A stretch of 64,000 nucleotides of DNA from a virus: IMG/VR virus record IMGVR_UViG_3300025436_000002, positions 1-64,000 of that record; one strand, written 5' to 3'. The translations under genes were made by a program, and so were the position numbers. The notes below the pieces were generated by a model. The model made no database searches, was not told the DNA's origin, and worked only from the letters and a program-made list of their open reading frames with translations. Of this stretch, positions 1 to 64,000 are shown one piece after another (within the stretch, counting starts at the first letter, position 1; every line of letters starts with the position of its first letter).

Positions 1-101
1 GTGTTGATAATATGTACAGGCTATCTGGGTATTCCAAAAACAGTAACATAGTTAGTTAAAAGTAAGGGAACGGGTTACGTTCCAGAATTAAGGAGAAAAA
101 C

Positions 102-1508
102 ATGAGTTTATTCCAAAATGTATCAGGCGTGATGGGTGCAGATTTCATAGTAGGCGGACCATCGGGGATTATGCTCCGTAAGGTAGCTGGCGGATTTGAA
201 GTTAGAGACAATACGGGTGCTAATTTACAAACATTAACTGCTTCAACTATTAAAACGGATACAGTTATTGGGGCTACCTCCCCAACAGGTACGATCACAG
301 TTGGTACTGTTGGAGCTGGGTCTATTCCTGCTGTAGTTGTTGGACTAGGTTTAGTAGACGGTGTCGATGTATCAGCTCTTGACTTACAAGTACAAATTAT
401 TGACGGTACTATGAGTACTCCAGGTTCCTTCCTATACGCAGATGCTCAAGCTTTATCCCACGCTAATGCCTACTCAGACGGTCTTGCAGTAAATTATGAT
501 CCAGCAGGGTCGGCTAGTACAGCAGAATCTAATGCTAAAGCATACACAGATGCAGTAGCTTCTGGTCTCAACTTGCACGAAGCTGTCAGATTGGCTACTG
601 TCGCAGCCTTACCTGCGGTAACTGCTAGCGGTACGGGGCATACTCATAAATTAACAGCGGATGCCTTTGGCGTTCTGTCTATTGACAATAAGACAGTTGC
701 TTTACATGATAGAGTCTTAGTTAAAAATCAAGTAAATGCAATGAACAACGGTATATATACACTAACTACAGTAGGTGATGAGGATACATACTTCGTATTG
801 ACAAGAGCTGTCGATTTTGACGGAACCGATTTTGACGGAACTCCTTCAAGTGAAGTTAAAGATGGTTCTTTCTTCTTTGTACAAGATGGAGATACCATGT
901 CAGGTGAAGGATTTGTTCAGATCCAGAACAGTCCTGTTATTGAAAGTACTGATATCTTATTCACTCAGTTCTCAAGTGCAGGTAATATAACAGCTGGTAA
1001 TGGTTTAACTAAATCAGGTAATACTATAAACCTAGATATTAACGATATAACAACTACTATCACTGAAATAGCTGACGGAGATATGATCGCTATTGCGGAT
1101 GCCTCTGATTCCAATTTAACTAAGAAAATCACAAAAGCTAACTTAGTTGCAGGTATCGTTTCACAATATGGTGGTTCTAAACACATTCTGTTATCAGTAG
1201 GTACTTCATCTGTTAGTTCAATTGCCGTAATACCAGCAGGGGCTATAGTCAAAAGTGTAACTACTGATATTACTACACCTTACACAAGTGGAACTACTGC
1301 TACTATCCAAGTTATAGTTAATGGTACAGTTGCTACTGAGATCCAAACAACTGCTGAAAATCTCCCATCAGTTGTTAATACTTACTCTTCTAACCAATTT
1401 ACCTCAGTTTCAGCAGGTAATGGTGGTGTTGCTAGAGTAGTGGTCACAGCTGCTACTGGAGGTGCTTCAAAAGTAATGATAGAGTATGTAGAGGCTCCAT
1501 TAGCATAG
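102..1508 (+). CDS. Virion fibre/decoration-type structural protein
   Basis: G/T/A/S/V-rich; VRLATVAAL...DRVLVKNQ...NGIY...LTRAVDFD block typical of phage fibre proteins; AAGGAG RBS; terminator downstream. Confidence 0.6.
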   Translation: MSLFQNVSGVMGADFIVGGPSGIMLRKVAGGFEVRDNTGANLQTLTASTIKTDTVIGATSPTGTITVGTVGAGSIPAVVVGLGLVDGVDVSALDLQVQIIDGTMSTPGSFLYADAQALSHANAYSDGLAVNYDPAGSASTAESNAKAYTDAVASGLNLHEAVRLATVAALPAVTASGTGHTHKLTADAFGVLSIDNKTVALHDRVLVKNQVNAMNNGIYTLTTVGDEDTYFVLTRAVDFDGTDFDGTPSSEVKDGSFFFVQDGDTMSGEGFVQIQNSPVIESTDILFTQFSSAGNITAGNGLTKSGNTINLDINDITTTITEIADGDMIAIADASDSNLTKKITKANLVAGIVSQYGGSKHILLSVGTSSVSSIAVIPAGAIVKSVTTDITTPYTSGTTATIQVIVNGTVATEIQTTAENLPSVVNTYSSNQFTSVSAGNGGVARVVVTAATGGASKVMIEYVEAPLA

Positions 1509-1533
1509 TACACAACCTTAAATAGTTAAGGAG

Positions 1534-1560
1534 AGAAGAGAGCCGAAAGGCTCTCTTCTT
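1534..1560 (+). terminator. Intrinsic terminator-like hairpin
   Basis: AGAAGAGAGCC-GAAA-GGCTCTCTTCT perfect stem with GNRA loop. Confidence 0.75.
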
Positions 1561-1575
1561 GATACATATAGTATA

Positions 1576-1586
1576 TTTATATTATA
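1576..1586 (+). promoter_or_regulatory. Putative phage late promoter motif TTTATATTATA (1 of 18 copies)
   Basis: Recurs before virion genes; see finding. Confidence 0.7.
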
Positions 1587-1620
1587 ACTGTAAGACTATT
1601 AGCATTTAGAGGATTAGTGT

Positions 1621-1980
1621 ATGGATTTAAGCAATGTAGCTCTTCCACAAGTAATGGATTTTATTACTAAAGTAGGTCTTTATTTATTTGTTCCAGCAGG
1701 CTCAGTGTTCATAGTTCTTAATTTTTTTGGAAAAAGAGTATTCAGGTCATTGACGGAGGATATCGTGGGAGATAAGATGTCAGATATGCTAGAGAATCAC
1801 ACTTTGAAATGTAGAAATCAGAGTTTGGAATTTAATGATGGAAGGTATTTATTAGCAAAAGAGTTTCAGATCTATATGAAGTCTCAGATAGAGACTAATG
1901 CTAGGTTAGAGAAGACGAGTGATGAAGTTAGACAACTATGTTCGTTAATACTGGTATCCTTAAATAAAAAAGGAGACTAG
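1621..1980 (+). CDS. Single-TM membrane protein, possibly holin-like
   Basis: N-terminal hydrophobic segment VGLYLFVPAGSVFIVLNFF followed by a helical soluble domain; late motif upstream. Confidence 0.4.
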   Translation: MDLSNVALPQVMDFITKVGLYLFVPAGSVFIVLNFFGKRVFRSLTEDIVGDKMSDMLENHTLKCRNQSLEFNDGRYLLAKEFQIYMKSQIETNARLEKTSDEVRQLCSLILVSLNKKGD

Positions 1981-2023
1981 TTTTTACACCAATCTCACTT
2001 TCTATTAACTGGATATTTAATTT

Positions 2024-2215
2024 TTATTTTATTATAGTTACAGCTTTCCTGAGGAGACTTAGTGCTAATATCTTTAACTCAGGGTCAGTATCTGACTCTG
2101 ACATCACTAAAGTCACATAGGATGTATATAGGCTAGTTAGTAATTCCTCCGTTGATTCCCCAGAGTTGTAGAGTTCAAAAATTAACTCTTCTAGTTTAGT
2201 TTGCTCTTTTAGCAT
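2024..2215 (-). CDS. Hypothetical protein
   Basis: 63 aa, overlaps the end of the upstream minus-strand gene, AGGAG RBS. Confidence 0.55.
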   Translation of the reverse strand: MLKEQTKLEELIFELYNSGESTEELLTSLYTSYVTLVMSESDTDPELKILALSLLRKAVTIIK

Positions 2216-2843
2216 TGTCTATAAGTCTCCTTAATAAAATCCCCTCACTACCCCCCAAGATACTTAGATTATTCCAAGTGTCCTTCTCTTGTCTTTGAAT
2301 GGTAACTCCTTCTACCTCATCTAATATCCTTAGATTATATCCTAACTCCTTGAAGTATTCTAAATACAGTATCCTTTTATCTCTGTTTGAGTTACCTATC
2401 ATCCAATCTGGAGCTTTCTTCCTATATTCTGAAGGTTTCCCCTTCTCACTGATATAATAGTCCCTATATGCTTTTACAGAATCATATTTATTCTTATACT
2501 TATCAGGTAGCATCTGGGGGAACTCTGTCAACTCTCCCTCTGGTACTGGAGATATTATACTGTCTAGGTCTATTGAAGTTCTGTGCGTCTTATTAAATCT
2601 ACCCTCAAAGTTTAATATTAGAGATTTAGCATATAATATTAGCCACTTAAAATTACTATCTGACTGAGAACCCCATTTCATTAAAGGATTGTTACTTCCA
2701 TACCCCCTCTGAGGAGACTCCATATTGTATTTTTTTAAAATACTGCAAAGTGCTGTACACGTATTAACCAAATTAATGCTCAAATGCTTATCTGCTAAGT
2801 AACTTCCCGCTAAATAAGGATCCCTGTCTAAAAAGTAAATCAT
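2196..2843 (-). CDS. Pyrimidine-dimer DNA glycosylase / endonuclease V-like protein
   Basis: MIYFLDRDP...LADKH...NFKWL...FPQMLPDKYK...DSVKAYRDYYI...PDW pattern of the DenV-like phage family. Confidence 0.7.
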   Translation of the reverse strand: MIYFLDRDPYLAGSYLADKHLSINLVNTCTALCSILKKYNMESPQRGYGSNNPLMKWGSQSDSNFKWLILYAKSLILNFEGRFNKTHRTSIDLDSIISPVPEGELTEFPQMLPDKYKNKYDSVKAYRDYYISEKGKPSEYRKKAPDWMIGNSNRDKRILYLEYFKELGYNLRILDEVEGVTIQRQEKDTWNNLSILGGSEGILLRRLIDNAKRAN

Positions 2844-2861
2844 GTTGTTCCTCCTATACCC

Positions 2862-2890
2862 ATTATATCATAAATATTAAGTTTTGTCAA
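2862..2890 (-). promoter_or_regulatory. Sigma70-type promoter for the glycosylase gene
   Basis: Minus strand TTGACA-17 nt-TATAAT with extended TG. Confidence 0.85.
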
Positions 2891-2978
2891 GGTTGTGGCA
2901 TGAAGATATTAGATATTTTATATTATATTTAGATTGCCTCCTACTGGGGGGGGTGACATCTTAAGGAGGATAATGTAA

Positions 2979-3791
2979 ATGACTGAAAATTTCGTTTTAG
3001 CTTCTGGGGGAACCTCAGGTAGGATACATAAGTCAACAGATAATGGAGCTACATGGGACTCTGGAGTTTTGGTAGGTAGTGGTCTACCTTTAAGAGGTAT
3101 GACTCAACTTGCTAACCGTAGTATAGTTTTAATTGGTACTGATGGAAAGCTTTATAAATCTACTGATTATGGTACAACATGGGATGCTGGAGTTAATCTA
3201 CCCAATACAAATACATGTTGTATTCAAGTAATTCAATTAGCTAACGGTGATTTATTGACGTGTACTTCTAATACAGGAAATGTACACAAATCAACAGATA
3301 ATGGCTTAACATGGGACGCAGGGGTTAATGTTGTTGCATTTAATGTTGGTTTATACGGTATTAAGCAATTAATTAATGGAGATATAATTGTAATTGGGAA
3401 TGCTTCTGGAAATGTGTACAAGTCGGTAAACGGTGGAACGACATGGTCTAGTATCGGGAATACTGTTGCAGGAATGACTGGAATAGATCAATTAGCTGAT
3501 GGAACTGTCGTAGCTACTAACTTTAGTGGTGGGAAATTATATAGATCAACAAATAACGGTATTTCATGGACAGGTGGAGCAACTATTGCATATGGGGCGT
3601 ACGCAGTATGTCAAACAGTTAATGGCTCTGTTTTAGCAACTAACCAAATAAGTGGTAAAGTCTATAAATCCATAAATAATGGTGTAACATTTGACGCAGG
3701 AGTTACTGTTAGTAATGCGTTGTACGGAATAGCTAATGTATACCGACCTCCAACTATAATACCTCGAGTGGTAAACTATTGGTCTATCTAA
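2979..3791 (+). CDS. Six-bladed Asp-box (BNR) beta-propeller protein, paralogous to the tail fibre repeats
   Basis: Six S-x-(D/N)-x-G-x-T-W repeats about 42 aa apart; AAGGAGG RBS; late motif at 2917. Confidence 0.8.
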   Translation: MTENFVLASGGTSGRIHKSTDNGATWDSGVLVGSGLPLRGMTQLANRSIVLIGTDGKLYKSTDYGTTWDAGVNLPNTNTCCIQVIQLANGDLLTCTSNTGNVHKSTDNGLTWDAGVNVVAFNVGLYGIKQLINGDIIVIGNASGNVYKSVNGGTTWSSIGNTVAGMTGIDQLADGTVVATNFSGGKLYRSTNNGISWTGGATIAYGAYAVCQTVNGSVLATNQISGKVYKSINNGVTFDAGVTVSNALYGIANVYRPPTIIPRVVNYWSI

Positions 3792-3808
3792 TAATTAATA
3801 CCTAGTAT

Positions 3809-3840
3809 AAAAAGAGAAGTCTAAACAGCTTCTCTTTTTA
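3809..3840 (+). terminator. Intrinsic terminator
   Basis: AAAAGAGAAG...CTTCTCTTTTT. Confidence 0.7.
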
Positions 3841-3864
3841 TATTTTATGTATAGGAGATCTAGT

Positions 3865-4119
3865 ATGAGTATTGAAAAACTGAATAAAATATTAGAAGAT
3901 ATTAATGTTAGAAACAAACCTACTAAGGATTCTTTAGATAAGGCATCTGTTAGTCTGTATAGAAAATCTTTCTACGATTATAGGGATAAGAGGTCTGATA
4001 AGAATAAGTACTATTTAAAAGGGGTTCAGGACGCTCTCATGGTCGCTCTAGGTAAGAGTTCCTTTGATAAAATAAAGAGTAGGGTTAAGAGTGACTATAC
4101 TAAAGATAAGATAGACTGA
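3865..4119 (+). CDS. Small basic late protein, putative internal head protein
   Basis: AGGAG RBS favours ATG at 3865; leader MSIEKLNKILED. Confidence 0.55.
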   Translation: MSIEKLNKILEDINVRNKPTKDSLDKASVSLYRKSFYDYRDKRSDKNKYYLKGVQDALMVALGKSSFDKIKSRVKSDYTKDKID

Positions 4120-4904
4120 TGGTTAAGATAAATGATGTAGATATTCGCTTCAAGTACATATTAGAAAACAAGGAATTCTTCAACGAGGGTATATTCCTTA
4201 ACGAATATGATATCAACGGAACAAGTCGAGTAGACTTTGCATTATTTCGTGAGGGGATCTTCCATGGTTATGAGATTAAAGGGAGTCAAGATACTACTGG
4301 TAGACTTATAAGTCAATTAAAATCATATTTAAAATTTTTTGACTACGTTCACTTGATAATACACCGTAAACATGAGAAGGAAACTTGGGAAATACTAAAT
4401 AAGTATAAATTGACACGAGTCGGGGTTATCATTGTAGATGATTTGGTCAACTTTAGGGTAGTTCGAGAAGCTTCTGGACTTGATAAGAAGATGAGACTTA
4501 ACAGTCTTATGAGAAACCTTAAAAAAGAAGATTTTCAAGAGTTACTGTCGAGTAAAAAGTTAAGTTGTAAGTTTAATTCTAAAGATGCTCTAATGTCTTA
4601 TATTATAGGTAAGGTAACTCTTGATGAAGTAGTGAGTAAATTAGAAAGAAGACTCAAGATATCCTATGCTAAAAGATGTCCTTCTTGTAAAAGTAACTTA
4701 GTATACAAAACTAGATTACTTGAGAAGAGAGTTCAAGAGTTTAAGGAAGTATCTGAGAATAGAAAAAGGTATACTCAGACAGTATATGATTTAGTAGAAG
4801 ATAGTATTGTGAACAAATGTATAGAGTGTAGTAGTTATCATAATAAAAAGTTTGATAAGATTGTGAGTAAGACAATAAGATATAAGAAGGAGTTTGATAT
4901 ATGA
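4119..4904 (+). CDS. PD-(D/E)xK nuclease-like protein of the sce7726 type with C-terminal CxxC pairs
   Basis: SRVDFA...GYEIKGSQDTTGRLISQLKSYLKFFDYV; CPSC and CIEC. Confidence 0.65.
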   Translation: MVKINDVDIRFKYILENKEFFNEGIFLNEYDINGTSRVDFALFREGIFHGYEIKGSQDTTGRLISQLKSYLKFFDYVHLIIHRKHEKETWEILNKYKLTRVGVIIVDDLVNFRVVREASGLDKKMRLNSLMRNLKKEDFQELLSSKKLSCKFNSKDALMSYIIGKVTLDEVVSKLERRLKISYAKRCPSCKSNLVYKTRLLEKRVQEFKEVSENRKRYTQTVYDLVEDSIVNKCIECSSYHNKKFDKIVSKTIRYKKEFDI

Positions 4905-5071
4905 GTGAGCTGGTAGATAGATATTGTGAAACATTCCTAGGTGAAAAAAAGAAGAAGAAAAAGGCTAGAAAGAAAACTAATAGGGAGAAGAGTTTAGGGA
5001 GAAGTCTATTCCCCATGTATAGTTATAGTGATGACGATGATTCAGAGGATGGAGACGATGGAGGAGAGTAA
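4901..5071 (+). CDS. 56-aa protein with a basic middle and acidic tail (not in ORF track)
   Basis: AAGGAG RBS, ATGA overlap; MSELVDRYCETFLGEKKKKKKARKK...DDDDSEDGDDGGE. Confidence 0.65.
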   Translation: MSELVDRYCETFLGEKKKKKKARKKTNREKSLGRSLFPMYSYSDDDDSEDGDDGGE

Positions 5072-5113
5072 TTTTTTATATTATAATTAGATTACTTTAC
5101 GGATAAGAGGACT

Positions 5114-5347
5114 ATGAAAAAAATTCAAGCTATAAAAGATCTATGTACCCAACTTCTTGAGAGTAAGGATACTATCAATATCGCAGGAAGTCCTATAAAC
5201 AAACAAGAGCTTATAGACTGGGTAAGGACTAAACATGAACCTAGGACAATTACTCTAGAGGATGCATTAGATGTCATTAGGAGCAGAGACTTGTTCCAAG
5301 AAGTAAAAAGAATGCTTGTAGATAAAGACACTAGTTTTGATTATTAA
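5114..5347 (+). CDS. Small late protein, putative internal head protein
   Basis: Late motif at 5075; leader MKKIQAIKDLCTQLLES. Confidence 0.6.
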   Translation: MKKIQAIKDLCTQLLESKDTINIAGSPINKQELIDWVRTKHEPRTITLEDALDVIRSRDLFQEVKRMLVDKDTSFDY

Positions 5348-5365
5348 CAAAAGAAAGGTAATAGT

Positions 5366-5902
5366 ATGAATACTCATGAATTCATGGACAAGTTGCAGAA
5401 GATTAAGACTCAAGCTAATTTAAGAGAAGACAAACTTAGGGAGTCTAAAGAACATCCAGATAATAAGAAAGAGGTAGATACTGATAAGAAGAAAGTTCTT
5501 AAAAAGAATCCTATCAAAAAAACTAATATAGATGATAAACAGGGGACACCTACCGCTAAAAAAGGCATGGACTTTAAACCTAAATGTAACGTATCTAAAT
5601 TTGAAGCTAAGAAAGAAGCTCCTAAAAAGATTAATAAGAACGAAAGTATATTCGTTCTTGCAGGTATTGAGACTTTATTAGGAGATGCTGGTAAAGTTGA
5701 AGGTGCTAACACGGCTTTAAACATGATCAAGAAGTTTCAAGGTGGGAAACTTGATCCAGCTGTGGAAGAGTTTATTAACCTTTTCCAAAAATCACTTACC
5801 AGAACTCCTGAAAAAGGAGATAAGGGTAAGGATGCTGCTGAAACTTCTAAATCTAAAGTAATGAAAGCTCCTAAAGCAGATAATACAGATGTAAAACTTT
5901 AA
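5366..5902 (+). CDS. Lys-rich late protein, putative internal head protein
   Basis: K-rich low complexity, LRE/NES sites, terminator downstream. Confidence 0.55.
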   Translation: MNTHEFMDKLQKIKTQANLREDKLRESKEHPDNKKEVDTDKKKVLKKNPIKKTNIDDKQGTPTAKKGMDFKPKCNVSKFEAKKEAPKKINKNESIFVLAGIETLLGDAGKVEGANTALNMIKKFQGGKLDPAVEEFINLFQKSLTRTPEKGDKGKDAAETSKSKVMKAPKADNTDVKL

Positions 5903-5928
5903 TACAAAATTCACTGTTACTATTACTG

Positions 5929-5968
5929 CCCTCTTTCCGCCTAAGGGTTTAAAGAGGGTTTCTTTTTT
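5929..5968 (+). terminator. Intrinsic terminator
   Basis: CCCTCTTT...AAAGAGGG followed by a T-tract. Confidence 0.7.
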
Positions 5969-5988
5969 ATAGAACTAAAGGTGTGTGG

Positions 5989-6405
5989 ATGACTCTTAAA
6001 GACTTGAAAAACATATTAACTATCCTAGAAGATTACTCAGAAGGTGTCGAGACTATAGAATCGGAAGAACCTTTAAAAAAGAGTATAGATATTCATGATA
6101 TTATCAGGGTGTTAGAGAGATTTAAAAAAGATAAGACATTTAAAAAAGTATACAGGACATGTTTTGATTTTGACAGAAGTGGGAATTCCATATCCCTGAT
6201 TTTTAAAGTAAGTAGTATTAAAAAATCAGTATCTTTGGATGATATTTTAGAATCAGAGTTTGTAACTGATTTATTTAAAGAGTTAAAAGATAATAATGTC
6301 AGTAATTATCTCGTTAAGAGATTAAGCAATAGAGGTAACTACAAGTTACACCTACACGGTGATTTAGGGGTTTATCAAACTCCTTATTTCAAAGTTACTC
6401 TCTAG
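5989..6405 (+). CDS. Hypothetical protein
   Basis: ORF with leader MTLKDLKNILTILED; start uncertain (5983 or 5989). Confidence 0.55.
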   Translation: MTLKDLKNILTILEDYSEGVETIESEEPLKKSIDIHDIIRVLERFKKDKTFKKVYRTCFDFDRSGNSISLIFKVSSIKKSVSLDDILESEFVTDLFKELKDNNVSNYLVKRLSNRGNYKLHLHGDLGVYQTPYFKVTL

Positions 6406-6412
6406 TTTCCAC

Positions 6413-6475
6413 AGTAATACTAATAATAATAACCATAATAGTTGTAATAATATTTATCGTAGTATAAATGTTAGT
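6413..6475 (+). repeat. 63-bp direct repeat, copy 1
   Basis: Identical to 6972-7034 (AGTAATACTAATAATAATAACC...ATAAATGTTAGT). Confidence 0.95.
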
Positions 6476-6579
6476 ACCCTAGAAAAAACGAATACCCATG
6501 TATATACTAGTCTTTCTTATTATATATATATTAACATGAGGGAATACCTAGAAACTTTAAATAAAAATATGAATAGGCC

Positions 6580-6608
6580 TTGACAATGGGTAAATAGTAT
6601 GCTATACT
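6580..6608 (+). promoter_or_regulatory. Sigma70-type promoter
   Basis: TTGACA-17 nt-TATACT with extended TG. Confidence 0.85.
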
Positions 6609-6614
6609 GAATAT

Positions 6615-7180
6615 AGGTTACTTTAAATTGTTGACGAACTTCTTAAAGTAATTCAAGTTAACGCAAAGCAGGGTGAAATCAACTTAGCGAGGGATGCTTT
6701 TAAATTCCCACTCCTATAAAGGCTCGTCAGTCAGAATAGTCCCCTTCTCCAATGGACTTGACTCACGACTACTGGACGGAGACCCTAGTCCTTAAAAAAG
6801 ACTGAAAAATCCTCCTAAGAATACCACATAGGTGGGGATATGACGAGGCGACTCTTGAGAATGTGTCCCCTGAGAAGGAATTACTATCGGTGCAAGTACA
6901 TAGTAAGATGGGGCATAACGCTACCCTCAAGTTATAAATTTGAAATTAATATGAATATGAAGCTGAAAACTAGTAATACTAATAATAATAACCATAATAG
7001 TTGTAATAATATTTATCGTAGTATAAATGTTAGTTCAACACTCCCTGATTTAAGGGAGAACATTCCCCGAATGGGTGTCAAGTCAAGTAGTCAGTGCCAA
7101 GTACGAGAAGCCGTCTCACTAGAGGCGTTGGAAACGAGAAGATTAAGTCTGATTACCTCCAAATTCAAAAGATATCTGAG
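6615..7180 (+). ncRNA. Candidate large structured ncRNA or leader RNA (family unrecognised)
   Basis: Follows a consensus promoter; no credible ORF; more GC-rich than flanks; many nested inverted repeats; ends approximate. Confidence 0.55.
6972..7034 (+). repeat. 63-bp direct repeat, copy 2
   Basis: Identical to 6413-6475. Confidence 0.95.
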
Positions 7181-7192
7181 AGAGGGTTTAGG

Positions 7193-7891
7193 ATGCTAAA
7201 AGATTTTATAAAATTATACTTAAAGTCTATTCCTATATCCAAGATACGTAGAGATTCTGACATAAACTTTAGAACATTCTCTTTAAAGACAGGAAGGTTA
7301 CAAGTAACCCTTGTTAATACTCAACTCAGACTCGAGGAAATATATCCTAGGAAGGAACTATATCCCTTTACGGAAAGACATCCAGAATTTCTAATGATTC
7401 CAATAGCTACGTGTACTCAGAAGATAGTAGGGTTTATACTCAGAGGCGTTTCATTTAAGGAATATAGAATTATCTTCGAACCTAAAAAACCTTCCCCACT
7501 GTTCGGATGGGAGGACTTTAAGGACTATCAATCAGAATATCCAATAGTTCTATGTGAGGGGGTCAAGGATGCAATATACCTAAAACAACACTATAAGTAT
7601 GTACTATCCCTGAACACTTCTAGTATTTCGACAGCGAACATGGAAATCCTGAAAAGAATGACAAATAAGGTAATACTATCATATGATAATGATGAGACGG
7701 GCTTAAGGATGTCAAAATTGGACTCCAAGAGTTTGGACGAGAACGGCATATCATGTAGAATAGTAAAACCTAATCATAAAGATTGTGCTGAGTATTTAGA
7801 GAATAGTTATGGAGAGTTAGACTATCTGAGTATACTAGATTCTTCATTAAAATTGTTAGGGGGAGATGGCTGTGGAATTATTAAAAAATGA
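7193..7891 (+). CDS. Toprim-domain DNA primase-like protein
   Basis: LFGW...IVLCEGVKDAI...ILSYDNDETG...KD Toprim motifs; purine-rich RBS favours ATG 7193; no N-terminal zinc-binding domain. Confidence 0.75.
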   Translation: MLKDFIKLYLKSIPISKIRRDSDINFRTFSLKTGRLQVTLVNTQLRLEEIYPRKELYPFTERHPEFLMIPIATCTQKIVGFILRGVSFKEYRIIFEPKKPSPLFGWEDFKDYQSEYPIVLCEGVKDAIYLKQHYKYVLSLNTSSISTANMEILKRMTNKVILSYDNDETGLRMSKLDSKSLDENGISCRIVKPNHKDCAEYLENSYGELDYLSILDSSLKLLGGDGCGIIKK

Positions 7892-8828
7892 CTTTTTAAA
7901 AGGAGATGTCTATATCTTAGCTTTACAAGACTTGGACATGTTTTTTGAAAAGTACTACCCTTACAAAATGACAAATGCGGGAGTGTCTTCATTTTTAAAA
8001 GCATTGAAAATACCCGAAACATATTTCTTAAAACAACCTGACGAGACTAGAATGGAGCTTTTAGTAAATCAAAAAAACTCTATGACTTGTAATAAGGATT
8101 TAATACTCCTAGTCCGCAATGATATAGTTGAATATGTATCTTTAGGAGATAGGACTTCTATACTAGACTCCATTGATAGATCAAATATTAACGAGGATTG
8201 GATGTTCTTGGAAGAGGACTTAAAATCTGGATACATTAGATATTTTATGTTTTCAGAAAAGTTTGATGATGTTGATAAACTAATAGAGGGTAAAAGTTAC
8301 CTAGGTTTGTTCATAGATTACCCCGTCTTATTCTCAAAACCTATGATCATAAATGCAGGATTCTACAAAGCAACCTCTGAATTAAATGAAGACGGACTAC
8401 CGATAGAGTTAATTATTCCAGATACTCAAATTAAGCTTAAAGCTAAGGAACTCCCTGAAACAGTCAATAACCGTTACCTCCAAGATATACTTGAAGCCAT
8501 TAAGAAGACTAATCTTGATACTCTAATAGGCACTCTTGAAGGAATTACAACAGACTCAACATCATGTATAGAATCTCTACTCCTATTCGAAAAAGATAAG
8601 ACTTTAAATAGAAGTATCTCTAAGAAAGTTAGAAAGTACATAGACAAAGAGGAACTAAATATAGATAACATGTCTGAACTCTCCGAGATACTAGTATCCT
8701 TTATAAATACACTAACAAGTTACTCTTCAAAAGTTAAATTCAAGAGAGATATTCTATTTAGTATTTTAAAGTTTACCAATAAATTACCTGTTATTACATA
8801 TGTTCAAGATTTTATAGAAGTATATTAG
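7866..8828 (+). CDS. Hypothetical protein (weak DUF932-like N-terminus)
   Basis: 320 aa; LKIPETYFLKQP...LILLVRND loosely recalls DUF932 proteins. Confidence 0.45.
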   Translation: MAVELLKNDFLKGDVYILALQDLDMFFEKYYPYKMTNAGVSSFLKALKIPETYFLKQPDETRMELLVNQKNSMTCNKDLILLVRNDIVEYVSLGDRTSILDSIDRSNINEDWMFLEEDLKSGYIRYFMFSEKFDDVDKLIEGKSYLGLFIDYPVLFSKPMIINAGFYKATSELNEDGLPIELIIPDTQIKLKAKELPETVNNRYLQDILEAIKKTNLDTLIGTLEGITTDSTSCIESLLLFEKDKTLNRSISKKVRKYIDKEELNIDNMSELSEILVSFINTLTSYSSKVKFKRDILFSILKFTNKLPVITYVQDFIEVY

Positions 8829-8838
8829 GAGATTAGTT

Positions 8839-9006
8839 ATGAAAGATGAGAGATGCTCTTGTGATAAGAGTAAGTGTTGTAGATGTGGTAAGGAGTGTGC
8901 TTGCAAGAAGTTAACCTCTCCAGTCGAAAACTCTGGTTCTACTAAGAAAATGAATCTTAAGGATGGACAAGTTATAGAAGGTAGGAATTTTAATTTGAAT
9001 GATTAG
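8839..9006 (+). CDS. 55-aa Cys-rich protein (not in ORF track)
   Basis: AGGAG RBS; MKDERCSCDKSKCCRCGKECACKK... Confidence 0.65.
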   Translation: MKDERCSCDKSKCCRCGKECACKKLTSPVENSGSTKKMNLKDGQVIEGRNFNLND

Positions 9007-9018
9007 GGGTTTTCCATT

Positions 9019-9732
9019 ATGAATGTTATTAGATTAGGAAATGAGCCCGATCTCTTCGATAATGAAGCTTATAGAAAATCAGTGGCTTCCTATAAAAGAT
9101 CGGAAGCCCGAAAGAAGGCTAAGGCAAGTAGAAAAACTGGAGTTACCCCGAAACTTTATGGTAATTATAAAAAATTACAAGATATCTACGAAGCAGGTAA
9201 ATTGTATGATAAAGTATTTTACGATCAGGCAATAGCCTATGTAAAAAGTTTACTTAATAAGTTTTTATGGCAAAACCAGTTCGGGGAAGATAATATAAAT
9301 GATTGTTTTATAGATATATATGAAAAAGTTACTAAGAATTATGATCCCCTTAAAGGAAATCTAGGCACTTTTATAAGAGCCGTAGTAAGAAACTACACTA
9401 CCAAGGTTAACTATAAACTCCAGAACCACCCAGACCCTATCAGTTTAAATTTTGAATACATAGATAGGGAAGAGTTACAGAGGTCATCCTATTCATCTCC
9501 AGACGAGTCCTCAGATGAGGAAGATGAAGACTTAGGTAATGTAGAGGAGTACTGTACTAGCCTTAAATGTGAGAATGAGTTAGATGAAGTAGAGTATTAT
9601 TGTGACCTATTGAATGTATACTCAAATATGAAAGAGCTTAGCAATAAAGATTTTAATAACATACATAAGATAGAAGCAGTGAAGAGGGATTTACTATGGA
9701 ATATATGGAAACAGTCAAGTCAACTACTCTAA
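9019..9732 (+). CDS. Phage sigma-factor-like protein (region 2 only; candidate late sigma)
   Basis: DCFIDIYEKVTKNYDPLKGNLGTFIRAVVRN resembles sigma70 regions 2.2-2.4 and T4 gp55; acidic segment; no evident region 4 HTH. Confidence 0.6.
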   Translation: MNVIRLGNEPDLFDNEAYRKSVASYKRSEARKKAKASRKTGVTPKLYGNYKKLQDIYEAGKLYDKVFYDQAIAYVKSLLNKFLWQNQFGEDNINDCFIDIYEKVTKNYDPLKGNLGTFIRAVVRNYTTKVNYKLQNHPDPISLNFEYIDREELQRSSYSSPDESSDEEDEDLGNVEEYCTSLKCENELDEVEYYCDLLNVYSNMKELSNKDFNNIHKIEAVKRDLLWNIWKQSSQLL

Positions 9733-10043
9733 ATATACCTATAAATAGAAGTACTTGTGTACTATTCTACTTATCAAAATCATTAAATATAGACATATCT
9801 TATTTGTATCAGTTTTATAAAAAATACAAAGAAGATACCTTTTACATATTTTTCATGCTAAGTGGTAAGAAAATAAGTATTCCTAAATCAGACAGACTTT
9901 TAAAATTATTTACGAACGCTGATGACATATATACTAAATTGACCAGAAATCCAGATAAGGTTATAACAAAACAAAAAGATTTGGAGATCTACAAAGCCAT
10001 GTTAGACCAGATCGACGATGACTCATTTACTTTCGAAATATGA
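9696..10043 (+). CDS. Hypothetical protein, possible Mor-like transcription regulator
   Basis: FFMLSGKKISIPK recalls the Mor/C family GG-x-x-x-YIP motif; adjacent to the sigma-like gene. Confidence 0.35.
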   Translation: MEYMETVKSTTLNIPINRSTCVLFYLSKSLNIDISYLYQFYKKYKEDTFYIFFMLSGKKISIPKSDRLLKLFTNADDIYTKLTRNPDKVITKQKDLEIYKAMLDQIDDDSFTFEI

Positions 10044-10087
10044 CCTACTGTTTCTTTATATTATAATTTAGAAGGTTGGGAGGTAAC

Positions 10088-10567
10088 ATGTCAAATGCTC
10101 CAGAAGAAGATGGAAAAATACTTATAAATCAAGTACAAATATCATCTGATAGGAAAAGAAAATTAACTTCCCAGAGTATATCTCCAGATAAGTTCATGGA
10201 TTTGGTAGCTGGGGAGTTTAAACATCTTAAGAAGTGTAATAGGATAATAAAGAAATTAGAGAAACTTGCATTCTCAGATGAATTTATATTCGGACTAGAC
10301 GTAAAAGATTTTTTTAAGTTTTATGAGATAATGTTAAAAGACAAGAATGTATCCTTGTCTTTTTACGCTAAACTTTATGAGTCTGCGACAAAGAATGAAT
10401 TACTTAGAACTTATTTTGAAAAACAAAAAGAAGAAACTCAGGGAGGCATGCCTCAAGATACTAGAATTCGTAGAGTGGTTAACGAAATAAGAGCTAGAGC
10501 TAAAGAAGCCCAGACTCAAATTAAACGAGAAGAAGACGGAGTAAGTGGAGATAATGAGCTATCATGA
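10088..10567 (+). CDS. Probable terminase small subunit
   Basis: Helical protein overlapping the TerL start; late motif at 10055; GGAGG RBS. Confidence 0.5.
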   Translation: MSNAPEEDGKILINQVQISSDRKRKLTSQSISPDKFMDLVAGEFKHLKKCNRIIKKLEKLAFSDEFIFGLDVKDFFKFYEIMLKDKNVSLSFYAKLYESATKNELLRTYFEKQKEETQGGMPQDTRIRRVVNEIRARAKEAQTQIKREEDGVSGDNELS

Positions 10568-13500
10568 TACTCTTGACTATGTAAGCGAAATACTAACAAG
10601 CGACCCTGACCTATCTGTATACGAGATGGGAGAAGTCATCTACGAGTTGACAACTAATTGTTACAAGACCAAGCCCGTGGATATAGAAACTTTTATAAGA
10701 GACCCATACTATTTAGGAAACTCCTTGGGTGATAATATCTATCCCCTGTGGATAGATTTATTAAAACAGATACATCCCCACCCTTGCTTAAATATGTATA
10801 ATGAGATAGCCCTATCCACCGCAATAGGGGTGGGTAAGTGCTTAGGAAAAGGAACTCGTATTTTAATGTTCGACGGCTCTATCAAGAGAGTAGAGAGTGT
10901 TAAAATAGGGGACTTATTAATGGGAGACGACTCCACACCTAGAAGAGTTCTTTCATTAGCCAGAGGTCGAGAGGATATGTACGAAGTCGTCCCTTCTGAT
11001 AATGGGGATTCCTTTACTTGCAATAAATCTCATATTCTTAGTTTAAAAGATAGATATCATGGCAGTATAACCAATATCTCGGTATCAGAGTACTTAGAAA
11101 AAGACGATAACTTTAAAACAGTCAATAAATTGTACAGAAAAGCTGTCCACTATTCAGAAGAGCCCTTAACTATAGGTGCATATACTTACGGTCGTTGGTT
11201 AGGATCGGAATCCTCAGAGGACACTCTTATGTATAATCCAGAAGAGTTTCCAACATCCTATCATATATATAAATCAGTAACATCAGGGGATAGTTCAATA
11301 CCTAAAGAGTACTTAGTCAATTCAGAAGAGAATAGATTGAAACTTTTAGCGGGTATCTTAGATTCCTCAGAATTAGATCTCAGATATCCAGATCAAGATA
11401 TTCTATCAGTTACAGTTAAAAACTTAGTATTAGCAGAAGATATAGTATATTTGAGTAGATCCCTAGGCTTTTCAGCTAAATTGGAAAAGGATACTTATTT
11501 TACATCTACAGGGTACTACGTAGACATATCTGGAGATTTCTCCAGAGTACCCTCAGACTTTAGGATGGACAGTATATCAACTAGAGACGGCCTATTAGAA
11601 ACCGACTTTACATTAAATTTTCTAGGGGAGGGGGATTACTATGGGTTTACTCTGGACTGTAATCATTTATACCTATTAGGAGATTTTACAGTAACTCATA
11701 ACACAACATGTGCTATAATATCTATGGTTTATGAGATGTATAAGCTACTATGCCTTAAAAATCCATATGAATTTTACTCCATAACAAAGGGAACCGATAA
11801 ATTTTCGTTTGCATTAATAGCCCCTACCCATGCTCAAGGGACTTCAGTAGCTTTTGGAAAACTGTTGGGCATGATAAACACTTCTCCATTTTTCAAGGAT
11901 GTAAAAGCAACTCCAAAAGCTAGATCCTCAGTATCTGAGGAGGGAATCCATATAGGAGACAACATAACAGTACATACAGGTTCAAAAATGGACCACTTGA
12001 TAGGAAAATTGACTTTCTGCGGTCTCATGGATGAGGTATCCTTTTTTCAAGGTAAAGATGCCATAGCAAAAGTAAAAGATTTACACATGGGATTTACTGG
12101 AAGAAAGAAATCAAGATTTATACACTTAGGGGAGTTCATACCAGGAGTTCTATGGATGGTAAGTTCCCCAATAGACGAACAAGACTATCTAAATACTGCC
12201 ATAGAAGAGATGCAAAGTAATCAGTATGGTATATATTTCGACAACATAAGTCTGTGGGAAGTCAAGGGGGACTACTTAGGGGATAAATTTAAGGTATTCT
12301 TAGGAGACGATAAAAAAGAACCATGCATTATTCGTGAAGAGGATAAAGTACCTGAGGATATAAAGGCTTTGGCAATAGAAGTACCTATGGAATACTATAG
12401 GGAATTTGATTTAAACATATCCAGAGCTGTAAGGGATATTGCAGGAAGAAGAATAAGAGCTGACATATCCCTATTCAAATCTAAGAAGCAGTTAGTAAGT
12501 CTATTCGTAAACCCTAATAGATTTAAGAGTGATGTCATAAGCATGTCTTTTAATGATCCATTAGATAAGTTAGAAAATTATGTTACAAGCCTAGATTACT
12601 TCAAGAAACCCCTAAATCCACAATGTTATAGATTTATACACTTAGATGCTGCGACAAAAAAGGATAAATTTGGAATATCTGCGGTATACAGTACTCTAGA
12701 AGACTTTGATCTTTATAAAACTGATATAAACATGCCAAGCTTTAAAAGAAAAGAAAGAATGTTTTATGTTGATTTTGCAGTAGCTATAGAAGCCCGTAAA
12801 GGGGAAGAGATTAACATATACAAAGTAATGGACTTTATATTTTTATTAAAGAAGTTAGGATACCCTATAAAGGTAGTAAGCTCAGATATGTTCCAAGGAG
12901 ATGTAATGAGACAATTCTTAAGATTGCACGGAACTACTACAGCATATTTATCAGTAGATAGAACTAAAGATCCATATTACGCTTTAAAAGAGTTGGTAAA
13001 TAATAATAAAATAATTGGAGTTAAAAATGAGTTTCTAATAAAAGAACTTTTGGGTCTTAGAGAGCTCACTAAAAAAGTAGATCACCTCGCAAACAGCTGT
13101 TTCACGGGAGATACTCAAATAAAACTATTAGATGGAACCTCGAAGAGTTTTAAAGAGTTATCTGATTTAGGAACTTCTAATGAGTTTTGGGTATATGGAT
13201 GCCTGCCTGATGGAACTATCGTTCCAGCCAAGGCATATAACGCTCATAAGACAAAAGAAGTCTCCTGTCTAGTAGAAGTCTGCCTAGATGATGAGAGAGA
13301 TCCTATAAGATGCACCCCTGAGCATTTATTTATGATGAGGGATGGATCTTATAAACAAGCTCAATACTTAGAACCTAAGGATTCTCTAATGCCTATATAC
13401 ATTAAAGAGCAAAATTACAAATATAGGAGTGGAGGCGTAGGTAGGTATTTTCAAATTAAGAATAATAAAACAGGAAGATACAATTTTATCCATAGATTAG

Positions 13501-14525
13501 TAGCATCCTATCACTATCAGCATACCTTAGCTAAGGACGAAGTAGTACATCATAGGAATTTCAAACCAAGTGATAATTCTCCAGAAAATTTAGAAATAAT
13601 GAGCATATCAGATCACACTAGAAGACATGCCTTTCTGAGTGGACTAGGGAGACTCCACACGGATAAGAGAGTAGCTTCTTTTAAAAAGAACTATTGGGCT
13701 AATCCAGATAACTCAAAGAGGAGAGATGACAGACTTAAAATTAAATTGGATAGGCAAGAGTACATGAAAACTGATAAATATAGACAAGACATTTTAAATA
13801 TGAGATTAACTAATGAAAATATCATAGCTAGGAATAAGATTGCAGGTAAAAAACTAAATGAAATATACTGGAAAAGTAGTGAAGGGAAAGCTAGAAAAGC
13901 AGAAGTTTGGGAATATCAACAACAGACGATGAGAGATGGTCAGAAAGAATATTTTGACGAACTAGCTAAACAGAGAAAAGAGCCATGGAAAGAGTATATC
14001 CTTAGCTATCAACATGCTATGCATGTTGCAGGAGGTTATGTAAAATCGTGGGCTAAGAGAATAGACTCGAGTACCTTTCAAATAAACTCAGAAAAACTTA
14101 GAGGCATGCCCTTAGAAGAAATACTTAGGGTTACTGGTCTTTCTCCTAAAAAGTTAACTAACTACTTAGTAAGGTTGGGTAAGTTAGACATACTTCCAGA
14201 GTATAATCATAAAGTAGTCAGAGTATCCGTAATAGAACTAGACGTAACCGAAGATGTCTACGATATAACTGTCCCATCCACGAATAATTTTGCGTTGGAT
14301 AATGGAATATTTGTACACAATTCAAAAGATTTAAGTGACTCGGTTACGGGAGGTGTTTGGTCTTGCTTAAATTCTTGTGAGTACATGAATCTTCAGAATG
14401 TTTATGAAGGAATAGTAAGTAAAAATGAAGGTCCTCCTCAGATACAAGGACATATAGGAAATTTGATGAAAGAAGCTCAAAATAAACAAAAGAGAGAAGG
14501 TTTTAATAAGACTTTAGGCTTCTAA
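10545..14525 (+). CDS. terL: Terminase large subunit with two inteins (about 630 aa after splicing)
   Basis: Walker A TAIGVGK|TT, Walker B GLMDE, RNase H-like FIHLD and SKDLSD; directly upstream of portal. Confidence 0.9.
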   Translation: MEIMSYHDTLDYVSEILTSDPDLSVYEMGEVIYELTTNCYKTKPVDIETFIRDPYYLGNSLGDNIYPLWIDLLKQIHPHPCLNMYNEIALSTAIGVGKCLGKGTRILMFDGSIKRVESVKIGDLLMGDDSTPRRVLSLARGREDMYEVVPSDNGDSFTCNKSHILSLKDRYHGSITNISVSEYLEKDDNFKTVNKLYRKAVHYSEEPLTIGAYTYGRWLGSESSEDTLMYNPEEFPTSYHIYKSVTSGDSSIPKEYLVNSEENRLKLLAGILDSSELDLRYPDQDILSVTVKNLVLAEDIVYLSRSLGFSAKLEKDTYFTSTGYYVDISGDFSRVPSDFRMDSISTRDGLLETDFTLNFLGEGDYYGFTLDCNHLYLLGDFTVTHNTTCAIISMVYEMYKLLCLKNPYEFYSITKGTDKFSFALIAPTHAQGTSVAFGKLLGMINTSPFFKDVKATPKARSSVSEEGIHIGDNITVHTGSKMDHLIGKLTFCGLMDEVSFFQGKDAIAKVKDLHMGFTGRKKSRFIHLGEFIPGVLWMVSSPIDEQDYLNTAIEEMQSNQYGIYFDNISLWEVKGDYLGDKFKVFLGDDKKEPCIIREEDKVPEDIKALAIEVPMEYYREFDLNISRAVRDIAGRRIRADISLFKSKKQLVSLFVNPNRFKSDVISMSFNDPLDKLENYVTSLDYFKKPLNPQCYRFIHLDAATKKDKFGISAVYSTLEDFDLYKTDINMPSFKRKERMFYVDFAVAIEARKGEEINIYKVMDFIFLLKKLGYPIKVVSSDMFQGDVMRQFLRLHGTTTAYLSVDRTKDPYYALKELVNNNKIIGVKNEFLIKELLGLRELTKKVDHLANSCFTGDTQIKLLDGTSKSFKELSDLGTSNEFWVYGCLPDGTIVPAKAYNAHKTKEVSCLVEVCLDDERDPIRCTPEHLFMMRDGSYKQAQYLEPKDSLMPIYIKEQNYKYRSGGVGRYFQIKNNKTGRYNFIHRLVASYHYQHTLAKDEVVHHRNFKPSDNSPENLEIMSISDHTRRHAFLSGLGRLHTDKRVASFKKNYWANPDNSKRRDDRLKIKLDRQEYMKTDKYRQDILNMRLTNENIIARNKIAGKKLNEIYWKSSEGKARKAEVWEYQQQTMRDGQKEYFDELAKQRKEPWKEYILSYQHAMHVAGGYVKSWAKRIDSSTFQINSEKLRGMPLEEILRVTGLSPKKLTNYLVRLGKLDILPEYNHKVVRVSVIELDVTEDVYDITVPSTNNFALDNGIFVHNSKDLSDSVTGGVWSCLNSCEYMNLQNVYEGIVSKNEGPPQIQGHIGNLMKEAQNKQKREGFNKTLGF
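10839..11702 (+). mobile_element. Intein 1 (288 aa, degenerate LAGLIDADG type) in TerL Walker A
   Basis: Starts CLGKGT, ends VTHN, +1 residue Thr; LLAGILDS block. Confidence 0.9.
13098..14321 (+). mobile_element. Intein 2 (408 aa, HNH type) in the TerL nuclease domain
   Basis: Starts CFTGDT, TPEH block B, ends FVHN, +1 residue Ser; HRLVA...VHHRN...DNSPENL HNH motif. Confidence 0.9.
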
Positions 14526-14562
14526 ATTTATATTATATACGAGGGTATATGGAGGATAATGT

Positions 14563-16338
14563 ATGAGTTTTACTGGCGGAGGTTTCGACTCTAGTTTAAA
14601 TCAAGCTGGATATAATAACACCATGTCATTTTTTAAAGGAATGACGTCACACTACGACATCCCTGCAGATAGTACTAAAGTTTTTGATATAACAAATGCT
14701 TATGGTACTGGGGGAGGGTGGGGGAGTAATGGCAGTACTTTTTCAAGACAGAATGCTTTAGGTCAAATTTTAAGACAATTATCTACTACTTTAGAGAATA
14801 GAGGAACCCTAATCCAACAGTTAAGAAAAACTAACGAGAGTGAACTTGTTCAAGCTCTCTTAGCTAATTTAGTTAATGACGCTTTTAGTAGCATATCTGA
14901 TGATAGCTTCCTATCTGTAGAGTATTGTGGAGACTCTGGAAAAGATTCAAGAATAGATGAAAGAGTTCAGAAAGAAATAGATAAATTTTGCAAGAAACAT
15001 GACATAGCTGGACTCGCAAGAGATATAGTACCTGATTGGATGCTAGAAGGAGAATATTTTTTAAGGACTAAGGTGGTACAAGGTCAAGGAATTGTTGAAA
15101 TAATAGATGATTGTGATACTGAGAACTGTATGGGACTTTATAAAGGCAGGGAACTCAGTAGTTTCATGAGACATAACCCTAAAATCGGTAAATTTGAATT
15201 ATTGGACTGTCATGAGTTATCTCACTTCGTATTAGATGGTAGTAAGATAAGAGTTAAAGTAGAACTTCCAGACGATATTCAGAATTTACCTAAGAGTATT
15301 CGAATGGGTAAGTCTGTAATATACCCAGTACTTACTTCAATTAAAAAATTACAAACATTGGAGACTACAAGTCTTGCCATGGAACTCAAGAGAGTTATGG
15401 CTCCAATTTTAGTCTCCGTTGATATACCAGCGGATACAGATAACCAATATATTACAGATATTATAGATAAGTATGAAAACTATTTGAATGATATAAATAC
15501 AGAAGCAACTTATACCGACAATATGTCAGTAGCCGACTCACTGCAATCAGCTTCAAGGATAAAAGTAATCCCAAATCATGCTGACGGTAAAGGAGCTATC
15601 ACCCAGATAAGGTTTGATTATGATAATTCAGACTTGAATAATAGAATAAATGATATACGAAAAGGAATAGCCATGTCTATGGGAGTTCCTTCGTTCTATT
15701 TATCGTACGGAGATCAACTTTTAGGAAAAACTGACATGTTAAAAGTTTATTCCGCATATGCTAGAAAATTAGTAGGAATTCAAACTAGCTTTGGGGAAGG
15801 AATTAAGAATTTAATATACAAACATTTAATACATACTGGAAATCACTTCCCTATTAAGAACAATATTAAAGTTAAGTTTAAGTCTGTTACAAACCTAGAT
15901 ATACTAGATGATATAGATGTAATGGTAGCCACAATGACAGCTCTAAGGGATTGTTTTAACCTACTAGGGGAAGTATCTGCATCCGATCAATTCCAAGTAG
16001 AAGTGGATAATGATAAGATAATAGGTATCTTTAACATGTTTACGTCATCATTCCCTCACATAGAAGGAGCTTTAAAACTTTATAATAAGGATAAAGGAAA
16101 ATCATTTAACATGCCTAAGGGGGGAGAAGCACCCCCTCCGACCACAACAAGAAAACCAGTAGGAGGAACTTCAGTATCGGGAAGTAATTTATCAACTGGG
16201 TCAGCAACTCCACCGTCAACCCCTCCTATGACTACACCTAAACAACCTACAACACCAGTAACTCCACAAACACCTACTCAACCAGCAGCAACAGCCCCAA
16301 AAGGAGGGGCTGAGGTAAGTATTGGGGACGTATTCTAG
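14563..16338 (+). CDS. Portal protein (T4 gp20-like) with Pro/Thr-rich C-terminal tail
   Basis: Position between TerL and core genes; WMLEGEYF, GKSVI, AMSMGVPSFYL patterns. Confidence 0.8.
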   Translation: MSFTGGGFDSSLNQAGYNNTMSFFKGMTSHYDIPADSTKVFDITNAYGTGGGWGSNGSTFSRQNALGQILRQLSTTLENRGTLIQQLRKTNESELVQALLANLVNDAFSSISDDSFLSVEYCGDSGKDSRIDERVQKEIDKFCKKHDIAGLARDIVPDWMLEGEYFLRTKVVQGQGIVEIIDDCDTENCMGLYKGRELSSFMRHNPKIGKFELLDCHELSHFVLDGSKIRVKVELPDDIQNLPKSIRMGKSVIYPVLTSIKKLQTLETTSLAMELKRVMAPILVSVDIPADTDNQYITDIIDKYENYLNDINTEATYTDNMSVADSLQSASRIKVIPNHADGKGAITQIRFDYDNSDLNNRINDIRKGIAMSMGVPSFYLSYGDQLLGKTDMLKVYSAYARKLVGIQTSFGEGIKNLIYKHLIHTGNHFPIKNNIKVKFKSVTNLDILDDIDVMVATMTALRDCFNLLGEVSASDQFQVEVDNDKIIGIFNMFTSSFPHIEGALKLYNKDKGKSFNMPKGGEAPPPTTTRKPVGGTSVSGSNLSTGSATPPSTPPMTTPKQPTTPVTPQTPTQPAATAPKGGAEVSIGDVF

Positions 16339-16363
16339 TAAATAAATCTTAGGAACTGAGGTA

Positions 16364-16408
16364 CCGCCAACTATTATACCTCGAGTGGTAAACTATTGGT
16401 CAATTTAA
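16364..16408 (+). repeat. Orphan copy of the last 15 codons of gene 2979-3791
   Basis: 41/45 nt identical to 3747-3791; all four differences synonymous (PPTIIPRVVNYWSI*). Confidence 0.9.
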
Positions 16409-16433
16409 TTTAGAGTTACTTCAAAAGAGTTAA

Positions 16434-16475
16434 AGGATAGCTTATTCTTTCAAAAATGATAGAGTAAGCTATCCC
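16434..16475 (+). terminator. Long hairpin after portal (terminator or processing stem)
   Basis: GGATAGCTTATTCT...AGAGTAAGCTATCC. Confidence 0.6.
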
Positions 16476-16550
16476 TATGTTTATATTATAATTAGAGATT
16501 TTATTCATAACTATAAGTTAGCATACATTATAAATTTGGAGAGGTTAAAC

Positions 16551-17225
16551 ATGGACAACAAGAGATTATTAGAAGAACTTAGAGCATCTGTTGGAAATTA
16601 CAAACCCGAGAAGTCTAAAAAAGAAGAAAAACTTGATATCGAAGACGTAGTAGAAGATGAAGATAGATACAAAGAAGACGATGAAGACTTAGACGACTAC
16701 GCAGACTCGGATAATGAGGATACAGAAGAGTATGAAGACGAAGATGAGGAAGGCATTGACCTTGACGGTGACGGAGAAGCTGATGACATACATGGTCTAC
16801 ATGTATTAAAATCTAATTTTAACGCTGTGGACGAAGAAACTCAAAACTCTATCGCAGGCTTTCTAAAAATGGTAGTTGAGAATGAAATAGACTTAGATAC
16901 TTTGTCTCAATTCGTAGAAGATTTAGACTATGGCGACGAAGACGAGTACGAAGAGGGTGAAGACGAGTACGAAGAGGGTGAAGACGAGTATAGAGAGGAC
17001 AATGAGTCTGAAGAAGGCGAAGAGTCTGAAGAAGAGTACGAAGATAATTATGAAGACGAAGACCAAAATGAATCTGTCATGGATGACTTCTTAAATGTAG
17101 GCTCGGCTATTATGGAAAACGCATACAATTCCAAGTATAACCTCCACGACAAAGAAGAGTTTAGTAGCATGCATGAGTCAAGATTAGACTTTCTCGATGT
17201 AGGGATGAGTGATCTTTTAGATTAG
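16551..17225 (+). CDS. Highly acidic prohead core protein (gp67-like)
   Basis: D/E-rich, between portal and protease; GAGG RBS; 21-bp tandem repeat near 16938-16990. Confidence 0.6.
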   Translation: MDNKRLLEELRASVGNYKPEKSKKEEKLDIEDVVEDEDRYKEDDEDLDDYADSDNEDTEEYEDEDEEGIDLDGDGEADDIHGLHVLKSNFNAVDEETQNSIAGFLKMVVENEIDLDTLSQFVEDLDYGDEDEYEEGEDEYEEGEDEYREDNESEEGEESEEEYEDNYEDEDQNESVMDDFLNVGSAIMENAYNSKYNLHDKEEFSSMHESRLDFLDVGMSDLLD

Positions 17226-17234
17226 GTAGTTATA

Positions 17235-17933
17235 ATGATTAAAAATATAAAAAGGTTGATGGAATATCTTGTCAGTGAAGGCGGAGGGGTAGCTCTAGAG
17301 CTAGTAGCTGATAGACATATCGAGAAGAAAAGATATTCCGAAGACGATGAGGATGACGAAGAAAATCTGGAAGAAAAACTTTTTGATAAAAATGTAAGAG
17401 GTGGAAAGGTAGTTACCACTAGAAATACGGATTATAAAGACCTCAGACATCAAGTTAAAGACCCTAAAAGAGATGCTAATCTAATAAAAGCTAGGGTTCA
17501 CTCAAGGACTCCGAGTGCTAATCTTAAAAGAAGACAATCTATGAGAGTTAGAGACTTAAAAATAGTTGAAAGATTAGATACTGGAGACATAGATATAGAG
17601 AGTGACTTTGTAGGACTTGCACTGAATCATCATAGATATGAACTCAGAAAGACAACCCCATTTGGTTGGGAGATAATACCTAATGATGAAAAGGGCACAA
17701 TAACAATTAAGATAGTAGTAGACAAAAAAGCATTAGGTGAAGATAAGGACATAGAACAATTAGTATTATCAACATTAAAAGATAACGAAGCTTTCAAGGA
17801 GTTTGTGGATGATTTAAAAAGTTTAGAACCTCACAATACCCGAGTTTTAAATCTTTACAAACTATCCTCATGGAGAGTGAAAGAAACTTCACACTTAGTA
17901 ACCTACATTAAAGTAATCAGATTCGGAGTATAA
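17235..17933 (+). CDS. Prohead core protein (gp68-like) with C-terminal extension
   Basis: VRGGKVV...ANLKRRQSMRVR basic motif; synteny. Confidence 0.6.
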   Translation: MIKNIKRLMEYLVSEGGGVALELVADRHIEKKRYSEDDEDDEENLEEKLFDKNVRGGKVVTTRNTDYKDLRHQVKDPKRDANLIKARVHSRTPSANLKRRQSMRVRDLKIVERLDTGDIDIESDFVGLALNHHRYELRKTTPFGWEIIPNDEKGTITIKIVVDKKALGEDKDIEQLVLSTLKDNEAFKEFVDDLKSLEPHNTRVLNLYKLSSWRVKETSHLVTYIKVIRFGV

Positions 17934-17936
17934 ACA

Positions 17937-19331
17937 ATGGCTCAACCTAAAAAAATGATAAATGCCTTATGGGACGTACCTGATAATAAATGGAGTCTAA
18001 AAGAAGATTATCTAAATGAAGGTCAACAGAAGTCAGTAGTGGACGGTAAGAATATACTTGCTCTAGTTGAAGGAGTATTCTTTGTACCTAATGGAGTCTC
18101 TCGTAATGAAAGATACTATCCTAAGACATTTTGGGAATCAGTACTACAACAACCTGGTTTTGGGGAACGAATGAGTAGCCGACTACTTATGGGAACTATC
18201 GGACACTATGATAGGGAAGTTAATGAGGAGGACATATCTGAGGGAAGAGTATCCCACATAGTTACTAATCTATGGATTGCTGAAGATACTGGAATGGGAA
18301 TGGGTCAAGCTTTAATATTAGGAACTCCTGCTGGAAAAAACCTATACATGCTTATGAAAGCTGGGTGTAAGATAAAAACATCGTCAAGAGCTTCAGGAGA
18401 TTATAAACAAGACGAAGAATATAACGGAATGCCTATTGTAGATGAAAATGGTTATTGTCTAGAAACCTTTGATTTCGTAATAAATCCAGGTTTCTTAGAA
18501 ACTAACCCAGCATTATTAGAGAGTGTTAGCAAGATTAAAGAAAAAATGGAGACCGAAAACATGGAATTAGGAAAAGAACTATTAGAGTACATGAACAAAG
18601 AAAAAGCATCTGTAAATGAAGCTTATACTAAGTTAAGAGAGGATTTTGCAGTACTAGAATCTAAAAATGCAGATTTGAATGCAAAAGTTCTAGTGTTAGA
18701 ATCTATTCAAGAGGAATTAAGTAAAGCTAAGGAAGAGATTAAAAACATAACTGAGTCTACAAAAGAATTCAGCGTTATTAAGGAGGATTTGGAAGCTTAC
18801 AAACTTATAGGAGAAGCTAAAGAGATTAAAGAGAGCATTGACGAATCTACTAATCTTTTAGAAGCTTACTCTAAATTAGGAAAGCCTGAACAAATATCTA
18901 AATCTATCAAAGAAGCCAGAGAATACAAAAAATTTGGTTCAGTGGCAGACTTAGATGAAACTATCCCAATGGTAGAAGAGTTACTCGAAGAGTACGCTAA
19001 ACTTGGAACTTTAGAAGAAATAACAGAGATAGTAAGTTTATCCAAAGCAATGCTTGAAAAAAACAAACAAGAGAAGTTAGATGATTCAGTAATGAGAATA
19101 TCTAAAGCATACAGGACACCTGCCGAATACGTAAAAACTTTACTAGAAACTATAGGAGAAAAAGAAACAACTAGAATATTGGAGGAAGTAAACAAAACAA
19201 ATAAAGCAGTTATCAAGGAAGAGAAGACAGCTCCTAGAAAAGAAATAATAACTGAGTCAAAACCTTCAAGATTAAAAGAAACATCCTTAATTAGTGAGAT
19301 GTTCAGAAGTCATATGAGAGGTAATAAATAG
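17937..19331 (+). CDS. Prohead protease (gp21-like) fused to a coiled-coil scaffold
   Basis: SRNERYYP, GTIGH, RVSHIV, GTPAG, TSSRASG, FDFVINPGF, then about 260 aa of E/K-rich coiled coil. Confidence 0.85.
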   Translation: MAQPKKMINALWDVPDNKWSLKEDYLNEGQQKSVVDGKNILALVEGVFFVPNGVSRNERYYPKTFWESVLQQPGFGERMSSRLLMGTIGHYDREVNEEDISEGRVSHIVTNLWIAEDTGMGMGQALILGTPAGKNLYMLMKAGCKIKTSSRASGDYKQDEEYNGMPIVDENGYCLETFDFVINPGFLETNPALLESVSKIKEKMETENMELGKELLEYMNKEKASVNEAYTKLREDFAVLESKNADLNAKVLVLESIQEELSKAKEEIKNITESTKEFSVIKEDLEAYKLIGEAKEIKESIDESTNLLEAYSKLGKPEQISKSIKEAREYKKFGSVADLDETIPMVEELLEEYAKLGTLEEITEIVSLSKAMLEKNKQEKLDDSVMRISKAYRTPAEYVKTLLETIGEKETTRILEEVNKTNKAVIKEEKTAPRKEIITESKPSRLKETSLISEMFRSHMRGNK

Positions 19332-19412
19332 TAATCTTTATATTATAAATAGACAATTATTTAACAATATGTAAATACGTACTAGAGAAGAAACACAGGA
19401 GAGAATTTACAG

Positions 19413-20828
19413 ATGAGAAGTAACAAATCTGAAGACAAAGGATACAGGTTGGCGGATGCCTTTCTAAAAGTTCCTCAATACAAACCTTATTTTGATGCGT
19501 TGGAGGATTCCCCTCTTGCAAAAGTCAGACCTATTTCAAATACTGACGTTGTAATTTTGGGAAAACAATTTAGACAGTTTGAACAATACAAGAGAATGGT
19601 AAACGAAATTGGTACTATACGAGATTTAGGACAACTTCCTAAATATGCTTACGATGTTATCACAGCTAACTATGCAGCATCAATTATACCTCTTTTATCA
19701 TCAGTTCAACCTATCCCCTCTCAACAAGGTTTAGTATATTTCAAACAAATCAAAGCTAGAACAACTAGAGGTACTGTTACAACTGGTCAAATCTTAAGAA
19801 ACGCAACAGAAGCTCCAGAAGTTCAAGCAGTAGGTTTCGCAGGAGAGCATGTTGTTCAAAACTTAGGCTTACTTAATGCAGGACAACAAATTTACAACTT
19901 CAACTTAACTCCCGCTCCTGTTAGAGAAAGACAAGTAACTATCAAACTTTCTAAATATCCGACTCAGAAATTGATAGATGACGGCGAGGGTAATTTAGTT
20001 CCATCAGGCGGAGCTCTTGCAACAGGTATCATCAACTATTCAACAGGTCTTTGCACAGTAGAATTCATTCCAGTAATTGACGGTACTGAAACAGCATCAG
20101 CTGAATTTGCAACAGACTTTGAAGAAAGTGGCAACCTCCCAACTGTACAATCTGGGTACGATTCTACAGATGTAAGAGCCGAGTTGTTTGCTATCAGATC
20201 CGAAATGGGTATGATGAAAATGTACGAATTAAAGAAAACCTTTGGAAAAGAAGGCGAAACTGAGATGATCAATGACCTAACTCAAGAGATAAACGCTGAA
20301 TTAGGTAATACTCTTATCTCAAGAATGGCTGCTGCTTCTTTTGGTACTCCTATCGTATGGAACTCTGCACATGACGCTGGCATCTCCGAAGTAGAACACA
20401 AAATGGCATTTAGAAACAGAATCTCTGAAGCTGAGTCTAAAATCTACAGAGCAGCCGGTAGAGGTCAAGTTACTGCTATTGTATGTGGAGCTAAAGCTTC
20501 TCAACTATTCGACCAATTAGGTGGAGTATTCGAGAAAATAGGATTCGCATCTTCTGGACCTACTTTGTATGGTATGTACAACAAAAACACACCTGTTATC
20601 AGAGCAATCGACGTAGTTGGAGACAGTGATGTTTATTGCATTTACAAGGGAACAGGAAATTTCGACGCACCCGCAGTATATTGCCCATACATGCCTCTTG
20701 TTGTTAATGGCTCTTTACCAGTCCTTAACAATGTAATGAAGCATCAGGCATTTGCGGCTGTATGGTCGGCTATGAGAGTCGTCGTCAATCGCTTTATCAC
20801 TAAGATAGAGATAGGTGGCTTAGTATAA
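19413..20828 (+). CDS. Major capsid protein (gp23-like)
   Basis: VQPIPSQQGLVYF, LTQEINAEL, AVYCPYMPL; putative maturation site MVNE at residue 65. Confidence 0.9.
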   Translation: MRSNKSEDKGYRLADAFLKVPQYKPYFDALEDSPLAKVRPISNTDVVILGKQFRQFEQYKRMVNEIGTIRDLGQLPKYAYDVITANYAASIIPLLSSVQPIPSQQGLVYFKQIKARTTRGTVTTGQILRNATEAPEVQAVGFAGEHVVQNLGLLNAGQQIYNFNLTPAPVRERQVTIKLSKYPTQKLIDDGEGNLVPSGGALATGIINYSTGLCTVEFIPVIDGTETASAEFATDFEESGNLPTVQSGYDSTDVRAELFAIRSEMGMMKMYELKKTFGKEGETEMINDLTQEINAELGNTLISRMAAASFGTPIVWNSAHDAGISEVEHKMAFRNRISEAESKIYRAAGRGQVTAIVCGAKASQLFDQLGGVFEKIGFASSGPTLYGMYNKNTPVIRAIDVVGDSDVYCIYKGTGNFDAPAVYCPYMPLVVNGSLPVLNNVMKHQAFAAVWSAMRVVVNRFITKIEIGGLV

Positions 20829-20852
20829 CGATTTCAAAGTCTAATAGTTAGT

Positions 20853-20886
20853 AAAGAAGAGGGTTAATACCCTCTTCTTTTTATTT
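20853..20886 (+). terminator. Intrinsic terminator after MCP
   Basis: AAAGAAGAGGG-TTAATA-CCCTCTTCTTT followed by T-rich tail. Confidence 0.85.
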
Positions 20887-20891
20887 GAGTG

Positions 20892-20920
20892 TTGACATGT
20901 CCTTCCATATATGCTATAAT
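20892..20920 (+). promoter_or_regulatory. Sigma70-type promoter
   Basis: TTGACA-17 nt-TATAAT with extended TG. Confidence 0.85.
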
Positions 20921-20926
20921 ATGTTT

Positions 20927-21766
20927 ATGATGAAAATAGAAGTAGAAGAAATAATAAGACTATACATAGAAGACATGCTAGGTTGCCATGTTATAGGTAG
21001 AAGAGCAGGATTATCCTGTAATCAAATAGCTAGAATATTAAAAAAGAATGGCATTGTACTTAGGACACTAGCAGAGGGTCAAAGAAATAGAAGTGTTAAC
21101 AGCCTAAGATACACGAACGTAGATTTCTTCAAGAACATAAACATGGAAGAAAAAGCATACTGGTTAGGATTCATAGTGGCTGATGGGAGTGTGTCTAATA
21201 ACAAGATACATTCAAGATTAACAATAGGATTAAAACCTTCAGACAGATCACATCTTGAAAAAATAAATAAAATATTCAATGCAAGCCTAAAACTTTACCA
21301 AGGTAAGGAATACTTTCACTTAACGAATGTTTCGCTATGTGAAGATTTAATAAAACTAGGAGTAGTTCCAGATAAGACCCATAAAGATGATTATAATTTC
21401 ACGTTTGACAATCTATCTGATGAATTAAAAAGACATTATCTCAGAGGACTCTTTGACGGAGATGGAACAGTTTATTACATGGATAGGCAGGACTCACTAG
21501 GTTGTGGATTTATAGCTACTAAACAGTTCTCAGTGCAGATTAAAGATTACACGGAGTCTCTATTAGGGTTGACTAGTACTAAACTTAAACATTACGAATT
21601 CTATTCAACCTTTCAGTATAGATCAAAGAAAGATGTCAGTAAAATATTGAGTTATCTGTATGACAACTCAACTTTATATCTTGATAGAAAGTACAATCTA
21701 TATCAAGATAACAAACATCTCTTTGAGTATAAAAAACCTTCGAATCAATATCTTAAAGGTAACTAA
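20927..21766 (+). CDS. Free-standing LAGLIDADG homing endonuclease with N-terminal HTH
   Basis: AYWLGFIVADGSV and HYLRGLFDGDGTV; start reassigned downstream of the promoter. Confidence 0.85.
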   Translation: MMKIEVEEIIRLYIEDMLGCHVIGRRAGLSCNQIARILKKNGIVLRTLAEGQRNRSVNSLRYTNVDFFKNINMEEKAYWLGFIVADGSVSNNKIHSRLTIGLKPSDRSHLEKINKIFNASLKLYQGKEYFHLTNVSLCEDLIKLGVVPDKTHKDDYNFTFDNLSDELKRHYLRGLFDGDGTVYYMDRQDSLGCGFIATKQFSVQIKDYTESLLGLTSTKLKHYEFYSTFQYRSKKDVSKILSYLYDNSTLYLDRKYNLYQDNKHLFEYKKPSNQYLKGN

Positions 21767-21829
21767 TTATTTACATAAACTTGCATTATTCATGTATGTA
21801 TGCTATACTTAACATATAAGGAGATTTAC

Positions 21830-23419
21830 ATGGCTAAGCTTAAAAATATTATTAAAACTTTAGTAGGGGATATAGAAAGAGATGATAAGAATTTCTGGTC
21901 ATCTAAGTATGATGAGTATTTGATACTCGGAAGTACTGTTAAGTTATCCAAAGAGCTAGGCATGGATATTAGAATGTTAAGTTCTATATTTAAAGAGCAT
22001 GGGTTTTTAATATTAAAGTCAGCTGAATCAAGAACAGGCAAGCTAAAGAAAGATTTTATAGAAAGCACTAGTGGAATTAAGTACATGCTATTAGATACTT
22101 CGTTTTGGGATGGAGTATATAACATGTACACAACTCAAAACTACTCAGAGACAAGACTATCTGAGTACTTAGAGATATCAAGAAAACAATTAAGAAGAGC
22201 TTTTACTTTTCATAAATATGCTCCTAAGACTGGGGATCAGGTTAAGAATACCGTAGTAGAGTCTAGTAGTATCAAATACGGTTCAGGTATACCCTCTAAG
22301 AGCATGGAGGTACGGGAAAAAATAAGAAATTCACACCTAGCAAGAGTTATCCTAGATACAAGTCCTAGGTTTAATTCAGAAGAATATGAAATACTAGACG
22401 ATTACACTGGAACTAGGGTACAAGAGGGTGGAATTGTTCAGAGTTATAAGATATACAATTTCAAACATAGAAGATGTGGGGGAGTATTCCAAGACTCTCT
22501 GGATAGGAAGATAAGATGTCCTATTTGCTATGCCAACATATCTGTTCCAGAAAAAGACTACTCGTATTTTATAGATGAATTAGGGTTTAATACTGAAAAG
22601 TATCGATTACACCATGATAATGGAGATACTAGTAAGTTTAAAGAGATAGACATACTAATATCTAAGCTTAATATAGGGTTTGAGTATAATAGTAACACTT
22701 ACCACTCAGGTCAGTTTATGGACTCTGGATATCATAAAAATAAAACGGAGGTATGTCTAGCTAATAACATCCAGTTATATCATATATGGGAATACATGGA
22801 TAAGGATATAGTTAAAAGTAGAATAAGAAATATACTAGGACTGAATAACCTTAGAGTATATGCTAGAAATCTAGAAGTTAGAGAAGTACCTGTTGAGGAT
22901 CAAAAATCTTTCTATAAGTATAATCACTTATACGGATATTGTCCAAGTACCTTTACACTTGGATTATATAGTTCTGGAGACAGTTTAATAAGCTCTATGT
23001 CTTTTGTAGTAAAAGGAGATAGTATTGAATTAGTTAGGTACTGTAACATGAGGGATACTTCTATTGTCGGAGGATTCAGCAAGCTGTTGAAAAACAGTAT
23101 TAAGTATATTAAAGTTAATCGTATTAATGTGAAAGTAATAACTACCTTTGGGTATAGGGATTGGTGTCCAAATTACGAAGACTCTGTTTATTACAAGAAT
23201 GGATTTAAGTTTATATGCTATAATGTAGGCTCTCTTAGATACCTGAATAGTAGAAATAACCATGTGTCTAATAGGCAGAAGTATATGAAATATAAGCTAG
23301 AGAAGCTGTTTCCTGAAACATTTGATCCTCTTTTAACAGAACAGCAAATATTAGCTCTTAATAAGATATTCCCATTACATGATTCTGGAACAATAAAATT
23401 CACTTTGGACATATATTAA
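21830..23419 (+). CDS. Hef-like PD-(D/E)xK homing endonuclease with C-terminal GNAT-like domain
   Basis: HRRCG/CPIC zinc motif, EIDILISKLNIGFEYNSNTYH, YARNLEVREV...NHLYG...GGFSKLLK; own promoter 21781-21809. Confidence 0.75.
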   Translation: MAKLKNIIKTLVGDIERDDKNFWSSKYDEYLILGSTVKLSKELGMDIRMLSSIFKEHGFLILKSAESRTGKLKKDFIESTSGIKYMLLDTSFWDGVYNMYTTQNYSETRLSEYLEISRKQLRRAFTFHKYAPKTGDQVKNTVVESSSIKYGSGIPSKSMEVREKIRNSHLARVILDTSPRFNSEEYEILDDYTGTRVQEGGIVQSYKIYNFKHRRCGGVFQDSLDRKIRCPICYANISVPEKDYSYFIDELGFNTEKYRLHHDNGDTSKFKEIDILISKLNIGFEYNSNTYHSGQFMDSGYHKNKTEVCLANNIQLYHIWEYMDKDIVKSRIRNILGLNNLRVYARNLEVREVPVEDQKSFYKYNHLYGYCPSTFTLGLYSSGDSLISSMSFVVKGDSIELVRYCNMRDTSIVGGFSKLLKNSIKYIKVNRINVKVITTFGYRDWCPNYEDSVYYKNGFKFICYNVGSLRYLNSRNNHVSNRQKYMKYKLEKLFPETFDPLLTEQQILALNKIFPLHDSGTIKFTLDIY

Positions 23420-23530
23420 ATGTAACGAAATATTAAAAAGATTAAGCCTATGTATTGACTTAATCTTTTTGTCGTGCTATTCTAATTAGGTAAGGTTTAA
23501 TTTTAAAGAAATAAAGAAAGAAGGTTCACC

Positions 23531-23764
23531 ATGGCTTTAACTAAACTTCAAGAAACAACAATATCTGAATTGGTATCTCGAGTATCTGAATCAAATGATG
23601 TTCAATTTACAACTATTCTCGAAACTGCTTTTGATAACAAATGTGAGTTTGGACTAGAACTAATTAAATCTATAGCAAGATCTTCTGATAATATGAAAAT
23701 TAGATTAGTTAATCACCCACTATTTGAAGAGTTTGTAAACTCAAATATGGATACTTTAATATAG
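23531..23764 (+). CDS. Hypothetical protein
   Basis: 77 aa; own promoter TTGACT-17-TATTCT at 23455-23483. Confidence 0.6.
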   Translation: MALTKLQETTISELVSRVSESNDVQFTTILETAFDNKCEFGLELIKSIARSSDNMKIRLVNHPLFEEFVNSNMDTLI

Positions 23765-23827
23765 ACACTTGCAATTTAATACGAAGTATGCTATACTTAT
23801 ATAAAGGCAATACAGGAGAACCAGATA

Positions 23828-24397
23828 ATGACCAAATGCAAAAATAAGACAACTGTCAATTATATAAAAAATGATAGTATACAAATATTTAAGGATCATA
23901 TTCTTATATCTGAAAAAATGTACAATTATGTAGATAAGGCATATTCTGCATACTATGTAGAGAAAAGAGATAGATATTTTGAAGAAAAACCTGACTTTGC
24001 TAATTCTCACTACTCAGAAAAATTTGGCGTAAAAATAGAATGTCTGGATGATTTAAAAGTATTGGCTCGGAATAGAATACTGGAACTCTTAACTGATATT
24101 TTAGTATTATGTAAGGAGAACTCCTTTATTCCCAATAAAATAAGTATATGTTCGTTGCATTGTAGTTCTGAACAACAATTCTTTGTAGAAAATAAGAACG
24201 GTGGAGGTAAAATAGCAGGAGTTTGGGGTTGGTCAGATATTATCGAAGAGACTCCGTCTATAAAAATAGGAAAAATTAAATTAAAATATGAACATCAACA
24301 AGAAACTTTTTTAAACTCGTATAGGGATTGGGTTACTAAACCAAAAGAACACAGTTTAATTTTAGGAAAAGTTAAATTAGTAGAAGTAATAGAATAA
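23828..24397 (+). CDS. Hypothetical protein
   Basis: AGGAG RBS; own promoter TTGCAA-17-TATACT at 23769-23797. Confidence 0.65.
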   Translation: MTKCKNKTTVNYIKNDSIQIFKDHILISEKMYNYVDKAYSAYYVEKRDRYFEEKPDFANSHYSEKFGVKIECLDDLKVLARNRILELLTDILVLCKENSFIPNKISICSLHCSSEQQFFVENKNGGGKIAGVWGWSDIIEETPSIKIGKIKLKYEHQQETFLNSYRDWVTKPKEHSLILGKVKLVEVIE

Positions 24398-24524
24398 ACT
24401 CAGATTAAGATTATTTACAACAAGAAAGTCCAAACTTAATCGAGATTGAATTGTATTCATGGGCACTTGCAATTTGATATGAGGTATGCTATACTTATAT
24501 AGAGGTAATAAAGGATATTAAGAT

Positions 24525-24755
24525 ATGAAAAAGAATAACGGAAAAAAGACTTGGAAGAAATCTAAGAGAGATAGGAAACTAGTAAGGAGACAGGGAACTG
24601 TTTTACTTAAGATAGAGATTCCTAAGAATTACGTTGCATATATAAGAGAGTTAAGTCGTAAAACTAATAAGAGTATAGATAGTATACTTGATCATATTCT
24701 AAGGGGAGGCATGAATACAGCCAAAGAAGTTATAGAGAAAGATCAAGAGAAGTAA
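24525..24755 (+). CDS. Small basic protein, ribbon-helix-helix-like
   Basis: LKIEIPKNYVAYIRELSRKTNKSIDSILDHIL; own promoter 24467-24495. Confidence 0.5.
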   Translation: MKKNNGKKTWKKSKRDRKLVRRQGTVLLKIEIPKNYVAYIRELSRKTNKSIDSILDHILRGGMNTAKEVIEKDQEK

Positions 24756-24780
24756 TATATAGTGTAATAAGGAGATTTTA

Positions 24781-25374
24781 ATGCTTTATTTAGTAAACAA
24801 AACAAACACAGCTATAAAGTTAGCTTTCGCAACACATGTAGTAGATCTATTACCTTACGGACATTATGAAGTACTAGATAACTTCTTCCTACCAGAGATA
24901 CAGCAACTAGTATTAGTATATGATGGTAAGCTTGAGCTTGTAGACGATATAGCAGCCCATATTGAAGAGAAACAATCTAAACTTGAAAAAGATATTAAAG
25001 ATGTCATGGATAAAGCCGTAAACGATCTAACCAGACTACTAACCCTTGTAAGTAACGGAACAGGTATCCCTATAGACGTAACTAAAGATAAAATAAGACG
25101 CATGTTAAACTCTATAATCTCTCCTATAGTTGATGATGAGAAGAGGATTGAAGAGCTGTATGACTCTATTATTAAAGAGGTACCTCTTATAAAGTCAGAA
25201 CCTCTTCAAAAAATATTGATCATAAATAAAATAGCTATCCAGAATATAGTTACGTCTTTTAAGATAACAGATGAAAAGAAACTAGAGATAATTAAGAAAA
25301 TAGCGGATTCAGTATCAGTCCAGTATAGCTCCAGAGCAGGATTCAAAAGTATAGCAGAGAAGTTAATAGGGTAG
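24781..25374 (+). CDS. Hypothetical protein
   Basis: 197 aa, AAGGAG RBS, terminator at 25401-25432. Confidence 0.65.
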   Translation: MLYLVNKTNTAIKLAFATHVVDLLPYGHYEVLDNFFLPEIQQLVLVYDGKLELVDDIAAHIEEKQSKLEKDIKDVMDKAVNDLTRLLTLVSNGTGIPIDVTKDKIRRMLNSIISPIVDDEKRIEELYDSIIKEVPLIKSEPLQKILIINKIAIQNIVTSFKITDEKKLEIIKKIADSVSVQYSSRAGFKSIAEKLIG

Positions 25375-25497
25375 GACAAGGATAAAAACTAAATAATATC
25401 GAGACTGTTCTTAAATAGAGCAGTCTTTTTTTATATTTTAAGTATACGAACTCCCTAGGAGTTATAAGTATAAATTTAATATATAGGAGATATATAA

Positions 25498-26376
25498 ATG
25501 GTACTTCTCTTCGAGAACGCACTTGAAAACATACTTATCGAAACAGGTCAATTACTAATCCCAGCAGCAGCTTTAAAACTGGATGATGATAAATTAGAAA
25601 AGCTTTTCATAAGGGTGGCTAAGAAGTTACAAAATAAAAGACCTATAAGAGAGAATGCCAACTATGTAGTAACCTCAGACGGAATACATATAAAAGATGC
25701 CCTCTCTGTGTACGCACTACGTTATAAAATATACGATAACTGGGATAGAATTTCCCCGTCTATCAAAAGAAACCTCTGGTCGTTCGATAGAAATACAAGA
25801 GTATTAAGAAGTCTATTCAATTCCCCTTTCGTAGTATCTTATGGAAGAGAATACAAAATGGGACATGTTCCTATAACAGACGAGCCTCAATACACTATGG
25901 ATGATGAAGACGAGATAGATTTCTACATAAAAGCTTCATACAAAAAGGGCAGTTTCAAACTTACAAAAACTCATGTAGACGGTACTATTCCTCCAACAGA
26001 GATGGTGGAGATTTCGAGGTTAGGGAATACGGCAACACTTTCAGGAAGCATGGGAACTGGAACATTAGACTTAACTACTAAGAAAGTTTATATATACCTT
26101 ACAGATCTAGCTGAGGGAAATATAACCCCTACCTATGTGAATAAAAGAATAGCATGCTTAGATTTAGAAGAACATGACTTAGCTTTTATAACTTGGTTTA
26201 CGGCAGATTTCTTAAATTCTCTAGGAAGCCTAAAATATGCTGCAACTTTAGACCCTACTACAGGGATTCCATTTTCTTTACAGTCTGATACAGTGCTAGA
26301 GAGGGCAAGGCAGCTAGAAGATAATTTAACAGAATATTTGAAGAGTAACAGTTTTTGGTGGCAGTGGGGATTTTGA
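25498..26376 (+). CDS. Neck / head-tail adaptor protein (gp13-like)
   Basis: N-terminal LDDDKLE helix, C-terminal LERARQLEDNL...FWW pattern; late motif at 25430. Confidence 0.55.
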   Translation: MVLLFENALENILIETGQLLIPAAALKLDDDKLEKLFIRVAKKLQNKRPIRENANYVVTSDGIHIKDALSVYALRYKIYDNWDRISPSIKRNLWSFDRNTRVLRSLFNSPFVVSYGREYKMGHVPITDEPQYTMDDEDEIDFYIKASYKKGSFKLTKTHVDGTIPPTEMVEISRLGNTATLSGSMGTGTLDLTTKKVYIYLTDLAEGNITPTYVNKRIACLDLEEHDLAFITWFTADFLNSLGSLKYAATLDPTTGIPFSLQSDTVLERARQLEDNLTEYLKSNSFWWQWGF

Positions 26377-26476
26377 CGACTTTTATCGGACATTTATTTT
26401 AACATTTCTTTATATTATAATTAGATACACTAGATAATAAATGTAGTATGTGTTAGAGTTATATAAAGGAGAGGAT

Positions 26477-27226
26477 ATGTTAAATAAAAATAAGGAGTCA
26501 GGAATATACAGAATAACCAATCTAATAGATAATAAATACTATGTAGGAAGTTCTTCTAGATTAAGAAAAAGAAAACATGAGCACTTTAAGGATTTAGAGA
26601 ATAACAAACACTGTAACGATTATCTTCAAAATGCTTATAACAAGCATGGGAAAGAAAACTTTAAGTGGGAAGTTATTGAACATGTAGCACCTAGTGAAGA
26701 TGTAAAAGAATTTAAAAAAAGACTCCTTGATAGGGAACAGTATCACATGGACGAAGGTATAACTAAATCTGTATTGTATAATATACGCCCCACGGCAGAG
26801 AGTAGACTAGGTTCTGGAGCAGAACACTTCAAGACTGCATTAGGAGTGCTCCATAGCAAAGAAGATTGGGAACCTTATTATAACATGTACTTTAACGAGG
26901 GGAGCACTTTCAGAAGTCTCGGGAAGATACTAAATGTTTGTCATAAGGCTGTTAAGAAACAATTTGGATACTTCAACTTTAAGGTCATTGAGAACGGAGT
27001 GTATACCTCTAAGGGTTGGTTGGATAAAAAGGATATTGATGATTGGAAATGGGCACATGACATGTACATTGTAGAGGGAAAGTCTTTAAACTATCTGCAG
27101 ACTCATCTAAAGTTGGACAAGACTCACATAAAAGAAATATTTATAGGATTGGGTTTAGTTATAAAGGATAAAGTAAAGGTTATAGAAGACATGTCTGAAT
27201 ATCTCATCAACAGAAATAGGATTTAA
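26477..27226 (+). CDS. GIY-YIG homing endonuclease
   Basis: SGIYRITNLIDNKYYVGSS...LQNAYNKHG...REQ...YN. Confidence 0.85.
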   Translation: MLNKNKESGIYRITNLIDNKYYVGSSSRLRKRKHEHFKDLENNKHCNDYLQNAYNKHGKENFKWEVIEHVAPSEDVKEFKKRLLDREQYHMDEGITKSVLYNIRPTAESRLGSGAEHFKTALGVLHSKEDWEPYYNMYFNEGSTFRSLGKILNVCHKAVKKQFGYFNFKVIENGVYTSKGWLDKKDIDDWKWAHDMYIVEGKSLNYLQTHLKLDKTHIKEIFIGLGLVIKDKVKVIEDMSEYLINRNRI

Positions 27227-27271
27227 TTCTTTTATATTTTAAATGTAAGTAGTCCTAGGGAAATTCTAAAA

Positions 27272-27919
27272 GTGAACTTAGAGATTATAATATCAGCTAT
27301 ATTTTGTTTAATCTTAGGTATATCTATAACAGGTTATGGATTCTCTAGGGGAATTTCAGATTTTTTACCTAACTTCATAGCTGGATGGGGACAATTTTTC
27401 TTAGAATTGATTATAGGGTACTTTGTAGTGGATAAATTTATGAGTAGGCAAAAGAATAGACAATGGAATAAGGTAAGGAAGATGCATAATCAACTTCTAA
27501 AAGAATATCTAATGAAGATATTGATAAATTTCTGCGTTATATTCAACTACGTTAGTATAAATAAGAACCTATCCTATAAAAAAACTAAGAATATTAGTTT
27601 AAGTATTGAAGAGTTGATAAAAGAGATTAACTTTCTAGACTTTGATAACGAAAGAGAAGTTACAACAGATAAGTTTATAAGATATTACGAAGAGATCAAA
27701 GAGGATATTAAAGAAATAAGAACTTCTCAGGCTCCTGCAATACTTCAACATTCTAATAATCAAGAACTATGTAATAAACTGATAGAATTAGAACTACACT
27801 TAACAGAATTTAAAGATAATATAGTTAGATGTAAGCATTACAAAGCTAGTATAGATAATGAAAGAGTTATTAAAATATTCGAGACAATAAATATTATATT
27901 AGGAGAGTTGGATAAGTGA
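27272..27919 (+). CDS. Membrane protein with two N-terminal TM segments
   Basis: Two hydrophobic stretches in the first 55 aa; GTG start. Confidence 0.55.
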   Translation: MNLEIIISAIFCLILGISITGYGFSRGISDFLPNFIAGWGQFFLELIIGYFVVDKFMSRQKNRQWNKVRKMHNQLLKEYLMKILINFCVIFNYVSINKNLSYKKTKNISLSIEELIKEINFLDFDNEREVTTDKFIRYYEEIKEDIKEIRTSQAPAILQHSNNQELCNKLIELELHLTEFKDNIVRCKHYKASIDNERVIKIFETINIILGELDK

Positions 27920-28971
27920 TTAATAAGATAAAAGAACTATGTTGTCTTGCAATAGATGAAGATTACCATTATAATAAAGATGTAAGAAAGTCAGCCCTTG
28001 AACTCTGGGAACAAGTTAGAGTAGATGTAATACATAGAAATTTTTATGAAGACTGGAAGCTAAATAATAAATATCCATGCCTATACCAAGAGTATACTGA
28101 CGATTTAGGGAATAAAATAAAAGTAGGATTTACCCTAAGGTATATTGGAGGTTCTGACATAGCTGAACATCCTCAACAGGCAGCGTTTGATCCAGATAAT
28201 TCCTTAATAATTATGACTATACCTAATTACAACTTTGATCAAATAACATGGAACAAGGTTAATAGAATTAGACTACTCGAAGCTGTTAGAAAGGATTTTA
28301 ATAGACTAAAAGTATCCACTTTCATACATGAATATACTCATTTTATAGATGAAATAAGTGAGTATACCATTCCAGATGCCAAAGGTAAAGAATACGTAAG
28401 TCCCCTAGATGGAGAAGAAGTCTCCTACACTGAATATGCAGATCAACCTGTTGAAGTTAGTGCAAGAATACAACAAACTTTTCATGAGATAGACGATGAA
28501 TTAGAAAGTATTCTTTATTCAGAAAAACTTAATTATTTTAAAACTTTTGATATCTTTGAAGAATTTGTAAAAGTGTTCTCACCCAGTTATAGAAAATTCA
28601 TAAAATATTCGAGTTCTGAGATAAAAAGAAAAATGAATGAGAAATTATATACATATTATGAGAATAGGAAAAGAGAGATTGAATTAGCTCTTAAAGAAGA
28701 TTTCATATTAAAAAGGGAAGTTGAGAGAGCTTGTACGTGGAATGAGGGAGGTTTTGAATCGATGATATCTCAAAGTACAGGTTCGATTAAAACACTTCTG
28801 TATAAAACCATGGTAAGAAAGAATCTTGATTACCTACTTTTTGATGAACTCACCAATAAGGTATCTGATATATATGATGAGAATAAAGATAGGGTAGTAT
28901 TAGAACTACTTCATAAAAAATACCCAAAGCTTACTAAGTTAATCGATGAAAGATATGAAGGTACTAAATGA
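27916..28971 (+). CDS. Zincin-like HExxH protein, putative internal virion protein
   Basis: FIHEYTHFID...YADQPVEVSAR; leader MINKIKELCCLAIDE. Confidence 0.6.
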   Translation: MINKIKELCCLAIDEDYHYNKDVRKSALELWEQVRVDVIHRNFYEDWKLNNKYPCLYQEYTDDLGNKIKVGFTLRYIGGSDIAEHPQQAAFDPDNSLIIMTIPNYNFDQITWNKVNRIRLLEAVRKDFNRLKVSTFIHEYTHFIDEISEYTIPDAKGKEYVSPLDGEEVSYTEYADQPVEVSARIQQTFHEIDDELESILYSEKLNYFKTFDIFEEFVKVFSPSYRKFIKYSSSEIKRKMNEKLYTYYENRKREIELALKEDFILKREVERACTWNEGGFESMISQSTGSIKTLLYKTMVRKNLDYLLFDELTNKVSDIYDENKDRVVLELLHKKYPKLTKLIDERYEGTK

Positions 28972-29588
28972 TAAAACGTATAAATAAACTCTGTAATATA
29001 CTGAATGAAATATCGGCAGGAGACGTAGGTAATGCACTAGGAAGAGCAGCTGGAACAGGTCTAGCTAAAGTAGCTGGAAATGTGGTGACAGGTCTAGCGA
29101 GAGCATCAGGTCTTCCCATATTAGCGGGAGCTTCGGACATACTAGGAAATACTGTTAATACCGAACTTTCAGATCATTTTAATAAGATATTTAAGGGAGA
29201 GAATGCCGACTTAAATAGAGTTAATACTAATAATTATTATTTCTATAATGATGTATATGCTAAATATCAAGCGGGTAGTTATGGGTATGATATAAACCTA
29301 AATAAGGACAGGATACCTTCATCAGAGTTGAGTACTATAAAAAGATTTGTATACCCTTCATTTCAAAAATTTGGATACGGAGTTAAGTTTGTAGGTAAAA
29401 GAACTAAGACAGGATTATTTTATTTTATATTATTTAAAGGAAGCTCAGTTATCCCTTTCAAAGATAGTAAAAGAAATCCAATTATTTACGTGTTACCCAT
29501 GAATGCTTTCAAAGGAATAACAGATGAAGAGAGTTCAGATGCAGCAATAAATATTTTATTAGAATACTATGGATTGAATGAAGAATAG
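28968..29588 (+). CDS. Putative internal virion protein with a Gly/Ala-rich segment
   Basis: Leader MIKRINKLCNILNE then GNALGRAAGTGLAKVAG. Confidence 0.55.
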   Translation: MIKRINKLCNILNEISAGDVGNALGRAAGTGLAKVAGNVVTGLARASGLPILAGASDILGNTVNTELSDHFNKIFKGENADLNRVNTNNYYFYNDVYAKYQAGSYGYDINLNKDRIPSSELSTIKRFVYPSFQKFGYGVKFVGKRTKTGLFYFILFKGSSVIPFKDSKRNPIIYVLPMNAFKGITDEESSDAAINILLEYYGLNEE

Positions 29589-29602
29589 GGAGAGATATTA
29601 GA

Positions 29603-30244
29603 ATGCCAATTGATAAACGCAAGAGTAGATCAGAAATAATTAAGGAACTCATGGACTCGTGGGGAAAAACAGGGAAAATCGGTTCAAGCTCCCCTGAAAC
29701 CAAGGAAGAAGCTCTCAAGCAAGCCGAAGCTGTTGCATATTCAAGTAAAAAAGAAATGTATGACTCCTATGGAAACTCTAAACCAGTCATTACAGGTAGA
29801 AAAGTTCCAACCGTTTCAGCTCCAAGTACACCTAAAGAAGAAACATCTCAACCTATTTGGAAATGTAAGGATTGTGGTAATATAAATAAGGATACAAATA
29901 AAAGAACTTGTGAGAAATGTAGGAGCACTAACATGAAGGATGCAATCAAGACAAATGAATCTAGAATAGTTAAACTAAAAGAACTCGTAGAGAGTGCTGT
30001 AATAGGTTTTAGTCCTCAGGCAGCCATGCTTATAGATGATATAGGGTCAAGTACTCCCCAGTATATGTTAAGTAAATTAAGAAGTGGTTTATCCAAAAGA
30101 GGATGTGCCCTTGAAGTAACAAATGAAGATAATGATTCTTATTTTGTAAATATCACTAAGAATCATGATGTCATCAAAAAAGTTAAACTATCTAAAAGAA
30201 AATTATTACAGGGAGATATTTCTTCAGAAGATTTATTAAGATAG
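29603..30244 (+). CDS. Zinc-ribbon-containing hypothetical protein
   Basis: WKCKDCG...CEKC; internal KLKELVES. Confidence 0.55.
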   Translation: MPIDKRKSRSEIIKELMDSWGKTGKIGSSSPETKEEALKQAEAVAYSSKKEMYDSYGNSKPVITGRKVPTVSAPSTPKEETSQPIWKCKDCGNINKDTNKRTCEKCRSTNMKDAIKTNESRIVKLKELVESAVIGFSPQAAMLIDDIGSSTPQYMLSKLRSGLSKRGCALEVTNEDNDSYFVNITKNHDVIKKVKLSKRKLLQGDISSEDLLR

Positions 30245-30340
30245 AAACTAAATAGACTTTAATAAATCTAAAGAATTGAGGTTGACTATTCTTTAGATTT
30301 ATGTTATCATGAAATAAGCAATGGGAGGGAAAATTTTATA

Positions 30341-31000
30341 ATGGCAAGAATGACCTTAGAACAACTTTGGATTTCGAGCACTACTCTAGAGGGAGGAGCT
30401 TGGAGGAGAAACTACAGCGGTTCTCCAAAAAGACAAGTAAACCAGATAGTCCCTTTCGTAGGAACTAAGACAGTTTTATTTACAGGATCATTCTGGGGAC
30501 TAACTGAGAATTCTGTCCACCTTGCGAATATATTATTTATGGATTGTGATATAGTGGAGGAGATCATAGTTCAACCTACCATGGCGGTAGCTCCTGTAGC
30601 AGTAGAGGGAGTTCCTATAAATAATACACGAGTAGTTCCTCAGGGAACAGCTCTACACGGATCAACTCCAGCTCCTAAACCCTATGGGGGAGTTTCTAAT
30701 GCAGAACCTAACTATAGTACAGCTACTCATTTTAAAGTTACATACAACGGGGTCAATTACTGGGTTAGGAAGATAGACATGAAACGCCAACCTTGTTTAA
30801 TTCGTTGTAGTTGTAGTGATTATTATTTTTGCTGGTCATACTCTAACTATATCAAGGGCTTACAATTTGGAGGTAAGTCTAAACCCTACCACAGACTAAC
30901 TACTACCCGTAAACCCAAAAATCCAAGATTAATATCAGGAGCATGTAAGCATGTTTGTGGATTTTCAGAACTTCTCCAGACCAGTGGGTATACGTTATGA
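30341..31000 (+). CDS. SWIM-type zinc finger protein
   Basis: IRCSCSDYYF...ACKHV; promoter TTGACT-17-TATCAT at 30282-30310. Confidence 0.65.
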   Translation: MARMTLEQLWISSTTLEGGAWRRNYSGSPKRQVNQIVPFVGTKTVLFTGSFWGLTENSVHLANILFMDCDIVEEIIVQPTMAVAPVAVEGVPINNTRVVPQGTALHGSTPAPKPYGGVSNAEPNYSTATHFKVTYNGVNYWVRKIDMKRQPCLIRCSCSDYYFCWSYSNYIKGLQFGGKSKPYHRLTTTRKPKNPRLISGACKHVCGFSELLQTSGYTL

Positions 31001-32127
31001 GTTTTGAGATACAAACTCATCATGGAAAGTTTGTTATGTCGGATAAAACTGCATGGTTAGGTTTCTACAATCAATATGTCAGTTGTGAATATAGAAGCCT
31101 AGCCAAGTTATCTAAGTACATAGGGATCAGTATGAAACTTTTAAATAAGATTTTTAAATTTCATAACTTCGTTAAGATGCCTAAGGGGAATAGAAAACAA
31201 ATAGTATCGTGTACCATGGGTAATCTGGATAAATCTAACATATCGGACTGGGAATTTATAATATCCAAATATACAGAAGGCATGTCTATTGAAACTCTCG
31301 GAGAGACGTATGGAGTACCTCCTACAACTTTAGCTAGGATATTAAAATCATTTGATATTAAGATAAGAGACACCGCTGAACGTAATATCCTAGGAGTTAG
31401 ACATGCAAAAATATCTAATTTAAGAAAATATGGTGTGGAGAGTCTTTCAGGAACTAAAGAAGTTCAGATGAAAGCTAGAGCTACTCTTTTTAAAAATAAG
31501 GGAGTATACCATATAACTGAGTTAGATTCATGGAGGGAGGATAGACGAAGATTAAAAATATCTGAACAGATTAGGATAACTAATAAGAAACTAATAGAGC
31601 AAGAGTTAAACCTATTATCTGAATATGTAGGAGTTTTTGATAAGGATACCCAAGGAAACTACATAAGATGGCATGTTTATGAGTTTAATTGTTTAAAATG
31701 CTCTAATGTATTTAAAGATAGTTTTGATAATTTTCCAAAATGCCCTAAATGCCGTCCATCTCCTAAATCAAAGCCAGAATTAGAGATAAGAGATTATATA
31801 GAAAAAATGGGAATACTCGTTGAATGTTCCAGAAGGGATTTGATATCAAATCCTATCACAAGAAGGGGTTTAGAAATTGATATATACCTTCCAGAACTTA
31901 AGTTAGCTTTTGAGTACAATGGGTACATATACCATCTAGAAGAGTCTAAATCTACTATAGATGAGAAAAAGAGATGGCGTAACTTTATAAAAAAAGATGG
32001 CTATCATGACAATAAAACCGCAATATGCCAGAAAGTTGGGATTAGACTAGTACATCTGTGGGAGAGTAGAAAACAAGATAATATGGATGAGTTAAAGAGG
32101 ATAGTGGACAAAGAAATAAGGAGTTAA
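30997..32127 (+). CDS. Hef-like PD-(D/E)xK homing endonuclease
   Basis: CLKC/CPKC, SKPE, LEIDIYLPELKLAFEYNGYIYH, LVHLWE; ATGA overlap. Confidence 0.75.
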   Translation: MSFEIQTHHGKFVMSDKTAWLGFYNQYVSCEYRSLAKLSKYIGISMKLLNKIFKFHNFVKMPKGNRKQIVSCTMGNLDKSNISDWEFIISKYTEGMSIETLGETYGVPPTTLARILKSFDIKIRDTAERNILGVRHAKISNLRKYGVESLSGTKEVQMKARATLFKNKGVYHITELDSWREDRRRLKISEQIRITNKKLIEQELNLLSEYVGVFDKDTQGNYIRWHVYEFNCLKCSNVFKDSFDNFPKCPKCRPSPKSKPELEIRDYIEKMGILVECSRRDLISNPITRRGLEIDIYLPELKLAFEYNGYIYHLEESKSTIDEKKRWRNFIKKDGYHDNKTAICQKVGIRLVHLWESRKQDNMDELKRIVDKEIRS

Positions 32128-32128
32128 T

Positions 32129-32218
32129 ATGGATTCTAGGGGTGATGTATGTCCTGCATGTGGGACTTTAAAAGATAAGACATGTACGTGTTGTAAATGT
32201 TGTGGGTTTTGCAGTTAA
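32129..32218 (+). CDS. 29-aa peptide with 8 Cys (not in ORF track)
   Basis: AAGGAG RBS; MDSRGDVCPACGTLKDKTCTCCKCCGFCS. Confidence 0.6.
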   Translation: MDSRGDVCPACGTLKDKTCTCCKCCGFCS

Positions 32219-32233
32219 TACAGGAATTAGAAT

Positions 32234-32416
32234 ATGTTTGAAAGTATTAAAAAAGAAATAAAAAGAATCATGAATAACTTAGATGAGATGCAAATCACTA
32301 TAGATAGTATGAAAAGACATAGGGAAGAAACCCAGAAAGTTATGTCTATGCGAGTATCTCCAAGATTATATACAATTTCCTATGAGGATGGCAAATTAAA
32401 ACGCACTTTTATTTAA
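32234..32416 (+). CDS. Hypothetical protein
   Basis: 60 aa in a tightly packed run, AGGA RBS. Confidence 0.55.
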   Translation: MFESIKKEIKRIMNNLDEMQITIDSMKRHREETQKVMSMRVSPRLYTISYEDGKLKRTFI

Positions 32417-32419
32417 TAA

Positions 32420-32608
32420 ATGGGGTATGGGTATATGGATTATACAAAAGAACAGATTAAAGATATTATAGGGCAGACAAATATATGGGTTAAAACACGA
32501 GAGGGTATATATACGTTAAAGGAAGCATGGGAGTCCTCTATTAAAGCTCAGAAACAGTTAGATAGAGATTTCGAAATAACAGATGACAAGTGGAGGAAGC
32601 TAATATGA
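32420..32608 (+). CDS. Hypothetical protein
   Basis: 62 aa in a tightly packed run; start uncertain. Confidence 0.5.
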   Translation: MGYGYMDYTKEQIKDIIGQTNIWVKTREGIYTLKEAWESSIKAQKQLDRDFEITDDKWRKLI

Positions 32609-32808
32609 GTTCAGAGGGGAGTTTTTGTCCGTCATGTGGAGGTACAGGAGTAGTAGATGACGTATGTCCAGAGTGTGAGTTTTCTTTTGCAACAGTTTTA
32701 AAGTGTCCTTTCTTAGACGATGAGGGGGTATGTAATAAGAAAGAAACTAAGTGCTCCGTTGATAAGGGTATATCCTTTGAGATATGCGAGATAATGAGAG
32801 AATTTTAA
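32605..32808 (+). CDS. Small Cys-rich zinc-finger protein
   Basis: CPSCGG...CPEC plus four more Cys; GGAGG RBS favours 32605. Confidence 0.6.
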   Translation: MSSEGSFCPSCGGTGVVDDVCPECEFSFATVLKCPFLDDEGVCNKKETKCSVDKGISFEICEIMREF

Positions 32809-32892
32809 AAAAACATAACTTTAAGAGATAAAGAGTCCTGAAAAGGGCTCTTTTTATATTATATTTAGAAATATACAGGAGACCCATTAGAT

Positions 32893-33828
32893 ATGAAAAA
32901 TTTGAATAATAGGGTATTTCAAGATTTAGAGAGAATTCTTAGAGGCCAGACGGGTAAAAACTTGGATATAGGTATTATAACAGCTGAAAATAAAGACGGT
33001 AGGCTTCTATCTGATAGAGAGAATAATGAAAGAACCGAAAGACTGTATAGGGATTTAAAAGAAATTCCGCACATTAGGATGTATAGTTTACAAGGTAATT
33101 CTAATGGGGTAGATGAGAACTCGTTCTTAGTTACGGGAGTACCTTTAAAAAAATTGGAGCAATTAGCTAGTAACTATGAACAACCTTCATTCATATACGG
33201 GAAAGGTAGAGAGGATGATATGTCCTTTCTATATATGTCAGCCATGAACTCTGGAAATGGGCATGTGGATTACGAACCTCAAGGCAGAAGAAGAACTTTT
33301 ATATTTAAACCAGATGCTAGATCTGACTATAGTAGGTATAAGGGGATTAAGTTTGTAATACCTTTCGGGGATAGTAATTATGCTGGGACGACATGGGACG
33401 AACTAACTGAGGAAGACAAAGGAGAGATGTCAGAAGAACAACACATGGAAGATGAGTTAAGTAATGAGCTATCAGAATATCCCGAGGACATTAATTATAA
33501 AAAGGAAAATGAACGGATGGAAAAATCACAGATATTAAGAATTAAAAATTTAGTAGAGTCCTTAGTTGTGGATGAGAAAGAGAAAGTCAAGATAAAAGTA
33601 AAACATGCAGACCTGTTAGAGATTCCAGAGGATAAGAAATTTTGGCAGATGCCTTTCAAGCATTACACGGATCTAGTAGATTCTAAAGGAAAAGATGGGT
33701 ATCAAAAGGTTATACGTGCACTAACCAATTTAGAAACTTGGAACGAAAAAGATGATCCTAAGATTTCAAGAGAAGCTAGAAAACTTATAGAGAAATTACA
33801 CCAGAAATTCAGACCTGATGAAAAATAG
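32893..33828 (+). CDS. DUF3293-like protein with an extra C-terminal domain
   Basis: IITAEN...ENNERTERL...ENSFLV...LASNYEQPSFIY; late motif at 32853. Confidence 0.5.
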   Translation: MKNLNNRVFQDLERILRGQTGKNLDIGIITAENKDGRLLSDRENNERTERLYRDLKEIPHIRMYSLQGNSNGVDENSFLVTGVPLKKLEQLASNYEQPSFIYGKGREDDMSFLYMSAMNSGNGHVDYEPQGRRRTFIFKPDARSDYSRYKGIKFVIPFGDSNYAGTTWDELTEEDKGEMSEEQHMEDELSNELSEYPEDINYKKENERMEKSQILRIKNLVESLVVDEKEKVKIKVKHADLLEIPEDKKFWQMPFKHYTDLVDSKGKDGYQKVIRALTNLETWNEKDDPKISREARKLIEKLHQKFRPDEK

Positions 33829-35074
33829 ATATGTGACAACTAATTTCGGGATACTTGATAAGGAGTCGGTAGAGGACTGGAGGAATTATTATACTTTATA
33901 CCTTAAAGGGAATTCTACTGAGGAACTATCAGATCAACTAAAGATAAGCAGAAGTCTATTGATTAGAATATTTAGAAATTTAAAGTTCCCCCTAATTGGA
34001 AAAGATTATATAAAAACAAATCTTGGGGTTATGGATAAGAGAGATCTGAGTATATGGAAACCTTACCATGTATCCTACATAAATGGGGAGTTTTCCATAA
34101 AGGACATAGCTAAGACTTTGGATATAAGTTATTGCTCTTTGAGTCGTATCTTTAAGAGATTTAATTTAAGCATGGTCGAGCCCTCTATAAGGAATACTAG
34201 ACGAAAGATTAAGATAGATGCTACTATAATGTCTAAATATGGGGTAACTCACATACTACAATCCAAAGATATAAAAAATAAGATAAGGAACACTAACTTA
34301 GAAAGAAGAGGTGTAGAGTACCCGTCCCAGTGTAGGAAAGTTAGAGATAAGATAGAGAAGGTTTGTATTAAAAAATACGGAGTCTCTTGTGTTTTAAGGA
34401 ATAAGTCTATCAAAAGACAAATATCAGATACTTTAAATATAAAGTATGGAGTAAGTTATTGTGGACAAATAGAAACCCACACAAATATACTTAAGGGTAG
34501 GGCTTTATTAAGATGGGAGGAATATCTACTAGAAAACGACTATACTTTACTAAGTGAATACTCTGGAAGAATTGAGAAAGAATCTGGAAAGTATGTATGT
34601 AATAAGGAGTACTCTTTCAAACATAACCCATGTGGAAACATATTTAAGAGTACCCTCTCCAAAAGTATCATATGTCCACACTGTTGTAGGGGGAATAGGT
34701 CAAAAAATGAGATAGATATACACAGTTATATTATATCGTTAGGTTTCGAGGTAGAGACAAATAATTGGAATCTCATAAAGAATCCTGTAACGGGGAGATG
34801 TTTTGAGATAGACCTATATATACCTAAATTGAGAATAGCCTTTGAGTATAATGGATGGTATTGGCATAGGGAAGTAGACGAAGCAGATACCATAAATTTA
34901 AACATTAAAGACACTAAACCAAATGGATATCATGATTTAAAAACAAGCCTATGTAAGGATGCAGATATCAGACTGTACCACCTCTGGGAAAGTAGGAAGG
35001 GTGATAACATAGAAGAGTTAAAACAACAGGTATTTTATATTTTAAATGTATACTTAGACAATAAAGAAGATTAA
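33818..35074 (+). CDS. Hef-like PD-(D/E)xK homing endonuclease with KYGV repeats
   Basis: HNPCG/CPHC, FEIDLYIPKLRIAFEYNGWYWH, LYHLWE. Confidence 0.75.
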   Translation: MKNRYVTTNFGILDKESVEDWRNYYTLYLKGNSTEELSDQLKISRSLLIRIFRNLKFPLIGKDYIKTNLGVMDKRDLSIWKPYHVSYINGEFSIKDIAKTLDISYCSLSRIFKRFNLSMVEPSIRNTRRKIKIDATIMSKYGVTHILQSKDIKNKIRNTNLERRGVEYPSQCRKVRDKIEKVCIKKYGVSCVLRNKSIKRQISDTLNIKYGVSYCGQIETHTNILKGRALLRWEEYLLENDYTLLSEYSGRIEKESGKYVCNKEYSFKHNPCGNIFKSTLSKSIICPHCCRGNRSKNEIDIHSYIISLGFEVETNNWNLIKNPVTGRCFEIDLYIPKLRIAFEYNGWYWHREVDEADTINLNIKDTKPNGYHDLKTSLCKDADIRLYHLWESRKGDNIEELKQQVFYILNVYLDNKED

Positions 35075-35097
35075 TTAGAGAAAGGAGGTTAAATAGA

Positions 35098-35184
35098 ATG
35101 GCTAAAGCTAAAAAACCACAACCAAAACCACAAGCAGCTCCAGTTAAGAAACCAAATAAACCCGTTAAGAAAAAAGGTAAATAA
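35098..35184 (+). CDS. 28-aa Lys/Pro-rich basic peptide (not in ORF track)
   Basis: AAAGGAGG RBS; MAKAKKPQPKPQAAPVKKPNKPVKKKGK; late motif at 35034. Confidence 0.65.
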   Translation: MAKAKKPQPKPQAAPVKKPNKPVKKKGK

Positions 35185-35185
35185 C

Positions 35186-35590
35186 ATGTCGTTAAATAGA
35201 TTAAGGAAGATAATTGAATCTGTACAAGAAGGTAGAAGTCTAGTTAATGAAAATGAAACTACTGAGAAGAACATAAAGGCTTTTATAGAGGGTTCTATTG
35301 AGGACTTAGAGAACATGCTTAGAGTACAACGGGATAAAGTAAGCATAGAAGTTATTAGGAGAACTAGAGAAGTCATAGCTGATTTAAAAAAAGCTCTTCA
35401 ACTCATGGCACATGTATGTGAAGACTACATAGATGAAGACGGAGAAGGGGCTTCATTCGACGGTGGCATAGGAGATTTGGGAGAATTACCTAAAGTTGCC
35501 TATGGAAGTGTAGACTCCCGAGGTGGTAGCATGCGATACAAAGATAAAAGCATGATAAAAAAGAAAAAGCGGAAGAAAAAACAAGATTAA
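35186..35590 (+). CDS. Putative internal head protein with poly-Lys tail
   Basis: Leader MSLNRLRKIIES; LVNE site; C-terminal KKKKRKKK. Confidence 0.55.
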   Translation: MSLNRLRKIIESVQEGRSLVNENETTEKNIKAFIEGSIEDLENMLRVQRDKVSIEVIRRTREVIADLKKALQLMAHVCEDYIDEDGEGASFDGGIGDLGELPKVAYGSVDSRGGSMRYKDKSMIKKKKRKKKQD

Positions 35591-35672
35591 TATACACATC
35601 TTTATATTATAATTATTAAGGGATAGGTTATTTATAGCTCTATCCCACTTTTGTTAATAAAGGAGGCTGCCT

Positions 35673-36119
35673 TTGAGTATTCTTACAGATCTTTTACAGG
35701 TCTTCACGACTATTACCCCAGGCATACTTGACGTGTATATAAATTTATTTGGAGTACCTTGTGACATATTCCATCCAGTAGTAGAGGATAGATTTTTTGA
35801 CGATCATGCTAAACCTAAATATTTAAAAATACCTAATGAGAGAGATAGGCAAGTATTAATAGTAAACTTCATAAAAAGTAGTGCGTTAAGAGGGAACATG
35901 GTTCAATTCGAATCCTTCTTTGGGGATGGGGACGACAGACCTTTTATAATAACACATGAAGCACAACGTCTCCCACCTAGAACTAGGATAGATGCTTATT
36001 TCGGCTCCACTAAAATGTCGTTCCAAACTGAGACTGATTACGTCATAACGGGTTGTGAAACCCCAAATGCAGCAGGAAATACTATAATGGTTAAACAAAT
36101 GTTGAGACCCTTAACTTAA
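35673..36119 (+). CDS. Head closure / neck protein (gp14-like)
   Basis: YINLFGVPCDIFHP; TTG start with AAGGAGG; synteny. Confidence 0.5.
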   Translation: MSILTDLLQVFTTITPGILDVYINLFGVPCDIFHPVVEDRFFDDHAKPKYLKIPNERDRQVLIVNFIKSSALRGNMVQFESFFGDGDDRPFIITHEAQRLPPRTRIDAYFGSTKMSFQTETDYVITGCETPNAAGNTIMVKQMLRPLT

Positions 36120-36134
36120 CGGAAGAGTATATAA

Positions 36135-37094
36135 ATGTATTTTAAATATATAGTAAATTCATTTTTTAAAGATGTAAAACAGTATTCAGATTTTAATTTT
36201 ATGGATTTAATGAGTCCTGAGGAAAACGTACTAACAGATAAGTATTACTTCTTTGATGCTGTCTTACAATTTGATGAAAGATTTCGTAAAAGGATGGCTT
36301 ATAAATCATATGAGGATAGGGAAGATCCCTTTATATGTGCTATGTGGAATATGTCAATAATGTCTCCCATAACTGAGCAATCAAGACAGTTCCAATCATT
36401 TAAAACTAGTATGAATACTGGAACAGCAGAAGAATTTACAATTAAAAATGTACAGTGTACTTTTAATGTTGTATGGGTTTCAAACGATCCAGAATATTTG
36501 ATGTCTTTTGAAGAATATTTCATGGTAAGTTATGATAGAAGTATCACCCTCGATACGACATATGAAGTACCTGTAACTTATCAAGACATGGGAAGTGTGT
36601 CTGAAATTAATCAGATCTTAAAAACTTTTAAAGTTGAAGGTGAGTATCATTTTGTAACTATTGGGGATACGGTGTCGATATTTAACTCATTAAATAACAA
36701 TGGAAGCTATTTAATAACAAACGTATTAATATCTGGAGGAAACACTACATTAACTACTTCTAATTCGATACCTAGTCCAGTGGTTGATGGCACAGCTGTT
36801 AAGAATAACGGAGTTTGGGAATTAGATGCTAAAGCATACCTGACTAATATAGCTTTTTCAGAATTTAATAAGTTGGAGCCCTTAGATAGGGGAGAGATGA
36901 CCTTTTTAACTAGTACTATGGATTTACAATATCCGATACTTATGAATAAAACTAGGACAAATAACGGAGGGACAGGCGGATTACCTAAAAAAATCATAAA
37001 ACACATCCACTATAAAACTAAAACGGTAGCTGACGTATCCAATGTAACAGCGTCCGACATGACAACCCCATATGAAGAAATAATCATAGAATAA
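36135..37094 (+). CDS. Tail terminator / sheath stabiliser (gp15-like) with an inserted beta domain
   Basis: Position before sheath; ends in KKIIKHI-type strand. Confidence 0.5.
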   Translation: MYFKYIVNSFFKDVKQYSDFNFMDLMSPEENVLTDKYYFFDAVLQFDERFRKRMAYKSYEDREDPFICAMWNMSIMSPITEQSRQFQSFKTSMNTGTAEEFTIKNVQCTFNVVWVSNDPEYLMSFEEYFMVSYDRSITLDTTYEVPVTYQDMGSVSEINQILKTFKVEGEYHFVTIGDTVSIFNSLNNNGSYLITNVLISGGNTTLTTSNSIPSPVVDGTAVKNNGVWELDAKAYLTNIAFSEFNKLEPLDRGEMTFLTSTMDLQYPILMNKTRTNNGGTGGLPKKIIKHIHYKTKTVADVSNVTASDMTTPYEEIIIE

Positions 37095-37145
37095 ATTGCT
37101 AAGATTTATATTATATATAGATGAAACTTAGAGGAGAATATAAGA

Positions 37146-37304
37146 ATGTACGAAGCAAGAATAATCTCTAAAGCTGACTACCCCGTAGTCATAAAGTACA
37201 AGGGAGAGTTCAAGGTAGTAAGCCCAAGGGAACAATTTAATGTAGTTAAAAAATCAGACATAGAGGGTGTGTTACCTTCTGAATTAAGAATGGTAAGTTA
37301 TTAG
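37146..37304 (+). CDS. 52-aa hypothetical late protein (not in ORF track)
   Basis: GAGGAG RBS, late motif at 37105; MYEARIISKADYPVVIKY... Confidence 0.6.
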   Translation: MYEARIISKADYPVVIKYKGEFKVVSPREQFNVVKKSDIEGVLPSELRMVSY

Positions 37305-37326
37305 TTATTAATTAGGAGATATACAC

Positions 37327-39117
37327 ATGACAGCTCCAAACATTTTTACAAAAGAAATAGATATATCCACAAGAGTTCCGTCTTCTGCGGGAGATGTTTA
37401 CGGAGGCATTGTAGTCCGTTCTCCTAAAGGAGAAGTAGGTAAGCCTCTCTTCATGACATCAGATACTGATTTACTAAAGTATCTTACTCCTAATGAGAGG
37501 GTCGAAGTAGGGTATGACATGGCATTCTATTCAGCATTGGCTTATCTATCTAAGACAAATAAGTTATGGGTAGTTAGAGCTGACAATGGTTCTACCTATG
37601 GTGGAGCTATCATGGGAACAGTTTCTAATACGAGTCTAACATCTGTAAATCTGGGGAATATTTCATACGTAAATACAGGAGCAGGTACTGGATTTTTCTC
37701 GATTGCGGGAGACGTTTCTGCAAAATTTAAAATAGGGGATTCTATAAAAATAGAAGGATCTACTGCAAACGACGGTGTGTACACTGTGGCAAGTGCTACT
37801 TTTAATACCCCAAATACAGACATAATAGTTAATGAAGAAGTACTGGATGATACTGTAGATGGACATGTTAATAGGAATTCAATAGTCACTCCCACTAATT
37901 ATGAATTTGAGGTTACAGATGCGTTATTGATAACAGGATCTAACCAAGGTTCATGGGCTAATGACATTCAGATAACCCTATTTACCTATGCAGTAAGCCC
38001 AGACATCGTAAAAGAAGAAGGAGCTTTCCAAATAAATGTACTTAAAAAATCAACAGGTGACTTACTAGAAACATTTATTTGTTCAAGAGTAGTTGGGGCT
38101 AAAGACGGCTACGGTCAAAATATTTACGTAGAGGATATAGTAACTTCTTCTAACTATATTAACATTATTGATAACGTAGACGTGCCTTCTGATACAGCAT
38201 TAATTGAACAAACAACTCCATTATCTCTACTAGGAGCTTTGGATGGTGGAACGATATCAGATAGTCATATGCAAACAGCACTATCTAAACTACAAAATAA
38301 AAATGAAATACCTCTAACTATTATAATGGACGGGGGCTGGACTACAGTAGCTTATCAAAGGGCTATGGATGCTCTATGTCAAAGTAGAAAAGATTGTGTA
38401 TCATGTTTATCCACTCCGTATTCAGCAGAAAATAGTTCTACTTATATGACAGATATAGTGGCATATAGAAAGACTGATTTAAACTTAAATAGTTCTTATT
38501 CAGCTTTATATACTCCAAATCTTCAGATACAGGATAGGTTTAATTCAAGAAAAATATTCGTATCTCCAGACGGATATGCAGCAGCAGCTATAGCAGAAAC
38601 GGCTTCTAATTACGAAATATGGTATGCTCCAGCAGGTACTAGAAGAGGCATGCTTAACGTACTAGACGTAAAAAGAAGATTCTCAGAGGGAGAACTTGAC
38701 TTATTATATGATAATGGAATAAACCCAATTAAATTCCTACATGGAAGGGGTATTGCAATATGGGGTCAGAAAACATTATCATCTAGACCTTCTGCATTAG
38801 ATAGATTGAATGTAAGACTAATGCTTGTCACGGTAGAACCAGCAGTTTCTGTATTCCTAGAAGATTTCCTATTCGAGTTTAATGATACTCTGACAAGACT
38901 TCTTGTCAGATCTGGAATAGAGTCTTACATGGATGGTATAAAATCTAGAAAAGGAGTCTATGCTTATACTGTGGTATGTGACGAGAGTAATAATACGGCT
39001 GAGGATATAGATAATAATAAATTAAATGTATTCTTGTATGTACAACCCACAAAAACATCTGAATTTATAACCTTATCCGTCATTATAACAAGAACTGGAT
39101 TTACGATTACAACTTAG
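37327..39117 (+). CDS. Tail sheath protein (gp18-like)
   Basis: PNIFTKEID, WYAPAGTRRG, LYDNGINPI, WGQKTL, LDRLNVR, VCDESNNT. Confidence 0.95.
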   Translation: MTAPNIFTKEIDISTRVPSSAGDVYGGIVVRSPKGEVGKPLFMTSDTDLLKYLTPNERVEVGYDMAFYSALAYLSKTNKLWVVRADNGSTYGGAIMGTVSNTSLTSVNLGNISYVNTGAGTGFFSIAGDVSAKFKIGDSIKIEGSTANDGVYTVASATFNTPNTDIIVNEEVLDDTVDGHVNRNSIVTPTNYEFEVTDALLITGSNQGSWANDIQITLFTYAVSPDIVKEEGAFQINVLKKSTGDLLETFICSRVVGAKDGYGQNIYVEDIVTSSNYINIIDNVDVPSDTALIEQTTPLSLLGALDGGTISDSHMQTALSKLQNKNEIPLTIIMDGGWTTVAYQRAMDALCQSRKDCVSCLSTPYSAENSSTYMTDIVAYRKTDLNLNSSYSALYTPNLQIQDRFNSRKIFVSPDGYAAAAIAETASNYEIWYAPAGTRRGMLNVLDVKRRFSEGELDLLYDNGINPIKFLHGRGIAIWGQKTLSSRPSALDRLNVRLMLVTVEPAVSVFLEDFLFEFNDTLTRLLVRSGIESYMDGIKSRKGVYAYTVVCDESNNTAEDIDNNKLNVFLYVQPTKTSEFITLSVIITRTGFTITT

Positions 39118-39139
39118 ATTAGTTATAGGAGATAAAAAT

Positions 39140-39652
39140 ATGTCTGATATCAGACCAAGTATTACAGATGTAGTAGGAATACAGGATTTCGCAGTTCTAT
39201 ACAAGTGGAAAATTGTATTCTCTAAGGTGCCAGCAGGACTGGATAAGTATCTAGGAGGGCTTTTAAATCTATACGCCCTCTCCTCGGAATACCCTAAATT
39301 TTCCGAAGAAGAGATAGAGACCACAATGCATGGTAAGAAGGTCTATCAAGCTGGCATGAGAACGTATGATCCAATAACTATAACTTTTATAGAAAATAAT
39401 AGTGCAATTATACAGAAGTTTATAAAAGCTTGGGCAGCTCTCATAAATACTCCCAACGAAGAAGGTCAAAAAGCTAAGAAAGATTACGTATGCCAGATAC
39501 AACTTTCCCCGTTAAAGGCTGACGGAGGTAATCTGGCTTCATACAACCTTGTGAATTGTTGGATGCAGACTCACACGATAGGAAACCCAGATGGTAGTGC
39601 GAATGAGACTATCAAACCAGAAATTACTTTGAGATTTGATTATTTTGATTAA
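39140..39652 (+). CDS. Tail tube protein (gp19-like)
   Basis: Follows sheath; AGMRTYDPITITF...EITLRFDYF. Confidence 0.85.
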   Translation: MSDIRPSITDVVGIQDFAVLYKWKIVFSKVPAGLDKYLGGLLNLYALSSEYPKFSEEEIETTMHGKKVYQAGMRTYDPITITFIENNSAIIQKFIKAWAALINTPNEEGQKAKKDYVCQIQLSPLKADGGNLASYNLVNCWMQTHTIGNPDGSANETIKPEITLRFDYFD

Positions 39653-39761
39653 CATTCTAACCTAGTAAGGTAACAATATCTTAATAAAATAGAGAGACAG
39701 ACTTGTAAAAGAGTCTGTCTCTTGGTATAGTGTTAATATAACAAATATAAGGAATAATCCC

Positions 39762-40337
39762 ATGTTGAATTACGATTATGGATATTATACGGAAGAGCAA
39801 GAAGTGTCCTCAAAACATATATATTACTTAGAAAAACTATATGTTTTATACACTAAGCCCATGACATATGCCATTTTATTTGTACTATGTTTAACATGTT
39901 TATTAATAAAATCCCCCGTATTTTACGAAATAATCACTAACTTAGGAACAGTCTTTATGTCTATTATATCATTAGTATTCCAGATAGGTTTGGTAATATT
40001 AATAATATTATTTATAGTTTGGGTAGACTCTGTATCCCCGAATACTGAAAACTACATTCCAGTATACCGAGATAGATTATCAGATATTTTAAAAAGAGAT
40101 ATAGAGTACCAAGAGAGGCAGATAAAAGAAGCTAAGTATCAAAATGATTTAGAACTATCTCGAGAAAAATTTAGAAAATCCCAAGAACCTCCCAAGTATA
40201 GAGTAGACTTTCTAACCTACAACCATGGATGTACTATAACTGAAATAGTACAAGCCCGAAATACTATGGAAGTAAGAGCTAGATACAACTCCGACTCTAG
40301 GGTCAGATCACTATTAAGAATATCCTGTGCTTATTAA
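39762..40337 (+). CDS. Membrane protein (two TM), independently promoted insertion
   Basis: Two hydrophobic segments; promoter TTGTAA-17-TATAGT at 39703-39731. Confidence 0.6.
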   Translation: MLNYDYGYYTEEQEVSSKHIYYLEKLYVLYTKPMTYAILFVLCLTCLLIKSPVFYEIITNLGTVFMSIISLVFQIGLVILIILFIVWVDSVSPNTENYIPVYRDRLSDILKRDIEYQERQIKEAKYQNDLELSREKFRKSQEPPKYRVDFLTYNHGCTITEIVQARNTMEVRARYNSDSRVRSLLRISCAY

Positions 40338-40392
40338 CGAGTATAGGATATTTTATATTATATTTAGGAGTAACTAACTAGGGATTTTAAAA

Positions 40393-40938
40393 TTGGCAAA
40401 CGGTTTTACATCTAATAATCTCAAAGGCCAATCTATATCTGATATAGGTTCCGTAGCTTGGGGTTTAGGGTTTAATTATCTAGTAACTATTGATAGGATA
40501 AAATCACCATTTACGGGGAATGTTGCTCTTGGGAATGTCATACCTTGTTATCAAGTACAAGAGAAGATCCCATTAATGAAGTCTATGCAAGTAAAGTTAC
40601 CCATGTACGGAAACTTTAATATTCCCATTGGGATAGAGTTACCTACATTAACAGTATCTTTATATGATGACGAGAATTGTATTGTCGAGAAATCTATAAA
40701 AGACTGGATAAATGACATATTTTACACGGGAACTTCTATAAGAACCTTAGATGAAAATACCACGAAGCTAACGGTATTTAAACTATCATCAAATAAGAAG
40801 ATAACACTAATGACGAGTTATGAAGTATACCCAGAAGGGGATTGTCAAGTAACAATGGGTTCCAATATTACATTAAAAGAGTTGAATGTAAATTTCAATG
40901 TTGTTTATATATATCCTAGGGAGGATTTTACCGTTTAA
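40393..40938 (+). CDS. Tube-like baseplate/tube initiator protein (gp54-like)
   Basis: LTVSLYDDE...IKDWIN...YEVYP tube-fold pattern; late motif at 40352. Confidence 0.55.
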   Translation: MANGFTSNNLKGQSISDIGSVAWGLGFNYLVTIDRIKSPFTGNVALGNVIPCYQVQEKIPLMKSMQVKLPMYGNFNIPIGIELPTLTVSLYDDENCIVEKSIKDWINDIFYTGTSIRTLDENTTKLTVFKLSSNKKITLMTSYEVYPEGDCQVTMGSNITLKELNVNFNVVYIYPREDFTV

Positions 40939-40961
40939 TTGGGGGAAAAGGGGTTTAAGGG

Positions 40962-41696
40962 ATGGAAAATTCAAGAAAGTATTTACCTAAATATCAAGAA
41001 AAATGGCTACCTTCGGGAAACTTGCAATACCCCGATGGAGTTAACATACATTACTATCCTTTTTCTTTTGGAGAAATTCTAAAGATAAATCAATCAAATC
41101 TGGATGAGATAGCTATGTATAATATGATGTTAGAAGGTGTTGAAATAATAGGTATGCCAGTAGAGGATTTAACTTTCTACGACGCTTTATACTTAGGGTG
41201 GAGACGAAAGACAGCTAGTCTAGGCGTGTCCATGTTAGACATAAAATCATACTGCCCCAACTGTGATACAACCAACATAACTGTTTTTGATTTAACAGAG
41301 TTAAAGTATATAGATGTTGAGATGAAGGCGATGCCCGCTAAAACTGTGATATGTGGAGAAGAATTACATTTTGGATTTATTACGATAAAAGACTATATGG
41401 AGTTACAATCTAAAGATCTACATAAAGACGTACTAGCTGTGTATGCTAAATCAGTAACCAATAGGAGTTACGAGGAAGCCTATGAGATTATATCCAGTGC
41501 TATGGGGAATGACGTAGATAAGTTAGAGACACTTAATAGAATTCTATATCATGGAGTAAAGCCCATAAATGTGACATGTAGAGGTTGTGGTCAAGAGTAT
41601 GCTATAAGAATAACAGACTCCTCGGAGGTAGAGATTCTCAAACCCTTTCGTGGAGAAGAAGTCATTATACGAGATGAAATTTCTTTTGGCGACTAA
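40962..41696 (+). CDS. Baseplate hub assembly chaperone (gp26-like)
   Basis: LPSGNLQYP, DLTFYD, CPNC and CRGC; upstream of tape measure. Confidence 0.65.
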   Translation: MENSRKYLPKYQEKWLPSGNLQYPDGVNIHYYPFSFGEILKINQSNLDEIAMYNMMLEGVEIIGMPVEDLTFYDALYLGWRRKTASLGVSMLDIKSYCPNCDTTNITVFDLTELKYIDVEMKAMPAKTVICGEELHFGFITIKDYMELQSKDLHKDVLAVYAKSVTNRSYEEAYEIISSAMGNDVDKLETLNRILYHGVKPINVTCRGCGQEYAIRITDSSEVEILKPFRGEEVIIRDEISFGD

Positions 41697-41796
41697 CGGG
41701 GTAGTAGATGCTTGGCATGTTAATGAGCTTCTGTATAGTGAAGTCAGAGTACATTACGGATCTTTAATTAAAAAACTAAAAGAAGAGAATAGATAA
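41674..41796 (+). CDS. Small gp51-like chaperone ORF, possibly expressed by +1 frameshift (not in ORF track)
   Basis: MKFLLATNGVVDAWHVNELLYSEVRVHYGSLIKKLKEENR; TAATG coupling to tape measure. Confidence 0.55.
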   Translation: MKFLLATNGVVDAWHVNELLYSEVRVHYGSLIKKLKEENR

Positions 41797-44276
41797 TGGC
41801 TAACGGTCAACCTGAAAATCCGAATATTAAAAACCCATTCTTAGAATTTTCTAAGAACTTTACTAACTTCATGAAATATTCTGAGTCTGTAGACAGAAGT
41901 AGGAATGTAAACACGGAAAAACTTATGAAGGAAATGGCTATTCAGTATAAACTCCTGAGGACTGCTTATGAGAAAGGGAATATTACAGCTAAGAAGGGGA
42001 AAGAAGAAGACTTATATAATGATAAGGGATTCTTTAAACTTCTTGAGCTCATGGACGGGGTTGACTCTAAGTTAGAGAAGGTTATAGATAAATATTTAAA
42101 GGGTAAGAATTTAGTTAAGGGTGAGAAAGTAGACCTATCTAAATTTTTGGAAGGAATGCAGGAATCTCTTAGAGAAACTAAAGAGAAAGTTGGCATTCCT
42201 ACCAAGGATGTCCTCAATAATTTCAAAACATTATTAAATAGTAGTGATGCTAGTGTGAATTATCAACTAGATCTATTAGACTTTTTAAGGGAATATGCTA
42301 AGGAAGATATAGCAGTATCTGAGGATTTAAAAACCCTGATATCCGAAGTTTTGAGATCCAATAAAATATCTGATGAGGATAGGGTCAGGTTAAATCAAGA
42401 ATTATCAAATACTATAGAGGAATATAGTCGAAATCAGTCCACAGCTTTCTCTCCTTTTGCGAGACTGAGAAGAACCTTAGATACTACTAACCTTACTATG
42501 CAAGGTATGGTAACTTCCTTAACGTCTAACCAACAAAGACAAGGTGGAAATCAAGGTGGAAATCAAGGTGGAAATCAAGGTGGAGGAGGGCATGGATTTG
42601 CAGAAAGAATACAACGATTTGTTACTGAAAGAACTGGGGAAGCCACTACAGCTTCTGTAAGAAATCTTGCAGTGGGTGCTTCAGAGATGCTACCTGAACC
42701 CCTAAAGCCAGTGGCTGCCATAACAGCTTCATCTGCACCTTTAATATCTGAGGCTGTCATGACAGCCTTAACAGCTAATGCAGGTTGGGCTACCTTTAAG
42801 AATTTGGGCAGTGCCATAGGACCTCTAGCTAAGACAATGACAGTTCTAAAGGGGGTAGGCATGGTAGCTAAACCACTAGCGTTAGGTTTAGCTGGTATTG
42901 AAGGAGTTACAAGAGCTACTGAGGAAATCAATAGGGGTAAGGGGAATGTTTTAGATAAAACTTTAAGTGTTCCTACAAAATTTGCGGAAGGTTTCACATC
43001 TTCCATGACTTTAGGACTATCTGATAAACTATTTGGAGCTTTAAAGCCATCTAAAGAATTTCAAAAGAGATTAGAATCTGGTCAAGTTAAAAAAATGTGG
43101 GATTTTAATTCAGGTGTTAAAAATAACAAGGCAGATGGCACCAACAACATCTTGGGAGGCATGGGTAATGATACATTAGGGGATGTGATAAAAGAGGAAA
43201 ATAGAAAAATATACGGTCCTAACTTAGATTTAGGTCAAATTTTTACAAATAGCCTTAAGACTCTTTTTCCTTTTCTAGGTGAGGGTAAATCAACTGAACA
43301 AATTAAAATAGACTATGCTAATGAACAAGCTGGACTTGCTAAGAAGGATAAGGAATTCGTGAATACGATTAAAAAGAAAGAAACTTACACTGAGGCAGGG
43401 GGGGGAGTAGGTGGATTTCTAGGTGGCTTAGTAGGTAAGAAAAAAGAAGGTGAGAAACTAGGAACGGAAGTAGGAGCTAAGGTATACGATATAGGCAAAA
43501 CTGGATTTCATAGAGGAAAAGAAATAATAGACCAATACGGGAATAGGAGAGTTTTATCTACGAACCCAGAAGATAAAGCTCAAAGAACTACTTTTGGAAA
43601 AAATTCTAGGGGAGAGGACATTACCTCAGGAGACATAGAGAGGGGTAAATTAGCTAAGTCTCTCAACAAGAATAAAGAATTTGAAAGTTTAGGGGGTAAA
43701 AGTTCTTGGTATCGTCCTAGTCAGTTTAGTCAAGATATAGCCTACGGTAAAAAAGGAACCTCCACAGTATTAAATGAATTCGCAGGGCAAGGAGCTAAAT
43801 TTACACTTTCTGGAGCTATGGGTACGTCTGCAAGTAAGCATACTGGAAAAGGTTCTGGAAAAGGTCATGAGTCTGGTTCTAAATTCGATATAGTCCCTAA
43901 GACTGGAGAAACTCTTGAAGGTCTTTATGAGAAAGCATTAAAGAATCCAAGATTCTCAGAAGTAAGTATAGAGAATAAGGGAACCGATAACGCACATGTT
44001 GACGTTCAGATTGCAAAGTCAGTGTATGAGAATGTTAAGAAAAATGAAGAGTTAGTAGCTAATGCTAAGAAAAAAGAAGTATTAGTAGCTAAAGCAAGAC
44101 CAGATGTTATAGTAGCCCCCCCTAAAACACCGCCAAAAGAACAGGGAACTAAAATAGCTCCAGCACCTAGTCCAGTAGTAGCGAGTGCTCCTCCAGATAG
44201 ACAAAAGTCTGAAAGAAAAACAAAGTCGGATCATGCAATGGTAGATATGTATAATGTACACGGAGTTTTAGGATAA
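41796..44276 (+). CDS. Tape measure-like protein with putative C-terminal M15-type peptidase domain
   Basis: Helical, then G/A-rich; HESGSKFDI...HVDVQ; synteny. Confidence 0.65.
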   Translation: MANGQPENPNIKNPFLEFSKNFTNFMKYSESVDRSRNVNTEKLMKEMAIQYKLLRTAYEKGNITAKKGKEEDLYNDKGFFKLLELMDGVDSKLEKVIDKYLKGKNLVKGEKVDLSKFLEGMQESLRETKEKVGIPTKDVLNNFKTLLNSSDASVNYQLDLLDFLREYAKEDIAVSEDLKTLISEVLRSNKISDEDRVRLNQELSNTIEEYSRNQSTAFSPFARLRRTLDTTNLTMQGMVTSLTSNQQRQGGNQGGNQGGNQGGGGHGFAERIQRFVTERTGEATTASVRNLAVGASEMLPEPLKPVAAITASSAPLISEAVMTALTANAGWATFKNLGSAIGPLAKTMTVLKGVGMVAKPLALGLAGIEGVTRATEEINRGKGNVLDKTLSVPTKFAEGFTSSMTLGLSDKLFGALKPSKEFQKRLESGQVKKMWDFNSGVKNNKADGTNNILGGMGNDTLGDVIKEENRKIYGPNLDLGQIFTNSLKTLFPFLGEGKSTEQIKIDYANEQAGLAKKDKEFVNTIKKKETYTEAGGGVGGFLGGLVGKKKEGEKLGTEVGAKVYDIGKTGFHRGKEIIDQYGNRRVLSTNPEDKAQRTTFGKNSRGEDITSGDIERGKLAKSLNKNKEFESLGGKSSWYRPSQFSQDIAYGKKGTSTVLNEFAGQGAKFTLSGAMGTSASKHTGKGSGKGHESGSKFDIVPKTGETLEGLYEKALKNPRFSEVSIENKGTDNAHVDVQIAKSVYENVKKNEELVANAKKKEVLVAKARPDVIVAPPKTPPKEQGTKIAPAPSPVVASAPPDRQKSERKTKSDHAMVDMYNVHGVLG
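42540..42584 (+). repeat. 12-bp tandem repeat encoding (QGGN)3QGG
   Basis: CAAGGTGGAAAT x3 plus a partial copy. Confidence 0.9.
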
Positions 44277-44941
44277 TGAATATATACGATTCAGTTATAA
44301 ATAATGAGAGTTTGAGGGTTATGTTAATAATCCCCCCCGAATCTGGAAAATCTCCAGATGAGAAGTCAGCTAAGAACGACTCTGTTATCTATGGGTATCT
44401 TGAAAATCCTTTTGAGGTAAATACCTCCTTAGAGTGGTCGGATAAGCTATTTGGAAGAGACTATGCTACAAATTTGAACAAGTTAGTAGGGCAATTAGGG
44501 GGAGATATACAAGTCCTCAATATATTAGATACTATGCAAACACCCATAGCAACAAGGATACCCGAATTTAAACTTGAATTTTATGTAATAGCTACTAAAA
44601 AAGACGACAATCCTATGAAAAAAGTATTACGTCTTTATGAGTCTACGTTTCCAGAAAGAGTAAGTGTAGGTACAGTGAAATACCACTGGGGGTTTGTTCC
44701 AAACGCTCTTGCAGAGTCAGGAGGTAGTTCCCTAACACAGCAACCCACTAAAGGAACAGTTATAGTTACCATAGGTAAATGGTTCAGGGCTATAAATATG
44801 ATTTTAAAGAACCCAGTTTTAACATACTCAGATACTGTGGGTACTAATGGAAAGCCTCTATGGGTAAAAGTGAGTGTTATAGTAATGCCAAGAAGACTTC
44901 CATACGCGGATGAGTTTGCAAGTATGTTTTTAGTTGATTAG
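44276..44941 (+). CDS. Baseplate/tube cap-type protein (gp48-like)
   Basis: Synteny; VIVTIGKWF...NGKPLWVKVSV. Confidence 0.5.
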   Translation: MNIYDSVINNESLRVMLIIPPESGKSPDEKSAKNDSVIYGYLENPFEVNTSLEWSDKLFGRDYATNLNKLVGQLGGDIQVLNILDTMQTPIATRIPEFKLEFYVIATKKDDNPMKKVLRLYESTFPERVSVGTVKYHWGFVPNALAESGGSSLTQQPTKGTVIVTIGKWFRAINMILKNPVLTYSDTVGTNGKPLWVKVSVIVMPRRLPYADEFASMFLVD

Positions 44942-44954
44942 ATGGAGTTAGTAA

Positions 44955-45296
44955 ATGTTTTACGTTAATTCAGACTACATAAGTAACGAGAAATACGATT
45001 TAGGTAAGTTCATGCCTTTCGAGTTAGATAATTTTGACGTACTAAACTCCTACTTTCTAGAGAATTTTATAAAACTCCCCCAAGTTGGAACTTTCACTAT
45101 AAGTACTGAAGAATACAGACCTGACCTAATATCGTATAAAATATATGAAAATGTATATTACTGGTCTTTAATATTAATGTACAATGACATAATAGACTTA
45201 GAAGATTTGATTACAGGAACTTCTTTAAAATACTTTGGGGTTATGGATTTAGAAAATTTATTTTTTAATCTTCGATCATTTGAAAACAAATCTTAA
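44955..45296 (+). CDS. Baseplate wedge protein (gp53-like, LysM-related)
   Basis: RPDLISYKIYENVYYWSLILMYN. Confidence 0.75.
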   Translation: MFYVNSDYISNEKYDLGKFMPFELDNFDVLNSYFLENFIKLPQVGTFTISTEEYRPDLISYKIYENVYYWSLILMYNDIIDLEDLITGTSLKYFGVMDLENLFFNLRSFENKS

Positions 45297-45308
45297 GAGA
45301 GGAATACT

Positions 45309-47333
45309 ATGACAATTGAAATAGTGGGACAATATGTATTTTCAGTCTCCATAGGAAAATATAAGGACTTCATACAAGATAGTGATCTCACAGAGTTTGC
45401 TTTATTTGAAGAGGCTGGATGCGTGCTACCCTATTTTGACTTAATATTTAAGTTTGCTATACCTGATCTAAGAAACTACTTAGTGGAAGATAACGTGTTG
45501 TCTATCACTTTTGGCTCTAGCAGAGACGATATGAGGACACTACCTTTTCGTATAAAAGTTAAGAATATAGTTGAATTTGGTCATGGGGCATGGAGAGCTT
45601 CCATAGGAGGAGTCTACGATGCGGTATCCTTTCTAGAAGAGACAGGGACTGAATGTATAAAAGGGGATAGTGGAGAAAATATCTCAGCAACAGAAGCGTT
45701 GAGTAAAGTAACTTCTAGATATTTTAAATTTGATACTAATGTTACTAAGGATACAAGTAATCAAAAATGGCTAAGATGTAAAAAAACTACTAGAGATTTT
45801 GCTATGGATATGTGGTTACATTCTACACTCAATGATTCATTTCCAGCAGTAGCTATAACCAAAGATGGTAAGTTTCTATTCAAAGACATAGCTAAGTCAG
45901 TGTCAGAGGAACCTAAGTGGGTATTTACTGACGTATCAAGTAATTTAAGCAATAGCGTTAAAACATCAGGACATCCAGAAATAATAAATGACTCTGGAAT
46001 AGTTAGCCTTCTAATTCAGAATAAGAAGAACAATGTATATGACATGGATTCAGGAAGTAAGGATGAATTTACATTTGAAGGTAAATCAATGTTAGCCAAC
46101 ACTGCTATGGTAGAAGAGTCATCGTCTCAACTTAAAGATAGTATAAATTACATTACTAATGGAAATGTACATACTAGTTATTGGAATTCCTATATACATA
46201 ACTTAGGATTCCTCACACTGTTCTCAGGGGCTAGGGCGATACTATCTTACACTGATAGGCTTATAGATACTATGCAAGTTCTAGACGTAGCTAGTTATCT
46301 TCCCACTAAACTTGATAGATCTGGAGAGACTGAAAGTGTATATTCAGGTAAGTACTTAATATCTCAAATAGTCAGGATAATAGGAGCAGGTAGAAATCTT
46401 AAGACACATGTAACACTTAGCAGGGAATCATTCAACGAGGTTAGAGATTATATGAGTGAACTGGAATCACAACAACCACAGATGATAACTGAGGATACGG
46501 AATACACAGATGCCATGCAGAAACTTCAAGACGCAATTACAAATATCAAAGCTTTCTTTGATATCCTAGGTATTAAGTTAGATATTCCGTCTATGAGAAT
46601 ACTTGCACAAAATTTAATTGATGTATTTAAGGGTATGTTCGGTTACGACGAACAGGGTATTTGGATTAAACAAGATTATCTTAAAACAGTAAAAGAAGCT
46701 AATCTTAACGATTCTATACTTAGGCAAATATTCTCATTCCTGTCTGAGCGGGGAGAGACTGTCATATTAGCAGCAGACAGTAGTATAATGACGAGACTTC
46801 TTAGTGGGGATTTTAGTGAGTATATTACTAATAGCGTATTAAGAATTCCGAATCTAGGAAATACTGGACTGCTCCCAGATAGTTTTACATCCAGTGTTTT
46901 CTCATGGTACTCTTCTGGATTAATAGATGAAGATAATGCTAATACAGGTAATACAGATCTAGACGGCATATTAAAGGATACAGTTACTTACTTAAAGACT
47001 ACTGGAATCGTATCACAAGTGGACAATTCAATGTCTAGAAGATATTGGGGATGCTTAGATAAGGATATTATAAATGAATTAGATATTAAGAATTTATATA
47101 GTGACGAAACTAAGAGAAGATACTTGAATAAAATGATAACAGTTAAGAAGGGTTATATTTATTTAATATATTCTACAAACTTAGGCGAAGCCACCATCAA
47201 GATAAACGGAAAAGTATATACTAATTTAGAAATGAAGACTAGAAGTTTAAAATTAGACGGTACATTTAGAAATTATTTCGTATATCGTACTAAGGATCTA
47301 TTTTCTAGTAAAACGCTAATTGAGGTATTGTGA
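45309..47333 (+). CDS. Baseplate hub protein (gp27-like) with long C-terminal extension
   Basis: Precedes spike gene; YSGKYLISQIV...THVTLSRES marks the hub end. Confidence 0.6.
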   Translation: MTIEIVGQYVFSVSIGKYKDFIQDSDLTEFALFEEAGCVLPYFDLIFKFAIPDLRNYLVEDNVLSITFGSSRDDMRTLPFRIKVKNIVEFGHGAWRASIGGVYDAVSFLEETGTECIKGDSGENISATEALSKVTSRYFKFDTNVTKDTSNQKWLRCKKTTRDFAMDMWLHSTLNDSFPAVAITKDGKFLFKDIAKSVSEEPKWVFTDVSSNLSNSVKTSGHPEIINDSGIVSLLIQNKKNNVYDMDSGSKDEFTFEGKSMLANTAMVEESSSQLKDSINYITNGNVHTSYWNSYIHNLGFLTLFSGARAILSYTDRLIDTMQVLDVASYLPTKLDRSGETESVYSGKYLISQIVRIIGAGRNLKTHVTLSRESFNEVRDYMSELESQQPQMITEDTEYTDAMQKLQDAITNIKAFFDILGIKLDIPSMRILAQNLIDVFKGMFGYDEQGIWIKQDYLKTVKEANLNDSILRQIFSFLSERGETVILAADSSIMTRLLSGDFSEYITNSVLRIPNLGNTGLLPDSFTSSVFSWYSSGLIDEDNANTGNTDLDGILKDTVTYLKTTGIVSQVDNSMSRRYWGCLDKDIINELDIKNLYSDETKRRYLNKMITVKKGYIYLIYSTNLGEATIKINGKVYTNLEMKTRSLKLDGTFRNYFVYRTKDLFSSKTLIEVL

Positions 47334-48034
47334 TGTTAGCAAATCCAACAAAATGGCTCAGGGAATCGACTTTGACCAAACCAATAACATACTCTGGAAC
47401 TATTATAGACAACAATGATCCTCTTAAAATAGGAAGAGTTACTGTAAGAGTTAAAGAGATGTATGGGGGTTATGGAGAAGATCACATATTAGACGAAGAC
47501 TTACCATGGATAAACCAACAACCCGCTAGTTTTCTAGGAAATAGTATAGAGACTTCATCATTTGCAGTGCCTGAAATAGGAACTGAAGTATCCGTAGAAT
47601 TTCCCACATCTGACTCATATTTCGGATATTATAAGGGTGGAAGTAATACGATTTTGAATAGAAACGATGCTTTTGATGAGGATTACCCAAACTCCTATGG
47701 ATTCACAGACAGTACTGGTAATATTTTCAAGGTGAATAAAACTAAAGGCACATGGGAGTTTAAACATCCCTCAGGAAACTATGTCAAGATGAACCAAGAT
47801 GAGACAATAGACATCTATCAGGCTTCTGGGAACACCTTAAAGATGAATCCAGACGGAACGGTGGATTTAATAACTACAACTCTCAACATAACTGCAACGA
47901 CTACGAATATATCTGGAGATCTAAACGTAACTGGGATAATAACAACTCCAGACTGTCTATCAAGTGGAAAATCTGGAGCTACTCATACCCATACCGTTCC
48001 AGAACACGCAGGTATCTCATCAGCACCTCTATAA
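47330..48034 (+). CDS. Baseplate central spike (gp5/gpV-like, no lysozyme domain)
   Basis: DNNDPLKIGRVTVRV OB fold, LPW, VPEIGTEV, C-terminal HTH iron-binding motif. Confidence 0.85.
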   Translation: MMLANPTKWLRESTLTKPITYSGTIIDNNDPLKIGRVTVRVKEMYGGYGEDHILDEDLPWINQQPASFLGNSIETSSFAVPEIGTEVSVEFPTSDSYFGYYKGGSNTILNRNDAFDEDYPNSYGFTDSTGNIFKVNKTKGTWEFKHPSGNYVKMNQDETIDIYQASGNTLKMNPDGTVDLITTTLNITATTTNISGDLNVTGIITTPDCLSSGKSGATHTHTVPEHAGISSAPL

Positions 48035-48049
48035 AGAAAGGATATTAGA

Positions 48050-48406
48050 ATGTTATACTCAGATATAAATAGTAATAACGCTTATGACAATCCCATAGTG
48101 GAGGATCTAGACTCTATAATGCAAAGTGTTACAAATATAATGACATGTACTAAGGGCGAAATGCCATTCCTACCTGAATTTGGGGGTAAAGAAGAAAGTT
48201 ATATATTTGAAATAGTCGATGTCGTAGGGTCTCTTCTAATGTTTCAATCAATAATAAACAATATTAATGCGTATGAACCACGAGTAACTTTAAACTTAGC
48301 ACAGTCCTCAGTCACCCCAGACTATGATAATAACTCATACAACGCTGTGATAGCTTTTCAAATAAAAGGAATGACTGGTAATTTTTCAGTGAATAGAGTT
48401 ATCTAA
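48050..48406 (+). CDS. Baseplate wedge gp25-like protein
   Basis: SIMQSVTNI...KGEMPFLPEFG...YEPRV. Confidence 0.85.
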   Translation: MLYSDINSNNAYDNPIVEDLDSIMQSVTNIMTCTKGEMPFLPEFGGKEESYIFEIVDVVGSLLMFQSIINNINAYEPRVTLNLAQSSVTPDYDNNSYNAVIAFQIKGMTGNFSVNRVI

Positions 48407-48464
48407 CTATTGACTTTTCTTTATTAGTATGTTATACTATGTATTATTAATAGTATGGAGAATT

Positions 48465-50312
48465 ATGTTGAAGAAAACTGGAACTAACTTTATAATATCA
48501 AAGACAGGTCTTATTTATCTCAAAGATAGTATAGAATGTTGGAAACCTGCATATCTAGAATACTTAGATGGAAAATCATTAAAGGTATTGGAAGGGTTAC
48601 TGGGCATTAGTGAGGGAACTTTTAAAAAGTATTTCTTAAAATTTGGGTTTTCCTTAAGAAACGCAGAAGAGAGTAAAGAACAGAGAGTAAAAACAAATAT
48701 ACTTAAATATGGAGTTCCATATGTGTTACAATCTAAAGAGATTAAAGATAAAGGCATAACTACCAATAGAGAGAAATATGGAACCGACTATGCCTCACAA
48801 GCCGAAGAGATTAGAGACAAAATAAAGGATACTAATCTCGAAAGGTATGGATTTTCATCAGCTACCAAATCTGAAAAAGTCAAAGATAAGATAAAGGCTA
48901 CTTGCATTCATAAATATGGGGTTGAGTATGCTGTTCAGTCTAAAGAATCTGTAGCTAAAAAAGAGTCTACTAATTTAGAAAGGTACGGAGTAATCAACCC
49001 GTTCCAATCAGAAGATATTAAGAATAAAATAAAGAAAACTAATCTAGATAAGTATGGATTTTCATCAGCTACCCAATCCGAATTGATAAAAAGTAGGATA
49101 AGAAAAACTAATTTAGAGAAATATGGCTGTATTCATGCTCTCCAAACAGAAGAATCCATGAGTAAATTGAGAAGTACAAATATATTTAAATATGGATATC
49201 CATACGCTATGCAATCTTCTAAGATAGCCAGTAAAGTAAGAAAATTTAAGAAAGAGTCCGTATTAGAGAGTATTAAAAATAGATTTAATTCGAAGGAATC
49301 CGAGTACACGTTATTAGATAGCTATAAAGGCGTATTCTACAACGTAGGTAATAAACTAAAATGGGTTAAATATAGCGTAAAGCATAGGGTATGTGGTTCT
49401 GTTTTTAAAAGTGCCATGAAAGCTGATATAAAATGTCCAATATGTTTTCCTCAGATGAGGGGAGAATCTCAGAGTAAAATACAAGAATTTATAAATTCTT
49501 TAAATATTGACACTGTAGTTAATGATAGGGGGACTATATATCCCCTAGAGATAGATATTTTAATACCTAAGTTGGGCATTGGATTTGAGTATAACGGGAG
49601 TTACTACCATAGTTCTAAGTTTAAGGTATCTAGCTCTTACCACAAAGTAAAAACGGAGTCTTCACTAGCGAAAGAGATTAAGTTATATCATATATGGGAA
49701 CATGACAACGAAGATATAATAAAGAGCATGATCAGATCAACATTGGGGAGATGTGAGTGTAGGTATCATGCTCGTAAACTTAAAGTTAAAGAAGTAAGCA
49801 TTAGAGAACGTAGAGACTTCTTTAACAATAATCATCTTCACGGGGATGTAAGTAGTAACTTGGCTTTAGGATTATACGAGGGTTCTAAATTAGTAAGTTG
49901 TATATCTTTCAGGAAGTGTAGGGAAATCATTGAGATAGCTAGGTTCGCCACACTCTTAAACTCATCATGTGTAGGAGGATTTTCAAGATTATTAAAAAGT
50001 AGTATCCATGAATATAAAATGCAAGGTTATACTAAAATAATAACGTATTGTGATCGAGACTGGACACCTAATTATAAAGATTCAGTATATTTTAAAAATG
50101 GTTTTAGATTTATAGGGGATACTGGAGTTCAATTAAAATATTACAATGAACGTAGGGAAGTAGTTAGTAGAGAGAAATATCAGAAACATAAACTTAAAAA
50201 AATGTTTCCAAAGTCATATTCAGATACCAAAACAGCAGATCAGATATTGGAAGAAAATAGTATCTATTCAATACATAATAGTGGTAATTGGAAATTCGAA
50301 ATGGATATTTAG
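48465..50312 (+). CDS. Hef-like PD-(D/E)xK homing endonuclease with TNLERYG repeats and GNAT-like C-terminus
   Basis: About eight T-N-L-x-K/R-YG repeats; LEIDILIPKLGIGFEYNGSYYH; HARKLKVKEV; own promoter 48410-48438. Confidence 0.75.
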   Translation: MLKKTGTNFIISKTGLIYLKDSIECWKPAYLEYLDGKSLKVLEGLLGISEGTFKKYFLKFGFSLRNAEESKEQRVKTNILKYGVPYVLQSKEIKDKGITTNREKYGTDYASQAEEIRDKIKDTNLERYGFSSATKSEKVKDKIKATCIHKYGVEYAVQSKESVAKKESTNLERYGVINPFQSEDIKNKIKKTNLDKYGFSSATQSELIKSRIRKTNLEKYGCIHALQTEESMSKLRSTNIFKYGYPYAMQSSKIASKVRKFKKESVLESIKNRFNSKESEYTLLDSYKGVFYNVGNKLKWVKYSVKHRVCGSVFKSAMKADIKCPICFPQMRGESQSKIQEFINSLNIDTVVNDRGTIYPLEIDILIPKLGIGFEYNGSYYHSSKFKVSSSYHKVKTESSLAKEIKLYHIWEHDNEDIIKSMIRSTLGRCECRYHARKLKVKEVSIRERRDFFNNNHLHGDVSSNLALGLYEGSKLVSCISFRKCREIIEIARFATLLNSSCVGGFSRLLKSSIHEYKMQGYTKIITYCDRDWTPNYKDSVYFKNGFRFIGDTGVQLKYYNERREVVSREKYQKHKLKKMFPKSYSDTKTADQILEENSIYSIHNSGNWKFEMDI

Positions 50313-50374
50313 TTGCTAAACACTTATTTTATATTCTATATAGGTAGAATGTAGAATATATAGGGTGTTTTATA

Positions 50375-52453
50375 ATGGCTTTAAAATTAGATAGTTTATC
50401 ATTTAGCCAAGTACAGTTAAGTTTAACAAATTACTTCAACTCACAGACGGATAGTGGTAAGTGGAAAGATTTCTATGCCAGCTCAACAGGTAGCATATTT
50501 ATTAGACTTCTTTCTACGTTTGGGAGTTTCATAAGCTATTTAGTCACGGTGGCTAGAAGAGAAGTATATTTATCGTATGCACAGAATCGTACAAGTTTAA
50601 TAGGGATAGCACAGAACTTAGGATATTCAGTATCTAGGGGTAAAAATGAAGTAGTTCAGTTAGTAATAACTCCAAATATGACTGGACTAATTCCTGCATA
50701 TACAAGTATAGGTACTGTTAAGAACTATGAAATAGTCACGGTAGAAGGTACTCAACTTAACAAAGGGGTTTCTTCCACTATTAGCGTCTATCTCGGCAAC
50801 TTAATGAGCGAAAGTATTACAATAGATACAGAAGGATTAAAAATATTTAGATTTATATCTTCTAATGTCAGTGACTATGTGAGATTAAAATTAAATGATA
50901 TAGTTATTCCGTCATCCATAAACTCTAAAGACCTGTGGAATGACATGTATCTTACTATATCTAATCCATTAGGGGCAGTAGATGTAGCTTATATCCAAGA
51001 GGGTGTATATAAGTATAAACCTACCGACATCTTAACTCTGGAGTATATAGAATTATCAAATGTATCTTATAAAATAACCGATCTTATTATTGATAAGGGG
51101 ACTATAACCTCCGTAAATAAAGTACTATCTTACATAACTCCAGAACCTAATGACAGTATAAGAATAAAAGCACCTTTATGTCATGAAACTCAAGTTCTCG
51201 TAAGAGCTAGAAATGACTACTTAAAAGAATTCAAAAACTTAGGATATAACTTTTCAGATACAAATAGTAGGGATTTCACACCTGCCATAGTCGATCTTAG
51301 TTATGTAAGGAATGATTATACTATCATGACTTCATCCGAAGAAACTAGCATTGTGAGTCAACTAGATAACATGAGAGCCATGGGAGTTCCTATCCCTATA
51401 ATAAAGGAACCCGTCCATTTCAAGTTAGAGATAGACTTTGATATAAAAAGAAACTCAAATAGTATTGTGAATATTATAGATGTTGAAGCTGACGTGGCAA
51501 GTATTACTGAATCCTATGAAAAGACCATGAGACCTTCCATAGATTTAGAACTTCTTGAAAAGAATATAGATGATTTTTCATACGTTAAGAGAACTAGAAT
51601 AAGCGTACACGCTACCAATAGGATAAATAGCACAAAGTATAGGTTAGGAGATTTTATAGCTTCTCCTTTGTCAGGTAGTAAGGTGTACATGGCTTATGAT
51701 TTTATTAGAAACTCTGATACTTTAGAACCTTCTTGGGTGTATACTGATGGAAGTTTAATAGTAGATAATGGATTAGTGTGGCAGTGTATCCCGAGATACG
51801 GAAAAAATCCACCTACTTGGTATGCTTCGAGGAGTTATAAACTTGGGGATCTAGTTAGAAGTACTTCAATAGTTGATCCGTCTATAGAGTTTATGTTTGA
51901 ATGTATAGCTATTCAGAAATATTCAGGTACTATAATACCTAGTTTTACGACAGTACTCCAAGACTTTACTGAGGATAACGGATTGATATGGGTATGTAAG
52001 TCTAAGATAGCTAGTGGTTTAGCTTGGACTCCTAGCACTATGTATAATATTGGGGACTCTATATTAGAGGGAGAATTTTCCTATGAAGTAGTCGGATTTA
52101 GAGGAACCTCTTCTGGATCACTACCCGTATTTAAGGATATAGAATACTACGAATTAATCTGGGTAGACATTCCTAACTATACTTTTAGAATAGCTGGGGA
52201 TAAAACACAACATATATTAGTTAACGATACAATACAAGTTCAAGAGTCTACTGGAAATGATGGATATTATACAGTAGTCAGTTCTACCTTTTCGGGAGGA
52301 AATACTGACGTGGTAGTTAGTCAAGTTATTCCTTCAAGTGTTATAGATGGAAAACTCTACCTTGAAGATACATTAACTAGAGACGGAGATATTCTTTGGA
52401 AATATTTCGATGAGAATGAAGTCTTGTTCAATTATGGCTGGAATAATTTATAA
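50375..52453 (+). CDS. Baseplate wedge protein (gp6-like) with accessory domains
   Basis: LSFSQVQLSLTNY...WKDFY...AQNRTSLIGIAQNLGY...EPNDSIRIKAP. Confidence 0.8.
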   Translation: MALKLDSLSFSQVQLSLTNYFNSQTDSGKWKDFYASSTGSIFIRLLSTFGSFISYLVTVARREVYLSYAQNRTSLIGIAQNLGYSVSRGKNEVVQLVITPNMTGLIPAYTSIGTVKNYEIVTVEGTQLNKGVSSTISVYLGNLMSESITIDTEGLKIFRFISSNVSDYVRLKLNDIVIPSSINSKDLWNDMYLTISNPLGAVDVAYIQEGVYKYKPTDILTLEYIELSNVSYKITDLIIDKGTITSVNKVLSYITPEPNDSIRIKAPLCHETQVLVRARNDYLKEFKNLGYNFSDTNSRDFTPAIVDLSYVRNDYTIMTSSEETSIVSQLDNMRAMGVPIPIIKEPVHFKLEIDFDIKRNSNSIVNIIDVEADVASITESYEKTMRPSIDLELLEKNIDDFSYVKRTRISVHATNRINSTKYRLGDFIASPLSGSKVYMAYDFIRNSDTLEPSWVYTDGSLIVDNGLVWQCIPRYGKNPPTWYASRSYKLGDLVRSTSIVDPSIEFMFECIAIQKYSGTIIPSFTTVLQDFTEDNGLIWVCKSKIASGLAWTPSTMYNIGDSILEGEFSYEVVGFRGTSSGSLPVFKDIEYYELIWVDIPNYTFRIAGDKTQHILVNDTIQVQESTGNDGYYTVVSSTFSGGNTDVVVSQVIPSSVIDGKLYLEDTLTRDGDILWKYFDENEVLFNYGWNNL

Positions 52454-52532
52454 AAATAAAGAATAATGTAATACTGTCTTAGATTTTATATTATATTATA
52501 TGTAGGGTGTTAGAAGTAGTGGGATTTAGAGA

Positions 52533-53189
52533 ATGTTCAACCATTCAGTAAGACGTTGGATACCACAAAGTTTCTCGGAAAGAGAACTTGTAAAGCAGTT
52601 TGCGGATTCCGTAGACTGGCTTTTAAGTGTTGATTATCCGTACTCTGATAAAATGTCAGCTAGGTTTGACTCTGTTAAGAATAAATATAGAAGCATGCAA
52701 GATATTCCTTTAGAGGACGTATATGAAATAATAAGTGAATTCGGATATCAACACATGACGGAGATTCTAAACTCAGATGAGGACTCTATAAGAACTTTTC
52801 TAGGATTTCTAAACTTTATTCATATGAATAAAGGAACTAGAAAAGGTATGGAATTTGTATTTAGACTTCTAAATATGGATTATGAAGTATCTGAATGGTG
52901 GGAGCAGTCCCCTATGGGAGAACAACATACATTCAATATAGACCTATTAAGTTTTTCTCCCAATGATATAAGGGGTTTTGAAGTAATAAATAAGATAATA
53001 GATTTCACCAGGAACTATGTATACCCCATACTAAATAATTTAACAATACAATTCGTATTAGATGATCTTTTCTTAAACTGGGCTATAGTGAGTCAACAGG
53101 CTGTATATATAACACTACAACCAGATACAGATATTCCATCTACATTAATATGGAATGAGGGAAACTGGAATCAAAAAAATTGGGCTTAA
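52533..53189 (+). CDS. Baseplate wedge/tail formation protein (P2 gpI or gp7-like)
   Basis: HMNKGTRKGMEFVF...VSEWWE. Confidence 0.65.
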   Translation: MFNHSVRRWIPQSFSERELVKQFADSVDWLLSVDYPYSDKMSARFDSVKNKYRSMQDIPLEDVYEIISEFGYQHMTEILNSDEDSIRTFLGFLNFIHMNKGTRKGMEFVFRLLNMDYEVSEWWEQSPMGEQHTFNIDLLSFSPNDIRGFEVINKIIDFTRNYVYPILNNLTIQFVLDDLFLNWAIVSQQAVYITLQPDTDIPSTLIWNEGNWNQKNWA

Positions 53190-53230
53190 TTACAGTAATT
53201 AATATAAGATAAAGTTGGAGGAATATAGAT

Positions 53231-56200
53231 ATGAGTAGGTATACACCCATACTCACCGAGTTAGGAAGTCAGTTAATTTTAGATAGTTTAGCAAACGGTA
53301 CCAATATAACATTGAAGTATTTTGCTTGGGGGGATAGTAACGGATTTCAGACTCCTCCTAATCCTATACAGACTGCCTTAAATCATGAAGTGTATAGAAA
53401 AGAAATAGACTATGTTTTTCTGGATCCAAACATGATTAACTGGTTAGATGTTCTAACTATAATTCCAAGTGACGTTGGGGGATTTACTGTAAGAGAAGTT
53501 GGGATATTTACTCAAGATGGTAGTCTGTTCGCAGTAGCGGAACACCCTGAATTTTATAAGTCAATACCTATCGATGGAACCACCATAGAATTTAAAGAAA
53601 AATTTATAATTAAGATAGGAAACCTTACAGAGGTAAATATAACCCTGAATCCTATGTCGACTCTGGATGCTACCAGCATAGGCAACGGTTCTGTAAGTAA
53701 TGAAGAGTTCCAGTGTCTTGACGGAGTAACTTCACCTATCCAACCCCAGTTAGACGGTAAAGTTAATAGAGTCGGAGATACCATGACTGGAAATTTAACC
53801 ATTCCAGAAGGTACTTTAAGTGGACATGCTGTGAATAAGGGACAATTAGACGCAAAAGTTGATAGAGCTGGAGATACCATGACTGGAAATTTAACTATTC
53901 CAGATGGTACTTTAAGCGGGCATGCTGTGAATCTAGGTCAATTGGGGAGTATACTTGAGGCAAAACTACCCCCAACTTTCTTGTCAGGATTAACATTATC
54001 TAATAGTAATTCTTCAGGAGCGACTGAGATAATAGCTGTAGGTACTACTTCTAATACAGCTTATAGATCCCTTGATAATGGAGCTACATGGGACCTCGGA
54101 GTTCCAATACCTACCGAAATAAGTAATTCAGCAGTAGATAGTATAACTCAGTTAATGAATGGGGACCTACTAGCTACTGGAAACGTCACACAGTTAATAT
54201 ATAGATCTACAGATAGGGGATACACTTGGACAAGTGGTACAAAAGTAGACCCTTCAGTAGTTATCTCATTAAGGGGAATTACTCAACTTACTAACGGGGA
54301 TGTACTAGCCACAGGATTCACATCTAATAAAGTGTACAGATCCATCGATAATGGAGTTACATGGGACCCTGGAGTTTTAGTAAGAACTGGGGCGGGTCTT
54401 CAGAATATAACTCAACTAGCTAACGGATACATACTCGCTACAGGGGATACAACTAAAAAAGTTTATACTTCTAAGGATAATGGAGTAACATGGGGTGACG
54501 GGGTACTAGTACCGAGTGCTACATCATTATCCAACATAGTTCAATCAAAAGACGGTCCTATCCTAGTTTTAGCGAGGAATGATCGTAAAATATATAAATC
54601 TACGGATGTGGGAAATCTAGGAACTACCTGGGATCCTGGAACTTCAATACCCGTACCTGTTGGTACTAGCTTACACGGGTTATGCAAAACAATAACTGGA
54701 GACATACTAGTCTCTGGAAATGGAAATAAAATATTTAGATCCCTATACCCTAGTAACGGAGCTGATTGGGATGCTGGAACTTTTATAGCGACTGGAGCTA
54801 GTGTTACAGGCTTAGTACAGGTAAGAACATCTGGAGATATATTAGCTACAGGATACCAATCTGACAGTATCCATAGATCAAGCGATCAAGGACTTAACTG
54901 GGATTCTGGCTCTTTAGTGGAATATGGATCAGGATTAGATAGCATGGTACAACTAGCCAGTAGTGAGCTACTTGTAACAGGTAATACTTCTAATAAAGTA
55001 TATAAATCCATCGATAAAGGAGATACATGGGACTCGGGAGTTCTCATAACAGATGCCTCTAGTATCGGGGATATTACTCAGTTAGTAAATGGAAGTATTC
55101 TAGTAACTGATAGAGTAACAGATAAAGTATATAAATCCATCGATAAAGGAGATACATGGGACTCAGGGGTTTTAATAGAAAATTTAATAGCCGTAACTCC
55201 AAACACGCAAGTTTCTGGATCGAATAGCTATAATTTTAGCATAAATGGAGATGTTACATCCCAAATACCAGACCACTCCACAGTTAAGATGCAAGGAGGT
55301 TCTGGAATAGAATATGTAGTGAGTGCTACTTATGATGGCATAAACGATATCACTAACATATTTAGAGATGATAGTCTCGAGATAGACCCTATTGATAGAG
55401 CCTTATATGCTGGAGGGACACTACTTAAAAAGTCTACAAGTAACTCTATTCGAGGAATACTCCAAACATCTAACGGAAGTATACTAGTTACTGGAGAAGA
55501 CTCAGGTAAAGTATACAAGTCGTTTGATAACGGGGCTACATGGGATATTGGAACTTTAATTGATTCTGGAGCAGGTATATGCGACATCATACAAACAGCT
55601 AATGGAAGTATAAGGGTACTCGGATATACTTCAAATAAAGTGTACACGTCTACAGACAACGGGAATACATGGGACTCTGGAGTTTTAGTGGCTAGTGGGG
55701 CAGGGCTTATAGGGATAATTCAGACAGATTATGGAGATTTAGTAGTTACAGGAGCATTATCTAAAAAAGTATATAGGTCTAGGAATAACGGACTCAACTG
55801 GAGTAGTGGAGTTTCTTCTTATGTAAATCCTCGCCCAATATCAGTTAATGTTTTAACCAACGGAGATGTAGCTGTATGTGGTTACAGTTCTGATAGGATA
55901 TACCTGTCTGAGGATAATGGATCCACTTGGGATAGTGGTTCTTTAGTATCCAATGGAACAGGACTAATGTCAGTTATTCAGTTAGCCAATGGAGACCTCC
56001 TTGCAACTAATGAAATGTCAAATAGGGTATTTAAGTCTACAGACTATGGAGTTACTTGGGATACTGGGATTGTAGTAGCTTCTGGATTCTTTTTAGACGG
56101 AATAATACAACTAAGCAATGGAAGTATACTAGCAGTAGCCCATAATAATGATAAGGTCTATAAGTCCATAGATAATGGAGCTACATGGAATACTGGAACT

Positions 56201-57424
56201 GTCATATCCACAGGAGCTGGAATACGTAATTTAGTTCAGTCAACAATTGGGATATCTTCGGGACGTATATTTGCTACGGGAGAGCATACTAACAAAGTAT
56301 ACATGTCTACAGATAATGGAGTAACATGGAATGGCGGTGGAGGTAGTGGAAATCCTTGGCTTACTGGGATATTAGTATCTGCTGGGGCAGGTATTTTTGG
56401 AATAACTGAGGATACTAACGGAAACTTGTTAGTTACGGGAAGTACTTCCCACAAAGTATACAAGTCCACCGACGATGGACTAACATGGAATGGAGGGAAT
56501 GTATCTCCATGGCAAACAGGAATTCTGATAGGGGATAGTGCTACGGGCATAACCCAAATAACAAATGGAGATATTCTAGTAGCTGGAAATTCTTCGAATA
56601 GGATATACAGGTCTACTAATGGTGGGGAGAGTTGGGACGCAGGGAGCTTCTCCTATGAGAATTTCAGCTTAGGTGATGTAATGCAACTATCCGTAGATTC
56701 TGGAGTAGGGATAGACATATCCGCAGGTAAAGCCAGATCTGATGATGACACGGCTAATATCGAATTTACAAGTTTATCTTCATCTTTTAAAACATTAGAT
56801 AGCCTTTTTATAGAAGGTACTGGGAATGGCGGATTGGATGAAGGGGTAAAAACAATAAACACTTGGTATCATGTATATGTTATCTCTAAACTAGACGGTA
56901 CTAGTGATATATTATTTTCTCAAAACGCAGTATCTCCCATAATGCCTACAGACTTTGTATACCAAAGAAGGGTTGGAAGTATTCTTACAGACTTATACGG
57001 TGGAATAGTAAAATTTCAACAGAGGGGGGACAAGTTTTATTACTTAAACCCTAGAACCGATTATTATTCAGGAACTCCTGGAACTCCTTCTGGATCTTGG
57101 ACACTTTTACCCCTAGGAACTCCATACGGAGTTCGTTGTGAAGCCCTCATGAACATTTCTATTGTAGGAGGAGCTCCTGGGAATGGATTAGAAGCTCTTA
57201 TATATGTAAAACCTACATTTATGAATACTCCGCAGCATTTTGTAGGAATATACCCAAGAGCAGACGGTGGAGGAGATTATGTAGGAAGTAGAGATAGTAG
57301 TGGTATTTCTATATTTACGGATACAGCATCTAGAATACATAGAAAAGAGACTACAGCTGGGCAAACTTGGGCTACTTTTGAATATGATACCTATGGTTGG
57401 ATTGATACTAGGGGAAAAAATTAA
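53231..57424 (+). CDS. Tail fibre / receptor-binding protein with 18 Asp-box repeats
   Basis: N-terminal baseplate anchor (AWGDSNG...QTALNHEVYR...GGFTVREVGIF); GDTMTGNL repeats; 18 SxDxGxTW-type repeats. Confidence 0.9.
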   Translation: MSRYTPILTELGSQLILDSLANGTNITLKYFAWGDSNGFQTPPNPIQTALNHEVYRKEIDYVFLDPNMINWLDVLTIIPSDVGGFTVREVGIFTQDGSLFAVAEHPEFYKSIPIDGTTIEFKEKFIIKIGNLTEVNITLNPMSTLDATSIGNGSVSNEEFQCLDGVTSPIQPQLDGKVNRVGDTMTGNLTIPEGTLSGHAVNKGQLDAKVDRAGDTMTGNLTIPDGTLSGHAVNLGQLGSILEAKLPPTFLSGLTLSNSNSSGATEIIAVGTTSNTAYRSLDNGATWDLGVPIPTEISNSAVDSITQLMNGDLLATGNVTQLIYRSTDRGYTWTSGTKVDPSVVISLRGITQLTNGDVLATGFTSNKVYRSIDNGVTWDPGVLVRTGAGLQNITQLANGYILATGDTTKKVYTSKDNGVTWGDGVLVPSATSLSNIVQSKDGPILVLARNDRKIYKSTDVGNLGTTWDPGTSIPVPVGTSLHGLCKTITGDILVSGNGNKIFRSLYPSNGADWDAGTFIATGASVTGLVQVRTSGDILATGYQSDSIHRSSDQGLNWDSGSLVEYGSGLDSMVQLASSELLVTGNTSNKVYKSIDKGDTWDSGVLITDASSIGDITQLVNGSILVTDRVTDKVYKSIDKGDTWDSGVLIENLIAVTPNTQVSGSNSYNFSINGDVTSQIPDHSTVKMQGGSGIEYVVSATYDGINDITNIFRDDSLEIDPIDRALYAGGTLLKKSTSNSIRGILQTSNGSILVTGEDSGKVYKSFDNGATWDIGTLIDSGAGICDIIQTANGSIRVLGYTSNKVYTSTDNGNTWDSGVLVASGAGLIGIIQTDYGDLVVTGALSKKVYRSRNNGLNWSSGVSSYVNPRPISVNVLTNGDVAVCGYSSDRIYLSEDNGSTWDSGSLVSNGTGLMSVIQLANGDLLATNEMSNRVFKSTDYGVTWDTGIVVASGFFLDGIIQLSNGSILAVAHNNDKVYKSIDNGATWNTGTVISTGAGIRNLVQSTIGISSGRIFATGEHTNKVYMSTDNGVTWNGGGGSGNPWLTGILVSAGAGIFGITEDTNGNLLVTGSTSHKVYKSTDDGLTWNGGNVSPWQTGILIGDSATGITQITNGDILVAGNSSNRIYRSTNGGESWDAGSFSYENFSLGDVMQLSVDSGVGIDISAGKARSDDDTANIEFTSLSSSFKTLDSLFIEGTGNGGLDEGVKTINTWYHVYVISKLDGTSDILFSQNAVSPIMPTDFVYQRRVGSILTDLYGGIVKFQQRGDKFYYLNPRTDYYSGTPGTPSGSWTLLPLGTPYGVRCEALMNISIVGGAPGNGLEALIYVKPTFMNTPQHFVGIYPRADGGGDYVGSRDSSGISIFTDTASRIHRKETTAGQTWATFEYDTYGWIDTRGKN

Positions 57425-57442
57425 ATAGAGGAGAAAATATAT

Positions 57443-58081
57443 ATGAATGTTAATAGATCATGTCGAATACTTGACAAAAGAACTGGAGCTAACTATTTCG
57501 GAATGATAGATACTGAATTTGAAGGTTTAGATTTCTACCATTTAGTAGAGATTTCAAATAATGGTAAAAACTATGCCTTTAAGAACGGCATGATCGTAGA
57601 GAGTGTTTTAGACATGCCCGCAATAAGACAGCAAGGGATAGACTATCTAACAAAGAGGGTACTAGAACATAAGGCTGTAGAATTTATAATTCCTATAAAT
57701 ACAGCAGATAATAAAGTTATAAACATAGCTACTGATTTAAAGGATACTACCCTAGGTCAATGGCTTATTGTAAAGAATAAAATACCTAAAGACTTAAAAG
57801 ATGTAGATGGGAATGTTATAGCTACTAATGTAAGATATGTACAAGTGTTAAATAAAGATACACTTATGCAAGAGTTCGTACCATTAACAGAGGAAGAGAT
57901 ATTAAGACTTAATACATTCTTAACAAACTCGGTTGATGTGCTAACTTGTACTATAATAAACTTAACTAATTCAATACTGACAGCTCCAGATGAATTAGTA
58001 GCTAGGGTCTATAATATGACTGATGCAGAGAAAGAAGCACACATACTATATCTTATAGAAGTCAATACACCTACTTTTTAG
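57443..58081 (+). CDS. Possible tail fibre assembly protein
   Basis: Directly follows fibre gene, GAGGAG RBS, then a terminator. Confidence 0.45.
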   Translation: MNVNRSCRILDKRTGANYFGMIDTEFEGLDFYHLVEISNNGKNYAFKNGMIVESVLDMPAIRQQGIDYLTKRVLEHKAVEFIIPINTADNKVINIATDLKDTTLGQWLIVKNKIPKDLKDVDGNVIATNVRYVQVLNKDTLMQEFVPLTEEEILRLNTFLTNSVDVLTCTIINLTNSILTAPDELVARVYNMTDAEKEAHILYLIEVNTPTF

Positions 58082-58105
58082 AACTTCCCTCCAACACCCT
58101 TCTTT

Positions 58106-58134
58106 GAGCTTCATGAAAATGAGGCTCTTTTTTT
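58106..58134 (+). terminator. Intrinsic terminator ending the structural region
   Basis: GAGCTTCAT-GAAA-ATGAGGCTC followed by a T run. Confidence 0.85.
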
Positions 58135-58181
58135 ATTGCAAGACTATTGACTTTATAATAGACATGTGTTATAGTAATAAT

Positions 58182-58235
58182 GTGTTTCAAAAATTTGTCA
58201 TTTGTATCCTCCCTTAAATAAGGAGGATTTTTTTT
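58182..58235 (+). ncRNA. Candidate sRNA A (about 55 nt)
   Basis: Promoter TTGACT-17-TATAGT (58147-58175); terminator ATCCTCC/GGAGGAT plus T run; no ORF. Confidence 0.55.
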
Positions 58236-58276
58236 ATCCTATTGACATAGTAATTAATATATGCTATAATGATACT

Positions 58277-58350
58277 ATAGGTATTGACGAGTACTTTGTC
58301 TCCTAGTCAACTCTACTTACATAACTCTCTCCTGACGAGGGGAGTTTTTC
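58277..58350 (+). ncRNA. Candidate sRNA B (about 75 nt)
   Basis: Promoter TTGACA-17-TATAAT (58242-58270); 5' hairpin TTGAC/GTCAA; terminator-like hairpin plus T run. Confidence 0.55.
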
Positions 58351-58418
58351 TCTATATATTGACTTTAAGGTTTAAGTATGATAATATATTGTTATGTCAC
58401 AGTAAAAGGAGTATAACT

Positions 58419-58772
58419 ATGTTTTTCCCAGAGATAATTTTAGAAGAGGAAGACATTCAATATCTGTTACAAGAAGATGTATTTCAAGGTAGACTGTTAG
58501 ATAAGGAGAGTGGAACTAGCTATTATAGATTAAATCCTAGAAAGTTTGATCGTCTTATAGATATAGTCTATGACAGTAATCTTTTTGGGGATTCTGATAA
58601 GAACATGATAGAGTTCAACTTAAGAACAGTTGTTAAAATATTCACGAGTATTATCCAAAGAAAGGATAGTCTCATGATAACTAATGCCATCCTGAGTTAC
58701 TATCTTATAAATAAGGAGAATGCCATGACTCTCATGACATATCTAAGGGGTGACTTAAAGGATGGGGAATAA
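58419..58772 (+). CDS. Hypothetical protein
   Basis: AAGGAG RBS and promoter 58359-58387 favour ATG 58419 over 58284. Confidence 0.6.
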   Translation: MFFPEIILEEEDIQYLLQEDVFQGRLLDKESGTSYYRLNPRKFDRLIDIVYDSNLFGDSDKNMIEFNLRTVVKIFTSIIQRKDSLMITNAILSYYLINKENAMTLMTYLRGDLKDGE

Positions 58773-59679
58773 AGATTTATTGATACTTATAGACTACTCT
58801 TGGCTACTGAATCGTTGTCATTGGGGGTATTCAAAACATCCGTCTTGTCATATTAACATAGAAGGTGAGAAAGTTTACATAGGTTCCATACTGGGACTAT
58901 CCTTATTTACTGAAAAAGTATCTAAGAAATATCCAGAAGCTAAGATAGTATTTATCATGGACGGAAAGTGTACTAAGAAAACATTAAACGAAGACTACAA
59001 AGCTGGGAGGGTTAAGAAGGAAGATGTCCATGTTAATGATAAGGAGATAATTAACATACTAAGTAACGTACCTAAAGTATATTTTGCTATCAATGATAAA
59101 CAGGAGGCTGATGATCTTATTGCAAGCATGGCATATAAATTTAAAGATACATTTAAGGAAGTTATCATACACTCAGGGGATTGTGATTTCTGGCAATTGA
59201 GTGATACTTTTACAGTATCGAAAGAGTATGAAAAAGGATTTAAGAAAATAAAACCTATAGATGTTTTAAATAAGTTTGGAGTTGATACCCAATCCCTACT
59301 AGCCTTTAGGGTACTGGATGGCGACTCATCTGACAATTTACCTAAACCCGTATCTAGGGTAAAAACTGAGTTTAAAGTAGAGATATCGGATAAATGGAAA
59401 GACGATTTGACTATTGATAACTTTACTGAAATAATGTATTCTTATAGAGGGACTCCAAATGAGAAGATAGCAGATAAGTATCTAGAAGCCATCGATACAG
59501 TAGAGACAAACTTATTGATTATGGATTTGAAAAAATATTCTAATCCAGAACTTCAGCTAAGTTATAACATGACTCGGATTAAAAATCCAGATAGATCTTT
59601 GATATCCTACTATAAGCTCTCACAGTTAGAAGGCTACATGTACGATTTAAGTAGAAAAAAGGAGACTAGTATTGGTTAA
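58762..59679 (+). CDS. 5'-3' exonuclease / flap endonuclease (T4 RNase H, T5 D15 family)
   Basis: LILIDYS, YKAGR, EADDLIA, SGDCDFWQL, LDGDSSDNLP. Confidence 0.9.
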   Translation: MGNKDLLILIDYSWLLNRCHWGYSKHPSCHINIEGEKVYIGSILGLSLFTEKVSKKYPEAKIVFIMDGKCTKKTLNEDYKAGRVKKEDVHVNDKEIINILSNVPKVYFAINDKQEADDLIASMAYKFKDTFKEVIIHSGDCDFWQLSDTFTVSKEYEKGFKKIKPIDVLNKFGVDTQSLLAFRVLDGDSSDNLPKPVSRVKTEFKVEISDKWKDDLTIDNFTEIMYSYRGTPNEKIADKYLEAIDTVETNLLIMDLKKYSNPELQLSYNMTRIKNPDRSLISYYKLSQLEGYMYDLSRKKETSIG

Positions 59680-60229
59680 TATAGGTTTATACTCCCCTTC
59701 AATGCAATCTGGGAAAACTACTACGGCAGACTATCTTATGGCTTTTTACGGATATAAGAGAATAGTATTAGCTAAGACTCTTAAAAAAATGACAGAGGCT
59801 TTCATAAGAGGGCTAGGATATAGCGAAGATATGATTCAGAGAATGGTTTACGGAGATTTAAAAGAAACAGTTATACTCGAGATAGGAAAGACTCCTAGGT
59901 ATCTACAACAAACGATCGGAACTCAGTGGGGGCGGGCTTATATAGGGGATTCAGTGTGGTTGGATATAGGTACTAACAATCTGGATAAAAATATAAATCA
60001 TATTTGTGAGGATGTTAGATTCCTAAACGAAGCAGATACTTTTAGAGAAAAAGGATTTAAGCTTATAAAGATAGTAAGACCTAGTGCTGTAATCACAGAA
60101 GAACATGAGTCAGAAGGCAAACTAAATGATTACCCATGGGACTACACTATCATAAATGATGGAACGATTGAAGATTTTTATGGTAAGATAGATAGAATAA
60201 TGAAGGAGATTACAAATGAAAATCAATAA
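59672..60229 (+). CDS. Deoxynucleoside monophosphate kinase
   Basis: SGKTTTADYL, TPRYLQQTIGTQWGR, EDVRFLNE, HESE. Confidence 0.9.
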   Translation: MVNIGLYSPSMQSGKTTTADYLMAFYGYKRIVLAKTLKKMTEAFIRGLGYSEDMIQRMVYGDLKETVILEIGKTPRYLQQTIGTQWGRAYIGDSVWLDIGTNNLDKNINHICEDVRFLNEADTFREKGFKLIKIVRPSAVITEEHESEGKLNDYPWDYTIINDGTIEDFYGKIDRIMKEITNENQ

Positions 60230-60485
60230 CAACAACTTAGGTGAAAGAAGTTTAGCTCAAAGTAATGAAGTACTTTTAGAGCATTATACTAAAATAAGAG
60301 ATTTGGATCCTATTAGGTTGGTAGAGTATGGGTACAAGACTTATATATTTTATAAACGTGGAATAACTACTTACGGATATATGCACCTAGAAGGCAATCG
60401 AATTCAAGAGAGTTTTAAAATAGGGAAGAAGGATGTGCACACTAAAGGTATGACATCTAGTAGTCCTAGAAATGTAACTGAATGA
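60216..60485 (+). CDS. Hypothetical protein
   Basis: AAGGAG RBS, overlaps kinase end. Confidence 0.5.
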   Translation: MKINNNNLGERSLAQSNEVLLEHYTKIRDLDPIRLVEYGYKTYIFYKRGITTYGYMHLEGNRIQESFKIGKKDVHTKGMTSSSPRNVTE

Positions 60486-60537
60486 TATGAAGATGTCTTG
60501 AGGAGATTGACTGAACTTAAGTTACAGGAGTTTAGGA

Positions 60538-60678
60538 ATGGATAGGGATGGAATAGAGCTTAATTATCTAAGAAAGAAATTAAGCATGCTCGAAGAAGAA
60601 CTTAGACTTAAAGAAAAAGATTCAAAGAGAGTATTCAACAAGATACAAGAGTTGATAATGGAGATAGTAGGGAGGTAG
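60538..60678 (+). CDS. 46-aa coiled-coil protein (not in ORF track)
   Basis: AGGAG RBS; MDRDGIELNYLRKKLSMLEEELRLKEK... Confidence 0.5.
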   Translation: MDRDGIELNYLRKKLSMLEEELRLKEKDSKRVFNKIQELIMEIVGR

Positions 60679-60685
60679 TCAATCT

Positions 60686-61123
60686 TTGGTAAATAAAAAA
60701 GAAAAGTGTATAATAGTAGACTTTGATGGTACTTTGAGTGACTATAAATCTCGTGCTAAATGGAGAGATATTAATTTTCAAAAGTATATAGATCTCAGCT
60801 ATACAGACGTGCCTAATAAACCTGTGTTAGAAATCATGGAGAAATTCATGCTTAGTCATAGGATAGTTATACTTTCAGCCCGTCCTGAGTCAGCAAGGCA
60901 GGAGACAGAAGACTGGTTAGTTAGATATAGAATATACTATGACAAACTCATTCTTAAGAAGACAGGAGACGATCGAGAAGATAGTGTAATAAAACTGGAA
61001 CTAATTCAAAAAAGTATAATCCCAAACTTCGACATACTCTTTGCCATTGAAGATAGGATCTCAGTAGTCAATTTATTCAGAGAGAATGGCATATTTACCC
61101 TACATTGTGGAGAGGGATACTAG
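60686..61123 (+). CDS. HAD-family phosphatase (polynucleotide kinase 3'-phosphatase-like domain)
   Basis: IIVDFDGTL, LSARPE, DSVIK, AIEDR. Confidence 0.85.
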   Translation: MVNKKEKCIIVDFDGTLSDYKSRAKWRDINFQKYIDLSYTDVPNKPVLEIMEKFMLSHRIVILSARPESARQETEDWLVRYRIYYDKLILKKTGDDREDSVIKLELIQKSIIPNFDILFAIEDRISVVNLFRENGIFTLHCGEGY

Positions 61124-61139
61124 AAAGAATGAGAATAGA

Positions 61140-62600
61140 ATGTTAAAGTTAATAGATAGTATCACACTAAGAGACTATCAAGAGGACGCTATAAACTTCT
61201 CTACGAGTAGACCTGCATCCCTGATAAGCTTGTCTACAGGCACTGGAAAATCAATCTGTTTTATAAAATCCGCAATAGATTTGTTGAATAGGGGAGATGT
61301 TAAGAAAGCAATTGTATTTGGAACAAAGTCATCATGCCTAGAACTACATGATGAAATGCAAAGTAAAATAGAGTATGACGATGGAAGCTCATTTAAGCCT
61401 CTTCTAATATCTAGTGACGAGAGTCTTGAAGGTTTCTTTACAAATCCTGAGGAAGATGTTGCAATCATACAATATGAGAAGTTAACCTCTTTAGATTTGA
61501 GGACGTTGTTTAAAGGATTGAATAAATATCCCACAGCAGTCTACTGTGATGAATCACAACGTCTAAAAACGCCTACTGCGATGCTTACAAAGTGTTTTGT
61601 AGCTATAAGAAAACCTATAAAATATTTAACATTCTTAACAGCTACCCCCATTATGTCAAAATTAATTGATTTATTCTATCAAGTTCAGATACTTGACTCT
61701 AAAATCTTTAAGAATAGAACAGTATTTTCCTCAACATTTATAGAAGAGAAGATGGTTAAAAATTGGAAAACTGGAAGACAGTACCCCGAGATAGTAGGGT
61801 ACAAAAATTTAGAGCTCATGCGTGAGAAGATAAAACCCATATGTTTTGACTACTACCCTAAACAGGATACTGAGTACCTTGTCCATAAGTGTACTTTAAG
61901 TAATCCAAATGACTACATGACAGCTTCAGAAGGATTACTTAACTCAAAGGATGCTAAAACACACGGAGCAAGATTAGTAGATTTACAACATACTGTAGAT
62001 AAAGATAGGTCGAAGATTAAACTATACTTAGAAACTATAAAACCCTATCTTAAGACAGGACTTTTAACGTACGTACATTACCATGAAACTATGGACATGT
62101 TATCTAAGATATTTGATAAGTTGAATATAGATCATAGGAAGATAAATGGAACTGTTAGTACAAAGGAAAGACGTGAGATTAAAGAATGGTTTAACTCCGA
62201 CCCTTCCAATAAAGTATTACTGATAAGTGCAGCAGGCTCGACCTCACTTAATTTGCAGAGCGTGAATAACTTATTTTTCTATAACGTACCTCAAGGAATT
62301 GGAGCATTTTTACAAGCTAGGGGACGCATAGTCCGTTTGTTTAGCAAGCATCCTAATTTTAAGATACATTTTATAACAACTGAAATAGAACTAGGCGGGA
62401 AGTTAGTAGGAACAGTAGATGCCTACAAATATGAACTGGTATCCTCCTATAAACAACTCACAAACACGATACTTGAGGCTGATGAAATCCCAGAAGGCGA
62501 CCTCAAAAGTTTTAACAAAAATTTAATGGACAAAATTAGGAAGGCTAATCTTTGGGATGCTGGAACTAAGGGTAAGAAAGCTTTCAAAGGATTTGAGTAG
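61140..62600 (+). CDS. Superfamily 2 (SNF2-like) helicase
   Basis: LRDYQ, TGTGKS, CDESQ, TATP, LNLQ, QARGRIVR. Confidence 0.85.
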   Translation: MLKLIDSITLRDYQEDAINFSTSRPASLISLSTGTGKSICFIKSAIDLLNRGDVKKAIVFGTKSSCLELHDEMQSKIEYDDGSSFKPLLISSDESLEGFFTNPEEDVAIIQYEKLTSLDLRTLFKGLNKYPTAVYCDESQRLKTPTAMLTKCFVAIRKPIKYLTFLTATPIMSKLIDLFYQVQILDSKIFKNRTVFSSTFIEEKMVKNWKTGRQYPEIVGYKNLELMREKIKPICFDYYPKQDTEYLVHKCTLSNPNDYMTASEGLLNSKDAKTHGARLVDLQHTVDKDRSKIKLYLETIKPYLKTGLLTYVHYHETMDMLSKIFDKLNIDHRKINGTVSTKERREIKEWFNSDPSNKVLLISAAGSTSLNLQSVNNLFFYNVPQGIGAFLQARGRIVRLFSKHPNFKIHFITTEIELGGKLVGTVDAYKYELVSSYKQLTNTILEADEIPEGDLKSFNKNLMDKIRKANLWDAGTKGKKAFKGFE

Positions 62601-62668
62601 AAATAACTTAAAGCACTTGACTTATTAAGATACGTATGTTATAATTCCTTACATAGGAGAAGGTAAAT

Positions 62669-63277
62669 ATGAATAATAACAGAAAGCTTAGAGAGACACC
62701 CGAAAATTATAAGATTAAAAGTTGTAGGGGCATATTAAAGCCTTATGATAAATTTATGGGTAAGATAACCCTTGAAGAATTTAATAAGTTCAAAGAAGCC
62801 ATCCCTAAGATAGATAATTTTATAATATACGGAAACGCCGATACACTTAATAAAGCAGGGATGCATATTATAAATCTTTGGTCAGGTTGTAGTAGAGAAC
62901 CTTTGAAATATACATTCGAGCAATTAGCAGAAGGTCTATTTTCTAAGAAATACGAGATATCAAGTGGTTTTTCAAATCCTCTACATCCTCTATTACTTAT
63001 CTACGTGAACTTAAACACTTCTCATTTGGGAAATGATAAACACATGACTTCAGTATTCCATAATAGATATGCAAATGGAAACAAAACAATAGTCCTCTGT
63101 GAGTTAAGAAATGCCTTGCCTTTTGTAAGAACTATCCCTTTTATGAAAGCTATTGATCTTTTCGAGGATAGTCCAAATACCGTAAGAAACGAGGATATGT
63201 CTTTAGAAACAAAAGAAGTATCCTTAGAAACTAGAACAACCTCGACTCAAGGTGATGGGTTTGTGCATGATGCATGA
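62669..63277 (+). CDS. Hypothetical protein, possible degenerate DnaC/IstB-like loader
   Basis: FIIYGN...VFHNRYANGNKTIVLCE; precedes DnaB; promoter 62617-62645. Confidence 0.35.
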   Translation: MNNNRKLRETPENYKIKSCRGILKPYDKFMGKITLEEFNKFKEAIPKIDNFIIYGNADTLNKAGMHIINLWSGCSREPLKYTFEQLAEGLFSKKYEISSGFSNPLHPLLLIYVNLNTSHLGNDKHMTSVFHNRYANGNKTIVLCELRNALPFVRTIPFMKAIDLFEDSPNTVRNEDMSLETKEVSLETRTTSTQGDGFVHDA

Positions 63278-63311
63278 TGATTATTAGTTATTTATAAGGG
63301 TATATTAATAT

Positions 63312-64000
63312 ATGAGTAATTTAGATAATAGAATATTTAATGCAGAAGAGCTTACTAAACTAGCTACTTTAGTTCTATCTAGTTTAGATAAAGTACACTC
63401 TCTTGATTCTATAAAAGAAACTATCACTTTGTTAGATTCTTCGCCTATTACATGGATGAGGGTTATCTTTGAAGACGCTATTTCTTTTCATAAAGAAGAA
63501 GGCAGGTTTCCAGATGCAGTTTACTTAGAAGCCAAACATCCGAATAAATTTTATGATCCAGAAATGCCCTATAGCCCTGATATATTTATACAGCTTACGA
63601 ACCAGCTTAAGAAACATAAACAACTTAAACAAATAATGGAGGCTATTAATAATCAGGATTTAGACGCAGTTCAGGATATTGTATCAGGAAACATAAAATG
63701 TAGAAATAAAAACCCTATAACAATAGACAGCGTTATATCTGGATATGCAGCAGCTAAACTAGCTCCTAAGGGCTTAAAGTTTGGAATACCTGACTTGGAT
63801 AGGTATACTAAGGGGCTAGACTACGGAACCTTAAATGTAGTAGCAGCACCTGTCGGAAGATTTAAAACTACATTTGCCCTGTCTATAGCTTACCGTGCTG
63901 CCGTAAAAGAAGGCAAAAAGGTACTGTATATAACCTTAGAAGTAACTACAATGAGGATATTTTATAATTTGATTGCTAGACATGCTCATGAGATAGGTTA
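63312..64000 (+). CDS. DnaB-like replicative helicase (truncated by window end)
   Basis: FGIPDLDRYTKGLDYGTLNVVAAPVGRFKTTFAL...VLYITLEV. Confidence 0.85.
   Translation, partial: MSNLDNRIFNAEELTKLATLVLSSLDKVHSLDSIKETITLLDSSPITWMRVIFEDAISFHKEEGRFPDAVYLEAKHPNKFYDPEMPYSPDIFIQLTNQLKKHKQLKQIMEAINNQDLDAVQDIVSGNIKCRNKNPITIDSVISGYAAAKLAPKGLKFGIPDLDRYTKGLDYGTLNVVAAPVGRFKTTFALSIAYRAAVKEGKKVLYITLEVTTMRIFYNLIARHAHEIG

Follow-up and report, generated by a model that had tools for sequence, protein, structure and literature searches.

A conserved non-coding module with a promoter and a repeat pair upstream of the Toprim gene in a lineage of large uncultured phages

Which function resides in 787 nt of phage DNA that lie between two conserved genes and do not hold a credible gene themselves? 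This question is raised by a gap at positions 6406-7192 between a 140-aa ORF and the gene of a Toprim-domain protein. The DNA analysed here, in the following called the window, comprises 64,000 nt, i.e., the first 64 kb of a 170.2-kb IMG/VR record (IMGVR_UViG_3300025436_000002; GC 34.4%) of an uncultured phage that carries nearly all of its genes on the + strand. A DNA search against cultured phages gave no match, a search with the Toprim protein returned solely unannotated fecal phage contigs (27-31% identity), and for the portal protein distant matches only were obtained in cultured phages (about 22-32%; T4-like Rhizobium phages at about 31%). The lineage is one of large, uncultured myophages. 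The gap is the largest ORF-free and tRNA-free region of the genome and adjoins the primase-like Toprim gene. Its features are the following:

5983-6405, + strand: 140-aa gene, conserved, function not assigned; upstream bound of the module
6413-6475, no strand given: R1, first copy of a perfect 63-nt direct repeat, 17% GC
6476-6579, no strand given: spacer between R1 and P1, AT-rich, with a (TA)n run near 6518-6532
6580-6608, + strand: promoter P1, -35 TTGACA at 6580-6585, 17-nt spacer, extended -10 TGcTATACT at 6600-6608
6609-6971, + strand: body of the putative P1 transcript, untranslated, 363 nt; holds the GC island; hairpins predicted only
6840-7199, + strand: 119-aa ORF, annotated as a gene in some pipelines, considered spurious
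6972-7034, no strand given: R2, second copy of the repeat, 100% identical, inside the putative P1 transcript
7035-7192, + strand: 3' part of the leader, with the hairpin CTCCCT/AGGGAG at 7041-7058 and short repeats GTCAAGT/TCAAGT at 7077-7092
7180-7186, + strand: ribosome-binding site GAGAGGG before the Toprim ATG
7193-7891, + strand: Toprim-domain (primase-like) gene, ATG at 7193; first gene downstream of the module

The original prediction, made from the letters of the window, placed here about 580 nt that lack a credible ORF. In fact none is present in the whole of 6406-7192, and recoding of any single stop codon rescues no frame. The stop-to-stop frames of the gap gave no family in Pfam or PHROG, so that stop-codon recoding and gene relics were ruled out. 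The 119-aa ORF was rejected as a gene as well: it matches no family, has no counterpart in related phages, where instead a promoter stands about 59 nt ahead of the Toprim gene, and passes through R2 as an Asn-rich run. It had also been claimed that the stretch is more GC-rich than the genome, and positions 6629-6928 indeed form a GC island: with 44.3% GC they exceed the genome mean (34.4%, SD 3.3) by about 3 SD and fall in the top 0.45% of 300-nt windows. It is one of eight such islands, another of which is the tRNA cluster.

The consensus promoter named in the same prediction, TTGACA followed after 17 nt by TGcTATACT, was found at 6580-6608. P1 is of the sigma-70 type, matches the consensus in 11 of 12 positions and has an extended -10 element; judged from its sequence, transcription would start near 6615. 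Sites of the P1 family (TTGACW-N14-TGnTAnnnT) occur about 32 times on the + strand of the 170-kb genome compared to 8, mostly poorer, sites on the - strand. On the + strand between 6580 and 20892 P1 is the sole consensus promoter and is thus likely the promoter of the tightly packed block that follows it, i.e., the genes for Toprim, a 320-aa, a 55-aa, a sigma-like, a 115-aa and a 163-aa protein, terminase and portal. Promoters of the P1 type were also seen at two places of the same genome outside the window. At 86990-87958 (L062:582-1595) 9-10 tRNA genes lie behind such a promoter at 87015, and one of them (L062:778-853) is a suppressor-type tRNA with anticodon UUA according to ARAGORN but is not recognised by the Rfam tRNA model. 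Translated with table 11, the window's genes are normal. The second largest tRNA-free and ORF-free gap of the genome (646 nt, 111095-111740, locus L063) has a promoter of the P1 type at 111361, a tandem repeat of 27 nt at L063:1095-1148 and no match to Rfam or tRNA models.

Both genes next to the gap are conserved. The Toprim gene product matches Pfam Toprim_2 (1.7e-11) and the DNA primase families of PHROG, and its E...DxD residues are invariant in 13 homologues; in the relatives the homologues comprise 203-234 aa and are called as a separate gene. The protein has no zinc-finger domain and may not act as a primase. For the 140-aa protein, Pfam and PHROG gave no match and a homologue search returned the protein itself alone; syntenic homologues of 138-153 aa precede the gap in the relatives L014, L015, L017, L019-L025 and L037. 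The gene order kept in the relatives is P4_cII-like, about 80 aa, about 160 aa, about 140 aa, gap, Toprim, about 310 aa, about 50 aa, sigma-like, about 115 aa, about 150 aa and terminase. Three observations on this block may be added. The conserved 320-aa protein encoded after Toprim (window 7866-8828) gave an AlphaFold model with pLDDT 88 and pTM 0.86 that matches no PDB fold, the lead to DUF932 coming from a protein atlas only. The terminase-like gene (window 10545-14525) encodes 1326 aa, i.e., about twice the length of the roughly 634-aa homologues of the relatives, and carries Hom_end_hint, Intein_splicing and weak HNH_3 matches (Pfam notes, locus L002). In one relative a TnpB-type gene (Cas12f1-like_TNB; L013:4236-4975) is inserted between the about 150-aa gene and the terminase position.

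Related contigs were collected via Toprim homologues with 42-67% identity and represent about twelve distinct phages. In these relatives the same succession of repeat, promoter, variable body and repeat is found upstream of Toprim, often with short tandem repeats and a further promoter after it; the gaps vary in length from 221 to more than 1331 nt. A promoter of the P1 form is present at the same place in every relative. The promoter-driven non-coding unit that had been proposed to head the Toprim gene block is therefore supported by a position kept in about twelve relatives, and the gap is a real, conserved and unannotated non-coding control module. In L009, L019-L025, L035 and L036 about 55-59 nt separate the second promoter from the Toprim start, in L014 about 125 nt; unlike many relatives, the window has no second promoter in 7035-7192. 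The tandem repeats after R2 consist of a 15-nt unit present many times in L014, of 21 nt in L037, of 19 nt in L036 and of shorter units in L013, L017 and L035; they are weak in the window and absent in the clade of L019. The 15-nt direct repeat array of L014 (TTTTGACTTTTTTGA; L014:3183-3370) looks like an iteron array; it follows the second R-like element, precedes the second promoter and continues up to an assembly gap filled with Ns. In the gap of the window, TCAAGT occurs 4 times compared to 0.27 expected. Where the window has the spacer between R1 and P1, AT-rich palindromes or 19-nt tandem repeats occur in the relatives. The end of contig L010 (1-145) forms a perfect palindrome with arms of 71 nt; it was discarded as an assembly artefact, since the L011 and L012 assemblies read through this place with a different sequence.

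The most unusual feature of the region is the 63-nt direct repeat, whose two copies, 559 nt apart, bracket promoter and body. In the assembled 170-kb genome the repeat R has two copies, both of them here and with unrelated flanks. An independent assembly of the same phage (L005) spans the whole structure with 99.9% identity over 5900-7300, and other assemblies of this phage break exactly at R1 or R2. The arrangement is thus real, and the copy number of R and of the 559-nt unit is not fixed by these short-read assemblies. Six genomes carry a perfect direct repeat at the same place:

Window: 63 nt, spacing 559
L017: 57 nt, spacing 531
L019: 67 nt, spacing 408
L020: 60 nt, spacing 421
L021: 60 nt, spacing 419
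L023-L025: 62 nt, spacing 418

Among the other relatives, L037 retains just 22 identical bases in its pair, L014 has two R-like elements that are not identical, and in L015 and L030 P1 is followed at once by one R-like element and no body is present. Several contigs start at or in the repeat, as expected for assembly breaks. R comprises 57-67 nt with 17-23% GC across genomes, is the best conserved part of the gap between clades and is the sole part that BLAST aligns across them. Across clades its identity amounts to 60-70%, within each of the six genomes to 100%. Between L020 and L023 one base differs in the shared part of R, and the change is found in both copies of each genome. Copies that are identical within a genome and different between genomes are evolving in concert.

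Moreover, R has an internal order. Of its 21 triplets 13 are of the type A-R-N, a number reached by none of 2000 shuffles, and this 3-nt periodicity is significant in 10 out of 10 genomes (0-18 of 2000 shuffles reach the observed count). Two frames of R are open and AAY (Asn) triplets are abundant. Coding does not account for the periodicity, because neither a consistent start codon nor a consistent frame relation exists and the frame has an in-frame TGA in L023; on these grounds R was rejected as a coding sequence, be it in the Asn-rich or the Ile/Val-rich frame, and also as a frameshift extension of the 140-aa gene or as a tmRNA-like tag, with no tmRNA found by ARAGORN. R does not contain a good + strand promoter. 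Its periodicity is compatible with an (AAT)n-like unwinding element under constraint or with a platform for a triplet-reading protein. Such A-R-N repeats are bound by the distal face of Hfq.

A self-splicing intron or another ribozyme had been hinted at by the complement GACTA/TAGTC, which loosely resembles P7 of group I introns; the two open frames of R might suggest a gene for a small protein or peptide, and the richness of R in AAY triplets together with its position at the 3' end of a gene resembles the variable repeat of a DGR template/variable repeat pair. For the intron, whose conserved P3-P9 core with a G-binding P7 a covariance model would detect, Rfam gave no Intron_gpI match at gathering score or at E <= 10, and exons that would join into one ORF are missing. 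The 140-aa ORF closes with a stop codon of its own, and Toprim has its own start codon and ribosome-binding site, i.e., both flanking genes are complete, separate and conserved, which argues against a group I intron. A DGR is contradicted by R copies that are identical and show no adenine differences and by the lack of a reverse transcriptase among the neighbours (Toprim, 320-aa, sigma-like), and a peptide gene by R frames that lack a consistent start, contain the TGA in L023 and match no protein family. These readings are refuted as far as sequence analysis allows, and the chance left to them is practically negligible.

The perfect and, in six genomes, sharp-edged repeats that evolve in concert might alternatively mark an excisable or amplifiable cassette, in which recombination of R1 with R2 would loop out a 559-bp circle or build tandem copies, comparable to the PeSL mini-circles of T4-type phages or to attL/attR of a tiny integrated element. 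T4-type phages are known to make mini-circles between repeated regulatory motifs (PMC2839356). However, PeSLs are dispersed and R is confined to this locus, no recombinase is encoded nearby, and none of the contigs examined has an empty site or a tandem junction. The module occupies the same position in all relatives and gives no sign of mobility. We regard an excisable cassette as very unlikely.

The body between P1 and R2 was described in the original prediction as dense in nested helices. All of the listed helix motifs are present where they had been placed, the first pair being complementary over 6 instead of 7 bases. The density of helices is what chance provides: complementary 6-, 7- and 8-mers in 6609-7192 amount to 53, 15 and 5 compared to 51, 13.2 and 3.4 in dinucleotide shuffles. 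Folding energy relative to shuffled sequences had been named at the time as one part of what could refute the idea. The 363-nt body folds at shuffle level (MFE z = -0.2 on the + strand and +0.3 on the - strand), and the whole leader (6608-7192, 585 nt) shows a modest signal with z = -2.16 on the + strand and -1.03 on the - strand. A pseudoknot formed by the two crossing long-range complements is sterically implausible. The complements are ordered a, b, a', b', with helices of 8 bp and 7 bp and connectors of 4 nt and 1 nt, which by geometry are too short for both helices to coexist; these complements would rather be alternatives or DNA motifs. The suggested search with cmscan against Rfam yielded nothing at gathering score and noise only at E <= 10, in the window as well as in ten related loci. 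Bodies of different clades are the most variable part of the gap and cannot be aligned, and neither nhmmer all-against-all nor a shared k-mer test detected a similarity across clades beyond shuffles. A AGGTTACT-like motif in the 5' part of the bodies, seen by eye, failed the shared k-mer test. In most genomes the bodies are GC-enriched relative to their own loci. As a summary of the earlier expectations, promoter, non-coding status and GC richness are confirmed, and elaborate RNA fold, pseudoknot and intron are not; of the unrecognised large non-coding RNA or leader the promoter-driven non-coding unit remains, whereas the body folds at chance and has no alignable homologue.

For a sister clade the situation is different. 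The stretch from P1 to R2, about 300 nt, is clearly homologous in four phages (L019:2903-3205, L020:2962-3275, L021:2965-3276 and L023:2969-3279, all on the + strand) and shows covariation. RNAalifold predicts 78 pairs in 11 helices with standard pairs in 97.4% of the cells. Eleven pairs changed on both sides compared to 3.9 +/- 1.5 in shuffles, of which 0 of 500 reach 11, and 0-3 pairs changed on both sides in controls with slid partners. The many G-U pairs favor the strand transcribed from P1, and an ORF in the L023 body is broken in L019. By these alignment data the sister-clade body is a genuine structured RNA of about 300 nt, under selection and absent from Rfam. A covariance model built from it found no match in the window, in the other clades or in 17 further IMG/VR loci collected via a conserved 17-mer. 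The body of the window is the positional counterpart of this RNA, which lends the idea of a large structured RNA indirect support; its own fold does not exceed chance and the two cannot be aligned.

A body that is hypervariable between clades, conserved and covarying within one of them, GC-rich like the island of the tRNA cluster and driven by a strong promoter could represent a gene for a trans-acting phage RNA that acts in host takeover, anti-defence or immunity, diverges rapidly in an arms race and is placed here by ancestry. The two relatives that lack the body would be expected for such an accessory gene. Against this, neither a terminator nor a defined 3' end was found, no Rfam family or other locus matched, nothing points to a target, and the position is strictly fixed. 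A trans-acting RNA is rather improbable.

The opposite reading takes the gap as filler without function, i.e., an operon promoter with a drifting spacer in which the 63-nt duplication arose neutrally through recombination and may reflect a tandem array that collapsed in the assembly. The lack of a fold signal, a shared motif and a homologue of the body agrees with that, as do the wide variation in gap length and the breaks of short-read assemblies at R. Yet an island of 44% GC, 3 SD above the mean, is unlike drift in a phage with 34% GC, and the layout persists down to 42% Toprim identity. Furthermore, the R copies remain identical in six genomes while diverging between genomes, the sister-clade body covaries, and a direct repeat of 60 nt would presumably delete the insert by recombination unless the insert is selected. 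We consider mere filler unlikely.

If the module is functional, it might be purely regulatory. P1 and a long leader, or an early non-coding RNA where a second promoter exists, would then tune the Toprim-sigma-terminase block and have no role in replication, and R might serve as an A-R-N-rich single-stranded platform for an RNA-binding protein, as with the distal face of Hfq, or for RNase E. It fits this reading that P1 is the sole consensus promoter before more than 13 kb of genes, that no terminator separates the P1 transcript from Toprim, that the A-R-N periodicity of R is kept in 10 of 10 genomes despite 60-70% identity, and that RNA structure is selected in the sister clade and the whole-leader signal (z = -2.16) is confined to the + strand. 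Conversely, the second full promoter between R2 and Toprim in many relatives means that the RNA is not needed as a leader there. Moreover, neither a terminator/anti-terminator pair nor a helix that sequesters the ribosome-binding site was found, and R1 lies upstream of P1 and thus outside the P1 transcript. A purely regulatory role is possible, and we rate it as doubtful.

The best explanation in our view, held tentatively and with somewhat less than even confidence, is that the module is a transcription-activated replication origin, or a leader, similar to the PE1-T origin of Lactococcus phage c2. By this analogy, P1 would drive a non-coding RNA into the easily melted, AT-rich R2 and then into the short tandem repeats, and at R2 the transcript would open or prime the DNA beside the replication genes. 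The same P1 transcript would double as a 578-nt leader of the Toprim-sigma-terminase block, since this phage has no second promoter. We infer transcription, the origin role and the function of R2 as unwinding element from the arrangement of the locus. Layout and position are kept in about twelve relatives at 42-67% Toprim identity; R is AT-rich and best conserved and the body between the promoters most variable, as in the origins of Ceduovirus. The gap adjoins a primase-like gene and in several genomes tandem repeats follow directly after R2, the sister-clade body is a covarying + strand RNA, and L015 and L030 display the T4-type form of a promoter plus unwinding element. GC skew is uninformative as an origin marker, because almost all genes are on one strand. 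Several findings speak against an origin: the window body has no fold beyond chance and no homologue, the tandem repeats are weak in the window and missing in the L019 clade, the body RNA strand is not G-rich (skew about -0.08), unlike classic R-loop formers, and the Toprim protein lacks a zinc-finger domain.

A transcription-activated origin also does not require a second identical R upstream of P1 and leaves the repeat pair unexplained. The upstream identical R is accounted for by none of the readings and is the most interesting point of the locus. There is a small chance that the identical, A-R-N-periodic repeats of 57-67 nt are the core of a new phage element, i.e., a promoter-RNA cassette between continually homogenised sites that is looped out, amplified or replaced and thereby brings clade-specific RNAs into a fixed slot, or that the repeats recruit a triplet-reading, Hfq-like protein on the upstream and the P1 transcripts. 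The notable novelties of the module are the concertedly evolving repeat pair and the covarying RNA of the sister clade; the kind of region is already known. The sister-clade RNA adds one phage RNA of about 300 nt to those known, supported by covariation and missing from Rfam. Repeat copies that are homogenised within and diverge between genomes offer, for a virus, a clear example from nature of concerted evolution across 400-560 bp. If the preferred reading of a transcribed origin is true, the module locates the replication or early-control centre of a large, uncultured phage lineage that has been sampled widely, in metagenomes of lakes, groundwater and landfill, and it extends the principle of the transcribed origin, represented by Lactococcus c2, T4, T7 and ColE1, to this lineage.

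A looser likeness exists to the promoter-dependent origins of T4, T7 and ColE1. The T4 origins oriF and oriG consist of a middle promoter and a downstream unwinding element with an R-loop as primer, the primary origin of T7 of promoters and an AT-rich region, and the promoter-dependent ColE1 origin uses RNA II, a folded pre-primer of roughly 550 nt. What these share with the module is a promoter from which transcription would enter an AT-rich element that melts easily and lies next to replication genes. The T4-type order of promoter and AT-rich element is found exactly in L015 and L030, and the body length of 240-770 nt recalls RNA II. There is neither sequence similarity to these origins nor a G-rich RNA stretch, and the duplicated repeat is new here. 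With the RNAs GOLLD, ROOL and HEARO and with group I introns (Rfam) the module shares the size range, the phage setting and a GC-enriched island in an AT-rich genome; yet none of these families is matched in the region even at E <= 10, and no conserved fold can be demonstrated for the RNA of the window. Among known modules flanked by repeats, the PeSLs come nearest, promoter-terminator cassettes of T4-type phages (PMC2839356, PMC4122927). Here as there, a module of a T4-like genome is enclosed by repeats of about 60 nt, whose recombination could give circles or deletions. Whereas PeSLs are dispersed in many copies, each with an early promoter and a stem-loop, and lie beside ORFs, R has two copies at one locus, has no good promoter and flanks a non-coding unit.

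Finally, the closest likeness is to the origin of Ceduovirus (c2, bIL67 and 923 types), where the early promoters PE1 and PE2 enclose a non-coding stretch that varies with the type and yields the untranslated transcript PE1-T, which may be crucial to start replication (PMC7150918). In both cases a non-coding stretch heads early or replication genes, and a strong host-type promoter would give an untranslated transcript. A second promoter of the same direction, as at the end of the Ceduovirus stretch, is present in many of the relatives and absent in the phage of the window. Like the Ceduovirus stretch, which is recognised by the lack of an ORF or ribosome-binding site after the first promoter, 6609-7192 contains no credible ORF. 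In Ceduovirus it is between the two promoters that related phages vary most, and here the bodies of the clades cannot be aligned. The module differs by belonging to a myophage of about 170 kb of another lineage, in which the origin role is a proposal by analogy, and by its two identical AT-rich repeats of 57-67 nt, which are not among the c2 origin features read in PMC7150918. Relative to transcribed origins as described there, the concertedly evolving repeat pair is an added feature.
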